Source: Armatimonadota bacterium
GTDB taxonomy: Bacteria; Armatimonadota; SYMT01
DNA: 64,000 nucleotides
Reading direction: 5' to 3'
NCBI GenBank assembly: GCA_046292385.1
Contig: JBKBRF010000029.1
Location: forward strand, 30,089 to 94,088
Shown here: positions 1 through 64,000 of the stretch, piece by piece
Layout of the letters: each line of letters starts with the position of its first letter
Numbering within the stretch: the stretch's first letter is position 1
Program-made: the position numbers and the translations under genes
Notes under the pieces: generated by a model
Databases searched by the model: none
Told to the model about the DNA's origin: nothing
What the model saw: only the letters and a program-made list of their open reading frames with translations

Positions 1-251
1 ACGTCCACCGCTGCCAGCGCGACGGCGCTGCCCAGGGCGAGAACGACGGCGTCGACGGAAGGCGCGCCGCGATAGGCTGCCGCCAGCAAGACGATCGCGA
101 TGACGCCGATCATAGCCGCGACCGTCTTGACCAGCCAGTGGTCCTGCTTCGGTCCGGTTACCCGCTCGAAGCTGCGCATGCTCACCAGCGGCCAGGCCGC
201 CGTCGCCAGGTAATACAGCCCCTGCCCCCAGAGAAGGTAGGTCGCCTCCAT
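1..251 (-). CDS. Small membrane protein of unknown function (runs off window start)
   Basis: ATG at 251 overlaps the upstream stop (TGATG); my translation is MEATYLLWGQGLYYLATAAWPLVSMRSFERVTGPKQDHWLVKTVAAMIGVIAIVLL..., hydrophobic; not in the ORF track because truncated. Confidence 0.75.
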   Translation of the reverse strand, partial: MEATYLLWGQGLYYLATAAWPLVSMRSFERVTGPKQDHWLVKTVAAMIGVIAIVLLAAAYRGAPSVDAVVLALGSAVALAAVD

Positions 252-688
252 CAGCGGCGTGTCAGCTCCCCTTCGGCACCGGTGAGGGAGGTGACGTCGG
301 AGATCTCCCAGCTCCCCTGGCTGCGTTTCAGACGGAAGCGCAGGGGCACTTCTCCACCGGCGGAGGTGGTGAGGACCGCGGAGGCCGACGCTTCGTCACC
401 CTCGATGCTGAGAAACTCCCCGCGGACGTCGCTGAACGGTCCGTGCCGCCGCTCCAGCGCTTCCATCCCGCGGCGCAGCCCCTCTTCCGAGACTTGCTGC
501 TGCAGGGAGGACTCCAGGTGGTCCAGCGCCTGCCCGAAGCGCTCCGTCTCTACCTTGCGCATGAACTGCTCCGCGACCGCCTCCGGCGGGGAGACGAAGA
601 TGGTCCGGTCCCCGAGGCCGAAGACGATCCCGGCCAGCAGTCCCAGCGCCGCGGCGGTGACGAGCAGGACCTGCAGGAGTGATCTCAC
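251..688 (-). CDS. Hypothetical membrane-anchored protein (NTF2/lumazine-binding-like fold possible)
   Basis: C-terminal part of ORF 251..937; GTG at 688 overlaps the DUF421 stop (GTGA) with a GGAGG RBS; N-terminal TM helix, then SPPEAVAEQF...WEI. Confidence 0.7.
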   Translation of the reverse strand: MRSLLQVLLVTAAALGLLAGIVFGLGDRTIFVSPPEAVAEQFMRKVETERFGQALDHLESSLQQQVSEEGLRRGMEALERRHGPFSDVRGEFLSIEGDEASASAVLTTSAGGEVPLRFRLKRSQGSWEISDVTSLTGAEGELTRR

Positions 689-1194
689 GCCTCCGCCTCC
701 CCACGCTGACGCACGCGGACCAGGTCGCACTTCTGCGCTTCCCGGGCCCAGGGCCGCGGGCAGATGCCGAGTTGCCCGGTCGTCTCCAGGGTAGCGGTCT
801 CGATCTCCCGGAGATCGTCGATCCCCTGCTCGCGGACCAGTCCGAGCAACTCGGACTTCTCGAGCCGCTCCCGTCGAAGCGAGCCCTTGACCCATTCGCC
901 GCCCCGGATCATCACCTCCGGCCGACCGCTCACCCACCGTTCCAGGGTGGGGCTCACCTGGGTCCCCATGGTGATCAGGATCGCCAGGGACAGCAGCGTC
1001 CCCACCGCCACTACCGCCTGGCTGGCCGGGACTTCCGCCCAGAGCAGGTCGTCGATCAGGTCCCCGGCGATGATCGAGGCGGTGAAGTCGATCGGCGTCA
1101 CCTGCCGCACCGTTCGTTTCCCGGAGACACGCACGATCAAGAGCAGGAACAGGTAGCTGAAGATCACGCGGGCAGCGATCGCAGCGAGTGTCAT
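685..1194 (-). CDS. DUF421 (YetF-like) membrane protein
   Basis: MTLAAIAARV...RVSGKRTVRQVTPIDF...LETTGQL; TGATG coupling with the upstream gene. Confidence 0.85.
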   Translation of the reverse strand: MTLAAIAARVIFSYLFLLLIVRVSGKRTVRQVTPIDFTASIIAGDLIDDLLWAEVPASQAVVAVGTLLSLAILITMGTQVSPTLERWVSGRPEVMIRGGEWVKGSLRRERLEKSELLGLVREQGIDDLREIETATLETTGQLGICPRPWAREAQKCDLVRVRQRGEAEA

Positions 1195-1784
1195 CAGGCG
1201 GCCTCCCGGTTCAGCGCGCGTGGAGAGTAGGTCTGCTTCTCCAGCGGCGGCTCGTCCTGCCCGCCCGTATCCGCCTGCTTCTGCTGTGCTTCCTTCCCGC
1301 GGAGGTCGCCCTTCTGCAGCGGCTCCGCCCACTCGTGTTTCACCACGGCCAGCCGGCCGCTTGCCTCCAGCGTTCCGAGCTTCACCTCGCGCAGGTCGTC
1401 GACCATCTGCTCGCGCAGCATGGCCATCACTTCGTCTTCCGAGATCCGCTCCTTGCGCATCTCGTCCCGGCAAAGCTCCCCGTCTTTGATCAGCATGCTG
1501 GGAGAGCCCTGCAGGATCCGGTCGAGCGTCTTGCTTGCATACGCCATCCAGCCGGTGGCCACGTGCAGCGCGGCGATGAGGACGGCGGCGAGGCCGAACT
1601 GCAGGAAGCTGACGTCGCCGTAGATCGCCTCGTCCACGATCTCTCCCAGCATCAGCGCCACCAGCAGGTCGAAGGGCGAGAAGTTGCCGATCTCTCGCTT
1701 CCCCGTCAGGCGCAGCAGCGCCAGCATCAGCGCGTAGACGCCCAGGGTCCGTACCGCGGTCCAGAGTAGCTGTGAAGGATCCAT
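1194..1784 (-). CDS. DUF421 (YetF-like) membrane protein
   Basis: RLTGKREIGNFSPFDLLVALMLGE, PSMLIKDG and LEASGRL motifs. Confidence 0.9.
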   Translation of the reverse strand: MDPSQLLWTAVRTLGVYALMLALLRLTGKREIGNFSPFDLLVALMLGEIVDEAIYGDVSFLQFGLAAVLIAALHVATGWMAYASKTLDRILQGSPSMLIKDGELCRDEMRKERISEDEVMAMLREQMVDDLREVKLGTLEASGRLAVVKHEWAEPLQKGDLRGKEAQQKQADTGGQDEPPLEKQTYSPRALNREAA

Positions 1785-1898
1785 AACCTGCTGCCCGGCC
1801 CACCAGTTGCCAGGGTGGCGAGCATCCTCCCGGCCCGTAGTCCCCGGAGGAGGAACAGCTACAAACCTGCGGGACGTGTACGCGCGTGGCAGCGGAGA

Positions 1899-2384
1899 TC
1901 AGTCGCCGGCGAGCGCGGCCATCTGCTTCGCCTCCAGCAGCCAGCGGAGCTCCCCGGCGCCGAAGCGCGGGTTCAGCTCCACGCACGCCAGGCTCGCCTT
2001 CTTCATCCGCACCGCTCCGCCGCCGATCAGCGTGGAGACCGCTTCGCTCAGCGTCGGCTCGTGACCCACCAGCATCACGCGGGCGTTCCCGGGGAGGCGC
2101 TGCAGGAGGTCGAGGAGGGGCTCCACGCCCTCGCCGGAAGCGAGCCGGGGATCCTCCCGGAGGCTCGAATCGAGAGAGAGGCCGGATGCCACGATCTCCG
2201 CGGTCCGGCGCGCCCGCGCGAACGGGCTGGTGACGATCAGGTCGAGCTTCAGCTCCAAGCGCCGCAGGCCCCGGGCGACCGCGTGGAGCTCTTCTATCCC
2301 CTCGGCGGTAAGCTGGCGGTCGCGGTCGGACAGTCCAATTCGGGGATCTTCCGCAATGCCGTGACGAAGAAGGTAGACTCGCAT
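1899..2384 (-). CDS. sixA: Phosphohistidine phosphatase SixA
   Basis: MRVYLLRHG, TSPFARARRTAE and LVGHEP motifs; AGGAG RBS before ATG 2384. Confidence 0.9.
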   Translation of the reverse strand: MRVYLLRHGIAEDPRIGLSDRDRQLTAEGIEELHAVARGLRRLELKLDLIVTSPFARARRTAEIVASGLSLDSSLREDPRLASGEGVEPLLDLLQRLPGNARVMLVGHEPTLSEAVSTLIGGGAVRMKKASLACVELNPRFGAGELRWLLEAKQMAALAGD

Positions 2385-2519
2385 GGTGTTCTCCTGGCCC
2401 CCGGGTGGAGAGGACCGGCGTCCCCGCGGGGGCAACAGTCCTACGCCGCGCTCCGTGAGCGCCTCTGATACCACCGCGTCAGCCGCGGCGGCTCGGACAC
2501 GCTCCTAGTCTGACTCCCG

Positions 2520-5006
2520 ATGCGCTCCCACCAAACGCCCGCCTCCCGCTCCCGGCTCCGCATCCTGGCCCCCGTGCTTCTGCTGGTCGCCCTGCCGGGG
2601 GCCTTCCTATTTCCGTATCTGTTCCTGGGCCGGTCGATGGTGCCGCTCGACATGCTGCCGGGGTTCCAGCCGTGGGTGCGGCACGCCGCGAGCCTCTGGC
2701 CGGCGGAGGTCTGGACTCCCGGACAGCTCCCCCACAACCCGCTGCTCGACTCGATCCAGCAGTACTTCCCTCGCCGGGTCTACTTCTCCGGCGCGCTCTC
2801 CGGCGGCTGGCTGCCGCTCTGGAACCCATACGTTTACGCCGGCAGTCCCTTCGCGGGGATCCAGCAAGGCGCGCTGCTCTACCCGCCGGCATGGCTCCTC
2901 GCCCTCTTTCCTCCGGAGCAGCAGTTCGGGTGGTCCGCCTTTCTCCACCTCTCCCTGGCGGCAGTCGGGAGCTATCTCTTCTTCCGCCAGATGGAGCTGC
3001 GGCGCGCCGCGGCGGTCGCGGGCGGGGTCGCCTTTGCGTTCAACGGCTTCATCGTCGTCTGGCTCGCCTATCCGAACGTGACACAGTGGACCCTCTGCTG
3101 GCTGCCGCTGGCCCTCTTCCTGTGGGAGAAGGGCCGCGAGCGGGACGATCTCCGCTGGATTGCCGGCTCTGCCGCCGCGCTGGGGCTTAGCCTGCTGGGC
3201 GGCCACGCGCAGAGCTCCGCGTACGTGCTCCTGGTCTGGGCCGCCTGGGCGCTCTACCGCTGCCTCACTTCCGGGCGGCCGCTCTCCGCGCTGGCGCGCT
3301 GGGCCGCGCTGCCGGGCACGCTCGCCGTGCTCTTCGCACTGGGACAGCTCCTGCCGGCGTTCGATTATCTGCCGCGGACCGACCGTTCCGGGCGGCTGCC
3401 GTGGGAGGCAGTCCTGGCGAACGGGATGCCGCCGAATCAGCTCTGGACCCTCATCCTGCCGCGGCTCTTCGGAGACGAGACGGCGGGCTTCGGCACGCTG
3501 CCGAGCTGGCTCAACGGGTACGATACCAGTCCGTACGCCCGCCTCGCCTTCCTCGAGCGGAGCTTCTACCCCGGCGCGGCCGTGCTCGTGCTCGCGGCCG
3601 GAGCCTGGGCGGCCCGGCGGCTTCCGCCGGAGTACCGGCGGCTCGCGCTCTTCTCTTTGGTGCTGGCGGTCGGCGGGATAGCCATGGCTCTCTTTCCGCC
3701 GCTCTACTGGCCGCTCTGGCGCTTCGCCCCCGGGTTCGGACACCTCACCGCCTGGGCGCGCATCATCTGCATCGCCGCGTGGGGCCTGGCAGGTCTTGCC
3801 GCGCTCGGAGTGCACGCGCTCGGCGACGCCGACCCCCTCGTCCGGCGCTCCGCGCTGCGGGGTATCGCCGCGGCCGCCGCCCTCGGGGCGGTGGTAGCGA
3901 TCGCCGGTTACATTCTCCACCCGGTGCCGCTCCCAGTCGACGAGACGCTTCAGCGCCAGGGACTTCCGGCGGCCGACCCGCAGCTCACCCGAGACTTGCT
4001 CCTCGCGCTGGGCTGGCTCCTGCTGCCGGTCGTGATCGCGCTGCTTTCGCTGCCCCTGCAGCAGCGGCAGCGCCCGGTGCTGCAGCCCGCGCTCGCCGCG
4101 GCAGCGGCTGTCGTGGTGATCGCGGCCGACCTCTTCACCTTCGGCTTCGGCTTCAATCCCCGCGCCGATCCCCGCTTCCTCACCGCCCAGGTGCCGGAGT
4201 TGCAGGCGGTGACGGCGGAGCCGGAGGCGTTCCGCTTCCTCTCCGTGGGGCCCGGGCCCGATCCGATGCGGCACCTGCACGAGCGAATGCCGTCCAACCT
4301 CCCCTCCGTGTTCGGGTTGGCGGACGCGCTGGGAAGCGACTCGTTCGTCTCGAAACGCTACCGCCAGTGGGAGCGCGCGCTCTCGCGGGCGACCGGCGAG
4401 GGACCGTGGTCTCGCCCCGGCGCGGCGAACCTGCGCGCCGCCGGCGTGCGCTACTACCTCACCGGCGCGAAGGAGCCCTTTTCCGGACTGGAAGAAGTGG
4501 TCGGCACCGGCCTGCAGCGAGATCCGCGCGCGCTGCCGTACGCACGGCTCCACCCGTTCGCGCAGGCGCTCCCGTCCGAAGCCGCCGTGCTGGAGAACCT
4601 GGCGAACCCGAACCGCTCTCCGCTCGTGGCCCTCGTCGCGGGACCGGACGCGCCCACGTTTTCGAACCCGGGCCCGGTGACGCCGTTCACCGTGCGGCGG
4701 CGGAACGGGAACCGGCTGGTCCTCGAGGGGGAGGCGCCGTCTTCGGGACTGCTGGTGGTGGCCGAGCAGTACGAGCCGGGCTGGCGCGTGGCCGTGAACG
4801 GCCGGCCGGCTCGCCTCTTCCCGGCCGACCATCTTTTCGTCGGCGTGCCGCTGGAGGCAGGCCCGCAGGTGGTGGAGCTCACCTACCAGCCGGCGCCCTG
4901 GCGGGTGGGGCTCTTCGGCACGCTCGCGGCGCTGGGGGCACTCTGCGCGCTCCTCGTCGGAGCGCGTCCGCGCCGTCCGGCAAAACTTTCTACCGCCGAC
5001 GTTTGA
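2520..5006 (+). CDS. YfhO-family polytopic membrane protein (GT-C glycosyltransferase-like)
   Basis: LPLWNPY..AGSP, LLYPP, many TM helices, C-terminal YEPGWRV.VNG and VELTYQP. Confidence 0.85.
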   Translation: MRSHQTPASRSRLRILAPVLLLVALPGAFLFPYLFLGRSMVPLDMLPGFQPWVRHAASLWPAEVWTPGQLPHNPLLDSIQQYFPRRVYFSGALSGGWLPLWNPYVYAGSPFAGIQQGALLYPPAWLLALFPPEQQFGWSAFLHLSLAAVGSYLFFRQMELRRAAAVAGGVAFAFNGFIVVWLAYPNVTQWTLCWLPLALFLWEKGRERDDLRWIAGSAAALGLSLLGGHAQSSAYVLLVWAAWALYRCLTSGRPLSALARWAALPGTLAVLFALGQLLPAFDYLPRTDRSGRLPWEAVLANGMPPNQLWTLILPRLFGDETAGFGTLPSWLNGYDTSPYARLAFLERSFYPGAAVLVLAAGAWAARRLPPEYRRLALFSLVLAVGGIAMALFPPLYWPLWRFAPGFGHLTAWARIICIAAWGLAGLAALGVHALGDADPLVRRSALRGIAAAAALGAVVAIAGYILHPVPLPVDETLQRQGLPAADPQLTRDLLLALGWLLLPVVIALLSLPLQQRQRPVLQPALAAAAAVVVIAADLFTFGFGFNPRADPRFLTAQVPELQAVTAEPEAFRFLSVGPGPDPMRHLHERMPSNLPSVFGLADALGSDSFVSKRYRQWERALSRATGEGPWSRPGAANLRAAGVRYYLTGAKEPFSGLEEVVGTGLQRDPRALPYARLHPFAQALPSEAAVLENLANPNRSPLVALVAGPDAPTFSNPGPVTPFTVRRRNGNRLVLEGEAPSSGLLVVAEQYEPGWRVAVNGRPARLFPADHLFVGVPLEAGPQVVELTYQPAPWRVGLFGTLAALGALCALLVGARPRRPAKLSTADV

Positions 5007-5029
5007 GGAATTCCGCCCCGGGTATGATT

Positions 5030-5342
5030 TCGCTGGAACGAGGAACGCTCGATCCGGTTCTGATAAGAAGCGAAGACGAGGAACGGACGTCAGGAAAGCC
5101 GGACAGGGAACACACGGGATCTGGGACACTACAACCGCATAACGGCAGCACAACTGAAGAACGGCACACAACTGAATAGACAACCGAAGAACATGCCGCT
5201 CTCCGGAGCGGAAGGACAACAGAAGAACGGCAACCGGCCGTGGTTATGCGGTCGCACAACTGAACACGAGATGCGAACAACGGCCCCTCGGGGTCGACAC
5301 AATAGAGAGAGGGCGGTGAGGCTTGCGCTTCACCGCCCTCTC
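5030..5342 (+). ncRNA. Candidate structured small RNA with a GGA cluster and five ACAACNGAANA repeats
   Basis: A-rich intergenic region; TATGAT at 5023-5028; ~9 GGA in 5035-5126; five 11-nt repeats; stem 5134-5143/5243-5252; C(UCCG)G hairpin 5196-5211; closing hairpin 5307-5342. Confidence 0.55.
5307..5342. terminator. Strong hairpin between convergent transcription units
   Basis: GAGAGGGCGGTGAGGC-ttgc-GCTTCACCGCCCTCTC, 16-bp stem with one G-U pair; U-rich tail only on the minus strand. Confidence 0.7.
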
Positions 5343-5368
5343 GGCGTCTCATCTGCGTTTCGGCTGGC

Positions 5369-6751
5369 TCACACCAGCTCCCGGATGACCTCACCTTCGC
5401 CGGCGATCTCCCACGGCCGGCCCTGCGGGTCGTGGAGAATGGTGCCGGGCGAGACGCCCATCTTCTGGTAGATCGTCGCGATCAGGTCGATCGGGCGCAG
5501 GCGGCGTTCGTCCGCGTATCCGCCGTCCGCCGTCGTGGAGCCGATCACCTGCCCGCCGCGCACTCCGCCGCCCGCGGCGACGACCGACATCGCGTGCGGC
5601 CAGTGGTCCCGGCCGCTGTCCGGCGCCTCGACCTTGGGGCTGCGGCCGAACTCGCCCATCCAGAGGACCAGCGTCTCCTTCAGCAGGCCGCGGTCGTCCA
5701 TGTCCCGCAGGAGCGCGCTGAACGCCTGGTCGAGCGTGGGGCAGAGATGGTCCCGCATCCGGGCGAGCGCCCCGATCTCGATCCCCTGCGCCATCAGGTT
5801 GCCGTGCGTGTCCCAGTTACCCGTGGAGACGGAAACGACCGGCACGCCTTTCTCCACCAGGCGCCGGCCCAGCAGGAACGCCTGGCCGAAGCCGTTCTTG
5901 CCGTAGTCTTCCTTCAGCTTCTCCGGCTCGCCGGAGAGGTCGAACGCCTCCCGCGTGGCGCTGGAGGTCACCAGCCCATACGCCCTCCGCTGGTACTCGT
6001 CCAGCGTGCTCGCCGCCAGCTCCCGGTCGGCCAGTCCGGCCGCCCCGTCGATGATCCGCGCGAGGCGGCTGCGGCGCTCCAGGCGGCCACTGGTCACGTT
6101 GGGGGGCAGCGGCAGGTCGTTCAGCACGTAGCCCTGCTTGTCGCTTCCGGTCATGCGCAGGGGCGCGTACGCCGGTCCGAGCCGCTCCGGGTTGTCGTAG
6201 TAGACGTAGTTGAAGCCGCCGATGCCGTACGTGCCGTAGCTGCGGATGCTGATCAGCGGCGGCAGCGCGCTCTGCGGCGGGAGAGTTCGGGCGAGCACGG
6301 AGCCGAAGTAGGGCGCCGCCTGCGCGGGGTTCCCCTGCGAGTCCGGACGGCCGGGCGCGACTCCGGTCTGCATCCAGTGGTCCGCCGCCGTGTGGCCCGG
6401 CTCCTGGTGGTAGATCGACCGGATGATCGCGTACTTGTCCGCAATCTTCGCCATCCGCGGCAGCCACTCGTGGATGCGGATGCCGGAGACGTTCGTCGGA
6501 ATCGCCGAGGAGGGGCCGCGGTAGGCTTCGGGGGCGTCCGGCTTGGGATCGAACGTCTCGTAGTGGCTCGGCCCGCCGCCCATCCAGAGCAGCAGTACCG
6601 CCTTCGCCTGCGGAGCCGCGGCGCCGGCAGCCCGGCCCGCCAGCAGCGTCGGCAGCGTCAGCCCGCCGAGCCCGAGCGCGCCGACCCGGACGAAGTCCCG
6701 CCGGGTGAGTCCATCACAGTAGACCGACCGCCCTCTCCGGATCTCCAGCAT
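5369..6751 (-). CDS. DUF1501 domain protein (Tat-like N-terminus)
   Basis: TRRDFVRVG, WMGGGPSHYETFDPKP, WDTH, GEFGRSP and GRDHWP motifs; GGAGG RBS before ATG 6751. Confidence 0.92.
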   Translation of the reverse strand: MLEIRRGRSVYCDGLTRRDFVRVGALGLGGLTLPTLLAGRAAGAAAPQAKAVLLLWMGGGPSHYETFDPKPDAPEAYRGPSSAIPTNVSGIRIHEWLPRMAKIADKYAIIRSIYHQEPGHTAADHWMQTGVAPGRPDSQGNPAQAAPYFGSVLARTLPPQSALPPLISIRSYGTYGIGGFNYVYYDNPERLGPAYAPLRMTGSDKQGYVLNDLPLPPNVTSGRLERRSRLARIIDGAAGLADRELAASTLDEYQRRAYGLVTSSATREAFDLSGEPEKLKEDYGKNGFGQAFLLGRRLVEKGVPVVSVSTGNWDTHGNLMAQGIEIGALARMRDHLCPTLDQAFSALLRDMDDRGLLKETLVLWMGEFGRSPKVEAPDSGRDHWPHAMSVVAAGGGVRGGQVIGSTTADGGYADERRLRPIDLIATIYQKMGVSPGTILHDPQGRPWEIAGEGEVIRELV

Positions 6752-6899
6752 CGCCGCCTCCCCAGTAGTCCTGCCATTCGGACAACGGCCGGAGGCGCCG
6801 GTTTCAGGGAGTGCGGTAGAGAACGTGTGCCGACTGTGACTGTTCGCCAGCAGGCTGCTTCCGCCAGCCCTTCGGGTGGAGGCACCATTCCCCGAATCT

Positions 6900-7501
6900 G
6901 TCATTCTGAGCCGCAGGCACGGCCGAGAGCCGGCCACGCCCGAAGAAACGATCCCTAGCCCTGACGACCGCCCGACGGCTTTCCGCTTGACCCGCCACTC
7001 ACCGTAAGCAGTCATTCTGAACGCAGTGAAGAATCTCGGCAGCCGGCTTGGTCCGGAGCACGCATCGGGGCGACGAGGACACGGCCTGGCGGAGCGCTCC
7101 CGAACGCGGGTGCTCACCGTACCTCCGGAGAGCCGAGTGACGTAGATCCTTCACTGCGTTCAGGATGACCCTCGGGGGCGGAGCTGTGCTCCCGCAGGGC
7201 TGACGCCGATCCGGTGATGCTGGCTCGCGGGGGAGTTTCTTGAGAACGCAGGGAAGAATCTCGGCAGCCGTCCTGGTCCGGAGTACGCATGCTCGTGACG
7301 AGGACAAGGCCTGGCGAGGCGCTCCCGAACGTGCGGGCACACCGTCTCCTCGAAGAACCGAGTGACGGAGATCCTTCACTCCGTTCAGGATGACCCCCGG
7401 GGAGTAGAGCCGCGCTCACGCAGGGCCGACGCCGCCACCGGCGCTGTCTCGAGGCGCCGAGAAGTCCTGGCGGGAAACTCTTCACTTCCGCTCAGCGTGA
7501 C
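6900..7501. repeat. Cluster of REP/MITE-like palindromic elements (GTCATTCTGA...TCAGGATGAC ends); two tandem units with 225-bp period
   Basis: Unit 1 7011-7169 has 26-bp inverted ends (24/26 match); unit 2 is ~7235-7394; further degenerate ends at 6900 and 7501. Confidence 0.85.
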
Positions 7502-7542
7502 CGGCGTGGGAAATAGACGCGGCCGCGTTCTGTCGCCGGGAG

Positions 7543-8805
7543 TTAGTCGCCGCCGCCGCGGAGGGTCTTGTCGACGATCTTGAGGAACTCGTCGTTGCTG
7601 GTGGTGTTCTTCAGGCGGTCGATCAGCAGCTCGGTGGCCTGGACGGTATCGAGCGCGGCGAGGGCGCGGTGGAGCTTCCAGACCTGCTTGAGGGTCGCCT
7701 CGTCGTGCAGGAGCTCGTCGTGGCGGGTTCCGGAACGCTTGATGTCGATCGCGGGGAAGATGCGGCGCTCCTGCAGGTCCCGGCTCAGGTGGAGCTCCCA
7801 GTTGCCGGTGCCCTTGAACTCCTCGAAGATCATGTCGTCCATCCGGCTGCCGGTATCGACCAGCGCCGTGGCGATGATCGTGAGGCTGCCGCCCTCTTCG
7901 ATGTTCCGCGCGGCACCGAAGAACCGCTTGGGGCGGTAGAGCGCGGCGGGGTCGAGGCCGCCGGTGAGGGTGCGGCCGCTGGGGGTGACGGTCAGGTTGG
8001 AGGCGCGGGAGAGGCGGGTCAGGCTGTCCAGCAGGATCACGACGTCGCGGCCGCTCTCGACCAGGCGCTTCGACTCTTCCAGCACCATGTCGGCGACGCG
8101 GCTGTGGTTCTCCGGAAGCTCGTCGAAGGTGGAGCTCACCACCTGCCCCTTCACGGACCGGCGCATGTCGGTCACTTCTTCCGGGCGCTCGTCCACGAGC
8201 AGGACGATCAGGAACACCTCCGGGTTGTTCTGCGTGATCCCGTGCGCGATGTTCTTGAGCAGCGTCGTCTTACCGGCCTTCGGCGGAGAGACGATCAGGC
8301 CGCGCTGCCCCTTTCCCACCGGGGCGATCAGGTCGATGAAGCGCCCGCTGATGTTGTCCCCGCTCGTCTCCATCTGGAGCCGCTCGTTGGGGTAGACGGT
8401 GGTGAGGTCGGCGTAGTCCTTGCGCTGCCGGGCGCGGTCCGGGTCCATGCCGTTGACCGCTTCCACGCGGAGAAGCCCGTAGTACTTCTCGTTCTCCTTC
8501 GGGGGCCGCACCTGGCCGCTCACCCAGTCCCCCGTCTTCAGGCCGAAGCGCTTGATCTGGGATTGGGAGACGTAGATGTCGTCCGCCGCCGGCTGGAAGT
8601 TGTCGTGCCGGAGGAACCCCCACCCGTCGGAGAGGATCTCGAGCACCCCCTGGCCGTAGATGAGCCCGCTGTTCTCCGCCTGGGTCTGGAGAATCTTGAA
8701 GGTGAGGTCCTGCTTCCGCAGCCGGTCGATGTTCTCGATGTTCAGCTCCCGGGCGATTCCCTGAAGCTCCGCGACTGTCTTCGATTCGAGCTCGGCGAGT
8801 TCCAT
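7543..8805 (-). CDS. rho: Transcription termination factor Rho
   Basis: [40 protein letters not shown] and FEEFKGTGN motifs; GAGGTG RBS before ATG 8805. Confidence 0.98.
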
Positions 8806-8931
8806 GACCACCTCGGTCGATGCGAGGGAAAAGGGGTGCGGTCCGCGAGGTGAGCGGTATGCCGGAACAGCGCGGCGGTGAAGCGGACGGGGAAGACGAC
8901 GACGGCGCGCGGAGCTGCGCGCCTCAAGGCG

Positions 8932-8960
8932 AGTTTAGCACGCAATCTGGCGGGTGTCTA
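8932..8960 (-). promoter_or_regulatory. Sigma70-type promoter for rho
   Basis: Minus strand TAGACA-17 nt-TAAACT with an extended -10 TG. Confidence 0.65.
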
Positions 8961-8995
8961 CCTGACACGCTCACGGCTGAAAGTAGGCTATCCAC

Positions 8996-9535
8996 TCATT
9001 CTCCGGCGGAGTGAAGCACCCCGATGTACGGCAGCCCCCGGTAGAGCTGCGCGTAGTCGAGGCCGTAGCCGACGACGAACGCCTCCGGGATCGAGAAGCC
9101 GACGTACCGCGCCTGTACCTCCACCTTCCGCGCCAGCGGCTTGTCGAGCAGCGCGCAGACCTCGATCGAGGCGACGCCGCGGTTGCGCAGCAGGCTGGTG
9201 AGGTAGTTGATCGTGAGCCCGGTGTCGATGATGTCTTCCACCACCAGCACGTGACGGCCTTCCACCCCATCTTCCAGGTCTTTCAACAGGCGCACCACGC
9301 CGGAAGAGCGGGTCTCCGCGCCGTAGCTGGAGATGGCGATGAAGTCGATCGAGGCCGGGATCCGCAGCGCCCGGAGCAGGTCCGCGGCGAAGACGGCGGC
9401 ACCGCGGAGCACCACTACCAGGTGGAGGGTGCGGCCGGCGTAGTCGCGGGAGATCTGCTCCCCCAGCTCGTGCACGCGGGCCGCGATCGCCTCCTCGGAG
9501 ATCAGCACCTCGCGGACATCTTCGTACGCGCTCAC
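8996..9535 (-). CDS. hpt: Hypoxanthine phosphoribosyltransferase
   Basis: VLVVEDIIDTGLT PRPP motif and FVVGYGLDY; probable GTG start just after the guaA stop. Confidence 0.95.
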   Translation of the reverse strand: MSAYEDVREVLISEEAIAARVHELGEQISRDYAGRTLHLVVVLRGAAVFAADLLRALRIPASIDFIAISSYGAETRSSGVVRLLKDLEDGVEGRHVLVVEDIIDTGLTINYLTSLLRNRGVASIEVCALLDKPLARKVEVQARYVGFSIPEAFVVGYGLDYAQLYRGLPYIGVLHSAGE

Positions 9536-9537
9536 GG

Positions 9538-11082
9538 TTACTCCCACTCGATCGTGCCGGGCGGCTTCGACGTGAGGTCGTAGACCAGCCGGGACAGCCC
9601 CGCCACCTCGTTGACCACGCGGTTGCTGATCCGCTCCAGCACCTCGTACGGGATGCGCGCCCAGTCCGCCGTCATGAAGTCTTCGGTGGTGACGGCGCGG
9701 AGCACGGCGTAGTGGCCGTAGGTCCGCTGGTCCCCCATCACGCCGACCGTGCGGTCGCTCGGGAGCACCACGAACGCCTGCGCGAGCTGACGGTAGAGGC
9801 CCGCCCGCTCCAGCTCTTCCATCGCGATGGCGTCTGCCTGGCGCAGCACCTCCAGCCGCTCCCAGGTCACCTCGCCCAGCACCCGCACCGCCAGGCCGGG
9901 GCCCGGGAACGGATGACGCCAGACCATCGAGGCGGGCAGCCCGAGCTGCTCGCCCAGCGCCCGGACCTCGTCCTTGAAAAGGAACCGCAGCGGCTCCACG
10001 AGCCCGAGCGCCATGTCCTCCGGAAGGCCGCCGACGTTGTGGTGGGTCTTGATCGTGGCCGCCTTGCCGGGCCCGCTCTCGATCACGTCCGGGTAGAGGG
10101 TGCCCTGGACCAGGTACTTCACGTCGCCCAGCCGGTTCGCTTCCTCTTCGAAGACACGGATGAACTCGGTGCCGATGATCTTCCGCTTCCGCTCCGGGTC
10201 GGTTACCCCGGCGAGCGCACTCAGGAACCGCTCCCGCGCGTCCACGTAGACGAGGGGGATGTGGAAGTGACCGGCAAAGGTATCCCGCACCCGCTCCGCC
10301 TCTCCCAGACGGAGGAGGCCGTGGTCGACGAAGATGCAGGTGAGCTGGTCGCCGATGGCGCGGTGGACCAGCGCGGCCGCGACCGAGCTATCGACCCCGC
10401 CGCTGAGGCCGCAGATAACGCGCCCGTCCCCCACCTGCGCCCGGATCGCTTCCACCGACTCGTTCAGGAAGTTCTCCATCGTCCAGGTCGGAGCGCAGCC
10501 GCACGCCTTCTCCAGGTAGTTGCGCAGGATCTCCTTGCCGTGCAGCGTGTGGGTTACTTCCGGGTGGAACTGGACGCCGTACAGCTTGCGATGCGGATCG
10601 GCCATCGCCGCCACCGGGGTGTTGCCCGTCGAAGCGACCACCTCGAAGCCGGGAGGAGGCGCCTCCACCCGGTCTCCATGGCTCATCCAGCAGATCGTCG
10701 GGTTATCGAGCCCGTGGAAGAGGATGTCGGGGTTCCGGACCTCCAGCTCGGCCTTGCCGTACTCCCGGCCGTGGCCACCCGGCACCACCTCGCCGCCGAG
10801 CTGGCGGGCCATGAGCTGCATGCCGTAGCAGATGCCGAGGATCGGCACGTTGAGATCGTAGACGGCGGGATCGACGGTCGGCGCGCCCTCTTCGTAGACG
10901 CTGGGCGGTCCGCCGCTGAAGACGAGGCCGGAGGGCCGCCGCGCGGCGATCTCCGCGATCGGCGTGTCGCACGGCAGGATCTCGCAGTAGACGTTGCACT
11001 CGCGGATGCGGCGCGCGATGAGCTGGCTGTACTGCGCGCCGAAGTCGAGGACGAGGACGCTTTGAGAAGGAGTGGTGGACAT
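9538..11082 (-). CDS. guaA: GMP synthase (glutamine-hydrolysing)
   Basis: [31 protein letters not shown] and C-terminal KPPGTIEWE. Confidence 0.98.
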
Positions 11083-11119
11083 AGCGCAAAGGAGTCCCCG
11101 CACGGCGGGCGAGGATAAG

Positions 11120-12286
11120 CTATCTTAACGCGTCCGCCACGCGCGCGACGCGAGCCATTTCCCGGACGTCGTGCACCCGCACGGCCGCGGCGCCCGCGGC
11201 GATCGAGTGGGAGACGGTGGCGGCGGTGCCCTCCAGCCGGTCCGATGCCGGAAGGCCGCCGAGGAGGTGCCCGATGGTGCTCTTGCGGGAAGTGCCGACG
11301 AGAATCGGCAGTCCGGCGGCGGTGTACTCGCGGAGCCGGCGGAGCAGCTCGATGTTCTGCGGCGGGGTCTTGCCGAATCCGAAGCCGGGGTCGAGCCACA
11401 GGCTCTCCGCCGGGATGCCCGCCTCCAACGCCCGCCCAACCTGGGCGCGAAGCCAGCTCAGGGTATCCGCCACCACGTCGTCGTAGACCGGCCGGCCCTC
11501 CGGATCGTACTGGTGGGAGTAGACTTCCGCCCCCGGTCGCTTGCGGCTGTGCATCAGCACCAGGGTGGTGCCGGGGTGCGCGGCCACTACGTACGCCAGC
11601 TCCGGATCGTGGGTGAGGCCGCTCACGTCGTTCACCCAGTCCGCCCCCGCTTCCAGGCAGGCCTCCGCGACGGCGCTCTTGCGGGTGTCGATCGAGATCA
11701 GCGCGTTCGTCGCCTCCCGCAGCCGCTCCACCACCGGAAGGACGCGCTGCAGCTCGGCCTCGACCGAGATCTCCTCCGCCCCCGGCCGCGTCGATTCGCC
11801 GCCGATGTCGATGATGTCCGCCCCTTCTTCCACCATCCGCAGCGCGCCCTCCACCGCGGCGCGGGCGGACGGCCACTGACCTCCGTCGCTGAAGCTGTCC
11901 GGCGTCACGTTCAGAATGCCCATCACCAGCGTGCGCTCGCGCCGGTAGAGAGAGGCCTCGAACGCCGAGCAGGCCGCCCGCAGCTCCGTTCCCAGGTGCG
12001 GCGCGTCCCCCGCCAGCAGGCTGCCGGAGAGATCGAAGAGCTGGGCTGGGCTGCCGCTGATCCGCACGCGGGTCTCGTGGCGGGCCGTATCGACCTCCGC
12101 CGACTCCGCCGCTTCGCCCAGCGCCTCCCGCTCCGAGCTCGTGAGCGAGTCGAGGAGGGCGGTCCACGCTCCCCGTGGCGGCGGCACGCTCCCGCCCATC
12201 CACGCTGCCGCCGCCACCGCGCTTGCCGTGTGCCCCGCCGCGAAGAGGCGGAGGTTCAGGTGCGGATTGAGGGCGGTGGAGGGCAC
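11120..12286 (-). CDS. folP: Dihydropteroate synthase with N-terminal extension
   Basis: [39 protein letters not shown] and RVHDV motifs. Confidence 0.95.
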
Positions 12287-12292
12287 GTTGGG

Positions 12293-12323
12293 AGGGATGA
12301 GGGCGGAAGGATGAGGGGATGAA
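12293..12323. repeat. Degenerate heptamer array (GGATGAG/GGATGAA)
   Basis: AGGGATGAGGGCGGAAGGATGAGGGGATGAA; same family in reverse orientation at 26269-26298. Confidence 0.6.
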
Positions 12324-12407
12324 TTCGAGCCGTTCGTGAACGGTACGGCGTGCCGCTGTCGCCCCGGGCGAGCCCGGCGCGCGATGGTCTACACCTGGCC
12401 CCTACCC

Positions 12408-13643
12408 CTAATGATAGTGAGTGGGTCTCTGGGAGCCGGTGCAGCTCGCGATGGCGTCGATGTCGAGCGACTGCAGCATCGCCAGGCCGATCTCGCTCAG
12501 GAAGAAGCGCCGCTCCTCCGTGGCGGTGGCGGCATTGCGGCGCAGCTTGGCGCGGAAGACCGGATCTTCGGAGGCGAGGAGGATGATCTGCCGGATCTGA
12601 TGGCTGTCCATCGATTCGATCGCCTGGCGCGCCTCGTCGGCCATCTCGCTTTCGGGGGCGAGGGTGGTGACCCGCAGGAACTCGCCGGTCGCCTCGCGCA
12701 GCATCCCCTGCTGCTGGAAGAGCACCGCCTTCTTGAAGTGGTGGCTCGGGTCGAGCGGGTTGAGCGCCACCATTTGGTCCGCCATCCGCAGCGCCTCACT
12801 CACCCGCCCCTGCTGAAGGTAGGCGACTCCCAGCAGGTCGCGGGCGGCCAGGCTCTTGCTGCTGCAGCGGAGGAGCCGCCGCGCGTACTCGATCGCGGCG
12901 TCGGCATCTCCCAGCTCCAGCATCACCTCGGAGGCCGATTCGAGGAGGTCCGCGTTCTCCGGATCGAGCCGGAGGCCCTGGCGGAGGACCGTTCCGGCCT
13001 CCTCGGAGCGGCGCGTCTCGCGCAGCAGGGAAGCGAGGCTGAAGTAGTAGTCGACGCGCTGGGGGCAGAGCTGGATGGCGCGGGCCATCGCGCGCACGGC
13101 GTCGTCCATGCGGCCGGCACGCGCCAGGCTGACCGCCAGCTCCACGTGGGCCACGTCGTACGAGGGATCGCAGCGCACCGCCAGCGAGCACTCGGCAATC
13201 GCCTGCTCGACCTGGTCTTCCTGGAGGAAGAAGTAGCCGAGCGCCTTATGGGCCTTGGCGCTGTCCGGGTTGTGTGAGATCGCCTTCTCCAGCGCGGCGC
13301 GGGCCTGGTCGCGCTCCCCGCGGAGATTCATGATGTAGGCAAGCTCGCACAGCGCCTCCGGGTTGGTCGGCTCCATGGCCAGCACCACGTCGAGCTCCCG
13401 CAGCGCCCGCTCCAGGTCCCCCTGCTCCACAAAGCAGTAGCAGAGCCCGAGCCGCGCCTGCGCTACCAGCGGGTTCTGCTCCTCCGGCGTGTTCACGGCG
13501 GTCCCGCGGGAGCGGCGCACCCGGGCGAAGGCGAGGCGCCGGAAGAGACAGGCGGCGTCGTGGGTATTGCCATCCTTCAAGAGCGCCTGTGCGTCGTGGT
13601 ACAGCCGCCAGAGGGATTTAAGCGTAAGTCGGGTGGATTGCAT
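12408..13643 (-). CDS. Tetratricopeptide repeat protein
   Basis: Multiple TPR units (PTNPEALCELA, PDSAKAHKALG, PENADLL, PLDPSHHFKKA); start uncertain. Confidence 0.88.
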   Translation of the reverse strand: MQSTRLTLKSLWRLYHDAQALLKDGNTHDAACLFRRLAFARVRRSRGTAVNTPEEQNPLVAQARLGLCYCFVEQGDLERALRELDVVLAMEPTNPEALCELAYIMNLRGERDQARAALEKAISHNPDSAKAHKALGYFFLQEDQVEQAIAECSLAVRCDPSYDVAHVELAVSLARAGRMDDAVRAMARAIQLCPQRVDYYFSLASLLRETRRSEEAGTVLRQGLRLDPENADLLESASEVMLELGDADAAIEYARRLLRCSSKSLAARDLLGVAYLQQGRVSEALRMADQMVALNPLDPSHHFKKAVLFQQQGMLREATGEFLRVTTLAPESEMADEARQAIESMDSHQIRQIILLASEDPVFRAKLRRNAATATEERRFFLSEIGLAMLQSLDIDAIASCTGSQRPTHYH

Positions 13644-13685
13644 GCCTGGACGCCGGGACGCAAAAGCGTTAGCTCTCGGTCGATA

Positions 13686-13714
13686 CATATAACATGAGCC
13701 CATGCGCGTGTCAA
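13686..13714 (-). promoter_or_regulatory. Sigma70-type promoter for the TPR gene
   Basis: Minus strand TTGACA-17 nt-TATATG. Confidence 0.55.
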
Positions 13715-13918
13715 AGAGACGGCGCCGCCGCCGCACGCGTCATGTATCAGTGCAGAGCAGGAGTTCTGCCCCCGTTTGGGGAAGCGATCACAATCCGCTC
13801 CTCGTTCAGTATGCCCGGACTTCGGCCGCGTAACCTGCGCGTGGGAGCGGCGTTATAGAGGTAGAGCGCCGGCAGACCTGCCGGCCCTCTCCTGTCTTCG
13901 CGGATCAGGCACCTACCC

Positions 13919-15967
13919 ATGCGCGTGTTGTCCCACCGCTTCATCCGGCACGCCCGGCCGGCCGTCATCGCTGCTGCCGCGCTCGCCGTAGTGCCGCTCC
14001 TGGCCCCGAGCCCGGCGGCGGCGCAGGCCACCGTCACCGCGGAAGCCGGCCTGGGCGGCTACGGTCGCCCTCAGTCCTGGCTGCCGGTGCGGGCGGTGCT
14101 GACGAACCAGGGCGCTGCCGCGCGGGTCGGTGTCAGCGCCCGGTACGCCAGCGGGCGGGACGGCGGCGTGCACGCGGTGCTGCCGGAGCGGCAGCTCTCC
14201 AGCGGGGCGAACGAGGCGCACGTTCTCTACCTGAAGGAGCCGCAGAACTGGGGTGCGCAGGAGGTGGCGGTCGACTACCGGATCGAGGGCCGCTCGCAGC
14301 CGCCGGTGCGCCTGCAGCTCAACTGGGTAAACGATGCGGACTGGCTGGTCGCCGGCATCGGCGAGAACGCGCCGGTCCTCCAGTCGCTGGCCGTCGCGAA
14401 CGTGCCGGCTAACCCGCGGGCTGCCTTCCGCGGCTCCTGGCAGCCGCCGAACCAGAGTTCCCGCGCCCACGTGGCGATCCTCGAGGCGTCGAAGGTGCCG
14501 GACCGCGGCCAGGGCCTGGCCGCCGCCGACCTCGTCTACCTCGGCAGCGTGGGCGAGCGGGAGCTGACGCCGGAGCAGGTAGCGGCGCTGCGGCAGTACG
14601 CGCTTTCCGGCGGCAACCTGGTGATCGGCGGAGGCCTCAACTGGCAGCGACTCAGCTCGGAGCTCTACCAGGATCTCCTCCCGGTCCGGGTGACCGGCTC
14701 CCATACCGCCAGCAGCGCCCCACAGCTCGGCACGCTGGCGGGAGCGACGGCACCCTCAGGCACGACCTTCGCCGTGGCGACCGCCCAGCCGAAGCCCGGC
14801 GCGAAGACGCTGGCGCACGATGCCGCGGGGCGCCCGCTGGTGGTGACCGGCGCCTACGGTGCGGGGCAGGTGATCTTCCTCGCCTATGACCCGGGCACCT
14901 CGCCGTTCCGGGAGTGGAACGGCGCCGGAGCTCTCTGGAGCAAGCTGCTCCAATCCCGGCCGTCTCCCGGACTGGTCGAGGCGATCGAGGCGGGAGAGAA
15001 CCGCTACGACGCGGGCTACGCGATGCAGACGGGGCGGGCCGGCGGCCTGCAGCTGTCGGATGCGCCGTTCGCGATCTCCCAGCTCGACATCCCATCGTTC
15101 TACCTGGTGGCGCTCTTCCTGGTCGCCTACATCGTCTGCCTGGTGCCGGTGAACTACTTCTTCCTGAAAAGCCGGGACAAGAAGGAATACGCCTGGCTCA
15201 CTACCCCGCTGATCGTGCTCGTCTTCTCGGTCGGCGCCTACATGATCGGCTACGGCTACAAAGGCGGGCGGACGCTCGTTTCAAAGGTCGCCGTCATCGA
15301 GGCGCGAGTGGGCGAGGCGGGCGCTCCGGCGGTCTCCTACGCCGGGCTTTTCTCCCCGCGCAAGACGACGTACGACATCCAGCTCGCCTCGAGCGGCGCC
15401 GCCGGAGAGGCGGCCGCGGGGGTCCTCCTCTCAGAGCCGGCGAGCGGTGCCGACACCTCCGACCTCCGGCTGGCGCTGGGCGATACGGTCCGGTTGGAAG
15501 ACCTGCCGGTCGACATGTGGGCGATGCGCGTGGTGAAGGCGGAAGGGGTCACCTCGCTCGGCGAAGGCTTCAGCGTGGAGTGGCAGGGCGTGCCGGGGAA
15601 GAGTGCCGGGACGCTGCGGAACGGCAGCCCCTATACGCTGACCGACGCGCAGATCGTGCTGGACGGCGTGGCGCTCCCCCTGCCGGAGCTGGCTCCCGGC
15701 GCGACGGTCGAGTTCCAGCGGCCGAGCACCGCCACCGCCGGTCAGGCCTCCGTGCCCGGCACGGTGACCGAAAAGATCAGCGGCTCCCCGGACGAGCGAC
15801 GGATGAAGGAGGCGGTGCTGGAGCGGATCCAGGGCGCCTCCGTGCTGAGCGAAGGCACCCCCTTCGTGCTCGGCTGGGTCCGAGAGCCGGTGTTGCCGCT
15901 GCTGGTAGACGGCAGCCGCCCCAACGAGCAGTCCGCTTCCCTGCTGCTCCTCCGGCTTACACCTTGA
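13919..15967 (+). CDS. Large exported, membrane-anchored ABC-associated protein (class I glutamine-amidotransferase-like fold, TM hairpin)
   Basis: Signal peptide; ALRQYALSGGNLVIGGG, GAGQVIFL; FLVAYIVCLVPVNYFFL...AWLTTP membrane hairpin. Confidence 0.75.
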   Translation: MRVLSHRFIRHARPAVIAAAALAVVPLLAPSPAAAQATVTAEAGLGGYGRPQSWLPVRAVLTNQGAAARVGVSARYASGRDGGVHAVLPERQLSSGANEAHVLYLKEPQNWGAQEVAVDYRIEGRSQPPVRLQLNWVNDADWLVAGIGENAPVLQSLAVANVPANPRAAFRGSWQPPNQSSRAHVAILEASKVPDRGQGLAAADLVYLGSVGERELTPEQVAALRQYALSGGNLVIGGGLNWQRLSSELYQDLLPVRVTGSHTASSAPQLGTLAGATAPSGTTFAVATAQPKPGAKTLAHDAAGRPLVVTGAYGAGQVIFLAYDPGTSPFREWNGAGALWSKLLQSRPSPGLVEAIEAGENRYDAGYAMQTGRAGGLQLSDAPFAISQLDIPSFYLVALFLVAYIVCLVPVNYFFLKSRDKKEYAWLTTPLIVLVFSVGAYMIGYGYKGGRTLVSKVAVIEARVGEAGAPAVSYAGLFSPRKTTYDIQLASSGAAGEAAAGVLLSEPASGADTSDLRLALGDTVRLEDLPVDMWAMRVVKAEGVTSLGEGFSVEWQGVPGKSAGTLRNGSPYTLTDAQIVLDGVALPLPELAPGATVEFQRPSTATAGQASVPGTVTEKISGSPDERRMKEAVLERIQGASVLSEGTPFVLGWVREPVLPLLVDGSRPNEQSASLLLLRLTP

Positions 15968-16000
15968 GACGGAGAGACAGAGGGACGGAGAGACAGAGAG
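15966..16000. repeat. Octamer tandem array (GAGACGGA/GAGACAGA)
   Basis: GAGACGGA GAGACAGA GGGACGGA GAGACAGA GAG. Confidence 0.75.
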
Positions 16001-16076
16001 CGTTTGCGCCGGCAGGCTGAACTCTTGATGACCGCGCGTGCCGCCGTGCGGAGAGTAGCGAGCTCACCGCGCGGCA

Positions 16077-16111
16077 ACCCTAGACCCTAGACCCTAGACC
16101 CTAGACCCTAG
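16077..16111. repeat. Perfect heptamer tandem repeat (ACCCTAG)x5
   Basis: Five exact copies ending 20 nt upstream of the ABC ATPase start. Confidence 0.95.
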
Positions 16112-16131
16112 ACTAGAAAGCGAAGATTCCC

Positions 16132-17064
16132 GTGGTCGACATCCAGCACCTTCGGAAGGAATACAGCAACAACCTGGTCGCCGTGAAGGACCTCTCCCTT
16201 CAGCTCGACCGCGGCGACATCTTCGGCTTCATCGGCCCGAACGGCGCCGGGAAGACGACGACGATCAAGATGCTCGCCACGCTGCTGCGGCCGACCTCCG
16301 GCCGGGCGTTCATCGACGGTGTCGACGTGACCCGCGAGCCGGAGCGCGTGCGCGGGATCATCGGCTACATGCCGGACAACTTCGGGGTCTACGACGACAT
16401 CAAGGTCTGGGAGTACCTCGACTTCTTCGCCGCGGCCTACAAGATCCCGCGGGACAAGCGCCCGCGCATCATCGACGACGTGCTGGAGCTGACCGACCTC
16501 ACCGTGAAGAAGGACAGCTACGTGGAGGAGCTCTCCCGGGGCATGAAGCAGCGTCTCTGCCTGGCGAAGACGCTGGTCCACGATCCGCAGGTGCTGCTGC
16601 TGGACGAGCCGGCCTCCGGTCTCGATCCCCGCGCGCGGATCGAGATCAAGGAGCTTCTGAAGGAGCTCAAGAGCATGGGGAAGACGATCATCATCTCCAG
16701 CCACATCCTTCCGGAGCTCGCCGACTTCTGCAACAAGATCGGCATCATCGAGCAGGGCGAGCTGATCGTCAGCGGCGACGTCACCGAGATCATGCGCCAG
16801 GTGACCGGCGGCCACGTGCTCGATATCCGGGTGGTGGCGGACGATCTCGAGCGCGCGCAGGAGGTGCTGAGCGGCATCGCCTCGGTGCGCGGCGCCCGCG
16901 TAGTGGACGGCGACCTGAAAGTCGACTACGTCGGCGAGCCGGACCGGTCGCACGAGGTGCTGACGACGCTGGTAACCTCGGGCATCCGGGTGCGGGCGTT
17001 CGTCGAGGAGCAGACCGACCTGGAGGACATCTTCATGAAGGTCACCCGCGGCGTGGTCAGCTAG
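16132..17064 (+). CDS. ABC transporter ATP-binding protein (ABC-2/DrrA-like)
   Basis: GPNGAGKT, LSRGMKQR, LLLDEP, SSH. Confidence 0.95.
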   Translation: MVDIQHLRKEYSNNLVAVKDLSLQLDRGDIFGFIGPNGAGKTTTIKMLATLLRPTSGRAFIDGVDVTREPERVRGIIGYMPDNFGVYDDIKVWEYLDFFAAAYKIPRDKRPRIIDDVLELTDLTVKKDSYVEELSRGMKQRLCLAKTLVHDPQVLLLDEPASGLDPRARIEIKELLKELKSMGKTIIISSHILPELADFCNKIGIIEQGELIVSGDVTEIMRQVTGGHVLDIRVVADDLERAQEVLSGIASVRGARVVDGDLKVDYVGEPDRSHEVLTTLVTSGIRVRAFVEEQTDLEDIFMKVTRGVVS

Positions 17065-17080
17065 GAGAGAAGACCCCGGT

Positions 17081-18841
17081 ATGAACGACTCCGTCACCCG
17101 CGAGCCGGAAGGCGCTCTCTCCGGCGCCGGCGCGTCTGCCGGCCCGCGGGTGCGCTCCGCCCGAGAGCTGATCCGCCTGCTCGCGTTCTCCACGTTCGAC
17201 AACCCGGTCCTGGTGAAGGAGCTCCGGACGCGCATGCGCGGGGCGCGGGCATACTGGCTGATGCTTGGCTACACCCTCTTCCTGGCGGGCGTGCTGGGCC
17301 TGATGTACTTCACCATGGAGGCGGAGGCGGCTCAGGGCCGGGGCGGGCTCGGCGGAGGGGTCACGCCGGAGGCCGCGCGAGACCTGGGCCGGACGATGTA
17401 CCTCTTCGTCTTCATCGCCCAGGCGGTGATGGTGGCGCTGATTACGCCTGCGCTCACTTCCGGTGCCATCACGATCGAGCGAGAGCAGCGCTCCTACGAG
17501 CTGCTCTCAACCACCCCGCTGAAGCCGGGCGACGTGGTCCGCGGAAAGCTGATTGCCAGCGTCTCGTTCGTGGTCTTGCTGCTCACCGCGTCGCTGCCGC
17601 TGGTGAGCGTCTCCTTTCTGGTAGGCGGCGTCTCCCCCGCGGAGATCGCCTCCAGCTACGCCATCGTGGCGCTCAGCGCGTTCGTCTACGGCGCCATCGG
17701 CCTCTTCTGGTCCGCCACGCTGGCGACCACCGCCGTGGCGACCGTCCTCACTTACCTTTCCGTCCTCTCGTTCTTCGTGCTGACGGTGGTGCCCGGCTCG
17801 ATCGCGGCTTCGATAGCGATGGGAACCGGGGCGGGCACGCCGGAGATACCGTTCAAGAGCCTGAACCCGCTTACCGCCGCCTTCCAGGCGGTCCATCCGG
17901 AATACCTGTTCCAGACACAGCTTCCGAGCTGGGTCTCCGGCGTGGTGATGAACCTGCTGCTGGGGCTTACCATCACCACGGCGGCGATGCACCGCCTGGA
18001 GCACTTCTATCCGCCGAGGGCGCTCTGGGTGCGCCTCTTCGCCACCCTCACCTGGTGCGCCGGCTGGATCTTCTTCCTCGGAGCGATCAACGGCTCCACC
18101 GCCTTCATCGGCTTCCAGGGCACGGTCGCGGCCGCCCTCGCGCAGGTGTTGATGGTGGTGCTCACCGGGGTCGCGGCGGTGGCCCCCGTCTTCAACACGG
18201 GAGAGCTGGTCGTGCGGCGCGGCGAAAGCGCGCTCGGCCGCTACTTCGCCGGCTGGCTGCCGCACCGGCTGTTCCGCGACGATCTCTCCTGCGGACTGCC
18301 CCTGTTGACCTGGTGGACCCTCGCGGCCGCCGGCCTGGCGCTCGCGGGGCTCTGGCTCAGCGGCCACTCGATCGACGCGTCGGTCTTCTCGCACTGGCTC
18401 CGCGGCGTGTTCGTGATCTTCTCCGTGCTCCTGGGCCTCGTCGGCCTGGGGAACCTGCTCTCGGTGGTGCTTCCCAGCCGCTGGGCGGCTTGCGTGTTGA
18501 CCTACCTGGGGGCCGTCCTCTCGATGGTGCTCCCGTACTTCGCCCTGGTCCCCTACCAGGGGCTCTGGTCCGCCACCACCCGCCTGGAGCCGGTGCTGCA
18601 GGTGCTCTACCTCTCCCCGTTCGAAGCGCTCCGGGAGATCGGCGACCCCGCCGGCTTCTGGAGCGGGCACCCGGTGATGGCGTTCGGCCGCGCGGTGCCG
18701 TTCTGGGTCGTCACCAGCGTCCTCCACCTGCTGGGTGCCGCCCTCTTCTTCGCGCTCACGCTGGTGCTGATCCGGCGGGCGGAGCAGTCGCTCGGCGCCC
18801 GGCCCGCCGCCGTGGGGACCATCGCCGGACAGGAGGTGTGA
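17081..18841 (+). CDS. ABC-2 type permease (long form)
   Basis: NPVLVKELRTRMRG, GAITIEREQRSYELL, GKL; many TM helices. Confidence 0.88.
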   Translation: MNDSVTREPEGALSGAGASAGPRVRSARELIRLLAFSTFDNPVLVKELRTRMRGARAYWLMLGYTLFLAGVLGLMYFTMEAEAAQGRGGLGGGVTPEAARDLGRTMYLFVFIAQAVMVALITPALTSGAITIEREQRSYELLSTTPLKPGDVVRGKLIASVSFVVLLLTASLPLVSVSFLVGGVSPAEIASSYAIVALSAFVYGAIGLFWSATLATTAVATVLTYLSVLSFFVLTVVPGSIAASIAMGTGAGTPEIPFKSLNPLTAAFQAVHPEYLFQTQLPSWVSGVVMNLLLGLTITTAAMHRLEHFYPPRALWVRLFATLTWCAGWIFFLGAINGSTAFIGFQGTVAAALAQVLMVVLTGVAAVAPVFNTGELVVRRGESALGRYFAGWLPHRLFRDDLSCGLPLLTWWTLAAAGLALAGLWLSGHSIDASVFSHWLRGVFVIFSVLLGLVGLGNLLSVVLPSRWAACVLTYLGAVLSMVLPYFALVPYQGLWSATTRLEPVLQVLYLSPFEALREIGDPAGFWSGHPVMAFGRAVPFWVVTSVLHLLGAALFFALTLVLIRRAEQSLGARPAAVGTIAGQEV

Positions 18842-18842
18842 C

Positions 18843-19916
18843 GTGGCTGCGGTAGGCGAGAGCGGCGCGGTCGGCCGGCTGCGGGCCACCTGGGAGCAGC
18901 TCGAGAATCCGGTGATGGGGCGCGAATTCCGCAGCCGGATGCGGGGCGCGCGCAGCTATCTGATCACCGGGGGCTACACCGTGCTGGTCTCGGCGATCGT
19001 GCTCATCGTCTACTGGGCGCTCACGGTCGGCGGCCCCACCCAGCTCACCCAGATGAACCAGCGGGCGGCGGAGGTGGGCCGCGGCATCTGGCTCTGGGGC
19101 TGCGTGGTGCAGGCGTGCCTCCTGCCGCTGATGGTGCCGGCATTCACCTGCGGGGCGATCACCCTGGAACGGGAGCGGGAGATGCTGGAGCTGCTGCTGC
19201 TGACCCGGCAGAGCGCCCTGCAGATCTGCCTCGGCAAGCTCGCGAGCGGGGTAGGGCTCGGACTGATCCTGATCGCCGCCTCCGTGCCGGTTCTCTCGAT
19301 CTCGCTGATTCTCGGTGGCGTGGCCCCACACGAGATCCTCGCCTGCATCTCGGTGCTCGCCGCCTCGGTGGTCGTCAGCGGCGCGCTCGGGCTCGTCATG
19401 TCGTCCCTGGCGCCGCGGACGGTGGTGGCAACCGCGCTCACTTACCTGGTGGTCGGCTCCGGAATGCTCGGCATGCCGTTCCTGCTTGCGGTCCTGGGGG
19501 CGGCGAACAGCGCCTCGATGAACGGCTCCGAGCTCGGCATCCTCGCCATGCTGCTCGCGCTAATCCTCGCCTCGTTCGCGCCGGGCGTGGCGGTGGGAAT
19601 CGGCATCCTGACGCTCCAGGCGCGGCGCACCGGGAAGAGTCCCGAGCGGTATCAGGTGATCGGCACCGTCGGGGCGAGCTGGGCGCTGCTGCTCGGTACG
19701 CTCTACCTGCCGGGAATGTCCGAGCTGTTGATGCATGGCAGCGCGCTCCTGTTTCTGCACCCGGTGATGACGATCCACGGCCTGATGGAGCCGGGTTCAG
19801 CCTTCCGGTCCTGGGCGCCGATGGAGTGGCTCGTCTGCACGGTCGTCTATCTCGGCGCCGCCGTCGGGTTCACCTACCTCGCTATCCTGCGCGTCCACCG
19901 CATGCGCGCCGCTTGA
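18843..19916 (+). CDS. ABC-2 type permease
   Basis: NPVMGREFRSRMRG and GAITLEREREMLELL; paralog of the preceding gene. Confidence 0.88.
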   Translation: MAAVGESGAVGRLRATWEQLENPVMGREFRSRMRGARSYLITGGYTVLVSAIVLIVYWALTVGGPTQLTQMNQRAAEVGRGIWLWGCVVQACLLPLMVPAFTCGAITLEREREMLELLLLTRQSALQICLGKLASGVGLGLILIAASVPVLSISLILGGVAPHEILACISVLAASVVVSGALGLVMSSLAPRTVVATALTYLVVGSGMLGMPFLLAVLGAANSASMNGSELGILAMLLALILASFAPGVAVGIGILTLQARRTGKSPERYQVIGTVGASWALLLGTLYLPGMSELLMHGSALLFLHPVMTIHGLMEPGSAFRSWAPMEWLVCTVVYLGAAVGFTYLAILRVHRMRAA

Positions 19917-19926
19917 ATCCGTCGCG

Positions 19927-20004
19927 GTTGTTGGCAGGTTGCAGGTTTCAAGTACCGAAACCCCACCGCCGGCGGGTCTCAACCTGCAACCTGCAACCTG
20001 CAAC
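19927..20004. repeat. Inverted pair of CAACCTG heptamer arrays between convergent genes
   Basis: Left GCAGGTTGCAGGTT; right (CAACCTG)x3 CAAC at 19980-20004. Confidence 0.8.
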
Positions 20005-20011
20005 ACCCGGT

Positions 20012-21328
20012 CTATTCGTGGCGAAGGGCCTGGATCGGGTCGAGGGCGGAAGCCTTCACCGCCGGGTAGAGCCCGAAGAAGACGCCGACCAGCACGGAGA
20101 AGGTGAAGCTGATGATGATCGGCGCGGCCGAGAGCTGCATCGGGAAGCCGAGGCCGCCTTCGGAGGCGGGGGAGCCCATCCAGAGCGCCACGCCGATGGC
20201 GATCCCGATCCCGAGCAGACCGCCGAACACGCTGAGCGTGATCGACTCAATCAGGAACTGGTAGAGAATGTCCCGCCGCTTGGCGCCGATCGCTTTCCGG
20301 ATGCCGATCTCGCGGGTCCGCTCGGTCACGGAGACGAGCATGATGTTCATGATCCCGATGCCGCCGACGATCAGCGAGACCATCGCGACGCCGGAGAGCA
20401 GCATGGTGAGGAAGCCGCTCTGCTCGTTGGCACTCTCCATCAGGTCCTTCTGGTTGTGGACCCGGATCGGCGGATCGTCGTACGCCCCCAGCTTGTGGAT
20501 GCGGTAGTAGGCCGCCATGACCTGTTCTTCGGCGGCGATCATGCGCTCCGCGGAGACTGCCTGGACGCTCATCGCATTCAGGTACCGCTCGCCGAAGATC
20601 CGGCGCATGGCGGTGGTGGTCGGGATCGTCACCTGGTCATCCGGGTTCCGGAACGCCATGCCGCCGCGCTCCTGCGCGACGCCGACGACCAGGAAGTTCT
20701 GCCCGTTGATCTTGATGCTCTTCCCCACGGGCTGGCGCTCACCGAACAGCTCTTCCCGGATCTGGTGCCCGATCACGGCCACCTTCGCCCTCGACTCTAC
20801 TTCCTTCATCGTGAAGTAGCGGCCGTCGGCAAGCGGCAGGTTGCGGATCTCGAAGTAGTTGGGATAGGCGCCGTAGATCGTCGTACGGGTGTTGTTGTTC
20901 CCGAACTTGACGGTACCGTTACCCCGGTACTCCGGAGAGATCCGCACGACGTCCGGACACATCTTGAGGAGCTGGTCGGCGTGCTCGATCTCCATCGACT
21001 GCCGGGTCCCCGCCTCACCCTTCACGCCCGCGGAGCGCTGCGCCTCCGGGCGGACGGTGAGCACGTTGGTGCCCATTTTCTGGATCGCTTCGGCGGTCGC
21101 GGCCGCGGCCCCCTCACCCAGCGCCACCATCACGATCACGGCGGCGACCCCGATGATCACGCCGAGCATCGTGAGGATCGACCGCAGCGGGTTGGAGATG
21201 AGGCCCTGCCACGCGACGTGGAACGCCTCCACGATGCTGAGACCCCCGCGGTGGCGGAAGTTCGGGACCTTAGGGAGAACGGGCGTGTGGGCTTTGTCGC
21301 GGAGCGAGCTGGGGTGGATTCCTTCCAT
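20012..21328 (-). CDS. MacB/FtsX-family ABC permease
   Basis: RSILTMLGVIIGVAAV, GGIGIMNIMLVSVTERTREIGIRKAIGA, LDPIQALRHE. Confidence 0.93.
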   Translation of the reverse strand: MEGIHPSSLRDKAHTPVLPKVPNFRHRGGLSIVEAFHVAWQGLISNPLRSILTMLGVIIGVAAVIVMVALGEGAAAATAEAIQKMGTNVLTVRPEAQRSAGVKGEAGTRQSMEIEHADQLLKMCPDVVRISPEYRGNGTVKFGNNNTRTTIYGAYPNYFEIRNLPLADGRYFTMKEVESRAKVAVIGHQIREELFGERQPVGKSIKINGQNFLVVGVAQERGGMAFRNPDDQVTIPTTTAMRRIFGERYLNAMSVQAVSAERMIAAEEQVMAAYYRIHKLGAYDDPPIRVHNQKDLMESANEQSGFLTMLLSGVAMVSLIVGGIGIMNIMLVSVTERTREIGIRKAIGAKRRDILYQFLIESITLSVFGGLLGIGIAIGVALWMGSPASEGGLGFPMQLSAAPIIISFTFSVLVGVFFGLYPAVKASALDPIQALRHE

Positions 21329-21623
21329 ACAGGTCTATTCGACACCGGCGAGCCGTGTTCCACGTCCGCTTTCCGCTGCGGTTTCCTTGGGCCGGTGCTG
21401 CCTCGCGCTCAATCTTCGCTCAACCAACCCGCCTGTCACGGTGCGTATGTGATTTCAGTTCGTTACTGGCGCAACCAGTTGGTGGTCCGATCCGTATGTT
21501 ATGGAAGTGGCTCTCCGTTCCCGAAGACGGCAGCACGGCCAGCCGGGCGAGTACCCTCCGGATGTCCTGCACGCAACCGCTGCGCCGGTGGCCGGAGCCG
21601 ACCCTCGGATGAAAGGTTTTGCG

Positions 21624-22319
21624 ATGAGATCCCTCCTGACCCCGCGCCGCGCCGCCGTCGGCGTGGCTGCCGCTGCCGTGGCAGCCGGCGCCCTGCTGAG
21701 CCAGCGAGAAGTGCCCGCTGCTCCCACGGTTAAGCTGCCGGCGCCGACCGGCCGGATCGCCTACCAGATCAAGAGCAGCTTCATGAATGGCTCCGCCACG
21801 CTCGCCTGGGCCGAGTCCGGGAAGCGGTTCCGCCAGGACATGGACATGAAGACCTCCTTCCCCGGCGCTCCGAAGGGCCAGGCTCCGCAGTCGATCAAAG
21901 GCTGGGCGATCTCGGACGGAACCTACCTCTACATGCACCAGGCGAACCAGGGCAAGACCGTCAAGCGGATCAAGATGCAGGGCAACACCAACCCCTTCGC
22001 TTCGATGATGCCGATGGGCGGGCAGGTCGGGAATGCCGGAAAGGTGGTCGGTAAAGCGACCGTGCTCGGTAAGCCGTGCCAGATCCGCGAGGCTGGGGGA
22101 GCCAAAGCGTGGGTGTGGAACGGCCTGCCGCTCAAGGTCGAGGTCGCGGGGCCGCAGCAGGGCGGCGTCCAGCTGAACATGAACATGACCGCCACCAAGC
22201 TGGAGACCGCCCCGAAGTTCGCCGCCAACCACTTCAAGGTTCCGAGCGGCTACAAGATCGAGGAAGTGAAGCCGCGGCCGCTTCCGGCAGGTCCCAGGCC
22301 CGGCGCTCCCAAGAAGTAG
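21624..22319 (+). CDS. Exported protein (DUF4412-like)
   Basis: Signal/anchor sequence; GKATVLGKPC, AWVWNGLPLK, HFKVPSGYK. Confidence 0.65.
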   Translation: MRSLLTPRRAAVGVAAAAVAAGALLSQREVPAAPTVKLPAPTGRIAYQIKSSFMNGSATLAWAESGKRFRQDMDMKTSFPGAPKGQAPQSIKGWAISDGTYLYMHQANQGKTVKRIKMQGNTNPFASMMPMGGQVGNAGKVVGKATVLGKPCQIREAGGAKAWVWNGLPLKVEVAGPQQGGVQLNMNMTATKLETAPKFAANHFKVPSGYKIEEVKPRPLPAGPRPGAPKK

Positions 22320-22433
22320 CGCCCCAGCTGCCGGCCAGGTGCACGCGAGGCAGACACCTGGCCGGCGGCCCCCTTCCCCATCCGGTCCGCCCGGCTCCGG
22401 TCGAACCGCCGCCGGACGGCGCACAATGGAGGC

Positions 22434-23477
22434 GTGAACCTCTACCGCCTCCTCTTCCCGCTCATCCGCCGCCTCGATCCGGAGTCGGCTCACCACCTCG
22501 TCCTGCGCCTGCTCGGCGCCGCCCAGCGCTCCTCCCCCGGGCGCGCGCTGCTGCGCCGCATGGCCGGCCCCACGCCGGAAGACCCGGTCGCGCTCTTCGG
22601 GCTGCGCTTTCCGAACCGCGTGGGAGTCGCCGCCGGGTTCGACAAGGACGTCCACATGGCGGAGGGCCTGGGCCTGCTCGGCTTCGGGCACGTGGAGGTC
22701 GGCACGCTCACCCCGCGGCCGCAGCCGGGAAACCCGCGCCCGCGCATCTTCCGCCTGGCGGACGACCGCGCCATCATCAACCGGATGGGCTTCCCCAACT
22801 GCGGCGTGGAGGCCGCGCTGCCGCGGCTTCGGGCACTCGACCGGGAGCGGCGACGGTTCGTGCTGGGGGTCAGCCTGGGGAAGCAGAAGGAGACCCCGCT
22901 GGAGCGGGCCGCGGACGATTACCTCGCCGTGATGCGCTCGGTCTACCCGTACGCGGACTACCTGGCGGTGAACATCAGCTCCCCCAACACGCCGGACCTC
23001 CGCGCGCTGCAAGGCGACGTCTACCTGCGCGACCTGCTGTCGCAGCTCCAGACCGAAAGCGAGGTGCTGGCGCGGGCTTCGGCAGCGGCGGCGCGGCCGC
23101 TCCTGGTTAAGATCGCGCCGGACCTCACCTGGGACGAGCTGGACCGGATTCTCGCGATCGCGCTGGAGACCGGAGTCGCGGGCCTCATCGCCACCAACAC
23201 CACCCTCTCCCGGGAGGGACTGACCGACCCGCGAAAGACCGAGACCGGTGGGATGAGCGGGCAGCCCCTTCTGGCGCGGAGCACGGAGATCGTCGCGCAC
23301 ATCCACCGCCAGACCGGGGGCCGGCTGCCGGTGATCGGAGTGGGCGGGATCTTCTCCGCGGACGACGCGCGGAAGAAGCTCGACGCGGGGGCCTCCCTGG
23401 TGCAGGTTTATACCGGCCTCGTGTATGAAGGACCGGGGATCGCCGGGACGATCCTCCGGGGACTGTGCCGCCGTTGA
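22434..23477 (+). CDS. pyrD: Quinone-dependent dihydroorotate dehydrogenase (class 2)
   Basis: AAGFDK, QPGNPRPRIFRL, INRMGFPN, NISSPNT, VKIAPDL, GGMSG. Confidence 0.97.
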   Translation: MNLYRLLFPLIRRLDPESAHHLVLRLLGAAQRSSPGRALLRRMAGPTPEDPVALFGLRFPNRVGVAAGFDKDVHMAEGLGLLGFGHVEVGTLTPRPQPGNPRPRIFRLADDRAIINRMGFPNCGVEAALPRLRALDRERRRFVLGVSLGKQKETPLERAADDYLAVMRSVYPYADYLAVNISSPNTPDLRALQGDVYLRDLLSQLQTESEVLARASAAAARPLLVKIAPDLTWDELDRILAIALETGVAGLIATNTTLSREGLTDPRKTETGGMSGQPLLARSTEIVAHIHRQTGGRLPVIGVGGIFSADDARKKLDAGASLVQVYTGLVYEGPGIAGTILRGLCRR

Positions 23478-23582
23478 TCCTCGATAGCCAGATGTAAGCG
23501 GGCACTCGCCCCGTCAGCGCGTCAGCCGCTCTTAAAGCGGGCAAGCTGTAGGAGGAAGCTCCAGGGGAGGAAGAGACCAGGT

Positions 23583-24428
23583 ATGCCGTTACGCACTATT
23601 CTGCTCGCCACGGACGGCTCCGCGGGAGCCCAGGCGGCCGCCAGACAGGTCGCGGAGCTGCCGCTCGAGTCCGACGCGCTGGTCACCCTGCTCTGCGTGC
23701 AGGAAGATCCGGAACACGACCCGAGCCGCGTGCTCGCCGAAACGGCCGAGCTGTTCCGCTACAGCACGGCGGCCCTGAAACGGGACACCGAGACCGGCCA
23801 TCCCGCGGAGACGATCCTCCGAGTAGCCGACGAGCTGCATCCGGACCTGCTGGTGCTGGGGGCGAGCGGTCGCTCCGGTATCGCCCGGTTCTTCCTCGGG
23901 AGCGTCTCCGAGCGAGTGGCCCGGCACGCGCAGTGTCCGGTCCTGGTAGCCCGCGGCGGCGACGGCCCGATCGGCCGCGTGATCGTGGGGATCGACGAGT
24001 CGGAGACCGCGGACCGGCTGGTGCCCTGGCTGGCCGACCTTCCCCTGCCGGCGGAGAGTGAGCTGCGGCTGGTGACGCTGATCCCGAACCTCCACGCCAT
24101 GGCGGCGGAGCGGATGTCCGTGGCCCCACCGCTCAGCGAGGCGCCGGAGGCGATGTCCGACTGGATGCGAGACCGCGCCCAGGAGCGGCTGTCGGCGCTC
24201 GCCGCCGGGATGAGGGCGAGGGGCCGCCGCGCCGCCACCGAGATCCGCTCCGGGGATCCGGCCCGGGGGTTGATGACGATCGCTTCCGATGAAAGCGCGG
24301 GGCTGCTCGTGATCGGCGCCGGCGCCGAGGGCGCGCTGGAGCGGTTCCTGCTCGGCAGCGTGAGCGAGCGAGTCGTGCGCCACGCCCCGTGCTCGGTGCT
24401 CGTGTTCCGTCCCGCCGTTGGCCGCTGA
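23583..24428 (+). CDS. Universal stress protein (tandem Usp domains)
   Basis: ILLATDGS; two copies of FLGSVSERV..HA.C.VLV. Confidence 0.93.
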   Translation: MPLRTILLATDGSAGAQAAARQVAELPLESDALVTLLCVQEDPEHDPSRVLAETAELFRYSTAALKRDTETGHPAETILRVADELHPDLLVLGASGRSGIARFFLGSVSERVARHAQCPVLVARGGDGPIGRVIVGIDESETADRLVPWLADLPLPAESELRLVTLIPNLHAMAAERMSVAPPLSEAPEAMSDWMRDRAQERLSALAAGMRARGRRAATEIRSGDPARGLMTIASDESAGLLVIGAGAEGALERFLLGSVSERVVRHAPCSVLVFRPAVGR

Positions 24429-24486
24429 AACCTAAAGATTCGGTGCGACACGAAGCAGGCAAGTGCTCGTCCTGAGATATAGGTAG

Positions 24487-24509
24487 AAGTGGTACGGGTT
24501 CTACCAGTT
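24487..24509. promoter_or_regulatory. Candidate Rrf2 operator (23-bp imperfect inverted repeat)
   Basis: AAGTGGTA-CGGGTTC-TACCAGTT, 5 nt upstream of the Rrf2 ATG. Confidence 0.5.
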
Positions 24510-24514
24510 TAAAG

Positions 24515-24955
24515 ATGATCCGCCTCAACCTCTCCACTGACTACGCCCTGCGCACGCTGCTGTTCCTCGCGTCGCGACCCGGCGGCCACTGCTCCACCCG
24601 CGAGGTGGCGGAGTTCTACGAGATCTCCGCCGACCACGTGAGCAAGGTGGTCCAGACCCTGGCGCGCGCCGGGGTGGTACGGGCGGAGCGGGGTCGCGGC
24701 GGCGGCATCCGGCTCGCCCGGAAGCCTGCCGACGTGACCGTGGGAGAGATCGTGGAGCTGTTCGAGGGACCGGTGGCGCTGCTGGCGTGCGTGAACACGG
24801 ACGACGTCTGCACCATCCAGCCCTCGTGCCGGCTGCGCCTCATCCTCGACGACGCGGGCCGTCAGCTTATCCTGCGGCTCAGACAGGTGACCTTGAGTGA
24901 CCTGGCTGTGCCGGAGCCGGCGGCGCTGATCCAGTTAGAACCTGCTGCTAAGTAG
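24515..24955 (+). CDS. Rrf2-family transcriptional regulator (NsrR-like, three Cys)
   Basis: TDYALRTL, HVSKVVQTL, RGRGGGIRLA, C-x6-C-x5-C. Confidence 0.92.
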   Translation: MIRLNLSTDYALRTLLFLASRPGGHCSTREVAEFYEISADHVSKVVQTLARAGVVRAERGRGGGIRLARKPADVTVGEIVELFEGPVALLACVNTDDVCTIQPSCRLRLILDDAGRQLILRLRQVTLSDLAVPEPAALIQLEPAAK

Positions 24956-25029
24956 TCCATTACTCCCGACCGCCGGCGACCGAGTCGGCGCTCCTGCCGG
25001 GTTTTCCCGGAAGCACTGGAACCGATGCC

Positions 25030-25548
25030 ATGAAGAAGAACCTCGCTCCCCTGTTTGTCTCGGGCGCCGCGCTGGCGCTGGCGGGACTGATCGGACTCTC
25101 CGCCAACGCGCAGGATAAGAAGCCCCAGCCCGTCAAGATGTCGCTCGCCCAGGCGAAGCAGACGGTCACCATGCTGAACGACCTCTACGTGACCACCGTG
25201 GTCCTGACCCACGCCACCTACGTGAAGGACCGCAGCACGCCGGCCTCCGCGATCGTCGCCCGCAAGGTCTTCGACGCGATGGAAGAGAAGGGCTGGCCGC
25301 AGACCCGCTGGCTCAGCACCACCGGCCGGCCGTTCAACCCGGACTCCAACCCGAAGGACCAGTTCGAGAAGGACGCCGTCGCCGCGCTGAAGAAGGGCGA
25401 GAGCCGCTTCGAGCGCGTGGTGGACGGCAAGCTGCGCGTGGTAACGCTGGTGCCGCTGGTCGACAAGAGCTGCGGCATGTGCCACACCCGCGACAAGGTG
25501 GGAGACCCGATCGGTGGTCTCTCCTACACGATCAACCTCGCCCAGTAA
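25030..25548 (+). CDS. DUF3365 (Tll0287-like) exported c-type monoheme protein
   Basis: Signal peptide; NPDSNPKDQFEKDA; CGMCH; IGGLSY. Confidence 0.85.
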   Translation: MKKNLAPLFVSGAALALAGLIGLSANAQDKKPQPVKMSLAQAKQTVTMLNDLYVTTVVLTHATYVKDRSTPASAIVARKVFDAMEEKGWPQTRWLSTTGRPFNPDSNPKDQFEKDAVAALKKGESRFERVVDGKLRVVTLVPLVDKSCGMCHTRDKVGDPIGGLSYTINLAQ

Positions 25549-25601
25549 CGGGCACCTGCCGGGGCGGGGCTCCGGTCCCGCCCCTTCCGGAGGTTCACGC
25601 C

Positions 25602-26162
25602 ATGACCTCGCCGCTGACCCTCGCCCCCGGCCGCCTCACCCTCGTAGCCCTCACGGGCGCCTGTCTGCTCTTCCCGGCCGGCCTCGCCGCCGCGGGGAGC
25701 TCCGCCCCGGCCAAAGCAGCGCCGCCGCCCTCGCTGGCGGAAGCGAAGCGCCTGGTGCGGATGATGGACGACATCTACCAGGCCGGCGTGCTTTCCGCAC
25801 ACAAGATGTACGTGCAGGAGCCCGGCGTCCCCGCGGCGGTCACCTGGGCCAAGCAGGTGATCGGCCAGGTGAAAGAAAAGGGCTGGCCCGAGGCCCGCAT
25901 CTTCGCGACCACCGACCGGATCCTCAACCCGGAGAACAAGATCGAGACCGCTTTCGAGCGCGAAGCCGCCGCCGCCTTCCGTAAGGGGATGCCGCGCTTC
26001 GAGAAGATCGATGGCGACGTGCTCCGCTACGCCACGGAGATCCGCGTGGTCGACCAGGCCTGCATCTCCTGCCACAACAAGGAGAAGATCGGCGACCTCC
26101 TGGGCGGCGTGAGTTACCAGATCCGCTTTGCACAAGAGGGGAAGCCGAAAGCCCAGAGATGA
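25602..26162 (+). CDS. DUF3365 (Tll0287-like) exported c-type monoheme protein, paralog
   Basis: Signal peptide; NPENKIETAFERE; CISCH; LGGVSY; GGAGG RBS before ATG 25602. Confidence 0.85.
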   Translation: MTSPLTLAPGRLTLVALTGACLLFPAGLAAAGSSAPAKAAPPPSLAEAKRLVRMMDDIYQAGVLSAHKMYVQEPGVPAAVTWAKQVIGQVKEKGWPEARIFATTDRILNPENKIETAFEREAAAAFRKGMPRFEKIDGDVLRYATEIRVVDQACISCHNKEKIGDLLGGVSYQIRFAQEGKPKAQR

Positions 26163-26268
26163 AAGACGCGCACCCGGGTGCGTGATCGGTGTGAGCGGGC
26201 CGGGGGGAGACCTCCGGCCATTGTCGTCTCAGCGGCAGAGATCCTTCCGTGGAAGGGCCGGTTCGGCC

Positions 26269-26298
26269 TTCATCCCTCATCCCTCATCCTTCATCCCT
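26269..26298. repeat. Heptamer array (CATCCCT/CATCCTT)x4
   Basis: TT CATCCCT CATCCCT CATCCTT CATCCCT. Confidence 0.8.
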
Positions 26299-26384
26299 CT
26301 GAAATCCCGCGACTCCTTTTCCGCTCCGCGTCGAACCTATGCATGGACGCGTCTTGAGGTACGGAAAACGACAAGGAGCTCGCG

Positions 26385-27050
26385 GTGACCGAGCAGCTTC
26401 ATACGGCACCTCCCGGCGAGGACGACTGGCTCCGCGCGCTCCGGCGGCGAGAGCCGTGGGCGTGGGACCGCCTGCAGCGCGAGACGTTGGACGCGGTGTA
26501 CGGCTACCTGCGCCTGCGGTGCCGCCGGCGTGAGGACGCGGAGGACCTGGCCGCCGAGGTCTACGCCGCGGCGGTCGCCTCGATCGACGGATTCCGCGGC
26601 GACGCGCGGCCGGAGGTCTGGCTCATCGGGATCGCCCGGCGCAAGCTGATCGACGCCTTCCGGCGCCGGCAGCGGAGGCCGGAGGTGCTGGAGAGCGATC
26701 TTCCGGAGCCGGTCTTCTACGCGGAAGACCGGTCCGGCCGGGCGGTCTCTCCGGAGACCGCGCTGGAGCAGAAGGAGCGCCTCGCCACGGTGCGGGCGGC
26801 CGTGCTCCAACTGCCGGAAGCGCAGCGCGAGGTGCTCTGGCTGCGCTGCGTAGACCAGCTCTCTCTCGCCGAAACCGCCGCCGTTCTGCGCCGCACGGAG
26901 AACGCCGTGAAAGGCCTCATCCGCCGGGCGCGGCTCGCCGTGCTGGAGCGGCTCGCCGCCGACAGTGCTCCCCAACTTGAGACCATGGAGACTTCCCATG
27001 TGGAGCCCTCGCTTTCGCCTGTGGTTCCGGCCGGACGCTCCCGCGAGTGA
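26385..27050 (+). CDS. ECF RNA polymerase sigma factor
   Basis: DAEDLAAEVY, WLIGIARRKLID, LPEAQREVL, LSLAETAAVL...AVKGLIRRAR. Confidence 0.92.
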   Translation: MTEQLHTAPPGEDDWLRALRRREPWAWDRLQRETLDAVYGYLRLRCRRREDAEDLAAEVYAAAVASIDGFRGDARPEVWLIGIARRKLIDAFRRRQRRPEVLESDLPEPVFYAEDRSGRAVSPETALEQKERLATVRAAVLQLPEAQREVLWLRCVDQLSLAETAAVLRRTENAVKGLIRRARLAVLERLAADSAPQLETMETSHVEPSLSPVVPAGRSRE

Positions 27051-29829
27051 TCCCGGTCCGGTCAATTCGATACCGGAAGAGACGGCGGCGCTGATCCGGG
27101 ACGCGTTCCCGCGTGAGGCCGCCTCGGAAGCGCTGCGCGGCCGCGTCGCCGAGCGGTGCCGGTCGGCATTGGAAGCCGGGAGCCCAGCACGCCCCGCCCG
27201 GCGGCCGACGCGCCTGCACTACGCGCTGGCGGCGTGCTTGCTGCTGCTCCTGATCCTGCCGCTCCTCTCCCCGCGCGGCGGCGGAGTTGCCTACGCGGAG
27301 GCGGCGACCACGCCGGGCCAGCTCACGGTGCTGGACGACACCGGCCGCGCCGCCGGGGTCTGCCCGCTGAAGCACACCGACGTGAAGGCGGACGTGACCG
27401 GCTACCTGGCGCGCGTCTCCGTGACGCAGCAGTTCGAAAACCGGGAGCGGCAGCCGGTGGAGGCGGTGTACACCTTCCCGCTGCCGGCCGACGCCGCGGT
27501 CGACCGCATGACGCTGACGATCGGCGACCGCGTGATCGAGGGGGAGATCCGGCGCCGAGAGGAGGCCCGGCAGCTCTACGACGCGGCAAAGGAAGCCGGA
27601 CAGGCGGCGGCGCTGCTGGACCAGGAGCGGCCGAACATCTTCACGCAGTCGGTCGCGAACCTGATGCCGGGGCAGCCGGTCACCGTCACCATCAGCTACG
27701 TGCAGACGCTGAAGTACGAGGACGGGCAGTACGAGCTGGTCTATCCGATGGTCGTCGGGCCGCGCTTCACCGCGGGCAGCGGCGGCTACCAGGCGCCGGG
27801 ACTGCGGGGCGAGCCGAGCTCCATCCGCCAGTTCCAGGGAGATCCGGGCAAGCAGAGCGTCGTGACCGACGCCGAGAAGATCACCCCGCCGATCACCCCG
27901 GAGGACACGCGCGCGGGACACGATATCTCGGTGACCGTCAACGTCGACGCCGGCCTGCCGATCCAGGCGCTGCAGTCCGAGCTGCACGATGTCGACGTCG
28001 AGCGCCGGGGCGAGGGCCGGGCCACGGTAGCGCTGCGCGGCGGAAAGACGATTCCGAACAAGGACTTCATCCTCCGGTACGGCGTGGCGGGTGACGACGT
28101 AAAGGCGGCCGTCCTGGCGCACGCCACGGAGAAGGGCTCCGGCTACTTCACGCTGTTAGTGCAGCCGCCGAAGCTCGACGCCGCCGAAGCGCCGGCCGCC
28201 CAGCCGCGGGAGATCATCTTCGTGATCGATCAGAGCGGCTCGCAGTCCGGCTGGCCGATCGCGAAGGCGAAGGAGACGATGCGGTACCTGATCCGGACGA
28301 TGAACCCGGACGATACCTTCCAGCTCCTCGGCTTCTCCATGGAGGTAGAGCCGTGCTTCGAGAAGCCGGTGCCGAACACGCCGGAGAACGTGGCGAAGGC
28401 GCTGCGCTTCCTGGAGCCGCTCGAGGGGAACGGGGGAACCGACGTCCTGAATGCGGTCGACTACGCCCTCACCATTCCCTCCTCCGGGCGCCGGCGCCTG
28501 GTCTGCTACCTGACCGACGGCTACGTCGGAAACGACATGCAGGTGCTCGGCTACGTGCGGAAGCACCGCGGCGAGGCGCAGATGTTCCCGTTCGGCATGG
28601 GGAACGGCACCAACCGCTTCCTGATCGACGGCATGGCGAAGGAAGGACACGGCGTGGCCGAGTACGTCACGCTGAAGTCGTCCGCGGAAGAGGCGGCGGC
28701 ACGCTTCTACCGCCGCGTTGCCGAGCCGCTGGTGACCGATCTCACGCTCGATTGGGGCGGACTGAAGGTCGCCGACCTGCTGCCGGAACGGATCCCCGAC
28801 CTGTTCGTCGGCGGCCGGCCGATCGTCCTGAAGGGCCTCTACCTGGCGCCCGGCGAGGGCACACTCACCCTTCGCGGCGCGCTGGATGGCAAGCCCTGGA
28901 GCTATGAGGTGCCGGTCCGCTTCCCGGAGGAGACCGGCGGCGACCCGAGCATCGCCACCCTCTGGGCGCGGGAGAAGATCGAGGAGCTGCAGGGTCAGGA
29001 CTGGAGCGGCGCCCAATTCGGCACGCCGAACCCGCAGATCAAGGAGCAGATCGTTAACCTGGCGCTTGAATTCCGGCTGATGAGCCAGTACACCTCGTTC
29101 GTCGCCGTGGAGCAGCGCGTGGTCAACGTCGGCGGGAAGCAGCGGACGATCGACGTGCCGGTCGAGATGCCGGACGGCGTCTCCTACGACGGCATCTTCG
29201 GCGAGGATGCGGAGCAACAGGTCGCCTTCGCAGATGGCCGCGCGAAGCGGGTTGGCCACTGGTACTCGGCGCCGGCCACCCCACCGGCTGCCGGCGGGCA
29301 GATGGCACCGGGCTTCCTACCGCCCGGTGGTGCTGTGGCCGCGATGCCGGCGAGCGAGGCTCCGCTCCAGCGGAGGAATGGAGACGCGTATGGGGATGGT
29401 GGTGTTGTACCCGAGGTCGGCGTCACCCCGTTCCAGGAAACGCCAGAGATGACTGCCGTCCCCATTCCTGGAAAGTCCAAGTCGCGTGTGATCGCCCGCC
29501 GACCGCGCTCGCTGCAGGTCCAGGAGAGCGGCAGCCCGACCGGGTTCACGGACATCCCGTTCGGGCGCGGGGAAGTAAAGCCCGCCAAGCTCCACGCGAC
29601 CCTCCGCCAGCGTCTGACGCAAGCGACTCCCGGCGAGGAAGTGGAGGTGCAGCTCTGGGTCCGGAAGCTCCCGGCGGACTGGAAGGCGCAGCTCGAAAAG
29701 CTCGGCTTCGAGCTGGCGACGGAGCTCACGCCCGGCAAGCTCCTCCTCGGCTCGGTGCCGGTGAAGGCGCTGGAGAAGCTGGCGGAGCTGGAGTGGGTCG
29801 TGCGGGTCGAGCCGCCGCGCTTCCGATAG
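26998..29829 (+). CDS. Membrane-anchored VIT + vWA domain protein (putative anti-sigma/sensor)
   Basis: Short N-terminus, one TM helix, VIT (VTQQFEN..EAVYTFPLP..QERPNIFTQSVANL), vWA MIDAS DQSGS..GGT..LTDG, SQYTSFVAV. Confidence 0.88.
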   Translation: MWSPRFRLWFRPDAPASDPGPVNSIPEETAALIRDAFPREAASEALRGRVAERCRSALEAGSPARPARRPTRLHYALAACLLLLLILPLLSPRGGGVAYAEAATTPGQLTVLDDTGRAAGVCPLKHTDVKADVTGYLARVSVTQQFENRERQPVEAVYTFPLPADAAVDRMTLTIGDRVIEGEIRRREEARQLYDAAKEAGQAAALLDQERPNIFTQSVANLMPGQPVTVTISYVQTLKYEDGQYELVYPMVVGPRFTAGSGGYQAPGLRGEPSSIRQFQGDPGKQSVVTDAEKITPPITPEDTRAGHDISVTVNVDAGLPIQALQSELHDVDVERRGEGRATVALRGGKTIPNKDFILRYGVAGDDVKAAVLAHATEKGSGYFTLLVQPPKLDAAEAPAAQPREIIFVIDQSGSQSGWPIAKAKETMRYLIRTMNPDDTFQLLGFSMEVEPCFEKPVPNTPENVAKALRFLEPLEGNGGTDVLNAVDYALTIPSSGRRRLVCYLTDGYVGNDMQVLGYVRKHRGEAQMFPFGMGNGTNRFLIDGMAKEGHGVAEYVTLKSSAEEAAARFYRRVAEPLVTDLTLDWGGLKVADLLPERIPDLFVGGRPIVLKGLYLAPGEGTLTLRGALDGKPWSYEVPVRFPEETGGDPSIATLWAREKIEELQGQDWSGAQFGTPNPQIKEQIVNLALEFRLMSQYTSFVAVEQRVVNVGGKQRTIDVPVEMPDGVSYDGIFGEDAEQQVAFADGRAKRVGHWYSAPATPPAAGGQMAPGFLPPGGAVAAMPASEAPLQRRNGDAYGDGGVVPEVGVTPFQETPEMTAVPIPGKSKSRVIARRPRSLQVQESGSPTGFTDIPFGRGEVKPAKLHATLRQRLTQATPGEEVEVQLWVRKLPADWKAQLEKLGFELATELTPGKLLLGSVPVKALEKLAELEWVVRVEPPRFR

Positions 29830-29894
29830 TCCCGCGAGGGGCAGGGATGCCGCTCTCCCGCGCCTAACCGTGCCACGAGCACACGGGAGGGCGT

Positions 29895-31688
29895 ATGGCG
29901 CGGGAGAGCGGGAGCATCGGAGAGCCGGGACAGGTGCTGGGGACGGGGCGCGAGGCATTCACCACGCGTCCCGTCATCACCGGCCGTAAGGGCGTCGTAA
30001 CGGCCGGGCACTACCTGGGCGCGGCCGCGGGCATGGAGATCCTGCGCGGCGGCGGTAACGCGATCGATGCCGCCGTGGCGACCGGCTTCTGCCTGGCGGT
30101 GCTGGAGCCGCACCTGAACGGGATCGCCGGCGAGTCGCCGATGCTGATCTACCACGCGGCCTCGCGGCGGGTGGTCGCGATCAACGGCCAGGGCACCGCT
30201 CCCGCCGCGGCGACGATCGACTGGTTCCGGGGCCAGGGCATCTCCCTGATTCCGGGCGACGGCCTCCTCGCCGCGACCGTGCCGAGCCAGGTCTCTAACT
30301 GGCTCCTCGCGCTGGAGGAGTTCGGGACGCTCCCCCTCTCCGCGGTCCTGCCGCCGGCGCTGGAGCTGGCGCGCGACGGCTTCGCGATGTACCACGGCCT
30401 GCGCCGCTGCCTGCTGGCGAACCAGCAGCGCTTCCGCGACGAGTGGCCGGGCTCCGCGGCCGTTTACCTCCCGAACGGACGCGTGCCGGAGTGGGGGGAT
30501 ACCTTCCGCAACCCGCAGTGGGCGGAGACGTTCGAAGCGCTCCTGCGGGCGGAGCGGGAAGCGGCGCACCGGGGCCGCGCGGCGGGGCTGGAGGCGGCGC
30601 GCGACGTCTTCTACCGCGGCGCGATTGCGGAGCGGATCGCGGAGTTCTGCCGCGAGAACCGCTTCCGGGATGCCACCGGCGACGAGCACTCCGGACTGCT
30701 CGCCTACGACGATCTCGCCGGCTACCGGTCTCGGGTGGAAGACCCGGTCACGTACGACTACCGCGGACTCAGCGTCTCCAAGTGCGGGCCGTGGTCGCAG
30801 GGCCCCGTCTTCCTCCAGCAGCTCGCGCTCCTGGAGGGCTACGACCTCCCCCGCCTCGGCCACAACTCCGCGGACTACATCCATACGGTGGTAGAGTGCG
30901 CGAAGCTTGCCTTTGCCGACCGCGAGCTCTACTACGGCGATCCGGACTTCGCGGAGGTCCCCCTCCCCCGCCTTCTCTCGCCCGAGTACAACGCCGCGCG
31001 CCGGGGGCTGGTCGATCCCGCGCGGGCCTCGCTGGAGCTGCGGCCGGGCGACGCCGGCCCGCGCCCGCTGAAGCTGATCCTGGGAGACGAGCGCTCCTAC
31101 AACGGCGACACCACGCACCTCGACGTGATCGACGCCGAGGGGAACATGATTGCCGTTACCCCGAGCGGGAGCTGGATCCAGAGCAGCCCGGTGATCCCGT
31201 CGCTCGGCTTCCCGCTCGGCACGCGCGCGCAGATGTTCTCCCTCGATCCCGCTCACCCCAACGCGCTGCAGCCGGGCAAGCGCCCCCGCACCACGCTGAC
31301 GCCGTCGCTCGCGACCCGTGACGGCGCGCCGTGGATGGTCTGGGGCACACCCGGCGGCGACCAGCAGGACCAGTGGACGCTCCAGTTCTTCCTGAACGTG
31401 GTCGAGCTCGGCATGGGCCTGCAGGAAGCGCTCGACGCCCCCACCTTCCACTCCCAGCACTTCCCCAGCAGCTTTTACCCCCGGGCGCAAATGCCGGGTC
31501 GACTGGTGGTGGAACGCCGCATCCCCGAAGCGGTGCGGGATGAGCTGCGCCGCCGCGGGCACGACGTGGAGGTGACGGGGGACTGGTCGAACGGCCGCGT
31601 CCTCGGGATCCGCATCGATCCGGCCCGCGGCCTCATCTTCGGCGGCGCCTCCCCCCGCAACGAAACCGGCTACGCCATCGGCTGGTAG
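29895..31688 (+). CDS. Gamma-glutamyltransferase family protein (YwrD-like)
   Basis: GGNAIDAAVA, KLAFADR, DTTHL (catalytic Thr), PGKRPRTTL, GTPGGDQQ. Confidence 0.93.
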   Translation: MARESGSIGEPGQVLGTGREAFTTRPVITGRKGVVTAGHYLGAAAGMEILRGGGNAIDAAVATGFCLAVLEPHLNGIAGESPMLIYHAASRRVVAINGQGTAPAAATIDWFRGQGISLIPGDGLLAATVPSQVSNWLLALEEFGTLPLSAVLPPALELARDGFAMYHGLRRCLLANQQRFRDEWPGSAAVYLPNGRVPEWGDTFRNPQWAETFEALLRAEREAAHRGRAAGLEAARDVFYRGAIAERIAEFCRENRFRDATGDEHSGLLAYDDLAGYRSRVEDPVTYDYRGLSVSKCGPWSQGPVFLQQLALLEGYDLPRLGHNSADYIHTVVECAKLAFADRELYYGDPDFAEVPLPRLLSPEYNAARRGLVDPARASLELRPGDAGPRPLKLILGDERSYNGDTTHLDVIDAEGNMIAVTPSGSWIQSSPVIPSLGFPLGTRAQMFSLDPAHPNALQPGKRPRTTLTPSLATRDGAPWMVWGTPGGDQQDQWTLQFFLNVVELGMGLQEALDAPTFHSQHFPSSFYPRAQMPGRLVVERRIPEAVRDELRRRGHDVEVTGDWSNGRVLGIRIDPARGLIFGGASPRNETGYAIGW

Positions 31689-31701
31689 TGAGGAGCGCTC
31701 C

Positions 31702-32589
31702 GTGGCCGAGAACATTCCACTTCTCTTCGATACCGACATCGGCAGCGACATCGACGACGCGGTGGCGCTCGCCTACCTGCTGCGGCAGCCCCGCTGCGAG
31801 CTGCTCGGCATCACCACCGTCACCGGGGAAGCGCAGGCGCGGGCGCGGCTGGCCGACGCGGTCTGCCGCGCCGCGGGGCGCGACGACGTGCCGATCCACT
31901 CCGGCGCGGAGGAGCCGCTCCTGATCGACCAGCGCCAGCCGCGGGCGCCGCAGCAGACCGCCCTCGCCCGGTGGCCGCACCGGTCGGAGTTTCCGCCGAA
32001 CACGGCGGTGCCGTTCCTGCAGGAGGTGATCCGATCTCGCCCCGGCGAGGTGACGCTGCTGGCGGTGGGGCCATTCACCAACGTGGGGCTGCTCTTCGCG
32101 CTCGATCCGGAGATCCCGCGGCTGCTGAAGCGGCTGGTGATCATGGGCGGCAGCTACCGGCACGGGCAGTCGGGCTTCAGCCGCCGGGAGTGGAACACCG
32201 GCTGCGATCCCCACGCCGTCGCGCGCATGTTCCAGGCGCCGGTGCCGGAGCTGGCGGCGTTCGGGCTGAACGTGACGCTGCAGTGCCAGCTGGAGGCCGA
32301 GGAGTGTCGGCGGAGGCTGCGCGGCGGGGTGCTCGACGTGGTGGCGGAGATGGCGGTGGTCTGGTTCGGGCACCGGCCGCAGATCACGTTCCACGACCCC
32401 CTCGCCGCCGTCGCGCTCTTCGAGCCGGAGGTCTGCGACTACGCCCGCGGCCGGGTGGAGATCGATCTTTCCAACCCACGGACCGCCGGCGTCGCCCACT
32501 GGGCGCGGAACGCGGAGGGTCCGCACTCGGTCGCGATCGCGGTCCGGCCCGAGCAGTTCTTCCAGCGCTACTTCGAAGTCTTCTCCTGA
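31702..32589 (+). CDS. Nucleoside hydrolase (IU-NH family)
   Basis: DTDIGSDIDDAVAL, GPFTN, MGG, EWN, HDPLA. Confidence 0.9.
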   Translation: MAENIPLLFDTDIGSDIDDAVALAYLLRQPRCELLGITTVTGEAQARARLADAVCRAAGRDDVPIHSGAEEPLLIDQRQPRAPQQTALARWPHRSEFPPNTAVPFLQEVIRSRPGEVTLLAVGPFTNVGLLFALDPEIPRLLKRLVIMGGSYRHGQSGFSRREWNTGCDPHAVARMFQAPVPELAAFGLNVTLQCQLEAEECRRRLRGGVLDVVAEMAVVWFGHRPQITFHDPLAAVALFEPEVCDYARGRVEIDLSNPRTAGVAHWARNAEGPHSVAIAVRPEQFFQRYFEVFS

Positions 32590-32607
32590 CCCTTTGGAGC
32601 TCCCCAG

Positions 32608-33711
32608 ATGTCGAATGCCCCCCTCTCTTCCCGCAAGCTGCGGGTCGGCGTGATCGGCGCCGGCGGCTTCGCGGAGATCTGCCACGTTCCCGGCCTCCAG
32701 TCCCATCCGCAGGCGGAGGTGGTGGCGCTCTGCGGCCGCCGCGTCGAGCACGCCCGCGCCATGGCGGACCGGCTCGGCGTGCCGGAGGTGCACACCGACT
32801 ACCGCGAGCTCTGCGCGCGGGACGACCTCGACGCCGTCACCATCACCACACCGAACGCCGTGCATGCGGAGCAGGCGATCGAGGCGTTCCGGCACGGCAA
32901 GCACGTCTTCTGCGAGAAGCCGCTCGGGATGACCGTGGCGCAGGTCCGGGAGATGCTGCGCGCGGCAGAGGAGAGCGGCAGGATCCACCAGGTGGCGTTC
33001 ACCTTCCGGTACACCTACGGCGTGCAGGAGCTGCGGCGGCGGGTGCGCGCGGGGGAGATCGGCCAGCCGTACTACATCCGGCTCCGGTGGGACGGCTGGG
33101 GCGGCCTCAGCTCCGGGTTCAAAGCCGGCTGGCGGGAGACGCTGGAAGAGGCGGGCGGCGGCGTGCTCTACGACATGGGCTCGCACCTACACGACCTCGC
33201 CCACTTCACGCTGGGGCCGGTGGAAGCGCTGACCGGCCTGCTGCACCACGTCCCGCGGGAGCGGGAGGACCGCCTCACGGGAGAGCGCCGGCCGGTGGAG
33301 ACCGACGACCTCGCCGCCGCGTGGTTCGAGCACGAGAGCGGCGTCCGCGGCGAGTGGTTCATGAGCCGCGCCACCCCGCCGCAGGGCGACAACAGCTACA
33401 TGGAGGTGGTCGGCCCGGAAGGCGCTCTCCAGTGCGCCCTCAGCCGCGGCAACGTAGAGCGGCTCCGGCTCTCCCGGCCGGACCAGCCGCAGTGGGAAGA
33501 CGTCCCGCTCCCCGAAGAAGCGTACGACGGCACCCCGCACGGCCTTGGGATCATGATGCGCAGCTTCGTCGACGCCTGCCTGCGGGGCAGCCTGGACGGC
33601 GACGTCGACGCGTCGTTCCAGGACGGCCTTGCGGCGCAGCAGGCGCTGGCGGCCGTAGCGGAGTCCGCCGGCTCCCGGCGGTGGATCGCCCTGCGGGACG
33701 CGGGACCGTAG
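32608..33711 (+). CDS. Gfo/Idh/MocA oxidoreductase
   Basis: VGVIGAG, HVFCEKP, GGGVLYDMGSH. Confidence 0.93.
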   Translation: MSNAPLSSRKLRVGVIGAGGFAEICHVPGLQSHPQAEVVALCGRRVEHARAMADRLGVPEVHTDYRELCARDDLDAVTITTPNAVHAEQAIEAFRHGKHVFCEKPLGMTVAQVREMLRAAEESGRIHQVAFTFRYTYGVQELRRRVRAGEIGQPYYIRLRWDGWGGLSSGFKAGWRETLEEAGGGVLYDMGSHLHDLAHFTLGPVEALTGLLHHVPREREDRLTGERRPVETDDLAAAWFEHESGVRGEWFMSRATPPQGDNSYMEVVGPEGALQCALSRGNVERLRLSRPDQPQWEDVPLPEEAYDGTPHGLGIMMRSFVDACLRGSLDGDVDASFQDGLAAQQALAAVAESAGSRRWIALRDAGP

Positions 33712-33807
33712 CGGACTGAGTGGGCGCAAGGGAGAGTGGGCGAGCTTGAAACGCTTTCGGCGGTACGCCGCGCTCTCGAGAGTCGAGCTACCGTGGAGGG
33801 GACGAGG

Positions 33808-34833
33808 ATGGGGATTTCGATGACCCGGCGCGCGCTGCTCGGCGCCGTGCTGCTGCTGGGGATCTGCGGCCCGGCACAGGCTCAGGCGCAGCGCTTCGCC
33901 GACCTGGGAGACTTCCTGCTGGAGAGCGGCGAGACGATCCGCGGCTGCCGCATCGGCTACCGCACTTTCGGGACGCTGAACGAGGACGGCAGCAACGCCG
34001 TGCTCTTCCCCAGCTGGTTCACCGGGACCTCGCAGGACCTGGCGGGCTCGATCGGGCCGGGCAAGCTGGTCGACAGCAGCCGCTACTTCGTGGTGGCGGT
34101 CGACGCGCTGGGGAACGGCGTCTCCAGCTCCCCTTCCAACAGCCCCACGCAGCCGGCCGGGCAGTTCCCCCGCTTCACGATCCGCGACATGGTGGCCACC
34201 CAGCACCGGCTGCTGACCGAGGTCCTGAAGGTGCGGCGCCTGCACGCGGTCGTCGGCATTTCGATGGGCGGGATGCAGGCGTTCCAGTGGTCCGTGTCGT
34301 ATCCCGACTTCGTCGAGCGGGCAGTGCCGATCGTCGGAACGCCGCGGCAGAGCGGCGCGGACCACCTGCTCTGGGGCGCGCAGCTCCGGATGATCGAGCG
34401 CGCCGGCTCCGCGGAGGCGCGGCGGGAAGCGATGAAGGCGGTCGCCACGCTCCACGCGCTGTCGCTCTGGAGCCCCGCCTATCACGTGGAGCACACCACC
34501 GCGGAAGGCGCGGCGCGCATCCTGGAAGATCAGGAACGCGGCGCCCTCTCCCGGCATCCGTTCGACTGGGCCGCGCAGCTCCGTGCCATGATCGGGCACG
34601 ACGTCTACCGCCCGTTCGACGGCTCCGTGGAGCGGGGTGCGGCCGCCATCCGCGCGCGGCTGCTGATCGTGGTGGCCGAGGCGGATCACATGGTGAACCC
34701 GGCGCCGTCGCTGGAGCTGGCGAAGCACCTGAAGGCCGAGACGCTGGTCCTCACGAGTGACGCAGGCCACCTCGCCCCTGGCGCCGAGACCGCACGGATC
34801 GCGCCCGCGGTGAGCCGTTTTCTGGAAAAGTAG
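33808..34833 (+). CDS. Alpha/beta hydrolase, homoserine O-acetyltransferase (MetX)-like, with signal peptide
   Basis: YRTFGTLN, FPRFTIRDMV, GISMGGMQ, C-terminal DAGH; start 33808 or 33820. Confidence 0.8.
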   Translation: MGISMTRRALLGAVLLLGICGPAQAQAQRFADLGDFLLESGETIRGCRIGYRTFGTLNEDGSNAVLFPSWFTGTSQDLAGSIGPGKLVDSSRYFVVAVDALGNGVSSSPSNSPTQPAGQFPRFTIRDMVATQHRLLTEVLKVRRLHAVVGISMGGMQAFQWSVSYPDFVERAVPIVGTPRQSGADHLLWGAQLRMIERAGSAEARREAMKAVATLHALSLWSPAYHVEHTTAEGAARILEDQERGALSRHPFDWAAQLRAMIGHDVYRPFDGSVERGAAAIRARLLIVVAEADHMVNPAPSLELAKHLKAETLVLTSDAGHLAPGAETARIAPAVSRFLEK

Positions 34834-34953
34834 ACGCCTCCTAATGCGGGGAGCAAACCAACTCTGCGGAGAGCCAGTACGCCGCAGGCACGCCGCCGAA
34901 GGGGAGGCGCGCGCGGCGGCGAACGTAGTATGCACTAGTGGAGGGACGATCCC

Positions 34954-35679
34954 GTGGCACTCACCGCCCCGCACCACCTGCCCCTACCGGAAGACGACGC
35001 GCCGTTCCCCCTGGAATGCGGCGACACGCTCGACCGCGAAACGTTCCACGCGCGATACGAAGCGATGCCGGAGGACTTCCGCGCGGAGCTGATCGAAGGG
35101 ATCGTCTATCTCACCGCGGCGGTTCCGGGACCGTACAGCCGCTCACACAGCCGCTTTCACAGCACCGTCGCGGCCTGGCTTTCTTGCTACGGTGCCGCCA
35201 CGCCGGGCCTGGAGAGTTACGTCAGTCCCACTATTTTCCTGGGGAGGAGCGAGCTCCAGCCGGATGCGTGCCTGCTCATTACCCCGTCCTGCGGGGGACA
35301 GAGCGGCGTCAACGGCGACTACCTCTCCGGGGCTCCGGAGCTAGTGGCAGCAGTCGCCACCTCCCACGCCTCGATCGATCTCCACGCCACCAGGCACCTC
35401 TATGAGAGCGCGGGTGTGCAAGAGTACGTGGTGGTGCTGGTCCGGCAGCCGTTCGTGTTCTGGTTCCGCAGCGTGGACGGTCGGTTACAGCAGGTTCCGC
35501 CGGACGCGGATGGCTGTTTCCGGTCCGAGGTCGTCCCCGGCCTCTGGCTCGATCCGGCAGCGCTCCTGCGGCTCGACAGCGCGGGCGTGCTGCGCAAGCT
35601 GCAGGAGGGGCTCGCCTCGCCGGAGCATGCGGAGCTCGTGGCACGTCTCGCGGCGGCGCGGGGAGAGGCGGAAGCGTGA
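34954..35679 (+). CDS. Uma2-family (PD-(D/E)xK-like) protein
   Basis: AELIEGIVY, QPDACL, GAPELV, YESAGVQEY, SEVVPGLWLD. Confidence 0.88.
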   Translation: MALTAPHHLPLPEDDAPFPLECGDTLDRETFHARYEAMPEDFRAELIEGIVYLTAAVPGPYSRSHSRFHSTVAAWLSCYGAATPGLESYVSPTIFLGRSELQPDACLLITPSCGGQSGVNGDYLSGAPELVAAVATSHASIDLHATRHLYESAGVQEYVVVLVRQPFVFWFRSVDGRLQQVPPDADGCFRSEVVPGLWLDPAALLRLDSAGVLRKLQEGLASPEHAELVARLAAARGEAEA

Positions 35680-37010
35680 GGCCGGGAGCGGCCGCGCGGG
35701 TGACGCGGCGGGAGCTGCTGGCCGGGGCGGCCGCGGCGACGGGCGCCGCCGCGCTCTCCGGCTGCCGGCAGCCGGCCGCCACCGCCGCCGGCTCGCGGGA
35801 GCTGGTGGTCTGGCACTCCTGGGGCGGGCCGCACGCGGAGACCTTTCCGCGCGTGATCCGGCGCTTCGAGCAGACTCACCCGGGGATCCGCATCCGGCCG
35901 GTCTTCACGCCCAACAACCTTTCCGCCAACCAGAAGTTCTTCACCGCGGTGGCCGCGGGGACCCCGCCGGACGTCGTCTTCGTCGACGGGCCGCAGGTGG
36001 CATCGTGGGCGGAGCGCGGGTCGCTGACCCCTCTCACCGACCGGTTGTCCGGCGCGGGCATCTCGGAAGCCGACTACTTTCCGCCGACCTGGCGGCAGAA
36101 CCTCTACCGGGACGAGGTGTGGGCGATTACCTACTGCGCGGATCCGAACTTCGGCTTCGCCTGGAACCCGGAGCTCTTCGAGCAGGCGGGCCTCGATCCG
36201 GACCGGCCGCCGCGGACGATCGCGGAGCTGACGGAGTTCGCCCACCGGACCACCCGGGAGCGCAACCGGGTGCTGACGAAAGTGGGGATCATCCCGTGGG
36301 CGCAATACGGCCCCGCGAACAGCATGTTCACGTGGGGCTGGGTCTTCGGCGGCGACTTCTTCGACTACGAGACGGGAAAGGTGACGGCAGACGACCCGAA
36401 AGTGGTGAAGGCGCTCGAGTGGATGGTCTCCTTCACCGAGCGTTACCCGCCGGAGCGGATGCAGAGTATGCAGCAGGGTATCGGCCACACGGAGCAGGAC
36501 CCGTTCTTCAGCGGACGCATGGCGATGCGCTGCATGCACATCAGCGGGGTCTCTTCGCTGGAGCGGTACGCGCCGGATCTTCCCTATCGCCTCACCTACA
36601 TCCCCGCGCCGCCGGACGGAGAGGCGCGCAGCTCGTGGGTCGGCGGCTGGTGCATGAGCATCCCGGCCGGCTCGCGTCATCCGGACGACGCGTGGGAGCT
36701 GATCCGCTGGCTCTGTCACGACGAGGAAGGGACGGTCCTGGTAGGGCGGGAGAAGGGACTGCTGCCCGGGATGCGGCGGTCCGCCTACTTCCGGGAAGTA
36801 GTGCGGGACCCCCGGCTGGAGGCGTTCGTCCGCATCCTGGAAGAGAGCCGGCACCAGCGGCCGGTGATGCCGGTGCAGGCGTTCTACATGCGCGAGATGA
36901 AGCGCGCGGTCGACGCCGCGGTCTACGGCCAGAAGACGCCAGCCGAGGCGCTGGCGGACGCGCGTAAGAACACGCAGGCGGAGCTGGACCTGGTCCTCGC
37001 TGGGAGTTAG
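35676..37010 (+). CDS. Carbohydrate ABC transporter substrate-binding lipoprotein (Tat)
   Basis: TRRELL, LSGC lipobox, AAGTPPDV, FEQAGLDPDRPPRT. Confidence 0.92.
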   Translation: MRPGAAARVTRRELLAGAAAATGAAALSGCRQPAATAAGSRELVVWHSWGGPHAETFPRVIRRFEQTHPGIRIRPVFTPNNLSANQKFFTAVAAGTPPDVVFVDGPQVASWAERGSLTPLTDRLSGAGISEADYFPPTWRQNLYRDEVWAITYCADPNFGFAWNPELFEQAGLDPDRPPRTIAELTEFAHRTTRERNRVLTKVGIIPWAQYGPANSMFTWGWVFGGDFFDYETGKVTADDPKVVKALEWMVSFTERYPPERMQSMQQGIGHTEQDPFFSGRMAMRCMHISGVSSLERYAPDLPYRLTYIPAPPDGEARSSWVGGWCMSIPAGSRHPDDAWELIRWLCHDEEGTVLVGREKGLLPGMRRSAYFREVVRDPRLEAFVRILEESRHQRPVMPVQAFYMREMKRAVDAAVYGQKTPAEALADARKNTQAELDLVLAGS

Positions 37011-37072
37011 GAAGGATCGATCCACCGGCGAAGGCGCCGGGCCCGGAGCAGCGACGCCCCCCAATAGAACCG

Positions 37073-38011
37073 ATGCAGTCCACCACAGTCCGAAGTAAGG
37101 AGTCGGTGCGCCGGTCGCGCCTGCGGCAGCTCCAGGGGGCGTGCTTCGCGCTGCCCGCGGTGATCGGCCTGCTCTGGTTCACCGCGTACCCGGTCCTCGC
37201 CTCGCTCTACTACAGCTTCTGCAACTACGCGGTGCTCAAGCCGCCGAAGTGGATCGGCGGTGCCAACTACGCCCACCTGCTGGAAGACCCGCTCTTCTTC
37301 ACCGCGCTCTGGAATACGGTCTTCTACGCCGTCTTCGCGGTGCCGCTCGGGATCTGCATGGCGCTCTCGCTCGCCCTGCTGCTGAACACGAAGGTCCGCG
37401 GACTGGCGTTCTACCGCACCTGCTTCTACGTCCCGTCCGTGGTGCCGATCGTAGCGAGCGCCATGCTCTGGATCTGGCTGCTCAACCCGGACAGCGGGGC
37501 GATCAACGATCTGCTGCGGCTCGTCGGCGTGCCTTCCAAGTACCTGCCGGGCTGGCTCCAGAGCCCCGAGTGGAGCAAGCCGGCCTTCATCCTCTGGAGC
37601 ACCTGGAACGTCGGCGGGGCGATGGTGATCTTCCTGGCGGCGCTGCAGGACGTCCCGAAGGAGCTGCACGAAGCGGCGGGGCTGGACGGCGCGCGGAAGT
37701 GGGACGTGTTCCGTCACGTGACGGTGCCGTTCATCAGCCCGCAGGTGCTCTTCACGGTGGTGATGGGGCTGATCGGCGCATTCCAGTTCTTTACGCCGGT
37801 TTACGTGATGACCAACGGCGAGGGGGGACCGGTCGACTCGACCACCCTCTACAGCCTCTACATGTTCAACGTCGCGTTCAGCGACTTCAAGATGGGCTAC
37901 GCCTGCGCGATGGCCTGGGTGCTGCTGCTGATCGTGCTGGCCGCCACCCTTTTCGTGATGAAGTCGAGCGCCCGCCACATCCACTACCAGGGCGGCGAGC
38001 CGAACGCTTGA
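37073..38011 (+). CDS. Carbohydrate ABC transporter permease (MalF-like)
   Basis: LQDVPKELHEAAGLDGA EAA loop; MGYACAMA. Confidence 0.93.
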   Translation: MQSTTVRSKESVRRSRLRQLQGACFALPAVIGLLWFTAYPVLASLYYSFCNYAVLKPPKWIGGANYAHLLEDPLFFTALWNTVFYAVFAVPLGICMALSLALLLNTKVRGLAFYRTCFYVPSVVPIVASAMLWIWLLNPDSGAINDLLRLVGVPSKYLPGWLQSPEWSKPAFILWSTWNVGGAMVIFLAALQDVPKELHEAAGLDGARKWDVFRHVTVPFISPQVLFTVVMGLIGAFQFFTPVYVMTNGEGGPVDSTTLYSLYMFNVAFSDFKMGYACAMAWVLLLIVLAATLFVMKSSARHIHYQGGEPNA

Positions 38012-38021
38012 GAGGAGTCCG

Positions 38022-38885
38022 ATGGCCCAGGCCGCGCTGAAGCCCAAACGCCGAGTCTCGCTCCGGAAAGCCGCCGGGGTCGCGCTGACGCACGCCGCGC
38101 TCCTGACGCTGAGCTGTATCTTCCTGATCCCGCTCTACTGGATGGTCTCCACCTCGGTAAAGACCGACGTTCAGCTCCAGGCGCTGCCGCCGGTCTGGAT
38201 CCCCAGCCCGCCGACGGGCGAGCACTATCAGAAGGCGCTCAGCTCGATGGCGTTCTTCCGGATGCTGGGGAACACCCTCATCGTGGCCGGACTCACGGTG
38301 CTGGGTACGGTGATCTCCTGCTCGCTGGTGGCGTACAGCCTGGCGATGACCCGCTGGAAGGGGCGCGACTGGCTGTTCTACCTGCTGCTCGCCACGATGA
38401 TGCTGCCGGCGCAGGTGACGATGGTCCCGCTCTTCGTGCTCTTCACGCGGATGGGGTGGGTCGATACGTTCGCCCCGCTCACGGTCCCCCACTTCTTCGG
38501 CAGCGCCTTCTCCATCTTCCTGATGCGTCAGTTCTTCCTCGGCATCCCGCGCGACCTGAGCGAGGCGGCGCGGATCGACGGCTGCGGCCTCTGGGGCATC
38601 TATGCCCGTATCGTGATGCCGCTCTCCAAGCCGGTTATCGCCACGGTGGCGCTTTTCGCCTTCCTGGCGGCGTGGAACGACTACCTGGGTCCGCTCATCT
38701 ATCTCGCCAGCGAGGAGAACTTCACGCTCTCTATCGGTCTCGCCATGTTCAACAGCCAATACGGCACCTTCCCGGGCCGGCTGATGGCGGTGAGCACCGT
38801 GATGACGATCCCCATCCTGGTGCTCTTCTTCCTCACCCAGCGCACCTTCATCCAGGGAATGAGCACGTCGGGCATCAAGGGGTAA
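38022..38885 (+). CDS. Carbohydrate ABC transporter permease (MalG-like)
   Basis: IPRDLSEAARIDG, WNDYLGPL, GIKG end. Confidence 0.93.
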   Translation: MAQAALKPKRRVSLRKAAGVALTHAALLTLSCIFLIPLYWMVSTSVKTDVQLQALPPVWIPSPPTGEHYQKALSSMAFFRMLGNTLIVAGLTVLGTVISCSLVAYSLAMTRWKGRDWLFYLLLATMMLPAQVTMVPLFVLFTRMGWVDTFAPLTVPHFFGSAFSIFLMRQFFLGIPRDLSEAARIDGCGLWGIYARIVMPLSKPVIATVALFAFLAAWNDYLGPLIYLASEENFTLSIGLAMFNSQYGTFPGRLMAVSTVMTIPILVLFFLTQRTFIQGMSTSGIKG

Positions 38886-38982
38886 AGGCTAAAGTATAAA
38901 GGCAAAAGGCTAAAGTTCCGAACCACCTCTCGTCGAAGAATGGTCCGGACTTTAGCCTTTTGCCTTTTTACTTTAGCCTTTA
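38883..38982. repeat. Inverted pair of AT-rich TAAAGGC heptamer arrays forming a long hairpin
   Basis: 34-nt arms match at 33 positions; each outer end contains the TAA stop of a flanking convergent gene. Confidence 0.9.
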
Positions 38983-39798
38983 AAAGACTCTTACGCCGGG
39001 CTGTAGCTCGGTGGTGGCGATCACCTGCGGCGCCTGGTGTGCGGTGGTGCCGTAGAGCTGCACCGAGGGTGCCAGCTCTTCCGCGGGCTGCTGCACCGGC
39101 GGCTGGGCCGGCTGCGACGCCTGCGACGGCCGGGCCGGAGCCTGCGAAGCGAAGTCCGGCACCGCCAGCTGCATGCTGGAGATCTGCGGGATCTCCATCG
39201 GCGCGGAAGTCCCTGCCATCATGGGCGCCTGCGCCATCATCGGCCCGCGCTGCTCAACCGCCACCGGGGCGGCTGCGACGAGAGCCGGGGCGGACTTTCG
39301 GGCCGGACGCGCGGGCGCGGCCATGTCCTCCTGGTAGACCGGCGTGATCGTCACGACCGGCTGTCCCGCTACCGCGGCCGCGTTCGGAATCGCGCTCTCC
39401 TGCGGGAGCACCGTCACCTCGGACGGCGACACCGGCAGCTCCAGGGAGCTCCCGTAGCCGGTGCCGGTCGGAGCCAGCGCCACCTGGGTGCCGGAGTCGG
39501 CGTTCACAGTCGTCGGCTCTCCACCAAACATCGTCCCCACGGCCAGCACGCACGCGAGTACCCCGCCGGCGACCAGCGGCAGGTAGCGGCGGCGCGACTC
39601 GGTGCTGTCCACGGCGTCCACCGCCAGCCGGCCCGGCGTCCACGCCATCGTCGGCTCGTTTCCCGCACCCCACTGCAGGGTCGGCTCATCGGTTGGGGTC
39701 CGATACGGCGCTCCGAAATCGACCCCATTGCACGCGGGGCACTCCCGCGCGGTCGCGTCCGCGATATATCCGCAGCTTTCGCAGTTCTTCTGTTCCAT
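38980..39798 (-). CDS. Hypothetical protein: N-terminal zinc ribbon, one TM helix, Pro/Ala/Gln-rich tail
   Basis: MEQKNCESC...CPAC; GGGAG RBS before ATG 39798; C-terminal part of ORF 38980..40611. Confidence 0.72.
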   Translation of the reverse strand: MEQKNCESCGYIADATARECPACNGVDFGAPYRTPTDEPTLQWGAGNEPTMAWTPGRLAVDAVDSTESRRRYLPLVAGGVLACVLAVGTMFGGEPTTVNADSGTQVALAPTGTGYGSSLELPVSPSEVTVLPQESAIPNAAAVAGQPVVTITPVYQEDMAAPARPARKSAPALVAAAPVAVEQRGPMMAQAPMMAGTSAPMEIPQISSMQLAVPDFASQAPARPSQASQPAQPPVQQPAEELAPSVQLYGTTAHQAPQVIATTELQPGVRVF

Positions 39799-40062
39799 CT
39801 CCCCCAGTCTCTCCCTCGTCTCGCTTCGTATTCCCAAAGTTAGTTTGTTAGCTCGTTCCGGCCAGTGATTACCCGTTCTCCGGGAATTCAAGTCGTTTCC
39901 CGGGTGACATTTTCGTGACCGGCTCACCGTGCGGTCGCCCGCTGCCGGAGGCGTTTTGATCCGCTTTCCGCGGGGTACGCTCACGGCACCGGATAGACGG
40001 GCGTAAGGGGCCGTGACCGGCGAGTAGACGGCACCTCCGGGTGCCGGGGAGAGGGAGAGGGA

Positions 40063-40503
40063 ATGAAGAACATTCGAGCTACCGCCGGCGCGGTTGCCGG
40101 CCTGATGATGGCTGGACTGGCCGGCTGCGCCGGCGAGCGGATCGGCGCGGAGTCGCCGTATCAGGAGCCGACTCCGTATCAGCAGCCGTACCGGCAGCAG
40201 GAGCAGCAGGGCATGAGCGGCCGGCAGAAGGTGATGCTGCTGGCGGGCGCCGCGGCGCTGTACTACATGTGGAACAAGCACAAAGACCGCCAGGGACACG
40301 GCCCGGAAGGGCAGTATTACCGCTCCCGGAACGGGCGAATCTACTACCGCGACGCCCAGGGGCAGGCGCACTGGGTGACCCCGCCGCGGCAGCCGATCCA
40401 GGTGCCGATCGACGAGTACGAGCGAGTTACGGGAGAGAACGTGAACGGCTACGACGGCCGAGTGCTCCAGAACGCGCCGCGGGACTTCGGCTACGCCTAT
40501 TAA
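40063..40503 (+). CDS. Hypothetical lipoprotein
   Basis: LAGC lipobox; LLAGAAALYYMWNKHK; YYRSRNGRIYYRD; strong RBS. Confidence 0.8.
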   Translation: MKNIRATAGAVAGLMMAGLAGCAGERIGAESPYQEPTPYQQPYRQQEQQGMSGRQKVMLLAGAAALYYMWNKHKDRQGHGPEGQYYRSRNGRIYYRDAQGQAHWVTPPRQPIQVPIDEYERVTGENVNGYDGRVLQNAPRDFGYAY

Positions 40504-40573
40504 CCCGCAGCGGTGACGGAGTAAAGAGCCTGGCGTCCGGCCGCGAAGGCCGGAGGCTGAAAGGAGTGGGGAG

Positions 40574-40939
40574 ATGGATTTCCGGAACTTACTGGGCGGC
40601 GTGCTCGACATGCTGACCGGCGGGCAGACCCAGCGCCAGCGCCGGCCGAACGTTCGCCCGGCGGCGGAGGACCCGTGGGGCGATCCCGCGGACCAGGGCT
40701 ACGCGCCCACGGGCACCTACCAGGGCAGGAACGTGCGGCCCGCGAGCGAGGACCCGTACGGCGACCCCGCGGACGAATTCCAGGGGCAGCAGGTGCGCCC
40801 CGCGAGTATGGACCCGTACGGGGATCCGGCAGACCAGTTCCAGGGACACCAGGTGCTCGACTCGTCCCAGGACCCGTACGGCGACCCGGCCGATGAGGAG
40901 CGGTACCAGCCGCAGGGCCCGAGGCGGCGGCGCTACTAG
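40574..40939 (+). CDS. Small hydrophilic protein with four DP(Y/W)GDPAD repeats
   Basis: Four VRPASxDPYGDPAD-type units; GGAG RBS. Confidence 0.82.
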   Translation: MDFRNLLGGVLDMLTGGQTQRQRRPNVRPAAEDPWGDPADQGYAPTGTYQGRNVRPASEDPYGDPADEFQGQQVRPASMDPYGDPADQFQGHQVLDSSQDPYGDPADEERYQPQGPRRRRY

Positions 40940-40949
40940 GCGCGCGCTG

Positions 40950-40998
40950 GTACGCGAGAAAGGGGAGGGCCACAACGGCCCTCCCCTTTCTCGCGTAC
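40950..40998. terminator. Perfect 22-bp inverted repeat between convergent genes
   Basis: GTACGCGAGAAAGGGGAGGGCC-acaac-GGCCCTCCCCTTTCTCGCGTAC. Confidence 0.75.
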
Positions 40999-41015
40999 GG
41001 TGACGGCCCGCCAAC

Positions 41016-42455
41016 TCAGGCCAGGATCGGGGTGATCAGCTCGCCGAAGACGTCGGTGAGGCGGAAGTCCCGGCCGCTGTAGCGGTAGGTAAGCCGCTTG
41101 TGGTCGATGCCGAGCAGGTGGAGCATCGTGGCGTGGAGGTCGTGGATGCTCACCTTGTCCTGCACGGCGTAGTAGCCGTAATCGTCCGTGGCGCCGTGGG
41201 TGACCCCGCCCTTGATGCCGCCGCCGGCGAGCCACATGGTGAAGCCGAACGGGTTGTGGTCTCGCCCGTTCGCCCCCTGCGCCATCGGGGTGCGGCCGAA
41301 CTCCCCGCCCCACACCACCAGCGTGTCATCCAGCAGCCCGCGCGCCTTCAGGTCCTTCAGCAGGCCCGCAATCGGCTTGTCCACCGCCTTCGCGTTCCGC
41401 TCGTGACCGCCCTTCAGGTCGCCGTGCTGGTCCCAGCGGTCCGCGCCGACGTTCGGGCAGAGCAGCTCCACAAACCGCACGCCGCGCTCCACCAGCCGCC
41501 GAGCCACCAGGCACTGGTGGCCGAAGAGCTCGGTCGGCTTCTCGTCCAGGCCGTAGAGCTGCTTGGTCGCCTCCGTCTCACCGGAGAGGTCCATCAGGTT
41601 CGGCACCGCGGCCTGCATCTTGAAGGCGAGCTCGTAGTTGGAGATCGCCGCCTCCACGCGGTTATCGACCGCCAGCCTCGCCTTGCCGCGCTGGTCCAGC
41701 TTCCGCATCAGGTCGAGCTTGCTCACCTGAAACTCCGGCTTCGGCTCGGTGCGGAGCAGGTCGGCGATTGGCTCCCGGCCGTTCCGGAACGGCGACCCCT
41801 GGTACGATGCGGGCAGGAAGCCGCTGTTGAAGCAGTCGAGCCCGCCCGGGGGGATCATGCCGCTGTTCAGGACGATGAACCCCGGCAGGTCCCGGCAGTC
41901 GCTGCCGAGGCCGTAGGTGATCCAGGAGCCCATGCTGGGCCGGCCCTGCAGGCCGTGCCCGGAGTGGATGAAGTAGTTGGCGTTCGTGTGCTCGGAGAAG
42001 TCGGCGACCATCGACCGGATGATCGCCATGTCGTCCACGCAGGTGGCGACGTGCGGGAAGAGGTCGCTCACCCACGCGCCGCTCTGGCCGTACTGCCGGA
42101 ACTCCCACGGCGACTTGAGGACCTTGCCCACGTCGTTGAACTGCGTGGGCGGGACCTTCATCTTGATCGGCTCGCCGTGCTCCTTAACGAGGCGGGGCTT
42201 GGGGTCGAAGGTGTCGACCTGCGACGGGCCTCCATCCATGAAGAGGAAGATGACGCTCTTCGCCTTCGGCGCGTAGTGGCCGGACTTCGGGGCGAGCGGG
42301 TCGAGCGAGCGGCCGGGCGCGGCCGGCTTCACCGGAGCCGCCAGGCCCTCGTCCGCCATCAACGTCGCGAGCGCCATCATGCCGAAGCCGTTCGCGCAGC
42401 GGGCGAGCATGTCGCGCCGCGTGAGGGGGTTCTTCTGGAATCGCTTACAGTGCAT
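41016..42455 (-). CDS. DUF1501 domain protein
   Basis: TRRDML, FMDGGPSQVDTFDPKP, WDQH, GEFGRTP, GRDHNP. Confidence 0.93.
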   Translation of the reverse strand: MHCKRFQKNPLTRRDMLARCANGFGMMALATLMADEGLAAPVKPAAPGRSLDPLAPKSGHYAPKAKSVIFLFMDGGPSQVDTFDPKPRLVKEHGEPIKMKVPPTQFNDVGKVLKSPWEFRQYGQSGAWVSDLFPHVATCVDDMAIIRSMVADFSEHTNANYFIHSGHGLQGRPSMGSWITYGLGSDCRDLPGFIVLNSGMIPPGGLDCFNSGFLPASYQGSPFRNGREPIADLLRTEPKPEFQVSKLDLMRKLDQRGKARLAVDNRVEAAISNYELAFKMQAAVPNLMDLSGETEATKQLYGLDEKPTELFGHQCLVARRLVERGVRFVELLCPNVGADRWDQHGDLKGGHERNAKAVDKPIAGLLKDLKARGLLDDTLVVWGGEFGRTPMAQGANGRDHNPFGFTMWLAGGGIKGGVTHGATDDYGYYAVQDKVSIHDLHATMLHLLGIDHKRLTYRYSGRDFRLTDVFGELITPILA

Positions 42456-42467
42456 CCGGCTGGGGTC

Positions 42468-45400
42468 CTAGTTGACGAAAATGAACTCTTTGACGTTGAT
42501 CAGCACGTGGCAGAGGTCCGACCAGGCGCGCAGCTCGCCTTCCTTCTCGTACTGCCCGGCCTGGGCGGCGACGAAGGCGAGCGCGTCGCCCCGCTCCTCC
42601 GCGGTGGGCGCGCGCCCGAACGCTTCGAGGTACATGCGCTCCACCCGCTGCTCCGGAGTCAGCTCCGGCATCGCGAGGAGACGCTTCGCCCAGACGCCCG
42701 TTTGCTCCACCACGAGCGGGTTGTTCATCAGGACGAGCGCCTGCGCGGGCACCGTCGAGACGCTGCGCCGGCCCATCGTGTTGAACGGGATCGGGTAGTC
42801 GAACGCCAGGAACATCGGCGTCAGGAAGTTGCGGCGCACGCTGATGTAGAGGCTGCGGCGGCCGTCACCGTCCAGCGGGCCGCTCGACGCCGGCCGCCCG
42901 CGGCCTTCCATGAACGGGGTCAGGAACGGCAGCACGCTGGGGCCATAAAGGGTGCGGTCGAGCCGGCCGGAAACCGCCAGCACGGCGTCTCGGATCGCCT
43001 CCGCCTCCAGCCGGCGGACCGGCATCCGGGAGACCAGTTTGTTCGCCGGGTCCTTCGCCTCCGCGCCGGGCGCCGGGGCGCTCGACATCTGATAGGCGGA
43101 GGAGAGCAGCATCATCCGGTGCATCTCCTTCATCGACCAGCCCTTGCGGACGAACTCCGAGGTGAGGAACTCGAGCAGCTCCGGATGGGTCGGCGCCTCG
43201 CCGCGCACGCCGAAGTCGTCCGGCGTGCGGACGATGCCTTCCACGAAGTGGTGCCGCCAGATCCGGTTTACCATCACGCGGGCCGCGAGCGGCGTGGCGG
43301 TCACCTTCCGGGCCAGCTCCAGGCGGCCGCTGCCCGCGGCCGGCGCCGGCTGCTTCGGTCCGGCCAGCGCCTCCAGGTAGCGGCGCTCCACCACCGGCCC
43401 GCGGCTGCGGTAGCTGCCGCGGATGTAGACGTAGCAGTCTTCCGGCGTGCCGTCGGCGATGGCGAGCACGCGGGTGGGGAGCTGGATCTCCGTCTCCACC
43501 TTCCGCCGCGCTTCCAGCATCCGCGCCAGCTCCGCCTGGTCCCGCATGGAGACCGGGCCGCCGGTCAGCGTCTCGTTCCGAAGCGTCCAGTTCGCCATCT
43601 CGAGCAGCGCCGGGTCGCTCCCGGCGGCCATGGCGCTGCGGGTGGCGTCCGCCAGCAGGGTGCCGTAGGCGCTGGCGAGCTTCTCCGGCGTGTCGATCGC
43701 CGCGTCGTCGAGGAGCTTCAGCACCTGCGGGTTCGGCGCCGCCGGCGCCACGCGGCTGTCGGCGAACGAGACGTGGTCGACCGCGATGAAGCCGTCCCCG
43801 TAGTCGAGGAACTCCAGGTAGGCCTTGTGGCCGGTCCACTGGCCGACGTCCATGGAGTACCAGGCGAGCTGCGGCGACCTCACGTCGATCGTCAGGCCGC
43901 CGTAGATCGGGTAGCGGATCCGCTGGAAGCCGTCGATCACCAGGTTCACGGTGGCGCCGCGTCCCGCCATCCGGAAGAGGATCTGCGGTTTGCTGATCTC
44001 GAAGGTCTGCGACCGGAGCGTCCCCTCCAGCCGGTCCGCCAGGCGGCCGCTGTTGGCGGTGCCGGGGCCGACCACCTGCTCCACGCGGGTGGCGTCGTCC
44101 TGGGCGAACCGGATCGCCGTGCTGCGGCTGGGGCTGGAGCCGAACGCCTCGCCGGTGGTGACCCAGTCGCCGTAGGTGGCGCCGTTGAAGTCCGCGAAGG
44201 TGACCGCGCCGGCCAGCGCCTTCTCGGAGCGCTCCGCGATCTCACGCAGCCGGCCGGCCAGCTCCGCCTTCTTCTGCGGGAAGGTCGCGGCGCTCTCGCC
44301 GCGGAGCACCGCCCAGGCGTGGAACGGATCGCTCGGGTTCTTCGCCGCCGTCTCGGTCAGGTACTTGTTCCAGGCCTCCGAGGCCAGGTCCGGCGCTCCC
44401 GCCGCCGCCAGGACTGCGGTGCGCGGCCGGGTCGCCTGAAGCTGCGCCGGCAGCCCGCTCAGCGCCTGCAGGCGGCGGGAGGTCCACTCCTGCGCCAGCA
44501 TCGGCCGGATGCGGGTGTCGATCCCCTCCAGCTCCCGCGCGGCGGCCCGCGCCGGCTCCGGCGAGTCGATCGCCGCGAAGTGGTAGCGCGAGCTCTTGAG
44601 GTAGCCGACCAGCGCGTAGTAGTCCTTGGCGGAGATCGGGTCGAACTTGTGATCGTGGCACTTCGCGCAGCCCATCGAGAGGCCCAGGAACGTCTTGGAG
44701 AAGACGTCGAGCTGGTTGTCGATCCGCTCCGCCTCGTCTTCGCGGAGGTCGACCGGCGAGTGCTTGCCTTCGCCCAGGAACCAGTAGCCGGTAGCGATGA
44801 CCGACTCGTTGAACTGCTTCTCCGCGTCCCGGCGCGGCTGCGGCAGCAGGTCGCCGGCCACGTGCTCCGTCACGAACTGGTTGTACGGCACGTCGTTGTT
44901 GAACGCGCGGATCAGGTAGTCGCGGTACTGGTAGGCGTTCGGCTTCTCGAAGTCGAACTCGTGGCCGTCGGTCTCCGCGAAGCGGACCAGGTCCAACCAG
45001 TGGCGCGCCCACCGCTCGCCGTAGTGCGGCGAAGCGAGCAGCCGCTCGACCACCTTCTTATAAGCGTCCGGGCTCTTGTCGGCCTGGAAGGCGCGGATCT
45101 CCTCGACCGTCGGCGGCAAGCCGGTGAGGTCGTACGTCACCCGGCGCAGCAGCGTCAGGCGGTCGGCCGGCCTGGCGGGGGTAATGCCCGCCTTCTCCAG
45201 CCCGGCCAGAATGAAGGCGTCGATCGGGTTCTTTACCCACGCCTGGTTCTTCACCGCCGGCACGGCGGGGCGCTTGAACGGCTTGAACGCCCAGTGCTGG
45301 CTGGCACGCGTGCGCAGATCGGCGACCGGCTCGGCCTTCGGCGCCTTCGCGCCCGCCTCCGCCGGCCAGGGGGCGCCCATCTTCACCCACTCCACGAACG

Positions 45401-45953
45401 CCTCGATCTGCTCCGCGGGCAGCTTGCCCTTCGGCGGCATCTTCAGCTCGTCTTCGTAGTGGAGCGCCTTGACGAAGAGGCTCTTCTCCGGGTCGCCCGG
45501 CACGATCGACGGTCCATGGTCGCCGCCCTTCAGCAGCGCGGCGCGAGTGCCGACCCTCAGCCCACCCATCGGCGACGAGGAGGCCATCGAATGGCAGCCC
45601 TGGCAGCTTTCCACGAGCACCGGGCGGATCTTCTTCTCGAAGAACTCGATCTGCTCCAGGGTGAACTCCGGAACCGCCTCCGCTTCCACGGCAGGTGCCG
45701 CCGCGCTCGGCTTCGCCGCCGGCTTCACCGCTGCCTTTGCCGGGGCCTTTACCGCTGCCTTTGCCGGGGCCTTCGCCGGCTTTCGGGCCGCCTTGCTGCC
45801 AGCCGGCGCGGCGAAGAGCACGGCCGGGCCTACGCCGAGCAGCGCCAGCAGCGACGCGCCCACCGCCAGGTTCCACCGGCGGGTCCGTCCGCGGGGGACT
45901 GTAACAGGTGCTCCGTGGAGCGTCTCATCGGAAGCGGTGAGCCGGCGCGGCAT
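42468..45953 (-). CDS. Planctomycete cytochrome c / DUF1549 / DUF1553 (PSD1) protein
   Basis: FFEKKIRPVL..CQGCH, NPIDAFI, LLASPHYGERWARHWLD, CAKCHDHK, PTHPELL, PAQAL; start uncertain. Confidence 0.92.
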   Translation of the reverse strand: MPRRLTASDETLHGAPVTVPRGRTRRWNLAVGASLLALLGVGPAVLFAAPAGSKAARKPAKAPAKAAVKAPAKAAVKPAAKPSAAAPAVEAEAVPEFTLEQIEFFEKKIRPVLVESCQGCHSMASSSPMGGLRVGTRAALLKGGDHGPSIVPGDPEKSLFVKALHYEDELKMPPKGKLPAEQIEAFVEWVKMGAPWPAEAGAKAPKAEPVADLRTRASQHWAFKPFKRPAVPAVKNQAWVKNPIDAFILAGLEKAGITPARPADRLTLLRRVTYDLTGLPPTVEEIRAFQADKSPDAYKKVVERLLASPHYGERWARHWLDLVRFAETDGHEFDFEKPNAYQYRDYLIRAFNNDVPYNQFVTEHVAGDLLPQPRRDAEKQFNESVIATGYWFLGEGKHSPVDLREDEAERIDNQLDVFSKTFLGLSMGCAKCHDHKFDPISAKDYYALVGYLKSSRYHFAAIDSPEPARAAARELEGIDTRIRPMLAQEWTSRRLQALSGLPAQLQATRPRTAVLAAAGAPDLASEAWNKYLTETAAKNPSDPFHAWAVLRGESAATFPQKKAELAGRLREIAERSEKALAGAVTFADFNGATYGDWVTTGEAFGSSPSRSTAIRFAQDDATRVEQVVGPGTANSGRLADRLEGTLRSQTFEISKPQILFRMAGRGATVNLVIDGFQRIRYPIYGGLTIDVRSPQLAWYSMDVGQWTGHKAYLEFLDYGDGFIAVDHVSFADSRVAPAAPNPQVLKLLDDAAIDTPEKLASAYGTLLADATRSAMAAGSDPALLEMANWTLRNETLTGGPVSMRDQAELARMLEARRKVETEIQLPTRVLAIADGTPEDCYVYIRGSYRSRGPVVERRYLEALAGPKQPAPAAGSGRLELARKVTATPLAARVMVNRIWRHHFVEGIVRTPDDFGVRGEAPTHPELLEFLTSEFVRKGWSMKEMHRMMLLSSAYQMSSAPAPGAEAKDPANKLVSRMPVRRLEAEAIRDAVLAVSGRLDRTLYGPSVLPFLTPFMEGRGRPASSGPLDGDGRRSLYISVRRNFLTPMFLAFDYPIPFNTMGRRSVSTVPAQALVLMNNPLVVEQTGVWAKRLLAMPELTPEQRVERMYLEAFGRAPTAEERGDALAFVAAQAGQYEKEGELRAWSDLCHVLINVKEFIFVN

Positions 45954-46169
45954 AGTAACAGAACCCTTTAGAACGCGTGACACGGACCCCGGGCGTGAGG
46001 TCCTCCCTGTAATCCTACGTAAAAGTGGACACCGATGCGAGCCCGGAGTGGCACCCGGGCGGTAGTGTTTCGGTTGGGAGTTGCCCCGGAAGGTCGCTGT
46101 ACGAGCTGCGGAGCGGCTCACGGCGGGAGCAGCTCCCCTTCTCTTGATACCCGCTCTGGGCACCCGGCT

Positions 46170-46424
46170 TCAGCGCCGGCGCAGCAAGTAGAGCACGAAC
46201 GAGCCGAGGCCGGCGAAGCGGTAGCCCGGGTCGACGTACTTCTCGATCACGTAGAAGGCGAAGTAGTAGAAGCGGGCGAAGCAGCCCACGGCCAGCCCCA
46301 GCAGCAGCGCTACCTTGAGCGAGGGATACTCCAGCAGCAGCGCGGCCGAGGCCATGATCCCGGCCAGCAGGAAGAGGAAGCCCTTCAGGTAGATCAGCTT
46401 CGGATTGGTGAGATCGCGGAACAT
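46170..46424 (-). CDS. Small membrane protein of unknown function
   Basis: MFRDLTNPKLIYLKGFLFL...FARFYYFAFYVIEKYVDP; GGAGG RBS. Confidence 0.75.
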   Translation of the reverse strand: MFRDLTNPKLIYLKGFLFLLAGIMASAALLLEYPSLKVALLLGLAVGCFARFYYFAFYVIEKYVDPGYRFAGLGSFVLYLLRRR

Positions 46425-46576
46425 CGGCTGCCTCCCTCCACGACGGGCGGTCCCCTCTTCAGACGCCTGGGAGGTCGCTCGCGTTCGGGCGACGCAGCGC
46501 TTCGTGTGAGCGGGCGTGAAAGGGGGCAAGCTACGTGTAAGAGAGGATCCCTGCCGGGTCGCGGAGAGCCCTGCGA

Positions 46577-47962
46577 ATGATCTTTGAGACGATCGAGACC
46601 CCTGGCCTCGCCCACCTTTCATACCTGGTCGGCGACGAGACGGAGGGCGTCTGCGCGGTGATCGATCCGCGCCGGGACGTGGAGATCTACCTGGAGCTGG
46701 CCCAGCACCACCACGCCCGCATCACGCACGTGCTGGAGACGCACGTCCACGCCGACTTCGTCTCCGGCGCCCGCGAGCTGGCGGCGCGGACCGGCGCGCT
46801 GGCCTGGCTCCCGGCCGGGGGCGGGTACCAGTTCGACCACTCCCCCCTCGCGGAGGGCGACGTCCTGGAGCTCGACAGCCTCTGCCTGCAGGTGCTCCAC
46901 ACGCCGGGCCACACGCCGGAGCACGTGAGCCTGGTGATCAGCGGCGGCAAGGGCGCGAAGGAGCCGTGGGGCGTCTTCACGGGCGACACCCTGTTCGCCG
47001 GGGAGGTCGGCCGGCCGGACTTGCTCGGCGAAGCAGCGGAGGAAGACCTCGCGCGGCAGCTCTTCCATTCACTCCACGAGAAGCTGCTCCGGCTGCCCGA
47101 CGGGCTGGAGATCTACCCGGCCCACGGCGAGGGCTCTCCCTGCGGAGGGAGCATCGGCGACCGCCGCACCAGCACCATCGGCTACGAGCGCCGGCACAAC
47201 GAGAAGCTGCGCCTGCGCGGCGTGCGGCAGTTCACCTCCGCGGTGCTGGAGAGCCTGCCGCCGGCGCCGTTCTACTACCCGCGGATGAAGCGGGTCAACG
47301 CCGCCGGCCCGCCGGTGCTGGGCTGTCTCCCCGCGCTCCAGCCGCTGAGCCCGGAGCGGTTCGAAGCCGCGCGGGAGGTGCCGGGAACTCTGGTGGTCGA
47401 TACGCGCGAGATCGAGGCGTTCGGCGGCGCCCACATCCCCGGCGCGCTCAACATCGCGCTGCGAGAGGAGTTCCCGATCTGGGCCGGGTGGATGCTTCCG
47501 CCGGAAGCTCCCCTGCTGCTGGTGCTCGAGGACGAGAGCGACCTCGAGACCGCCCAGCGCCAGCTGCTGCGGGTCGGGCTCGAGAACGTGGTCGGCTACC
47601 TGCGCCAGGGCATGCGCGGCTGGCTGGAGGCGGGGCACCCGTTCGACCCCCTGCCGCAGATGAGCGTCCACGAGCTGCACGAGCGGGTGCGCAGCCGATC
47701 CGGCGGCCTGCAGGTGCTCGACGTCCGCCGCGACGACGAGTGGGAACAGGGCCACGTCCCCACCGCCACGCACGTCTTCGCGCCCCATCTCCCGGAGCGG
47801 ATGCACGAGCTCGACCTGGAGCGCCCCGTCGCCGTCTACTGCGGCAGCGGCTACCGCGCCAGCATCGCCGCCAGCCTGCTCCAGCAGCGTGGCTTCCGGG
47901 AGGTCTACAGCGTGCCGGGGAGCATCAAGGCGTGGAAAGCGGCGGGGTACGCGCTTCGCTAG
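46577..47962 (+). CDS. MBL-fold hydrolase/persulfide dioxygenase fused to two rhodanese domains (CstB-like)
   Basis: THVHADF, HTPGHTPEH, FTGD, PAHG; GAHIPGA; active-site YCGSGYR. Confidence 0.9.
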   Translation: MIFETIETPGLAHLSYLVGDETEGVCAVIDPRRDVEIYLELAQHHHARITHVLETHVHADFVSGARELAARTGALAWLPAGGGYQFDHSPLAEGDVLELDSLCLQVLHTPGHTPEHVSLVISGGKGAKEPWGVFTGDTLFAGEVGRPDLLGEAAEEDLARQLFHSLHEKLLRLPDGLEIYPAHGEGSPCGGSIGDRRTSTIGYERRHNEKLRLRGVRQFTSAVLESLPPAPFYYPRMKRVNAAGPPVLGCLPALQPLSPERFEAAREVPGTLVVDTREIEAFGGAHIPGALNIALREEFPIWAGWMLPPEAPLLLVLEDESDLETAQRQLLRVGLENVVGYLRQGMRGWLEAGHPFDPLPQMSVHELHERVRSRSGGLQVLDVRRDDEWEQGHVPTATHVFAPHLPERMHELDLERPVAVYCGSGYRASIAASLLQQRGFREVYSVPGSIKAWKAAGYALR

Positions 47963-48146
47963 TATTCCGTATCGAGTATTGCGTTGCGGTTCGCCTTCTC
48001 TGCTTTGCGAAGGATCGTGCCGGGCGAGTGGCTAATCCGGATTGGATCGGTTGCTGATGGTTTCTGCAAAGAAGCGCCTCGCCCGGCACGACGCCGCCGG
48101 TGGGTGGTGAATGCAGTCCGCTACGGAATACGCGATACGCACTACG
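47961..48146. repeat. Inverted pair of CGTATTG/CGTATCG-type heptamer arrays enclosing ~130 nt
   Basis: Left AGTATTCCGTATCGAGTATTGCG; right CTACGGAATACGCGATACGCACTACG; same family at 63868-63893. Confidence 0.65.
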
Positions 48147-48264
48147 CCAGAAGCCTCGCCCTCTCTCTCCCGATCCTGGCGGTAAGCATCACCGAAGTGA
48201 GCGTTGACGGCTTATCCGGGTGCGCTTGTCGACCGCTCCGGCCTCCGGCGGGGAGTAGCTGCGC

Positions 48265-49014
48265 ATGAATCGCCGAGCACTTCTGCTGGCACCGGCACTG
48301 GTCGCCTGCATGGTGGGCGTCCAGCGGGTATCCGGGTGCATTGCTCAAGGACACCTGGATTCAGCTCTAAGGGACGCAGCGCTTCGCGGCGACGAGGAAG
48401 CGGTTCGGGAGCTCCTGGCTCGCGGGGCAGACGCGAACGACTCAGATTGCCCCCTGTCGCTGGCCGCCGCCAAGGGCCACACCGGAGTGATGCGCCTTCT
48501 CCTGGATCACGGAGCGGATCCGGCGACGCGCGACATCAAGGGGTATACGGCTCTCGGAAACGCCTGCCGCACGGGCCAAGGCGGTGCGGCCAGGCTGCTG
48601 GTGGAGCGCGGTGCCCCCGTCGAATCGCTCGAAGCCGGAGCGTTCACTCCCCTGGAAATGGCGGCGGGATCAGGGGACCTTGCCCTGGTGAGGTTACTCC
48701 TCGCGCACGGCGCAGAGGCCAACTTCACGACGCCTGACGGAACCGTGCCGCTGCACGGTGCGGCTAGCGGGGGAAACATTACGATCGTGAAGCTTTTCCT
48801 GGCGGAGGGAGCTGATCCGAATGCCAGATCGCAGACCGGATGGACGCCGCTGATGTGCGCGGCCGAGGAAGGCCATACGAGCGTAGTCCGGCTTCTCCTG
48901 AAGAAGGGAGCCAAGCGCCACTTCCGCAATTCGGATGGCAGGACCGCGGCAGACCTCGCGCACGCATTCGAACGTGAGGGCGTGGTGGAGTTACTGAGAG
49001 GCGCGGCGAAGTAG
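48265..49014 (+). CDS. Ankyrin repeat protein with N-terminal signal/anchor
   Basis: Repeated G.TPL..AA..G...V.LLL..GAD.N units. Confidence 0.92.
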   Translation: MNRRALLLAPALVACMVGVQRVSGCIAQGHLDSALRDAALRGDEEAVRELLARGADANDSDCPLSLAAAKGHTGVMRLLLDHGADPATRDIKGYTALGNACRTGQGGAARLLVERGAPVESLEAGAFTPLEMAAGSGDLALVRLLLAHGAEANFTTPDGTVPLHGAASGGNITIVKLFLAEGADPNARSQTGWTPLMCAAEEGHTSVVRLLLKKGAKRHFRNSDGRTAADLAHAFEREGVVELLRGAAK

Positions 49015-49062
49015 ACCAGTAAAGCGCGCTCGCCGGCACCGCCCACCGGATCGAGGGCCAGT

Positions 49063-49362
49063 CTATTTCAGGGGCAGGCGGTTTCGCCAGTGATCCGGCT
49101 CCCGGTGAAGGTGGGCGATTGCGAGAATCACAACCTCGCCTCCGTGGAGCGAGTAGATGACGCCATACGGAAAACGCCGCAGCAAGAATCGCCGGATATC
49201 CCGACTGAGAGGCTGCCATGCCTCCGGATGCGTCGCGATCCGCCGAGTCGCGATGCGAACTTCATCTCGTAGCTCGGCCCCAAGTCCCGCCCGCTGCCTG
49301 TTGTAATAGCTAACCGCTTCTCGTAGATCTTCTCGAGCTGCTGAAAGGAACCGGACGCTCAC
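49063..49362 (-). CDS. Type II toxin, RelE/ParE family
   Basis: AAREDLREAVSYY, RRFLLRRFPYGVIY, LAIAHLHREP; GTG overlaps the antitoxin stop. Confidence 0.9.
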   Translation of the reverse strand: MSVRFLSAAREDLREAVSYYNRQRAGLGAELRDEVRIATRRIATHPEAWQPLSRDIRRFLLRRFPYGVIYSLHGGEVVILAIAHLHREPDHWRNRLPLK

Positions 49363-49580
49363 AGCTCGTCCAGTTCCGCGAAGACTTCTTCCGCAGGGAC
49401 TGCGTTCATCTCTCCGGCCTGAAATGCCGCCATCCGGCTTTCGGCTTCGATCACCCACAGTTCGTCAATGTGAGGATCCGGCGGGTCCAGGCTGGTTAGG
49501 AGGCGCTCCACCACGGCGGCCCGCTCACATACGGAAAGTTGGAGAGCATCCTCCAGGATTTGTGTGGCTCGGTCAGACAT
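49359..49580 (-). CDS. Addiction-module antitoxin
   Basis: ALQLSVCERAAVVERLLTSLD...WVIEAESR...VPAEEV; GGAGGG RBS. Confidence 0.88.
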   Translation of the reverse strand: MSDRATQILEDALQLSVCERAAVVERLLTSLDPPDPHIDELWVIEAESRMAAFQAGEMNAVPAEEVFAELDEL

Positions 49581-49641
49581 TTCTCCCTCCGGTTCTATTA
49601 TGCCAGCGATGGCGCGGAAGCATCGGTCGAGGTCTCCGCGG

Positions 49642-51144
49642 CTACGAGGCCCGGCGGGCACGGGTGGCGGCCCAGTTCCGCATGGCGGTGAGCGACTCTT
49701 TCATCGTGACGGAGAGCGGGATCACGTGCGCGGCGGCGGCGAGCAGGTCTTCCTGGCGCAGCGGGCGGCGGTCCTCGTGGTAGGCGGCGAAGAGCGCCTC
49801 ATGGACGATTTGCTCGATCTCGGCACCGGTGAAGCCTTCGGTCCGCTCCGCCAGTTCCGCCAAGTCGAACGCCGCCGGGTCGCGCCGGCGACGCTGGAGG
49901 TGGACGCGGAAGATCTCCGCCCGCTCCTCGGGCGAAGGCAGGTCGACGAAGAAGAGCTCGTCGAAGCGGCCCTTGCGGAGCAGCTCCGGCGGGAGGGTGC
50001 GGACCTGGTTGGCGGTAGCGACCACGAACACCGCCTTCCGCTTCTCCTGCATCCAGGTGAGGAAGGTGCCGAGCACGCGGGCGCTCACGCCGGTGTCGTG
50101 GGCGTCGTGGGTGGCGCCGGCGAAGCCTTTTTCGATCTCGTCGATCCAGAGGATGGAGGGCGCCACCGCCTCGGCCGTGGCGATGGCGCGGCGGACCGCC
50201 GCCTCGCTCTCGCCGATGTACTTGCCGAAGAGCCGGCCCACGTCGAGCCGGAGTAGGGGCATCTTCCACTCCCGGCTGGTCGCCTTCGCCACCAGGCTCT
50301 TGCCGCACCCCTGCACCCCGAGCAGCAGGATGCCGCGCGGCACCGGCAGGCCGTACTCCCGGGCGTCCTCCGTGAAGGCGGAGACTCGCCGGCGCAGCCA
50401 GGTCTTGAGGCTCTTCAGCCCGCCCACGTCTTCCAGCTCCGCCTCCGCCTCGTAATACTCCAGGAGCCCGCCGCGCCGGACGATCTGCTTCTTCTCGGAG
50501 AGCACCAGGTCGACCGCCGCGTCGGTGAGCACGCCGTCGCGCACCAGCGCCTTGGCGAGCACGATCTCCGCTTCGGCCAGGGTGAGGCCGAGCGCCGCCT
50601 TCAGCAGCCGCTCCCGGCCGGCGGGGCTCAGCGCTACCGCCTGTTCGCCCTGCGCCGCGAAATCGGCTTCCAGCGACCCGAGCAGCTCGCCCAGCTCGTC
50701 CAGGCCGGGCGGCGGGTAGTCGAAAACCTCGATCTCCTGCTCCAGGTCGTCCGGCACGCGGAAGCGGGGGCTCAGGAAGACGAGCTGCTTGCCGGTGGCG
50801 GGCAGCTCCCGGGCGAGGTCGCGCAGCTTGCGCAGGAGCGCCGCGTTCTCCAGGTAGTGGTGGAAGTCCCGCAGCACGAAGAGCGCCGGCTCTTCGTAGC
50901 CGGCGATCAGGTCGAGCGCGGAGTGCGGATCCGGCGCGGGGTAGTGCTCCGGCTCCGCCTCCGGGTCGGAGGAGACGGCGTTGAAGCCGGTGGTGGCGCT
51001 CCAGATCAGCAGGCGGCCCTCGCGCCACTTCGCGGCGAGAGGGCGGAAGAGCCGCTCCTCCGCGCGCGCTTCCTCCGGTGTGACGACCGCGATCAGCGGC
51101 ACCCGCGCGCGGATCGCCAGCTCCAGCTCCGCCGCGGTGCTCAT
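49642..51144 (-). CDS. AAA ATPase, Ycf46-like
   Basis: [52 protein letters not shown]. Confidence 0.92.
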
Positions 51145-51770
51145 CGCGCGGGCCCCACGGCTGCCGCCAGGTGGCCCAGGATCACCTCCAGCGCCGCCTC
51201 GTTGTGGCCGCCCTCCGGGATGATCAGGTCGGCGTACCGCTTGCTCGGCTCTACGAACTGGAGGTGCATCGGCCGCACCGAGTCCTCCCACTGCGTCGTC
51301 ACGCTTTCCACGGTCCGTCCCCGTTCCGAGATGTCGCGCCGCAGCCGCCGGATGAAGCGCACGTCCGGGTCGGTCTCCACGAACAGCTTCAGGTCCAGCA
51401 GCCCCCGCAGCGCCGGGTTGGCCAGGATCAGGATCCCGTCGACCACCACGCAGGGCCGCGGCTCCAGGCGGCGCGTCTCACCGGTGCGCTCGTGCCGGAC
51501 GAAGTCGTAGACGGGACCCTCGATCGCCAGACCCCGCCGCAGCTCATCCACGTGCCGGAGCAAGAGCTCCTCGTCGATGGCGTCCGGATGGTCGTAGTTG
51601 CGGCGGGCCCGCTCCTCCGGAGAGAGCTGCGGGAGATGCCGGTAGTAGGCATCCTGCTCCACGCGCGCCACCCGCTCCGGCCCGAGCGTGCGGAGGATCC
51701 GGGAGACGACGGTCGTCTTCCCCGAGCCCGACCCGCCCGCCACCCCCACTACCAGGACTTTACTCCGCAA
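51141..51770 (-). CDS. udk: Uridine kinase
   Basis: GVAGGSGSGKTT, NYDHPDA, RRLRRDISERGR, FVEPSKRYAD; probable TTG start. Confidence 0.95.
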   Translation of the reverse strand: MRSKVLVVGVAGGSGSGKTTVVSRILRTLGPERVARVEQDAYYRHLPQLSPEERARRNYDHPDAIDEELLLRHVDELRRGLAIEGPVYDFVRHERTGETRRLEPRPCVVVDGILILANPALRGLLDLKLFVETDPDVRFIRRLRRDISERGRTVESVTTQWEDSVRPMHLQFVEPSKRYADLIIPEGGHNEAALEVILGHLAAAVGPAR

Positions 51771-52027
51771 CCCGTCAGTTTGTAGCGCCGCGCCAGTCAA
51801 CGGACTCCCCGGACCAGGGCAGGCCAGGCGCCAGCCCCACACGCCGCACCCGAACCCGGCAGAGCCGGAACCAGGAAGGATCGGCTTCGCCGACACGATA
51901 CTCTACTCGCAAGATACCTCGTCAGCCACGGGGGCTTTGCAAGGGCCATTGTGCCCCTGCTCACCGAGCCTTTACGCGCAAGTATTCGCCGGTTCCGCCG
52001 CCTGACCGCTTCCGGCGCGCTTTGGAC

Positions 52028-52957
52028 CTAACCGCTGGCCCCGGACCCGGCCAGCTCCAGCGCGTAAACGTCGTAGCCGCCGGCGCGGTCGGAGACCCAG
52101 GTGAGCGTCTTCCCGTCCGGCATCCACGCGGGGGAGTGGTCATAGCCGTCGTGGCGGCTCACGTTGCGCGGCGAGCTGCCGTCGGCGCCCATCACGTAGA
52201 CCTCGAAGTTGCCGTCCCGGAAGGTCACGAAAGCGATCCGCTTGCCGTCGGGCGACCAGGCCGGCGCGACGTCGAGCGACGGGTGCTCCGTCAGCCGCTT
52301 CAGGTCGCTTCCCTCGCGGCTGAGGGTGTAGATCTCGAAGTTCCCGTCCCGGTCCGCGTTGAAGACGATCCGGCTGCCGTCCGGCGACCAGCGCGGGAAC
52401 TGCTTCTGCGTCGGCTCGGAGGTTAGGCGGCGGACGTTCTTCCCGTCCGCATCGGCCAGGTAGAGCTCCTGCGCCTTGTCCCGGTTGCTCAGGAAGAGCA
52501 GCGTCTTTCCATCCGGAGTGAGCGAAGGCCACCGGTCGAAGCTCTTCGTCCTGATCAGCGCCTCCCGGTCGGCGCCCTGCGGGTTCATCCGGTGGATGTC
52601 GAGCTCGCCGTCGGTGCCGGACTGCGTCACGTGGACGAAGACGAGCTGCTTCCCGTCCGGCGACCAGCTCGGCTGCCGCTCCACCGGGTCCTTCGTCAGG
52701 ATCGTCACGCCGGAGCCGTCCGCCGGGATGATCCCGATCCCGATCCGCCCCCGCTGGTGGTAGTGGCTGCAGGCCAGGAGCTTGCCGTCCGGCGACCACG
52801 CCAGGTCTTCCTTGAACTTGCCGTCGTGCGTCACGCGCCGGGGCTGCGGCTCCTCCGCCTGCAGCGCGGGCATCTGGGTGCCGGCAGCAAGCAGCAGCGC
52901 CGTGGGCAGGACCGCGGCGCGGAGCAGACGGACGGCGGGCAGCGGGCGGCGCGTCAT
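52028..52957 (-). CDS. Exported TolB-like (PD40) beta-propeller protein
   Basis: Signal peptide; repeated WSPDG motifs, RDGNFEIY. Confidence 0.9.
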   Translation of the reverse strand: MTRRPLPAVRLLRAAVLPTALLLAAGTQMPALQAEEPQPRRVTHDGKFKEDLAWSPDGKLLACSHYHQRGRIGIGIIPADGSGVTILTKDPVERQPSWSPDGKQLVFVHVTQSGTDGELDIHRMNPQGADREALIRTKSFDRWPSLTPDGKTLLFLSNRDKAQELYLADADGKNVRRLTSEPTQKQFPRWSPDGSRIVFNADRDGNFEIYTLSREGSDLKRLTEHPSLDVAPAWSPDGKRIAFVTFRDGNFEVYVMGADGSSPRNVSRHDGYDHSPAWMPDGKTLTWVSDRAGGYDVYALELAGSGASG

Positions 52958-52960
52958 GGG

Positions 52961-54298
52961 CTACAGCAGCTCGTGGATCACGTCGCCGGCGACGGGTAGG
53001 CCGAGGGCGAGGACGTCGGTGCGGGTGATGCCGAGCGACTCGAGCATCGTGGTGCAGAGGTCGGCCGGGGTCACGGGACGGGAAGCCGGATACTCGCCGC
53101 GCTCGTCGCTGACGCCGACCACCTGGCCGCCGCGGATGCCGCCGCCCGCCAGCAGCGCGGAGTAGCAGCTCTGCCAGTGGTCGCGCCCCGCCTGCGGGTT
53201 GATCTTCGGCGTGCGGCCGAACTCCCCCACCGCCACCACCAGCGTCCGCTTCAGCAGGCCGCGGTCGTGCAGGTCGTCCAGCAGCGCGGAGCAGGCCTGG
53301 TCGAACGGCCACGCCTGCCGCTCCGCCAGCATCTCGAAGTTGCGGTAGTGGTTGTCCCAGCCGCCGTCGCCCGCGTCCTCTTCCGCCTCCACGTGCTGGC
53401 TCCAGTTCACCTGGACGAACGGCACGCCGCTCTCCACCAGCCGCCGCGCCAGCAGGCAGCTCTGCCCGAAGCGGGTGCGGCCGTACCGCTCCCGCAGCTT
53501 GGCCGGCTCTCGCTGCAGGTCGAAGACCCGCCGGCCTTCGGAGCTGGTCATCAGGGAGAACGCCTGGTCGTAGAACCGGCTCATCGCGCGGCTCTCCCGC
53601 TCCGCGGCGGCAGCGATCGGATTCTCCGCGGCGTCGAGCGACTGCAGCAGCCGCTGGCGGCGGTCGACCCGGCTCCCCGTCACCCCCTCCGGCGGGGCGA
53701 CCTCCCCCAGGAGCACGCCTTCTTCCACGTCGTAGCGGATCCGGAACGGGTCGTAGACCGCGCCGAGGATCCCGCCGCCCTCCCCCTGGATGTAGCGGTG
53801 GCCCTGCTGCATGCGGTCGCCGATCATCACGTAGGTCGAGAGCGGGGGCGTGAAGCCGCGGACCCGGCTGACGATGGAGCCGACGTGCGGGTGCACCTGC
53901 CCCGAGGCCGGATTCCGCCCGGTCATGCCAATGGTGCCGGCGAGGCCGTGGTCGTTCGTTTCGTGGTGGAGCGTCCGCACCAGGGCGTAGCGGTGGGCCT
54001 GCTTCGCCAGCCTGGGAAGCAGCTCCGTCACCTGGATGCCAGGGACGTTGGTTCCGATCGCCCGGTACGGGCCGCGGTACTCGGACGGCGCCTCCGGCTT
54101 CGGATCGAGCGTGTCGAGGTGCGGCGGCCCGCCCCAGAGCCACAGCACGATCACCGCGCGGGAGCCCTCCGCGGCGGCCGCCAGGGCGGCCTGCTGGGGG
54201 AGCGACCAGCCGAGCGCGCCGAGCATGCCGGCCTGGACCAGCCCGCGGCGAGTGAGTCCCGCGCAGTTGCGCCCGCTTGTCTCCCCCACCAGCAGCAT
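52961..54298 (-). CDS. DUF1501 domain protein
   Basis: TRRGLVQAG, WLWGGPPHLDTLDPKP, WDNH, GEFGRTP, GRDHW; GAGGAG RBS. Confidence 0.92.
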   Translation of the reverse strand: MLLVGETSGRNCAGLTRRGLVQAGMLGALGWSLPQQAALAAAAEGSRAVIVLWLWGGPPHLDTLDPKPEAPSEYRGPYRAIGTNVPGIQVTELLPRLAKQAHRYALVRTLHHETNDHGLAGTIGMTGRNPASGQVHPHVGSIVSRVRGFTPPLSTYVMIGDRMQQGHRYIQGEGGGILGAVYDPFRIRYDVEEGVLLGEVAPPEGVTGSRVDRRQRLLQSLDAAENPIAAAAERESRAMSRFYDQAFSLMTSSEGRRVFDLQREPAKLRERYGRTRFGQSCLLARRLVESGVPFVQVNWSQHVEAEEDAGDGGWDNHYRNFEMLAERQAWPFDQACSALLDDLHDRGLLKRTLVVAVGEFGRTPKINPQAGRDHWQSCYSALLAGGGIRGGQVVGVSDERGEYPASRPVTPADLCTTMLESLGITRTDVLALGLPVAGDVIHELL

Positions 54299-54565
54299 CC
54301 GCCGCTCCTCAAAGCACCGGCCCCGTCCCATCATGGGACGCGCCCCGCGGCCGGGGGTTGCGCTCGTTTCCCGGGTCCCGCCGCCCGGGTCGGAGGCGAT
54401 CCAGTGGCATTTCGGCCCTAATTCGATGGAAAGCGGTAGTCCTACCTCTGGACGAGGGGGGGACCTGCCAATAATGCGTGAAACCGCGCCATCGAGAGCC
54501 GCGCGCGTGCCGCCGGGCTATGCCCCGGGGCCGTGCCGCCGACCCCACTCGAGTTGAGGAATCCC

Positions 54566-56419
54566 GTGAGCCTGACCCTGGAGCTGAGCCAGCCGCCGAC
54601 CGCCGCGGCGCCCACGCGAGCCACCTACGGATTGATCCGGCCGGTGATTCTCGCGGGGATCGCCAACGCCCTCCTCTTCTTCGCCATCGACCGCACGCAG
54701 GTCTGGAGCCTGGTCGCCGCGGGCCTCGCGATGGTGCTGGTGGGGGTGGTGCTGGTTCGTCAGCTCAACCTCATCCTTTCGCTGGAGCACCAGGTCTCCA
54801 GCCGGATGGAGCAGCTCTCCGCGGTGAGTGAGGTCGTCTCCGCCCTCAACTCGTCGCCCAACGTCGGCAGCACGCTGGGGCTGGCGATCGATCGCCTCAC
54901 CACGGCGCTGCGCGCGGAGCGGGGCGTAGTGTGGCTGGCGGCGGTCGACGGCACCGGCTACCGGGCCGTGGAGGATCTGGGTGAGGGAGTCCTGCCTCCC
55001 ACGGAAGAGCTGCTGGAGCTGATCGTCTCCCGCGAGTCGCCGCCGGAGGAGCGACTGCTGCGGCTTGCCCCCCGCGCGGGCGTCCACTGCCTGGTGGCGA
55101 AGATGGGCCGGCCGGACGAGGCACTCGGCTTCCTCGCGCTGCAGCGGGCGGAGGAGCCGTTCTCCGAGATGGAAGCGGCGCTGCTGGCGGCCGTGGCGAG
55201 CGATATCGGCGCCGGGCTCCGCAGCGTGCGGATGCTGAGCGAGGCGCGGCGGTTGGCGGACCGCGACCCGGTCACCGGCGTACTCAACCACCGCAGCGGT
55301 TACCAGCGGCTCTATTCGGAGGCGGAGAAGGCCCGCGCCACCTCCACCTCGCTTGCGGTCCTGATGATGGACCTCGACAACTTCAAGCTGTTCAACGACA
55401 CCTACGGGCACCCCGCCGGCGACGAGGTGCTGAAGCGCGTGGCGAGCGTGCTCCAGCGCACCTGCCGCCAGACCGACGTGGTGGTGCGCTACGGCGGCGA
55501 CGAGTTCATGGTGATCCTGCCGGAGACCGACGTCCGCCAGGCGGTGCGCTGCGCGGAGCGGATTCAGGCCAACCTGGCCCGGGAGCGTTTCCGCTGCCAG
55601 GACTCCTCTTCCCTGCCGATTGGCTTCAGCTACGGCATCGGCGTCTATCCGACCGACGCCACCGAAGTGATGGAGCTGGTCTCCGTCGCCGACACCAACC
55701 TCTACCAGTCGAAGTCCGAGGGCGGCAACGTCATCACCTCCCGCGGCAACACCCGCTCGGACAGCAGCCTGATCTACGTGAAGGGCTACGACCTCTTCCG
55801 GGCGATGGTCGCCGCCATCGACAACAAAGACGGCTACACGCGCAAACACAGCGAAGAGGTGACGGAGTACTCGCTGCAGATCGCGAAAGCGGCCGGCATG
55901 GACGAGGCGATGCTGCAGACGATCCAGCTCGCCGGCATCCTGCACGACGTGGGCAAGATCGGCATCCCGGACGCGATCCTGCGGAAGCCGGGCAACCTCA
56001 CCGACGACGAATACCGGATCATGCAGCAACATCCGGAGTTCGGCGCGCTGATTGTCGGAGCCATGCCCGGCATGGAAGAGGTGGTCCTCGGCGTCCGCTA
56101 CCACCACGAGCGGTTCGACGGCGGCGGCTACCCGGACGGACTCCGCGGCGACGAGATCCCGCAGATCGGCCGCATCATGGCGATCGCCGACGCCTTCTCC
56201 GCGATGACCACCACCCGCCCCTACCGCAAGGGACTCACGGAGCGGCAGGCGCTGGCGGAGATCAAGCGCGGCCTCGGCACCCAGTTCGATCCGGAGCTCG
56301 GCGCCACGTTCATCCGCCTGCGCGAGGAGCGCCTGGCACAAGCCGCCGCCGCCCGCCGCCCGCGCAAGCCCCGCGCCAAGCCCGCCCCCGCGGCGGAGCT
56401 GGCCCCCGCCGAGAGCTAG
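54566..56419 (+). CDS. Membrane-bound GAF-like/GGDEF/HD-GYP c-di-GMP enzyme
   Basis: Two TM helices; DLDNFK, RQTD..RYGGDEF; LHDVGKI, HHERFDGGGYP; GAGGA RBS before GTG 54566. Confidence 0.92.
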   Translation: MSLTLELSQPPTAAAPTRATYGLIRPVILAGIANALLFFAIDRTQVWSLVAAGLAMVLVGVVLVRQLNLILSLEHQVSSRMEQLSAVSEVVSALNSSPNVGSTLGLAIDRLTTALRAERGVVWLAAVDGTGYRAVEDLGEGVLPPTEELLELIVSRESPPEERLLRLAPRAGVHCLVAKMGRPDEALGFLALQRAEEPFSEMEAALLAAVASDIGAGLRSVRMLSEARRLADRDPVTGVLNHRSGYQRLYSEAEKARATSTSLAVLMMDLDNFKLFNDTYGHPAGDEVLKRVASVLQRTCRQTDVVVRYGGDEFMVILPETDVRQAVRCAERIQANLARERFRCQDSSSLPIGFSYGIGVYPTDATEVMELVSVADTNLYQSKSEGGNVITSRGNTRSDSSLIYVKGYDLFRAMVAAIDNKDGYTRKHSEEVTEYSLQIAKAAGMDEAMLQTIQLAGILHDVGKIGIPDAILRKPGNLTDDEYRIMQQHPEFGALIVGAMPGMEEVVLGVRYHHERFDGGGYPDGLRGDEIPQIGRIMAIADAFSAMTTTRPYRKGLTERQALAEIKRGLGTQFDPELGATFIRLREERLAQAAAARRPRKPRAKPAPAAELAPAES

Positions 56420-56429
56420 GCCCCAGCGG

Positions 56430-56683
56430 CAGTTATCAGGTTTCAGGTTGGCAAGTTACAGGTTGGGCAGACCATGAGGGCGGAATGCCCGCCTGCAGCC
56501 TGCGACTGAAGTCGAGGCTACAGAAAGCGGAGCCCGGCCAGGCCGGGCTTCGGACTCCTCCCGAAGAGCCGGCTAGGCTCACGTTTCCCCCTCCAGAGTT
56601 TGGCAAGCGGACACGCGGCTGGCTGCCCTCATTTGGTACGGGCTGCTAACCTGCAACCTGCTAACCTGCAACTTGCCAGCTGA
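56430..56683. repeat. Nested palindromic composite: inverted CAACCTG-type arrays enclosing REP-like hairpins
   Basis: Outer arrays 56430-56467/56644-56683; ATGAGGGC/GCCCTCAT; TGCAGCCTGCGACTGAAGTCGAGGCTACA; AGCCCGGCCAGGCCGGGCT. Confidence 0.75.
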
Positions 56684-56759
56684 TCGTCGGCCGGCTGATA
56701 GAACTCTCCCGTGACCCAGCTGCGGCACCCTCGCCGCGGCGGACCCCTGGAGAGCAGCC

Positions 56760-57248
56760 GTGGCGAACCCATCCGACTGGCGCGCGCGCTTCCGAGAGCT
56801 GTTGCCGGCCCTCGGCCACCGCAACTGGATCCTGATCGCCGACTCCGCCTACCCGGCGCAGGTAGGTGCCGTGGAAGTGCTCCCCACCGGCGAGGAGCAC
56901 GAGGCGCTGGTGCGGGAGGTAGTGCGGGAAGTGAGTGGGGCGCCCCACCTGCGGCCCGTCGTGTGGTACGACGCGGAGCTCGACACCCTTCCGGAGGAGC
57001 TCGCCCCGGGCCGCGACTCCGCCCACGCCCTCATTACCCGCGACCTCGCCCACCTCTCCCCCAGCCCGGTGCTCCACGCGGAGCTGATCGAGCGGCTCGG
57101 CAAGGCGGCGCAATCGTTCACGGTCCTCATCCTCAAGAGCACCGGCACCGTGCCGTACAGCAGCGTCTTCCTGGAGCTCGACTGCGGCTACTGGGGCCCC
57201 GAAGCAGAGGCCGAGCTCCGCCGCCGCATGGATGCGGAAGAGAAGTAA
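56760..57248 (+). CDS. RbsD/FucU-like protein
   Basis: LGHRNWILIADSAYP, HAELI, KSTGTVPYSSVFL. Confidence 0.72.
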   Translation: MANPSDWRARFRELLPALGHRNWILIADSAYPAQVGAVEVLPTGEEHEALVREVVREVSGAPHLRPVVWYDAELDTLPEELAPGRDSAHALITRDLAHLSPSPVLHAELIERLGKAAQSFTVLILKSTGTVPYSSVFLELDCGYWGPEAEAELRRRMDAEEK

Positions 57249-57493
57249 GTCGCCGACAGACGCTGACGCGGCAGCGCCATCGTAAACTCCTCCGTTCAAT
57301 GGGACGCCCAAGCGGTCTGGCTTCAGGAGTGGCAGCCGGACACGTATTGCACCACCGCCGCGCGGAGGCGACGGTGCCCCACCTCGGAGCCCTACCAAGC
57401 GGTGGCGAGTGTCACTCGCTTTCAGGCGGGTGCACCGGTTCGCAGCATCGGTTCTGCCGGTGAGGACGAGCGGCCCTGCCATTCTCCATCCCA

Positions 57494-57649
57494 GTCATCC
57501 TGAAGGAAGTGAAGGATCTCGGCAGCCGTATGGGTCCCGGAGTACGCAGGCGGGTGACGCGGACTCTGCGGCCGGTGCTCTCCGCGCGCGAGGCCTCCCG
57601 CTCCGGCGCAAAATAGGCGAAGTAGAGCCTTCACTCCGTTCAGGGTGCC
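57494..57649. repeat. Third copy of the GTCATCCTGA...TCAGG REP/MITE-like element
   Basis: GTCATCCTGAAGGAAGTGAAGGATCTCGGCAGCCG...CCGGAGTACGCA...CCTTCACTCCGTTCAGGGTGCC; shares ends and 5' interior with 7011-7394. Confidence 0.8.
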
Positions 57650-57909
57650 GGGGGTGAGAGATCGGGAGCAGCCGAGGGTTTCCCGCCTCTTCCAGAGCGC
57701 CGGACGGCGGCAAATCTCGCCTGCGCCGCCAGCGGCGTAACGTCACAGTCCACCGTTACGCGGTTGAACGTACCGCCGTAGCCGGTACGAATCTAAGCAG
57801 TTGCTAACGAGCGCCACGATTCCGGTTTGCGAATCCACCCGGAGGGTATCAAGTAGCTACCCGCGAATGCTGCCCGCCTTGCTATGGCAGTTGCGGCCGG
57901 AGGCGTGAG

Positions 57910-57996
57910 ATGGCTGAGCTGGCAAATACCATCGCAGTGGGCGCCATTGGTCTGGCCGCGGTCTGGATGCTCGCCCGCGTGTCGCTCGACGCGTAA
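57910..57996 (+). CDS. Putative 28-aa single-TM small protein
   Basis: GGAGG at 57899-57903; MAELANTIAVGAIGLAAVWMLARVSLDA*; below the ORF-track cut-off. Confidence 0.55.
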   Translation: MAELANTIAVGAIGLAAVWMLARVSLDA

Positions 57997-57997
57997 G

Positions 57998-59266
57998 CTA
58001 CGCCGCCCGACCGGCTTCCTGTGACGTTGAGGCCGCCCGCGCGGCGGCCTCTCCCGCTACGTACCCGGTGGAGAACGCCGCCTGCAGGTTGTAGCCGCCG
58101 ACCGGTCCCGCGATGTCGAGCACCTCTCCGGCCAGGTAGAGCCCCGCGCGAACGCGACTCGCCATCGTGGTGGGATCGACCTCGTCCAGGGAGACACCGC
58201 CGGCGGTCACCTCGCCTCGCTCCAGCGGGATCGCGCGGATGCGGCCCAGGTCCCAGCGCTTGAGCGTGTCGACCAGCCGGTTCCGGTTCTTGCGCGGGAG
58301 CTGGTGAAGCGGCGTGCTCGGCTCGAGGCCGGCGCGCTCCAGCGCTTCCGGCGCGAGCCGGTCCGGCAGCCACTCCTCCACCAGGGCGCGGACCGTCCGC
58401 CGCCGTCCCTCCCCATGCGCCGCGGCGAAGCGGGCCGCCAGCGCTTCCTGCGGCACGTCCGGCAGGAGGTCGACGTCGAGCGTCACGTCACCCCGCTCCA
58501 TTCCGACGGCGGCGGCGCGGCTCACTCCCAGCACGGTGGGACCGGAGATGCCCTGATGGGTGAAGAGCAGGTCGCCGCGCCACCGCGCCAGCTCCTTGCC
58601 GTTCTGGCGCACGCGCAGCACGCAGTCGCGCAGCGCCACGCCGCTGTATTCCGGCCGCTTGCCGTCGTCCAGGTAGATCGGCGCCAGCGCGGCCCGCAGC
58701 GGGGCGAGCTGGTGGCCGACCTCCCGCATCCAGCGGAAGCCGTCGCCGGTGGTGCCGGTCTTCGGGTAGGTGTTGCCGCCCACGGCGACGATCACCGCGC
58801 CGGCCCGCCACTCCCTCCCGCCGCCGGCCGCGCCGGCGACCCGTCCTTCGTCCAGGAGCAGGCGCTCCACGGGGCTGCGAAACTCGATCTGCGCGCCGGC
58901 CCGGCGGACGTGGTGCTCCAGCGCGTCGACCACGTCGTCGGCCCGGCCGCTGTCCGGGAAGACGCGGCCGTCCGAGCGGGTGTGGACCGTCACCCCGCGC
59001 TCCCGCAGGAGGCGGAGGACGTCGGCGTTGGTGAAGCGGCGGAACGGCTCCCGGAGGAAGCGCGCCTCTTCGGGCGCGAAGGCGCGCCGCAGCGGCTCCA
59101 TCTCCCCGCCGTGAGTGATGTTGCACTTGCCGCCGCCGGAGATGTGGATCTTCAGGCCGAGGCGGTCGTTCTTCTCCAGCAGGCGCGTCCGCGTTCCCAG
59201 CGACGCGGCCCGCCAGGCCGCCATCATTCCCGCGGCACCGCCGCCGATTACCAGTACGTCATCCAT
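57998..59266 (-). CDS. HI0933/YhiN-family flavoprotein
   Basis: IGGGAAGMMAA, ISGGGKCNIT, GRVFP, YPKTGTTGDG, LLFTHQGISGP, GGYNLQAA. Confidence 0.93.
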   Translation of the reverse strand: MDDVLVIGGGAAGMMAAWRAASLGTRTRLLEKNDRLGLKIHISGGGKCNITHGGEMEPLRRAFAPEEARFLREPFRRFTNADVLRLLRERGVTVHTRSDGRVFPDSGRADDVVDALEHHVRRAGAQIEFRSPVERLLLDEGRVAGAAGGGREWRAGAVIVAVGGNTYPKTGTTGDGFRWMREVGHQLAPLRAALAPIYLDDGKRPEYSGVALRDCVLRVRQNGKELARWRGDLLFTHQGISGPTVLGVSRAAAVGMERGDVTLDVDLLPDVPQEALAARFAAAHGEGRRRTVRALVEEWLPDRLAPEALERAGLEPSTPLHQLPRKNRNRLVDTLKRWDLGRIRAIPLERGEVTAGGVSLDEVDPTTMASRVRAGLYLAGEVLDIAGPVGGYNLQAAFSTGYVAGEAAARAASTSQEAGRAA

Positions 59267-59320
59267 GCCGTTGGACTGTATCCGCGCTGCCACCGCGCCG
59301 TCAATCACCGGAGGCGCGGA

Positions 59321-60313
59321 TCACGCCGCCCGCTTGCCACCGGAGGTTTCCTGCACGCCGTCCCGGCTCTCGGACGCTTCCCTCAACGTGCCGCCGATCG
59401 TCCGCGCGGCGGGGACTTCTCCCCGCCCGGCGGGCCAGCCCTCGCGCTGCTCCCGACGGTTGCCGTCGGTCTCTTCCGTCTGATCGTGGAAGAGGATCTG
59501 CTGCGTCGGGAACGGAAGGTCGATCCCGTTCTCGGCCAACGTCTGCTTGATCGCGCGCAGCACCCGGTCCCGTGTATCGAGCGCGTCGGCCCGACGCGGC
59601 GGACGGATCCACCAGCGCACGCGGACGTTGACGGTGCTGCCGGCGAGCTCGTAGATGAGTGCGTCCGGGGCTGGATCGGCCAGCACGCCCTCGACCGAAC
59701 GAACCGCATCCAGTATCAGGTCGCAGGCCTGCTTGGCGTCGTCCCCGTAGCCGATCCCGACGTCGTACTCCAGCCGACGGGCATCGAACGCGGTGTTTAC
59801 GGTCACCGAGTTGGTGAAGAGCTCCGCGTTCGGGATCACCACGCGGCGCCCATCATAGGTCCGGATCGTCGTCGCCCGCGTCTGGATTTGCTCCACGGTG
59901 CCCTCATAGCTTCCGAAGACGATCTGGTCATCGATCCGGAACGGCTCCGTCAGCAGGATCAGGATGCCGGCCAGGAAGTTCTGAAAGATGTCCTTGAACG
60001 CGAACCCGATCGCGATACCGGTGATCCCGAGCGCGCTGATCAGGTTGGCTGGCGTGAACGTGGGGAACACGACCGTAACCGCGACGAGCAGTCCGAGTAG
60101 CACCACGCCCCACTGCGCCAGTCTGCCCAGCACGATCCCGACGTTCCGGTGCTGCCGGCGCTGCTCCGTAACTCGCCGCACCACACCCTGGATCGCGCGC
60201 CCGGCCAGCAGAAAGAGTAGGAAGACGATGAGCCCGAGGCCGAGGCTCGGGAGCAGGGCCACGAAACCCTGCAGCATCTGCTGAACGCGCTCGTACGCCA
60301 CTCCGAAATCCAT
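59321..60313 (-). CDS. Small-conductance mechanosensitive channel (MscS family)
   Basis: GIAIGFAFKDIFQNFLAG, PFRIDD, VVIPN, GIDLPFP. Confidence 0.92.
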   Translation of the reverse strand: MDFGVAYERVQQMLQGFVALLPSLGLGLIVFLLFLLAGRAIQGVVRRVTEQRRQHRNVGIVLGRLAQWGVVLLGLLVAVTVVFPTFTPANLISALGITGIAIGFAFKDIFQNFLAGILILLTEPFRIDDQIVFGSYEGTVEQIQTRATTIRTYDGRRVVIPNAELFTNSVTVNTAFDARRLEYDVGIGYGDDAKQACDLILDAVRSVEGVLADPAPDALIYELAGSTVNVRVRWWIRPPRRADALDTRDRVLRAIKQTLAENGIDLPFPTQQILFHDQTEETDGNRREQREGWPAGRGEVPAARTIGGTLREASESRDGVQETSGGKRAA

Positions 60314-60423
60314 CAGCACCTCCGGTACCCTGTTCCCGGACACGGATGATCTCACGCTCTGGCAGGAGATGAGTCGGGCTTGGGGTGCCGGCCGGAACCG
60401 CTTCGGAGAGCATCCGCGGTGAT

Positions 60424-60453
60424 TTGACTGACTGTTGAGTCCCCGCCTATAAT
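60424..60453 (+). promoter_or_regulatory. Sigma70-type promoter for rimO
   Basis: TTGACT-18 nt-TATAAT. Confidence 0.7.
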
Positions 60454-60510
60454 GGTGCCGTTTCGGGCCGGAACAGATCGGTTCCGGCCTTCTCGTTTTG
60501 TCGGTCCTGA

Positions 60511-61890
60511 ATGCCTGAAAAGATCGCGCTCGTCAACCTGGGCTGCCCCAAGAACCTCGTCGATGCCGAGGTGATGCTCGGCCACCTGAAGGCCCGGGGG
60601 TATGAGCTGACCACCGACGCCGACAGCGCGGACGTGGTGGTGGTCAACACCTGCGGCTTCTTGAAGGATGCCTCGCAGGAGTCGGTCGACGCCATTCTGG
60701 AGGCGGCGGAGCGCAAGAAGGACGGGCGCCTGCGCGCGGTGGTGGCGGCCGGGTGCATGACCCAGCGCTACGGCGACGGCATTGCGGAGGCGATGCCGGA
60801 GGTCGACGGCTTCCTCGGCGTCGGGCAGGCGCATCACCTGCCGGACCTGGTGGAGCGAGTGCTCCGCGGCGAGCGCGCCTCCGTGCTCCGCGGGCCGAGT
60901 GCCGGCTTCGAGGGATACGGCCTGCGCCTCCAGGCCACGCCTTCTTACACCACCTACCTCAAAGTCTCGGAAGGCTGCGACCGCCACTGCGCGTTCTGCG
61001 TGATCCCCCAGTTCCGCGGCAAGATGCAAAGCCGCTCCGTCGACGAGATCGTCGGCGAGGCCCGCGCGCTCGCCGCCCGCGGCACGCGGGAGCTGGTGTT
61101 GATCGGGCAGGACCCCACCCGCTACGGCGCGGACGACGGCGGTCACCGCATGCCGGAGTTGCTGGAGCGCCTGCACGAGATCGAGGAGCTGCGGTGGATC
61201 CGCGTGCTCTACCTCTTCCCGGACCGGCACGTGCAGCCGATCCTGCAGGCGGTGGCGGCGCTCCCCAAGGTCTGCAAGTACGTCGACATGCCGTTCCAGC
61301 ACGTCTCCCCCACCGTGCTGCGCCGGATGAACCGGCCGGGCGGAGCGCAGGAGTACCTTCGGCTGCTGGAGAACCTACGGGAAGCTTGCCCGGATGTCTC
61401 CGTTCGCTCCACCTTCATTGTGGGCTTCCCTGGAGAGACCGCGGCGGACTTCCGTGAGCTGAAGGCGTTCGTCCGCAGCGCGGAGCTCGACTGGATCGGG
61501 GCGTTCCGCTACTCCCCGGAGGAGGGCTCTCCCGCGGCGGCGATGGCCGGGCAGGTGGACCGGCGCACCAGCCGGAGACGTTATGAGCGCCTGATGGCGC
61601 TGCAGCAGGAGATCGGCGGACGGCGCCAGCAGCGCTGGCTCCATCGGGACGTGGACGTGCTGGTGGAGCAGGTAGAGGGCGCGCGGGCCGCGGGTCGAAC
61701 GCAGGGACAGGCGCCGGAGATTGACGGGGAGACCCACCTCGATCTCTCGGATCTGCCGGATGTGCGCCCGGGAGACTTCGTCCGGGCAGTGGTAACGGAG
61801 GCGGGTCCGTACGACCTGCACGCGCGTGCCGTAGAGCGCCTGCACCGGTCCCCCCGGCCCCACCCCGGCTTGATACAGATCGCCCTCTAG
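60511..61890 (+). CDS. rimO: Ribosomal protein S12 methylthiotransferase
   Basis: LGCPKNLVDAE, NTCGF, CDRHCAFC radical SAM motif, IVGFPGET, APEIDG, TRAM domain. Confidence 0.96.
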   Translation: MPEKIALVNLGCPKNLVDAEVMLGHLKARGYELTTDADSADVVVVNTCGFLKDASQESVDAILEAAERKKDGRLRAVVAAGCMTQRYGDGIAEAMPEVDGFLGVGQAHHLPDLVERVLRGERASVLRGPSAGFEGYGLRLQATPSYTTYLKVSEGCDRHCAFCVIPQFRGKMQSRSVDEIVGEARALAARGTRELVLIGQDPTRYGADDGGHRMPELLERLHEIEELRWIRVLYLFPDRHVQPILQAVAALPKVCKYVDMPFQHVSPTVLRRMNRPGGAQEYLRLLENLREACPDVSVRSTFIVGFPGETAADFRELKAFVRSAELDWIGAFRYSPEEGSPAAAMAGQVDRRTSRRRYERLMALQQEIGGRRQQRWLHRDVDVLVEQVEGARAAGRTQGQAPEIDGETHLDLSDLPDVRPGDFVRAVVTEAGPYDLHARAVERLHRSPRPHPGLIQIAL

Positions 61891-61923
61891 GGCGAGCGTG
61901 GCTGGAGGCTACGTTAAAGAACA

Positions 61924-63861
61924 ATGACGGTGTTAGCGACTGCTCACCCTGAACTGAGTCCGGAAGAGCGCCGGCGTAGCCGCGCCCTGGATATTCTCAA
62001 GACGCACGCGCTGGAAACGATCCTCGAATCGGACGAGCCCCTCCGCACCGTGGACCTCGCGCGGATGGTGGCGGATCGCCTCCAGCTGGATCTCAACGAA
62101 GAGGAGCTCGGCGGGCTCGCCGCAGTCGTCCGGCTGGTGCTGGACAGCGACCCGATGTTCTCCCAGGCGAACCGCCAGTGGGATCTCGCGCTGCGCATGG
62201 GCCGCGCCGAAGGCGACCGCCGCAAGCCGGTGGAGCGCGCGGTGGAGGACTTCATCGATCTTCTCGGCCATCCGGCGCTGCCGCAGCCGGTCTCCGTGCT
62301 CGTCGCCGCCGTCTACGGACGCACGCCGGACTACTACGAGCGGATGATCGAGCGGATTGCCGGCAAGCAGGAGTTCGTCCGGCTGGGCCAGGAGCTGGCG
62401 ATCAGCCGGTGGAACATCGAGATCACTTCCGATGAGCCGGAGGACGTGGAAGAGGACAACTTCTCCGACACGAGCCTGCTCGACGCCGCGCGCTCTCTGG
62501 CCGACGGTGTCTCCGCCGGCTCGGCGGCCGACTACGCCGCCGCCCTCGTGAAGAAGGCCGGCGAGCCGCTCGACAACCGCGTGCTGCAGTATCTCGCCTG
62601 GCGCGAGTTCCCGGACCTGGAGCCGGCGGAGCTCTTCGCGGAGCTGTACGGCCGCTCCGACGTGGTGCTGGAGCGCGGCCCGGCGTGGACCACTCGCGAC
62701 GATCACCAGGCCGTGATCCGCTCGATCACCAGCCTGACCGGCGATCCGGAAGCCACCGCGGACCTGGTGGCAACCACCGCCGAGGACCTGACGGAAGAGA
62801 CGACCGGCATTCTCGCCGCCACGACCGTCCGCGTCTCCGACGACGACCTGAACCAGGTGGAAGAGCACCTGCAGGAGGCGGTCGACCGCACCTTCACGGT
62901 GACCGAGCTCTGCCAGCAGGTGCTGGAGGCGTTCCCCGGCAGCCGCACCTACGCCGGCGTCCACGAGTCGCTCCTCAACCGCATGCGGGAAGATGGGCGG
63001 TTCCTGTGGGTCGGCTGGGAGCGGTTCCGCCTCGCCGGCTCGGTACCGCCGGAGTTCCAGGCGCTGCCGGAAGGGCTGGCGTTCGACGACCGGGAGTACC
63101 TGGACGAGAACGGCGAGCCGGCGGACCGCATCCTCCCCGCGGACGAGTGGAAGGGCGGGCTGGACGAGCAGGTGCAGCACTACCTGGTGCAGGACGTGGG
63201 CGACGACGTCACCGCCCCCGGGACCCCGGACCGGCTGGTCTCCAGCCCTCCGCTGCACCACTACGTGGCCGGCACTCGCTACCTGCGCAACTCGGACCGC
63301 GGCTTCTTCCCCAACCAGCCGGACCTGGTGCTGGCGACGCTGCGCACGGGCGAGTCCCGCTTCGACGTGTGGGTGAACAACCGCTTGGGGCTGATCTTCG
63401 GCCTGAAGGAGTGGTACGACGCCAACCTGCCGTGGGTCGGCGGCTCCTTCGTGATCGTCCCGTCGGAGCAGTCCGGCGAGTACGAGCTGAGCTACAACGG
63501 CGAGACCGAGCCGCTGATGGACATCCCGCTGGAGCGGCTCCAGCAGCTCCTCGCGCTCCGCGCCGAGGCGCAGTCCGAAAACCTGCCCTGGACGGAGCTG
63601 GTGACTCGCCTGCTGAAGGACCATCCGGAAGGCGTGCACTTCGTAACGCTCTTCACCGAGCTGAACGTGGTGCGCCGCGCCCGCCGGGGCCTGCTCGCCG
63701 GCATCCTCAGCTCGCAGCGCTTCTTCTCCACCACCGGAGAAGGTCTCTGGATCTACGACGAGAAGCGGGCCCAGAAGACCAAGGGCAAGAAGAAGGCCGG
63801 ACCTCGCCGCCCCGCGCGCGAGATGTACGATGAGGAAGAGGACGAGTTCGAGTACGAATAA
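61924..63861 (+). CDS. Acidic 645-aa protein of unknown function with several winged-helix (HARE-HTH-like) units
   Basis: Typical codon usage; recurring L..D..F...W/F.L motifs; Lys-rich then acidic C-terminus. Confidence 0.8.
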   Translation: MTVLATAHPELSPEERRRSRALDILKTHALETILESDEPLRTVDLARMVADRLQLDLNEEELGGLAAVVRLVLDSDPMFSQANRQWDLALRMGRAEGDRRKPVERAVEDFIDLLGHPALPQPVSVLVAAVYGRTPDYYERMIERIAGKQEFVRLGQELAISRWNIEITSDEPEDVEEDNFSDTSLLDAARSLADGVSAGSAADYAAALVKKAGEPLDNRVLQYLAWREFPDLEPAELFAELYGRSDVVLERGPAWTTRDDHQAVIRSITSLTGDPEATADLVATTAEDLTEETTGILAATTVRVSDDDLNQVEEHLQEAVDRTFTVTELCQQVLEAFPGSRTYAGVHESLLNRMREDGRFLWVGWERFRLAGSVPPEFQALPEGLAFDDREYLDENGEPADRILPADEWKGGLDEQVQHYLVQDVGDDVTAPGTPDRLVSSPPLHHYVAGTRYLRNSDRGFFPNQPDLVLATLRTGESRFDVWVNNRLGLIFGLKEWYDANLPWVGGSFVIVPSEQSGEYELSYNGETEPLMDIPLERLQQLLALRAEAQSENLPWTELVTRLLKDHPEGVHFVTLFTELNVVRRARRGLLAGILSSQRFFSTTGEGLWIYDEKRAQKTKGKKKAGPRRPAREMYDEEEDEFEYE

Positions 63862-63924
63862 GTCCCTGTGCTGCGTATCGCGTATTGCGTAGCGGAGGGC
63901 TCTCGCCGCTTCACACTGCGTCGT

Positions 63925-64000
<76 letters not shown>

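Follow-up and report, generated by a model that had tools for sequence, protein, structure and literature searches.

A free-standing RNA gene with a repeated 14-nt unit in Armatimonadota, a candidate multi-site decoy

Introduction

The closest described counterparts of the locus studied here are small RNAs that present many copies of a short motif. CsrB, CsrC, RsmY and RsmZ are products of free-standing genes that end at a terminator and occupy variable genomic positions. They act as decoys for CsrA/RsmA, whose GGA (A-N-GGA) motif they expose mostly in hairpin loops; the motif is also found in the leaders of target transcripts. In Pseudomonas, CrcZ and CrcY serve as decoys for Hfq/Crc and are expressed from RpoN/CbrB-dependent promoters; they are A-rich and carry five or six unpaired repeats of the form AAnAAnAA. 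A third design is EutX/Rli55, which is reportedly a riboswitch-linked decoy of the ANTAR protein EutV and displays paired hexaloop hairpins downstream of its aptamer. Repetition alone also characterizes the type III antitoxin RNAs (ToxI), whose repeats of about 35 nt stand in strict tandem ahead of a toxin gene that is read in the same direction. 6S RNA, finally, folds into a long irregular rod with a central bubble.

The Armatimonadota are widespread in soil, in hot springs and in association with plants. Very few members are in culture, and our literature search found no paper on their regulatory RNAs. Here we analyze one locus of an Armatimonadota genome (an assembly of 7.04 Mb in 91 contigs with 69% G+C, 98.45% complete). 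All positions refer to a 64,000-nt stretch of one contig, called the window. A sequence-only reading of this window had proposed that an A-rich gap of about 310 nt encodes a structured RNA in which five repeats, held single-stranded between hairpins, sequester an RNA-binding protein in the manner of CsrB/RsmZ or CrcZ. We find that the locus is a small non-coding RNA gene without an earlier description, that its repeated unit is shared across the phylum, and that the same unit stands next to cyclic-dinucleotide riboswitches in other families.

Results

An A-rich element between convergent genes

The element lies in a 362-nt spacer (5007–5368) flanked by convergent open reading frames: 2520–5006 on the plus strand, whose product has a C-terminus of the YfhO type, and 5369–7117 on the minus strand, which encodes a DUF1501 protein. 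Beyond the DUF1501 gene is rho (7543–8811, minus strand). The element consists of 31% A and 11% U, compared with 15% and 16% in the window, in keeping with its description as an A-rich gap of about 310 nt in a high-GC genome.

At the upstream edge of the spacer, reading of the plus strand revealed a promoter-like element (5001–5028). The TATGAT box that had already been pointed out lies at 5023–5028 and is preceded by GTTTGA (5001–5006), which overlaps the stop codon of the upstream reading frame, across a 16-nt spacer ending in CGGG. The earlier statement that there is no good -35 box is borne out in one respect, as a scan with the sigma-70 consensus called no promoter at GTTTGA/TATGAT, but the GTTTGA box and its spacing are conserved in relatives. 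Indeed, the arrangement GTTTnn-N13-CGGG-TATnAn occurs at a constant upstream distance in all five close homologues (the window, G004, G005, G006 and L251; see below). On this conservation, we consider GTTTGA-N16-TATGAT to be promoter-like.

The predicted RNA of about 310 nt spans 5035–5345 on the plus strand, with its start placed from the -10 box and its end from the terminal hairpin. It opens with a purine-rich 5' domain (5035–5130) in which we read repeated GGAAC/GGGAACAC words; GGGAACAC(G)G words are also found in G004, L251 and G006. At the other end, a G+C-rich hairpin of 16 bp with a UUGC loop (5307–5342) forms part of the minimum-free-energy (MFE) fold. We agree that the plus strand has no U-tract. 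The hairpin is likely a terminator that lacks one, and it may also serve the convergent minus-strand gene. Each close homologue closes with a long G+C-rich hairpin, and where genomes of the phylum are richer in A+T, the hairpin that closes an array is followed by a U-tract on the motif strand.

Five exact repeats and a sixth variant

Five copies of the 11-mer ACAACNGAANA are present on the plus strand, at exactly the positions that had been reported. Units 1 (ACAACUGAAGA, 5150–5160) and 4 (ACAACAGAAGA, 5216–5226) both continue into ACGG; the others are unit 2 (ACAACUGAAUA, 5168–5178), unit 3 (ACAACCGAAGA, 5180–5190) and unit 5 (ACAACUGAACA, 5256–5266). They follow one another at irregular spacings of 18, 12, 36 and 40 nt. 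A sixth, variant unit, ACAACCGCAUAACGG, precedes them (5131–5145, plus strand), and AACCGCAUA variants also occur in G004, G005, L018, L025 and L027.

This clustering is far from what chance would produce: the five matches to ACAACNGAANA compare with 0.07 expected, and none of 100 dinucleotide shuffles contained five or more. A count over the whole 7.04-Mb genome returned 11 occurrences of the pattern, five of them in the element, and none of the reversed-pattern control. Even with a looser definition of the unit, the genome contains no second cluster of at least three units. The looser unit also forms one two-site chance pair elsewhere on the same contig.

The motif had not been recognized as belonging to a named family, and database searches lead to the same view. 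No Rfam family reached its gathering score in the window, a scan of 4950–5420 at E ≤ 10 returned nothing relevant, and the Rfam scan of 41 related loci found only riboswitches, 6S RNA and tRNAs. Neither Rfam 15 nor the openly accessible article texts that we searched contained a match to the motif or an Armatimonadota regulatory RNA. A motif string turned up once, by chance, in a table of Mycobacterium small RNAs (PMC7399025).

The units are predicted to be unpaired on the plus strand

Folding of positions 5035–5345 gave a multi-branched structure of -111.6 kcal/mol with open spacers. The helices picked out from the letters are all in this MFE fold: the 10-bp long-range stem (5134–5143 with 5243–5252), the hairpins at 5196–5211 and 5281–5296, and the 16-bp hairpin at 5307–5342. 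The 3' arm of the long-range stem, GUUAUGCGGU, masks the variant unit, which contributes the 5' arm and has 10 of its 15 bases paired. The first of the two short hairpins, CCGCUC-UCCG-GAGCGG, carries a UNCG-type loop on the plus strand. The second, CGGCCC-CUCG-GGGUCG, includes a G-U pair and has a counterpart (..CCC-UUCG-GGGU..) in G004, L251 and G006.

The proposal that the repeats are single-stranded between these hairpins agrees with the predicted fold, in which 46 of the 55 bases of the five units are unpaired (all 11 in units 2 and 4, and eight of 11 in units 1, 3 and 5). Mean pairing probability is 0.16 for the units and 0.58 for the remainder of the RNA. The difference persists when A residues are considered separately, with values of 0.04 inside units and 0.29 elsewhere. 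Additionally, the units were less paired than the remainder in the predicted folds of all 13 arrays that we compared.

The stem framework, in contrast, did not hold up as a conserved feature. The long-range stem has no equivalent in G004, L251, G005 or G006. Among four sequences of the shared CCC-UUCG-GGGU hairpin, none of the six pairs showed a compensatory double change, and we saw one one-sided change, from G-U to A-U in L251. With neither compensatory changes nor a counterpart of the stem, a conserved fold is without covariation support. The hairpins look like interchangeable spacers, except for the CCC-UUCG-GGGU hairpin, which is conserved in sequence.

Several lines of evidence identify the coding strand. 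The UCCG, GCGA and UUCG tetraloops, which are of the UNCG and GNRA types, and the G-U pairs exist on the plus strand only. A C-to-U variant at 5197 in RNA-library contigs keeps its pair, as U-G, on that strand alone. Of the exact copies of the unit AAC[CT]GAATA in 35 array-bearing loci, 88 share the strand of the array and one is on the other strand. Finally, compared with shuffled sequences, the spacer folds with z = -4.9 on the plus strand (none of 100 shuffles was as stable) and z = -2.7 on the minus strand. We conclude from these features that the RNA strand is the plus strand.

The unit is the conserved part of a phylum-wide family

As a whole, the RNA is too variable for DNA similarity searches; BLAST of the spacer against 40 relatives gave two short matches only, both in look-alike elements. 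We searched 151 sampled genomes of the phylum using a sequence-only model of three consecutive units (Infernal with stricter filters, E ≤ 0.01). The model matched 19 genomes, of which about 15 were convincing on reading; we rejected or doubted the matches in G095 and G097 (simple repeats), G085 (probably coding) and G064. Combined with a pattern scan, it places convincing arrays or pairs in at least nine families (f1, f2, f6, f7, f10, f13, f22, f27 and f29), and a Chthonomonadaceae record contains a typical array. Most genomes have one locus and some, such as G144, have two.

A less demanding pattern of two units matched at least 58 of 401 phylum genomes, and its reversed control also matched many. 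We set this tally aside because many of the matches were coding Thr-Glu-Glu repeats or AACTGAA microsatellites. Among the matches listed, scans of a contig collection and of metagenomes (116 stretches) mostly returned coding acidic repeats and microsatellites as well; the useful ones among those listed were L132, L251, a few riboswitch leaders and some look-alikes.

Counting the window, there are five close homologues: three others, G004, G005 and G006, come from the same family and one, L251, is a metagenome locus. Homologues are found in four of the seven genomes of the window's own family, and a shorter form is present in G007, from a sister family. The three-unit model found none in the remaining same-family genomes, G001 (95% complete), G002 (80%) and G003 (69%), and the G006 RNA used as a query found no homologue in them either.

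From 74 units in 13 arrays, we derived the 14-nt consensus A-M-A-A-C-Y-G-A-A-U-A-R-C-G. Positions that the search pattern had left free are still biased, with A in 62 of 74 units at -2, C in 43 at +10 and G in 57 at +11. The freely varying position in the core is C in 22 and U in 45 of the 74 units, and GCAUA and GAAGA variants of the unit also occur. In other arrays the units are spaced 12–17 nt apart. Collecting homologues therefore upheld one part of the proposed architecture, the repeated motif, but not the rest: spacers, hairpins, 5' domains, copy number (3–9) and length (about 150–430 nt) all vary among arrays, and the unit is the sole part conserved across the phylum.

In 11 other genomes, the genes that flank the arrays are unrelated, the exception being G004 and L251, which are close relatives. 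This lack of common neighbors, together with the conserved promoter-like box and the terminator hairpins, argues for an independent gene. It also bears on a simpler account, that the spacer contains no separate gene and is a 3' tail or terminator zone, formed either by a U-rich tail that the DUF1501 gene has on the minus strand or by transcription that continues past the YfhO-like gene. A spacer between convergent genes is a natural place for such a zone, its 16-bp hairpin could terminate both genes, and a consensus scan placed three minus-strand terminator-like sites in it where 0.5 would be expected. However, what the scan took for minus-strand terminators are the same hairpins with the complement of the A-rich units behind them, the homologues adjoin entirely different genes, the conserved promoter-like box is on the plus strand, and the strand-specific features favor the plus strand too. 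We give the 3'-tail account very little credence and are confident that the element is a free-standing, plus-strand, non-coding RNA gene of about 310 nt.

The sequence is present in RNA libraries

Six RNA runs contained a small share of the words of positions 4600–5800, and we examined four of the six as contigs. X15 and X16 yielded a 153-nt contig identical to 5124–5276; because both the contig and its depth were the same in the two runs, they were counted once. X17 contained a 272-nt contig over 5053–5300 with five differences, and X18 contained contigs over 5062–5135 and 5106–5270. Jointly, the RNA-library contigs, which carry no information on strand, ends or level, cover 5053–5300 at 98–100% identity. 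The same four runs gave short pieces of 88–90% identity over the DUF1501 gene and no cover of the upstream gene, where absent cover is no evidence. RNA libraries made from soil and plants, in at least three studies, contain this sequence or its counterpart from a very close relative; such libraries can include DNA.

This observation is relevant to the idea that the repeats act as DNA, serving as direct-repeat sites for a DNA-binding protein (an operator, an iteron or similar) with any transcript incidental. Direct repeats spaced 12–18 bp apart in an intergenic spacer could in principle bind a protein. Against this, the spacing is irregular in the element (12, 18, 36 and 40 nt) and runs from 12 to 17 nt elsewhere, which is not helical. 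Without exception, the units are on the strand that leads from a promoter to a terminator or into a riboswitch, and the hairpins beside them have strand-specific tetraloops and G-U pairs. With the sequence also found in RNA libraries, a function of the repeats as DNA seems highly improbable.

The unit recurs beside riboswitches and tRNAs

The unit is not confined to free-standing arrays but also appears in further transcripts of the phylum. Leaders in families f22 and f6 begin with a strong promoter (TTGACA/TATAAT) and a short 5' hairpin, followed by two to four units and, directly 3' of these, a c-di-AMP riboswitch (Rfam RF00379, 67–87 bits). Units are also located 5' of a tandem c-di-GMP-I riboswitch. 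Across five genomes, 5 of 13 c-di-AMP riboswitches and 3 of 26 c-di-GMP-I riboswitches have at least two units in the 90 nt upstream; a genome links a single specific locus of each kind to units, not the riboswitch class as a whole. Three genomes (G063, G197 and G312) combine a c-di-GMP riboswitch, a conserved ORF of ~64 aa, two or three units and a terminator. In the window's genome, units are absent upstream of its three c-di-AMP riboswitches and one c-di-GMP riboswitch. Units are also found in tRNA-operon spacers, with one site in the window's genome and a pair in metagenome locus L281, and in some loci they stand just before terminators at gene 3' ends. Such recurrence is the pattern expected of a site that is read by a trans-acting factor, and we think it likely that the unit is an element recognized in trans.

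One factor that might read such sites is a ribonuclease. The unit would then mark where a major endoribonuclease, RNase E/G or RNase Y, preferentially enters or cuts, and the array would be either a competitive substrate that buffers the enzyme or a precursor to be cut into hairpin pieces. In model bacteria, RNase E/G and RNase Y act at tRNA-operon spacers, and the positions of the units in these spacers, just 5' of riboswitch aptamers and just ahead of 3'-end terminators, fit this activity. The window's genome encodes one RNase E/G gene and one RNase Y gene, and the units are predicted to be single-stranded and flanked by hairpins. On the other hand, the sites described for RNase E and RNase Y are A/U-rich, whereas this RNA is poor in U (11%), and the tRNA-spacer cases amount to two anecdotes. 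The 153–272-nt RNA-library contigs also cross several units, a weak objection since contigs merge overlapping reads. Taken together, these points make a ribonuclease site unlikely.

Candidate partners

We next considered which factor could bind the unit. CsrA (PF02599) has no match in the window's genome, which is 98.45% complete; it is found in 17 of 24 array-bearing relatives and in none of the three that belong to the same family. Its absence from the window's genome and from seven of 24 array-bearing genomes excludes CsrA as a general partner. Hfq (PF17209) has two matches in the window's genome, the best at 90 bits, and RRM proteins are encoded there by nine genes; both are present in all 24 array-bearing relatives. 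Hfq and RRM proteins are compatible with a role as the partner, but proteins that occur everywhere cannot discriminate. The (A-R-N)n rule of Hfq does not describe the unit, as it leaves no place for the conserved C-Y-G core.

Other routes led to no partner either. Gene neighborhood offered no candidate, as the flanks of the 11 arrays have no gene in common, and the ~64-aa ORF linked to c-di-GMP riboswitches was rejected because it has no homologue in the window's genome (best tblastn E = 0.28). A weight matrix of the unit, trained with the window left out, found 48 sites in the genome, five of them in the array itself, compared with 40 for the reversed control, and the intergenic share of the sites equaled that of the control. 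Without an excess in number or in intergenic share, no motif-bearing regulon is visible in the window's genome. The conserved stretch of 9–14 nt exceeds the length that one RRM or KH domain reads, and it is equally typical of RNA-RNA pairing.

The factor could indeed be another RNA. In a base-pairing model, the units would be repeated seeds or anti-seeds for UAUUCRGUUGU-like sites in mRNAs, or would form a sponge for a complementary sRNA, probably together with Hfq. The contiguous core of 9–14 nt has the usual length of a seed, and the alternation of C and U at its varying position (22 and 45 of 74 units) could be tolerated opposite G. Hfq is encoded in the window's genome and in 24 of 24 array-bearing genomes, and the hairpin plus U-tail ends of arrays in A+T-richer genomes resemble those of Hfq-dependent sRNAs. 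The predicted fold even contains an example of such pairing, between the anti-unit GUUAUGCGGU and the variant unit inside the window RNA. However, the weight-matrix counts of 48 and 40 already include unit and anti-unit sites on both strands, with five of the 48 being the array, and the opposite-strand form appears once compared with 88 units in the 35 loci. We found no complementary conserved RNA, and none in the one 6S RNA that we examined (G252, locus L054). The GCAUA and GAAGA variants, moreover, would disrupt pairing to a fixed partner. We therefore regard base pairing as a rather unlikely explanation.

Discussion

Our analysis points to a multi-site decoy as the best explanation of the locus, because it accounts for an independent RNA, for a repeated, accessible and conserved unit, and for the reuse of that unit in other leaders. 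In the mechanism that we propose, the transcript would run on the plus strand from the GTTTGA-N16-TATGAT promoter to the 16-bp terminal hairpin. Its A-rich, U-poor chain would keep five to seven units unpaired by means of short, stable hairpins, and each 14-nt unit would be bound by the same trans-acting factor, which would recognize its sequence and is most likely an RNA-binding protein that is conserved within the Armatimonadota. With many sites on one abundant and stable RNA, the transcript would draw the factor off its other RNA ligands and so act as a decoy or sponge. In other families, those ligands would include the leaders of the particular c-di-AMP and c-di-GMP riboswitch transcripts that carry two to four units. 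Of the original suggestion that the RNA sequesters an RNA-binding protein, the conserved plus-strand RNA with an accessible, recurring motif stands, while the protein partner and its titration are parts that we infer. We put the probability of the full protein-decoy mechanism at roughly 45%.

A broader version of this proposal would treat the 14-nt unit as the recognition code of a phylum-wide post-transcriptional regulator that is wired into cyclic-dinucleotide signaling. The riboswitch leaders would then be aptamer-fused decoys, with a stability or shape set by the second messenger, and the RNA in the window would be the stand-alone, high-capacity form. We consider this extension doubtful; if it were true, it would add a new regulator-decoy pair and a new coupling of riboswitches to a global RNA-binding factor.

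The locus is of interest under more than one of these readings. A single-copy RNA gene with a repeated 14-nt unit that is reused in riboswitch leaders points to an unnamed post-transcriptional regulator across the phylum, and the unit offers a direct way to find it. Should the forms linked to riboswitches be decoys that depend on the ligand, sensing of c-di-AMP and c-di-GMP would be tied to global RNA control, a connection without an earlier description. If the unit is instead a ribonuclease site, it would define the code by which a major RNase of this unstudied phylum selects its cleavage sites.

Set beside the known systems, the element is least like the RNAs that share only one general property with it. 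It resembles ToxI in being a repetitive non-coding RNA of direct repeats, but its units, of 11–15 nt, follow one another at uneven intervals, and the gene downstream is a convergent member of the DUF1501 family. No match to 6S RNA (RF00013) was found at the element, although the model does detect 6S RNA in the relative locus L054, and the predicted multi-branched fold is unlike the 6S rod.

EutX/Rli55 offers a closer parallel in other Armatimonadota families, where a single short transcript combines the units with a riboswitch that senses a ligand. By analogy, this arrangement suggests that a small molecule controls the amount or shape of a decoy. It differs from EutX/Rli55 in that the units of these relatives are upstream of the aptamer, the units are linear motifs, and the RNA in the window has no riboswitch.

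The strongest resemblance is to the free-standing decoys. Like CrcZ and CrcY, the element is A-rich and carries five or six unpaired repeats in a genome that encodes Hfq. Unlike them, it has no Rfam match, and the AAnAAnAA pattern (AANAANAA), with four matches in the window, has none within 5007–5368. With CsrB, CsrC, RsmY and RsmZ, it shares a free-standing sRNA gene with many copies of a short exposed motif, an end at a terminator, a variable genomic position, and a motif that also occurs in the leaders of other transcripts. It departs from them in its lack of an Rfam match, in the absence of CsrA from the window's genome, and in the motif itself, as its A-M-AACYGAAUA-RCG units lie in unpaired spacers. 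These repeated units (ACAACNGAAKA) contain no GGA, and the GGA words in the 5' domain are not the repeated, conserved element. By analogy, then, the RNA appears to have a decoy-type design such as that of CsrB/RsmZ or CrcZ but fails the defining tests of both families. That design is already known; what is new here is the unit, along with its link to cyclic-dinucleotide riboswitches elsewhere in the phylum.

Units beside c-di-AMP and c-di-GMP-I riboswitches

The 14-nt unit that is repeated in the RNA recurs next to riboswitches in related genomes. In families f22 and f6, one particular c-di-AMP riboswitch per genome (loci L043, L047-L054, L249 and L254) has two to four units directly 5' of it, and so does one tandem c-di-GMP-I riboswitch per genome (L044, L330 and L331). 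The order at these riboswitch-linked sites is a strong promoter, a 5' hairpin with CACCUCCCC, and then the units. A Pfam scan of nine loci identified a calcineurin-like phosphoesterase as the gene after the c-di-AMP element in six. At one locus (L054, from genome G252), a 6S RNA gene (578-762) lies directly 3' of the unit-bearing c-di-AMP riboswitch transcript.

Three genomes keep a further order, in which a c-di-GMP-I riboswitch is followed by an ORF of ~64 aa, two to three units and a U-tract terminator (G063, L375 1501-2200; G197, L045 450-1100; G312, L046 291-1090). The three copies of the ORF have in common the pattern SF[VI]P.YG..L.GDIED..LD. No Pfam match was found for the G197 copy, the sole one scanned, and no homologue of the ORF was found in the window's genome.

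Single units in the window's genome

An exact 16-mer, ACAACCGAATACCGGC, which corresponds to one extended unit, is common to two further intergenic sites of this genome, contig C4 209540-209555 (L001) and contig C17 111634-111649 (L004), whose flanks are unrelated. A terminator-like hairpin comes after the C17 copy, which may be part of another small RNA. Of all single-unit matches in this genome, GAAAACTGAATAGAG (26 bits, contig C19 74350, L315) is the best; it is located 46 nt 5' of the start of a gene whose encoded protein has a signal-peptide-like N-terminus. We regard this location, a single site only, as a candidate target leader.

The 5' domain of the RNA

The purine-rich 5' third of the RNA (window 5035-5130) contains repeated GGAAC/GGGAACAC words, which are also present in genomes G004 and G006 of the window's own family and in the metagenome locus L251, and they may constitute a second kind of site. 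A 272-nt contig from one RNA-library run (X17) covers window 5053-5300. Beyond 5300, 24 bases of the contig copy 5078-5101 with one difference, replacing the window's terminal hairpin; this may stem from a segment duplicated in a soil relative, from a read that is chimeric, or from a joined or circular molecule. Two genes from the RNA lies rho, encoding the transcription termination factor (window 7543-8811, minus strand); this closeness is not kept in relatives.

Similar arrays elsewhere

Three metagenome contigs (L188, L209 and L299) carry a pair, ACAACUGAAUAGACAACUGAAUAG, then a hairpin and then a terminator. The hairpin loop, GGAACAUGAGCC, is constant while its stem varies from contig to contig, and the element may be another unit-bearing small RNA. 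Outside Armatimonadota, non-coding look-alike arrays of AACTGAATA or AACTGAACA repeats, some with a terminator at the end, occur in Bifidobacterium rousetti (L083), Streptomyces malaysiense (L127) and a Chloroflexia MAG (L092). Rfam gave no match at these three arrays, which could be either kin to those of Armatimonadota or convergent with them.
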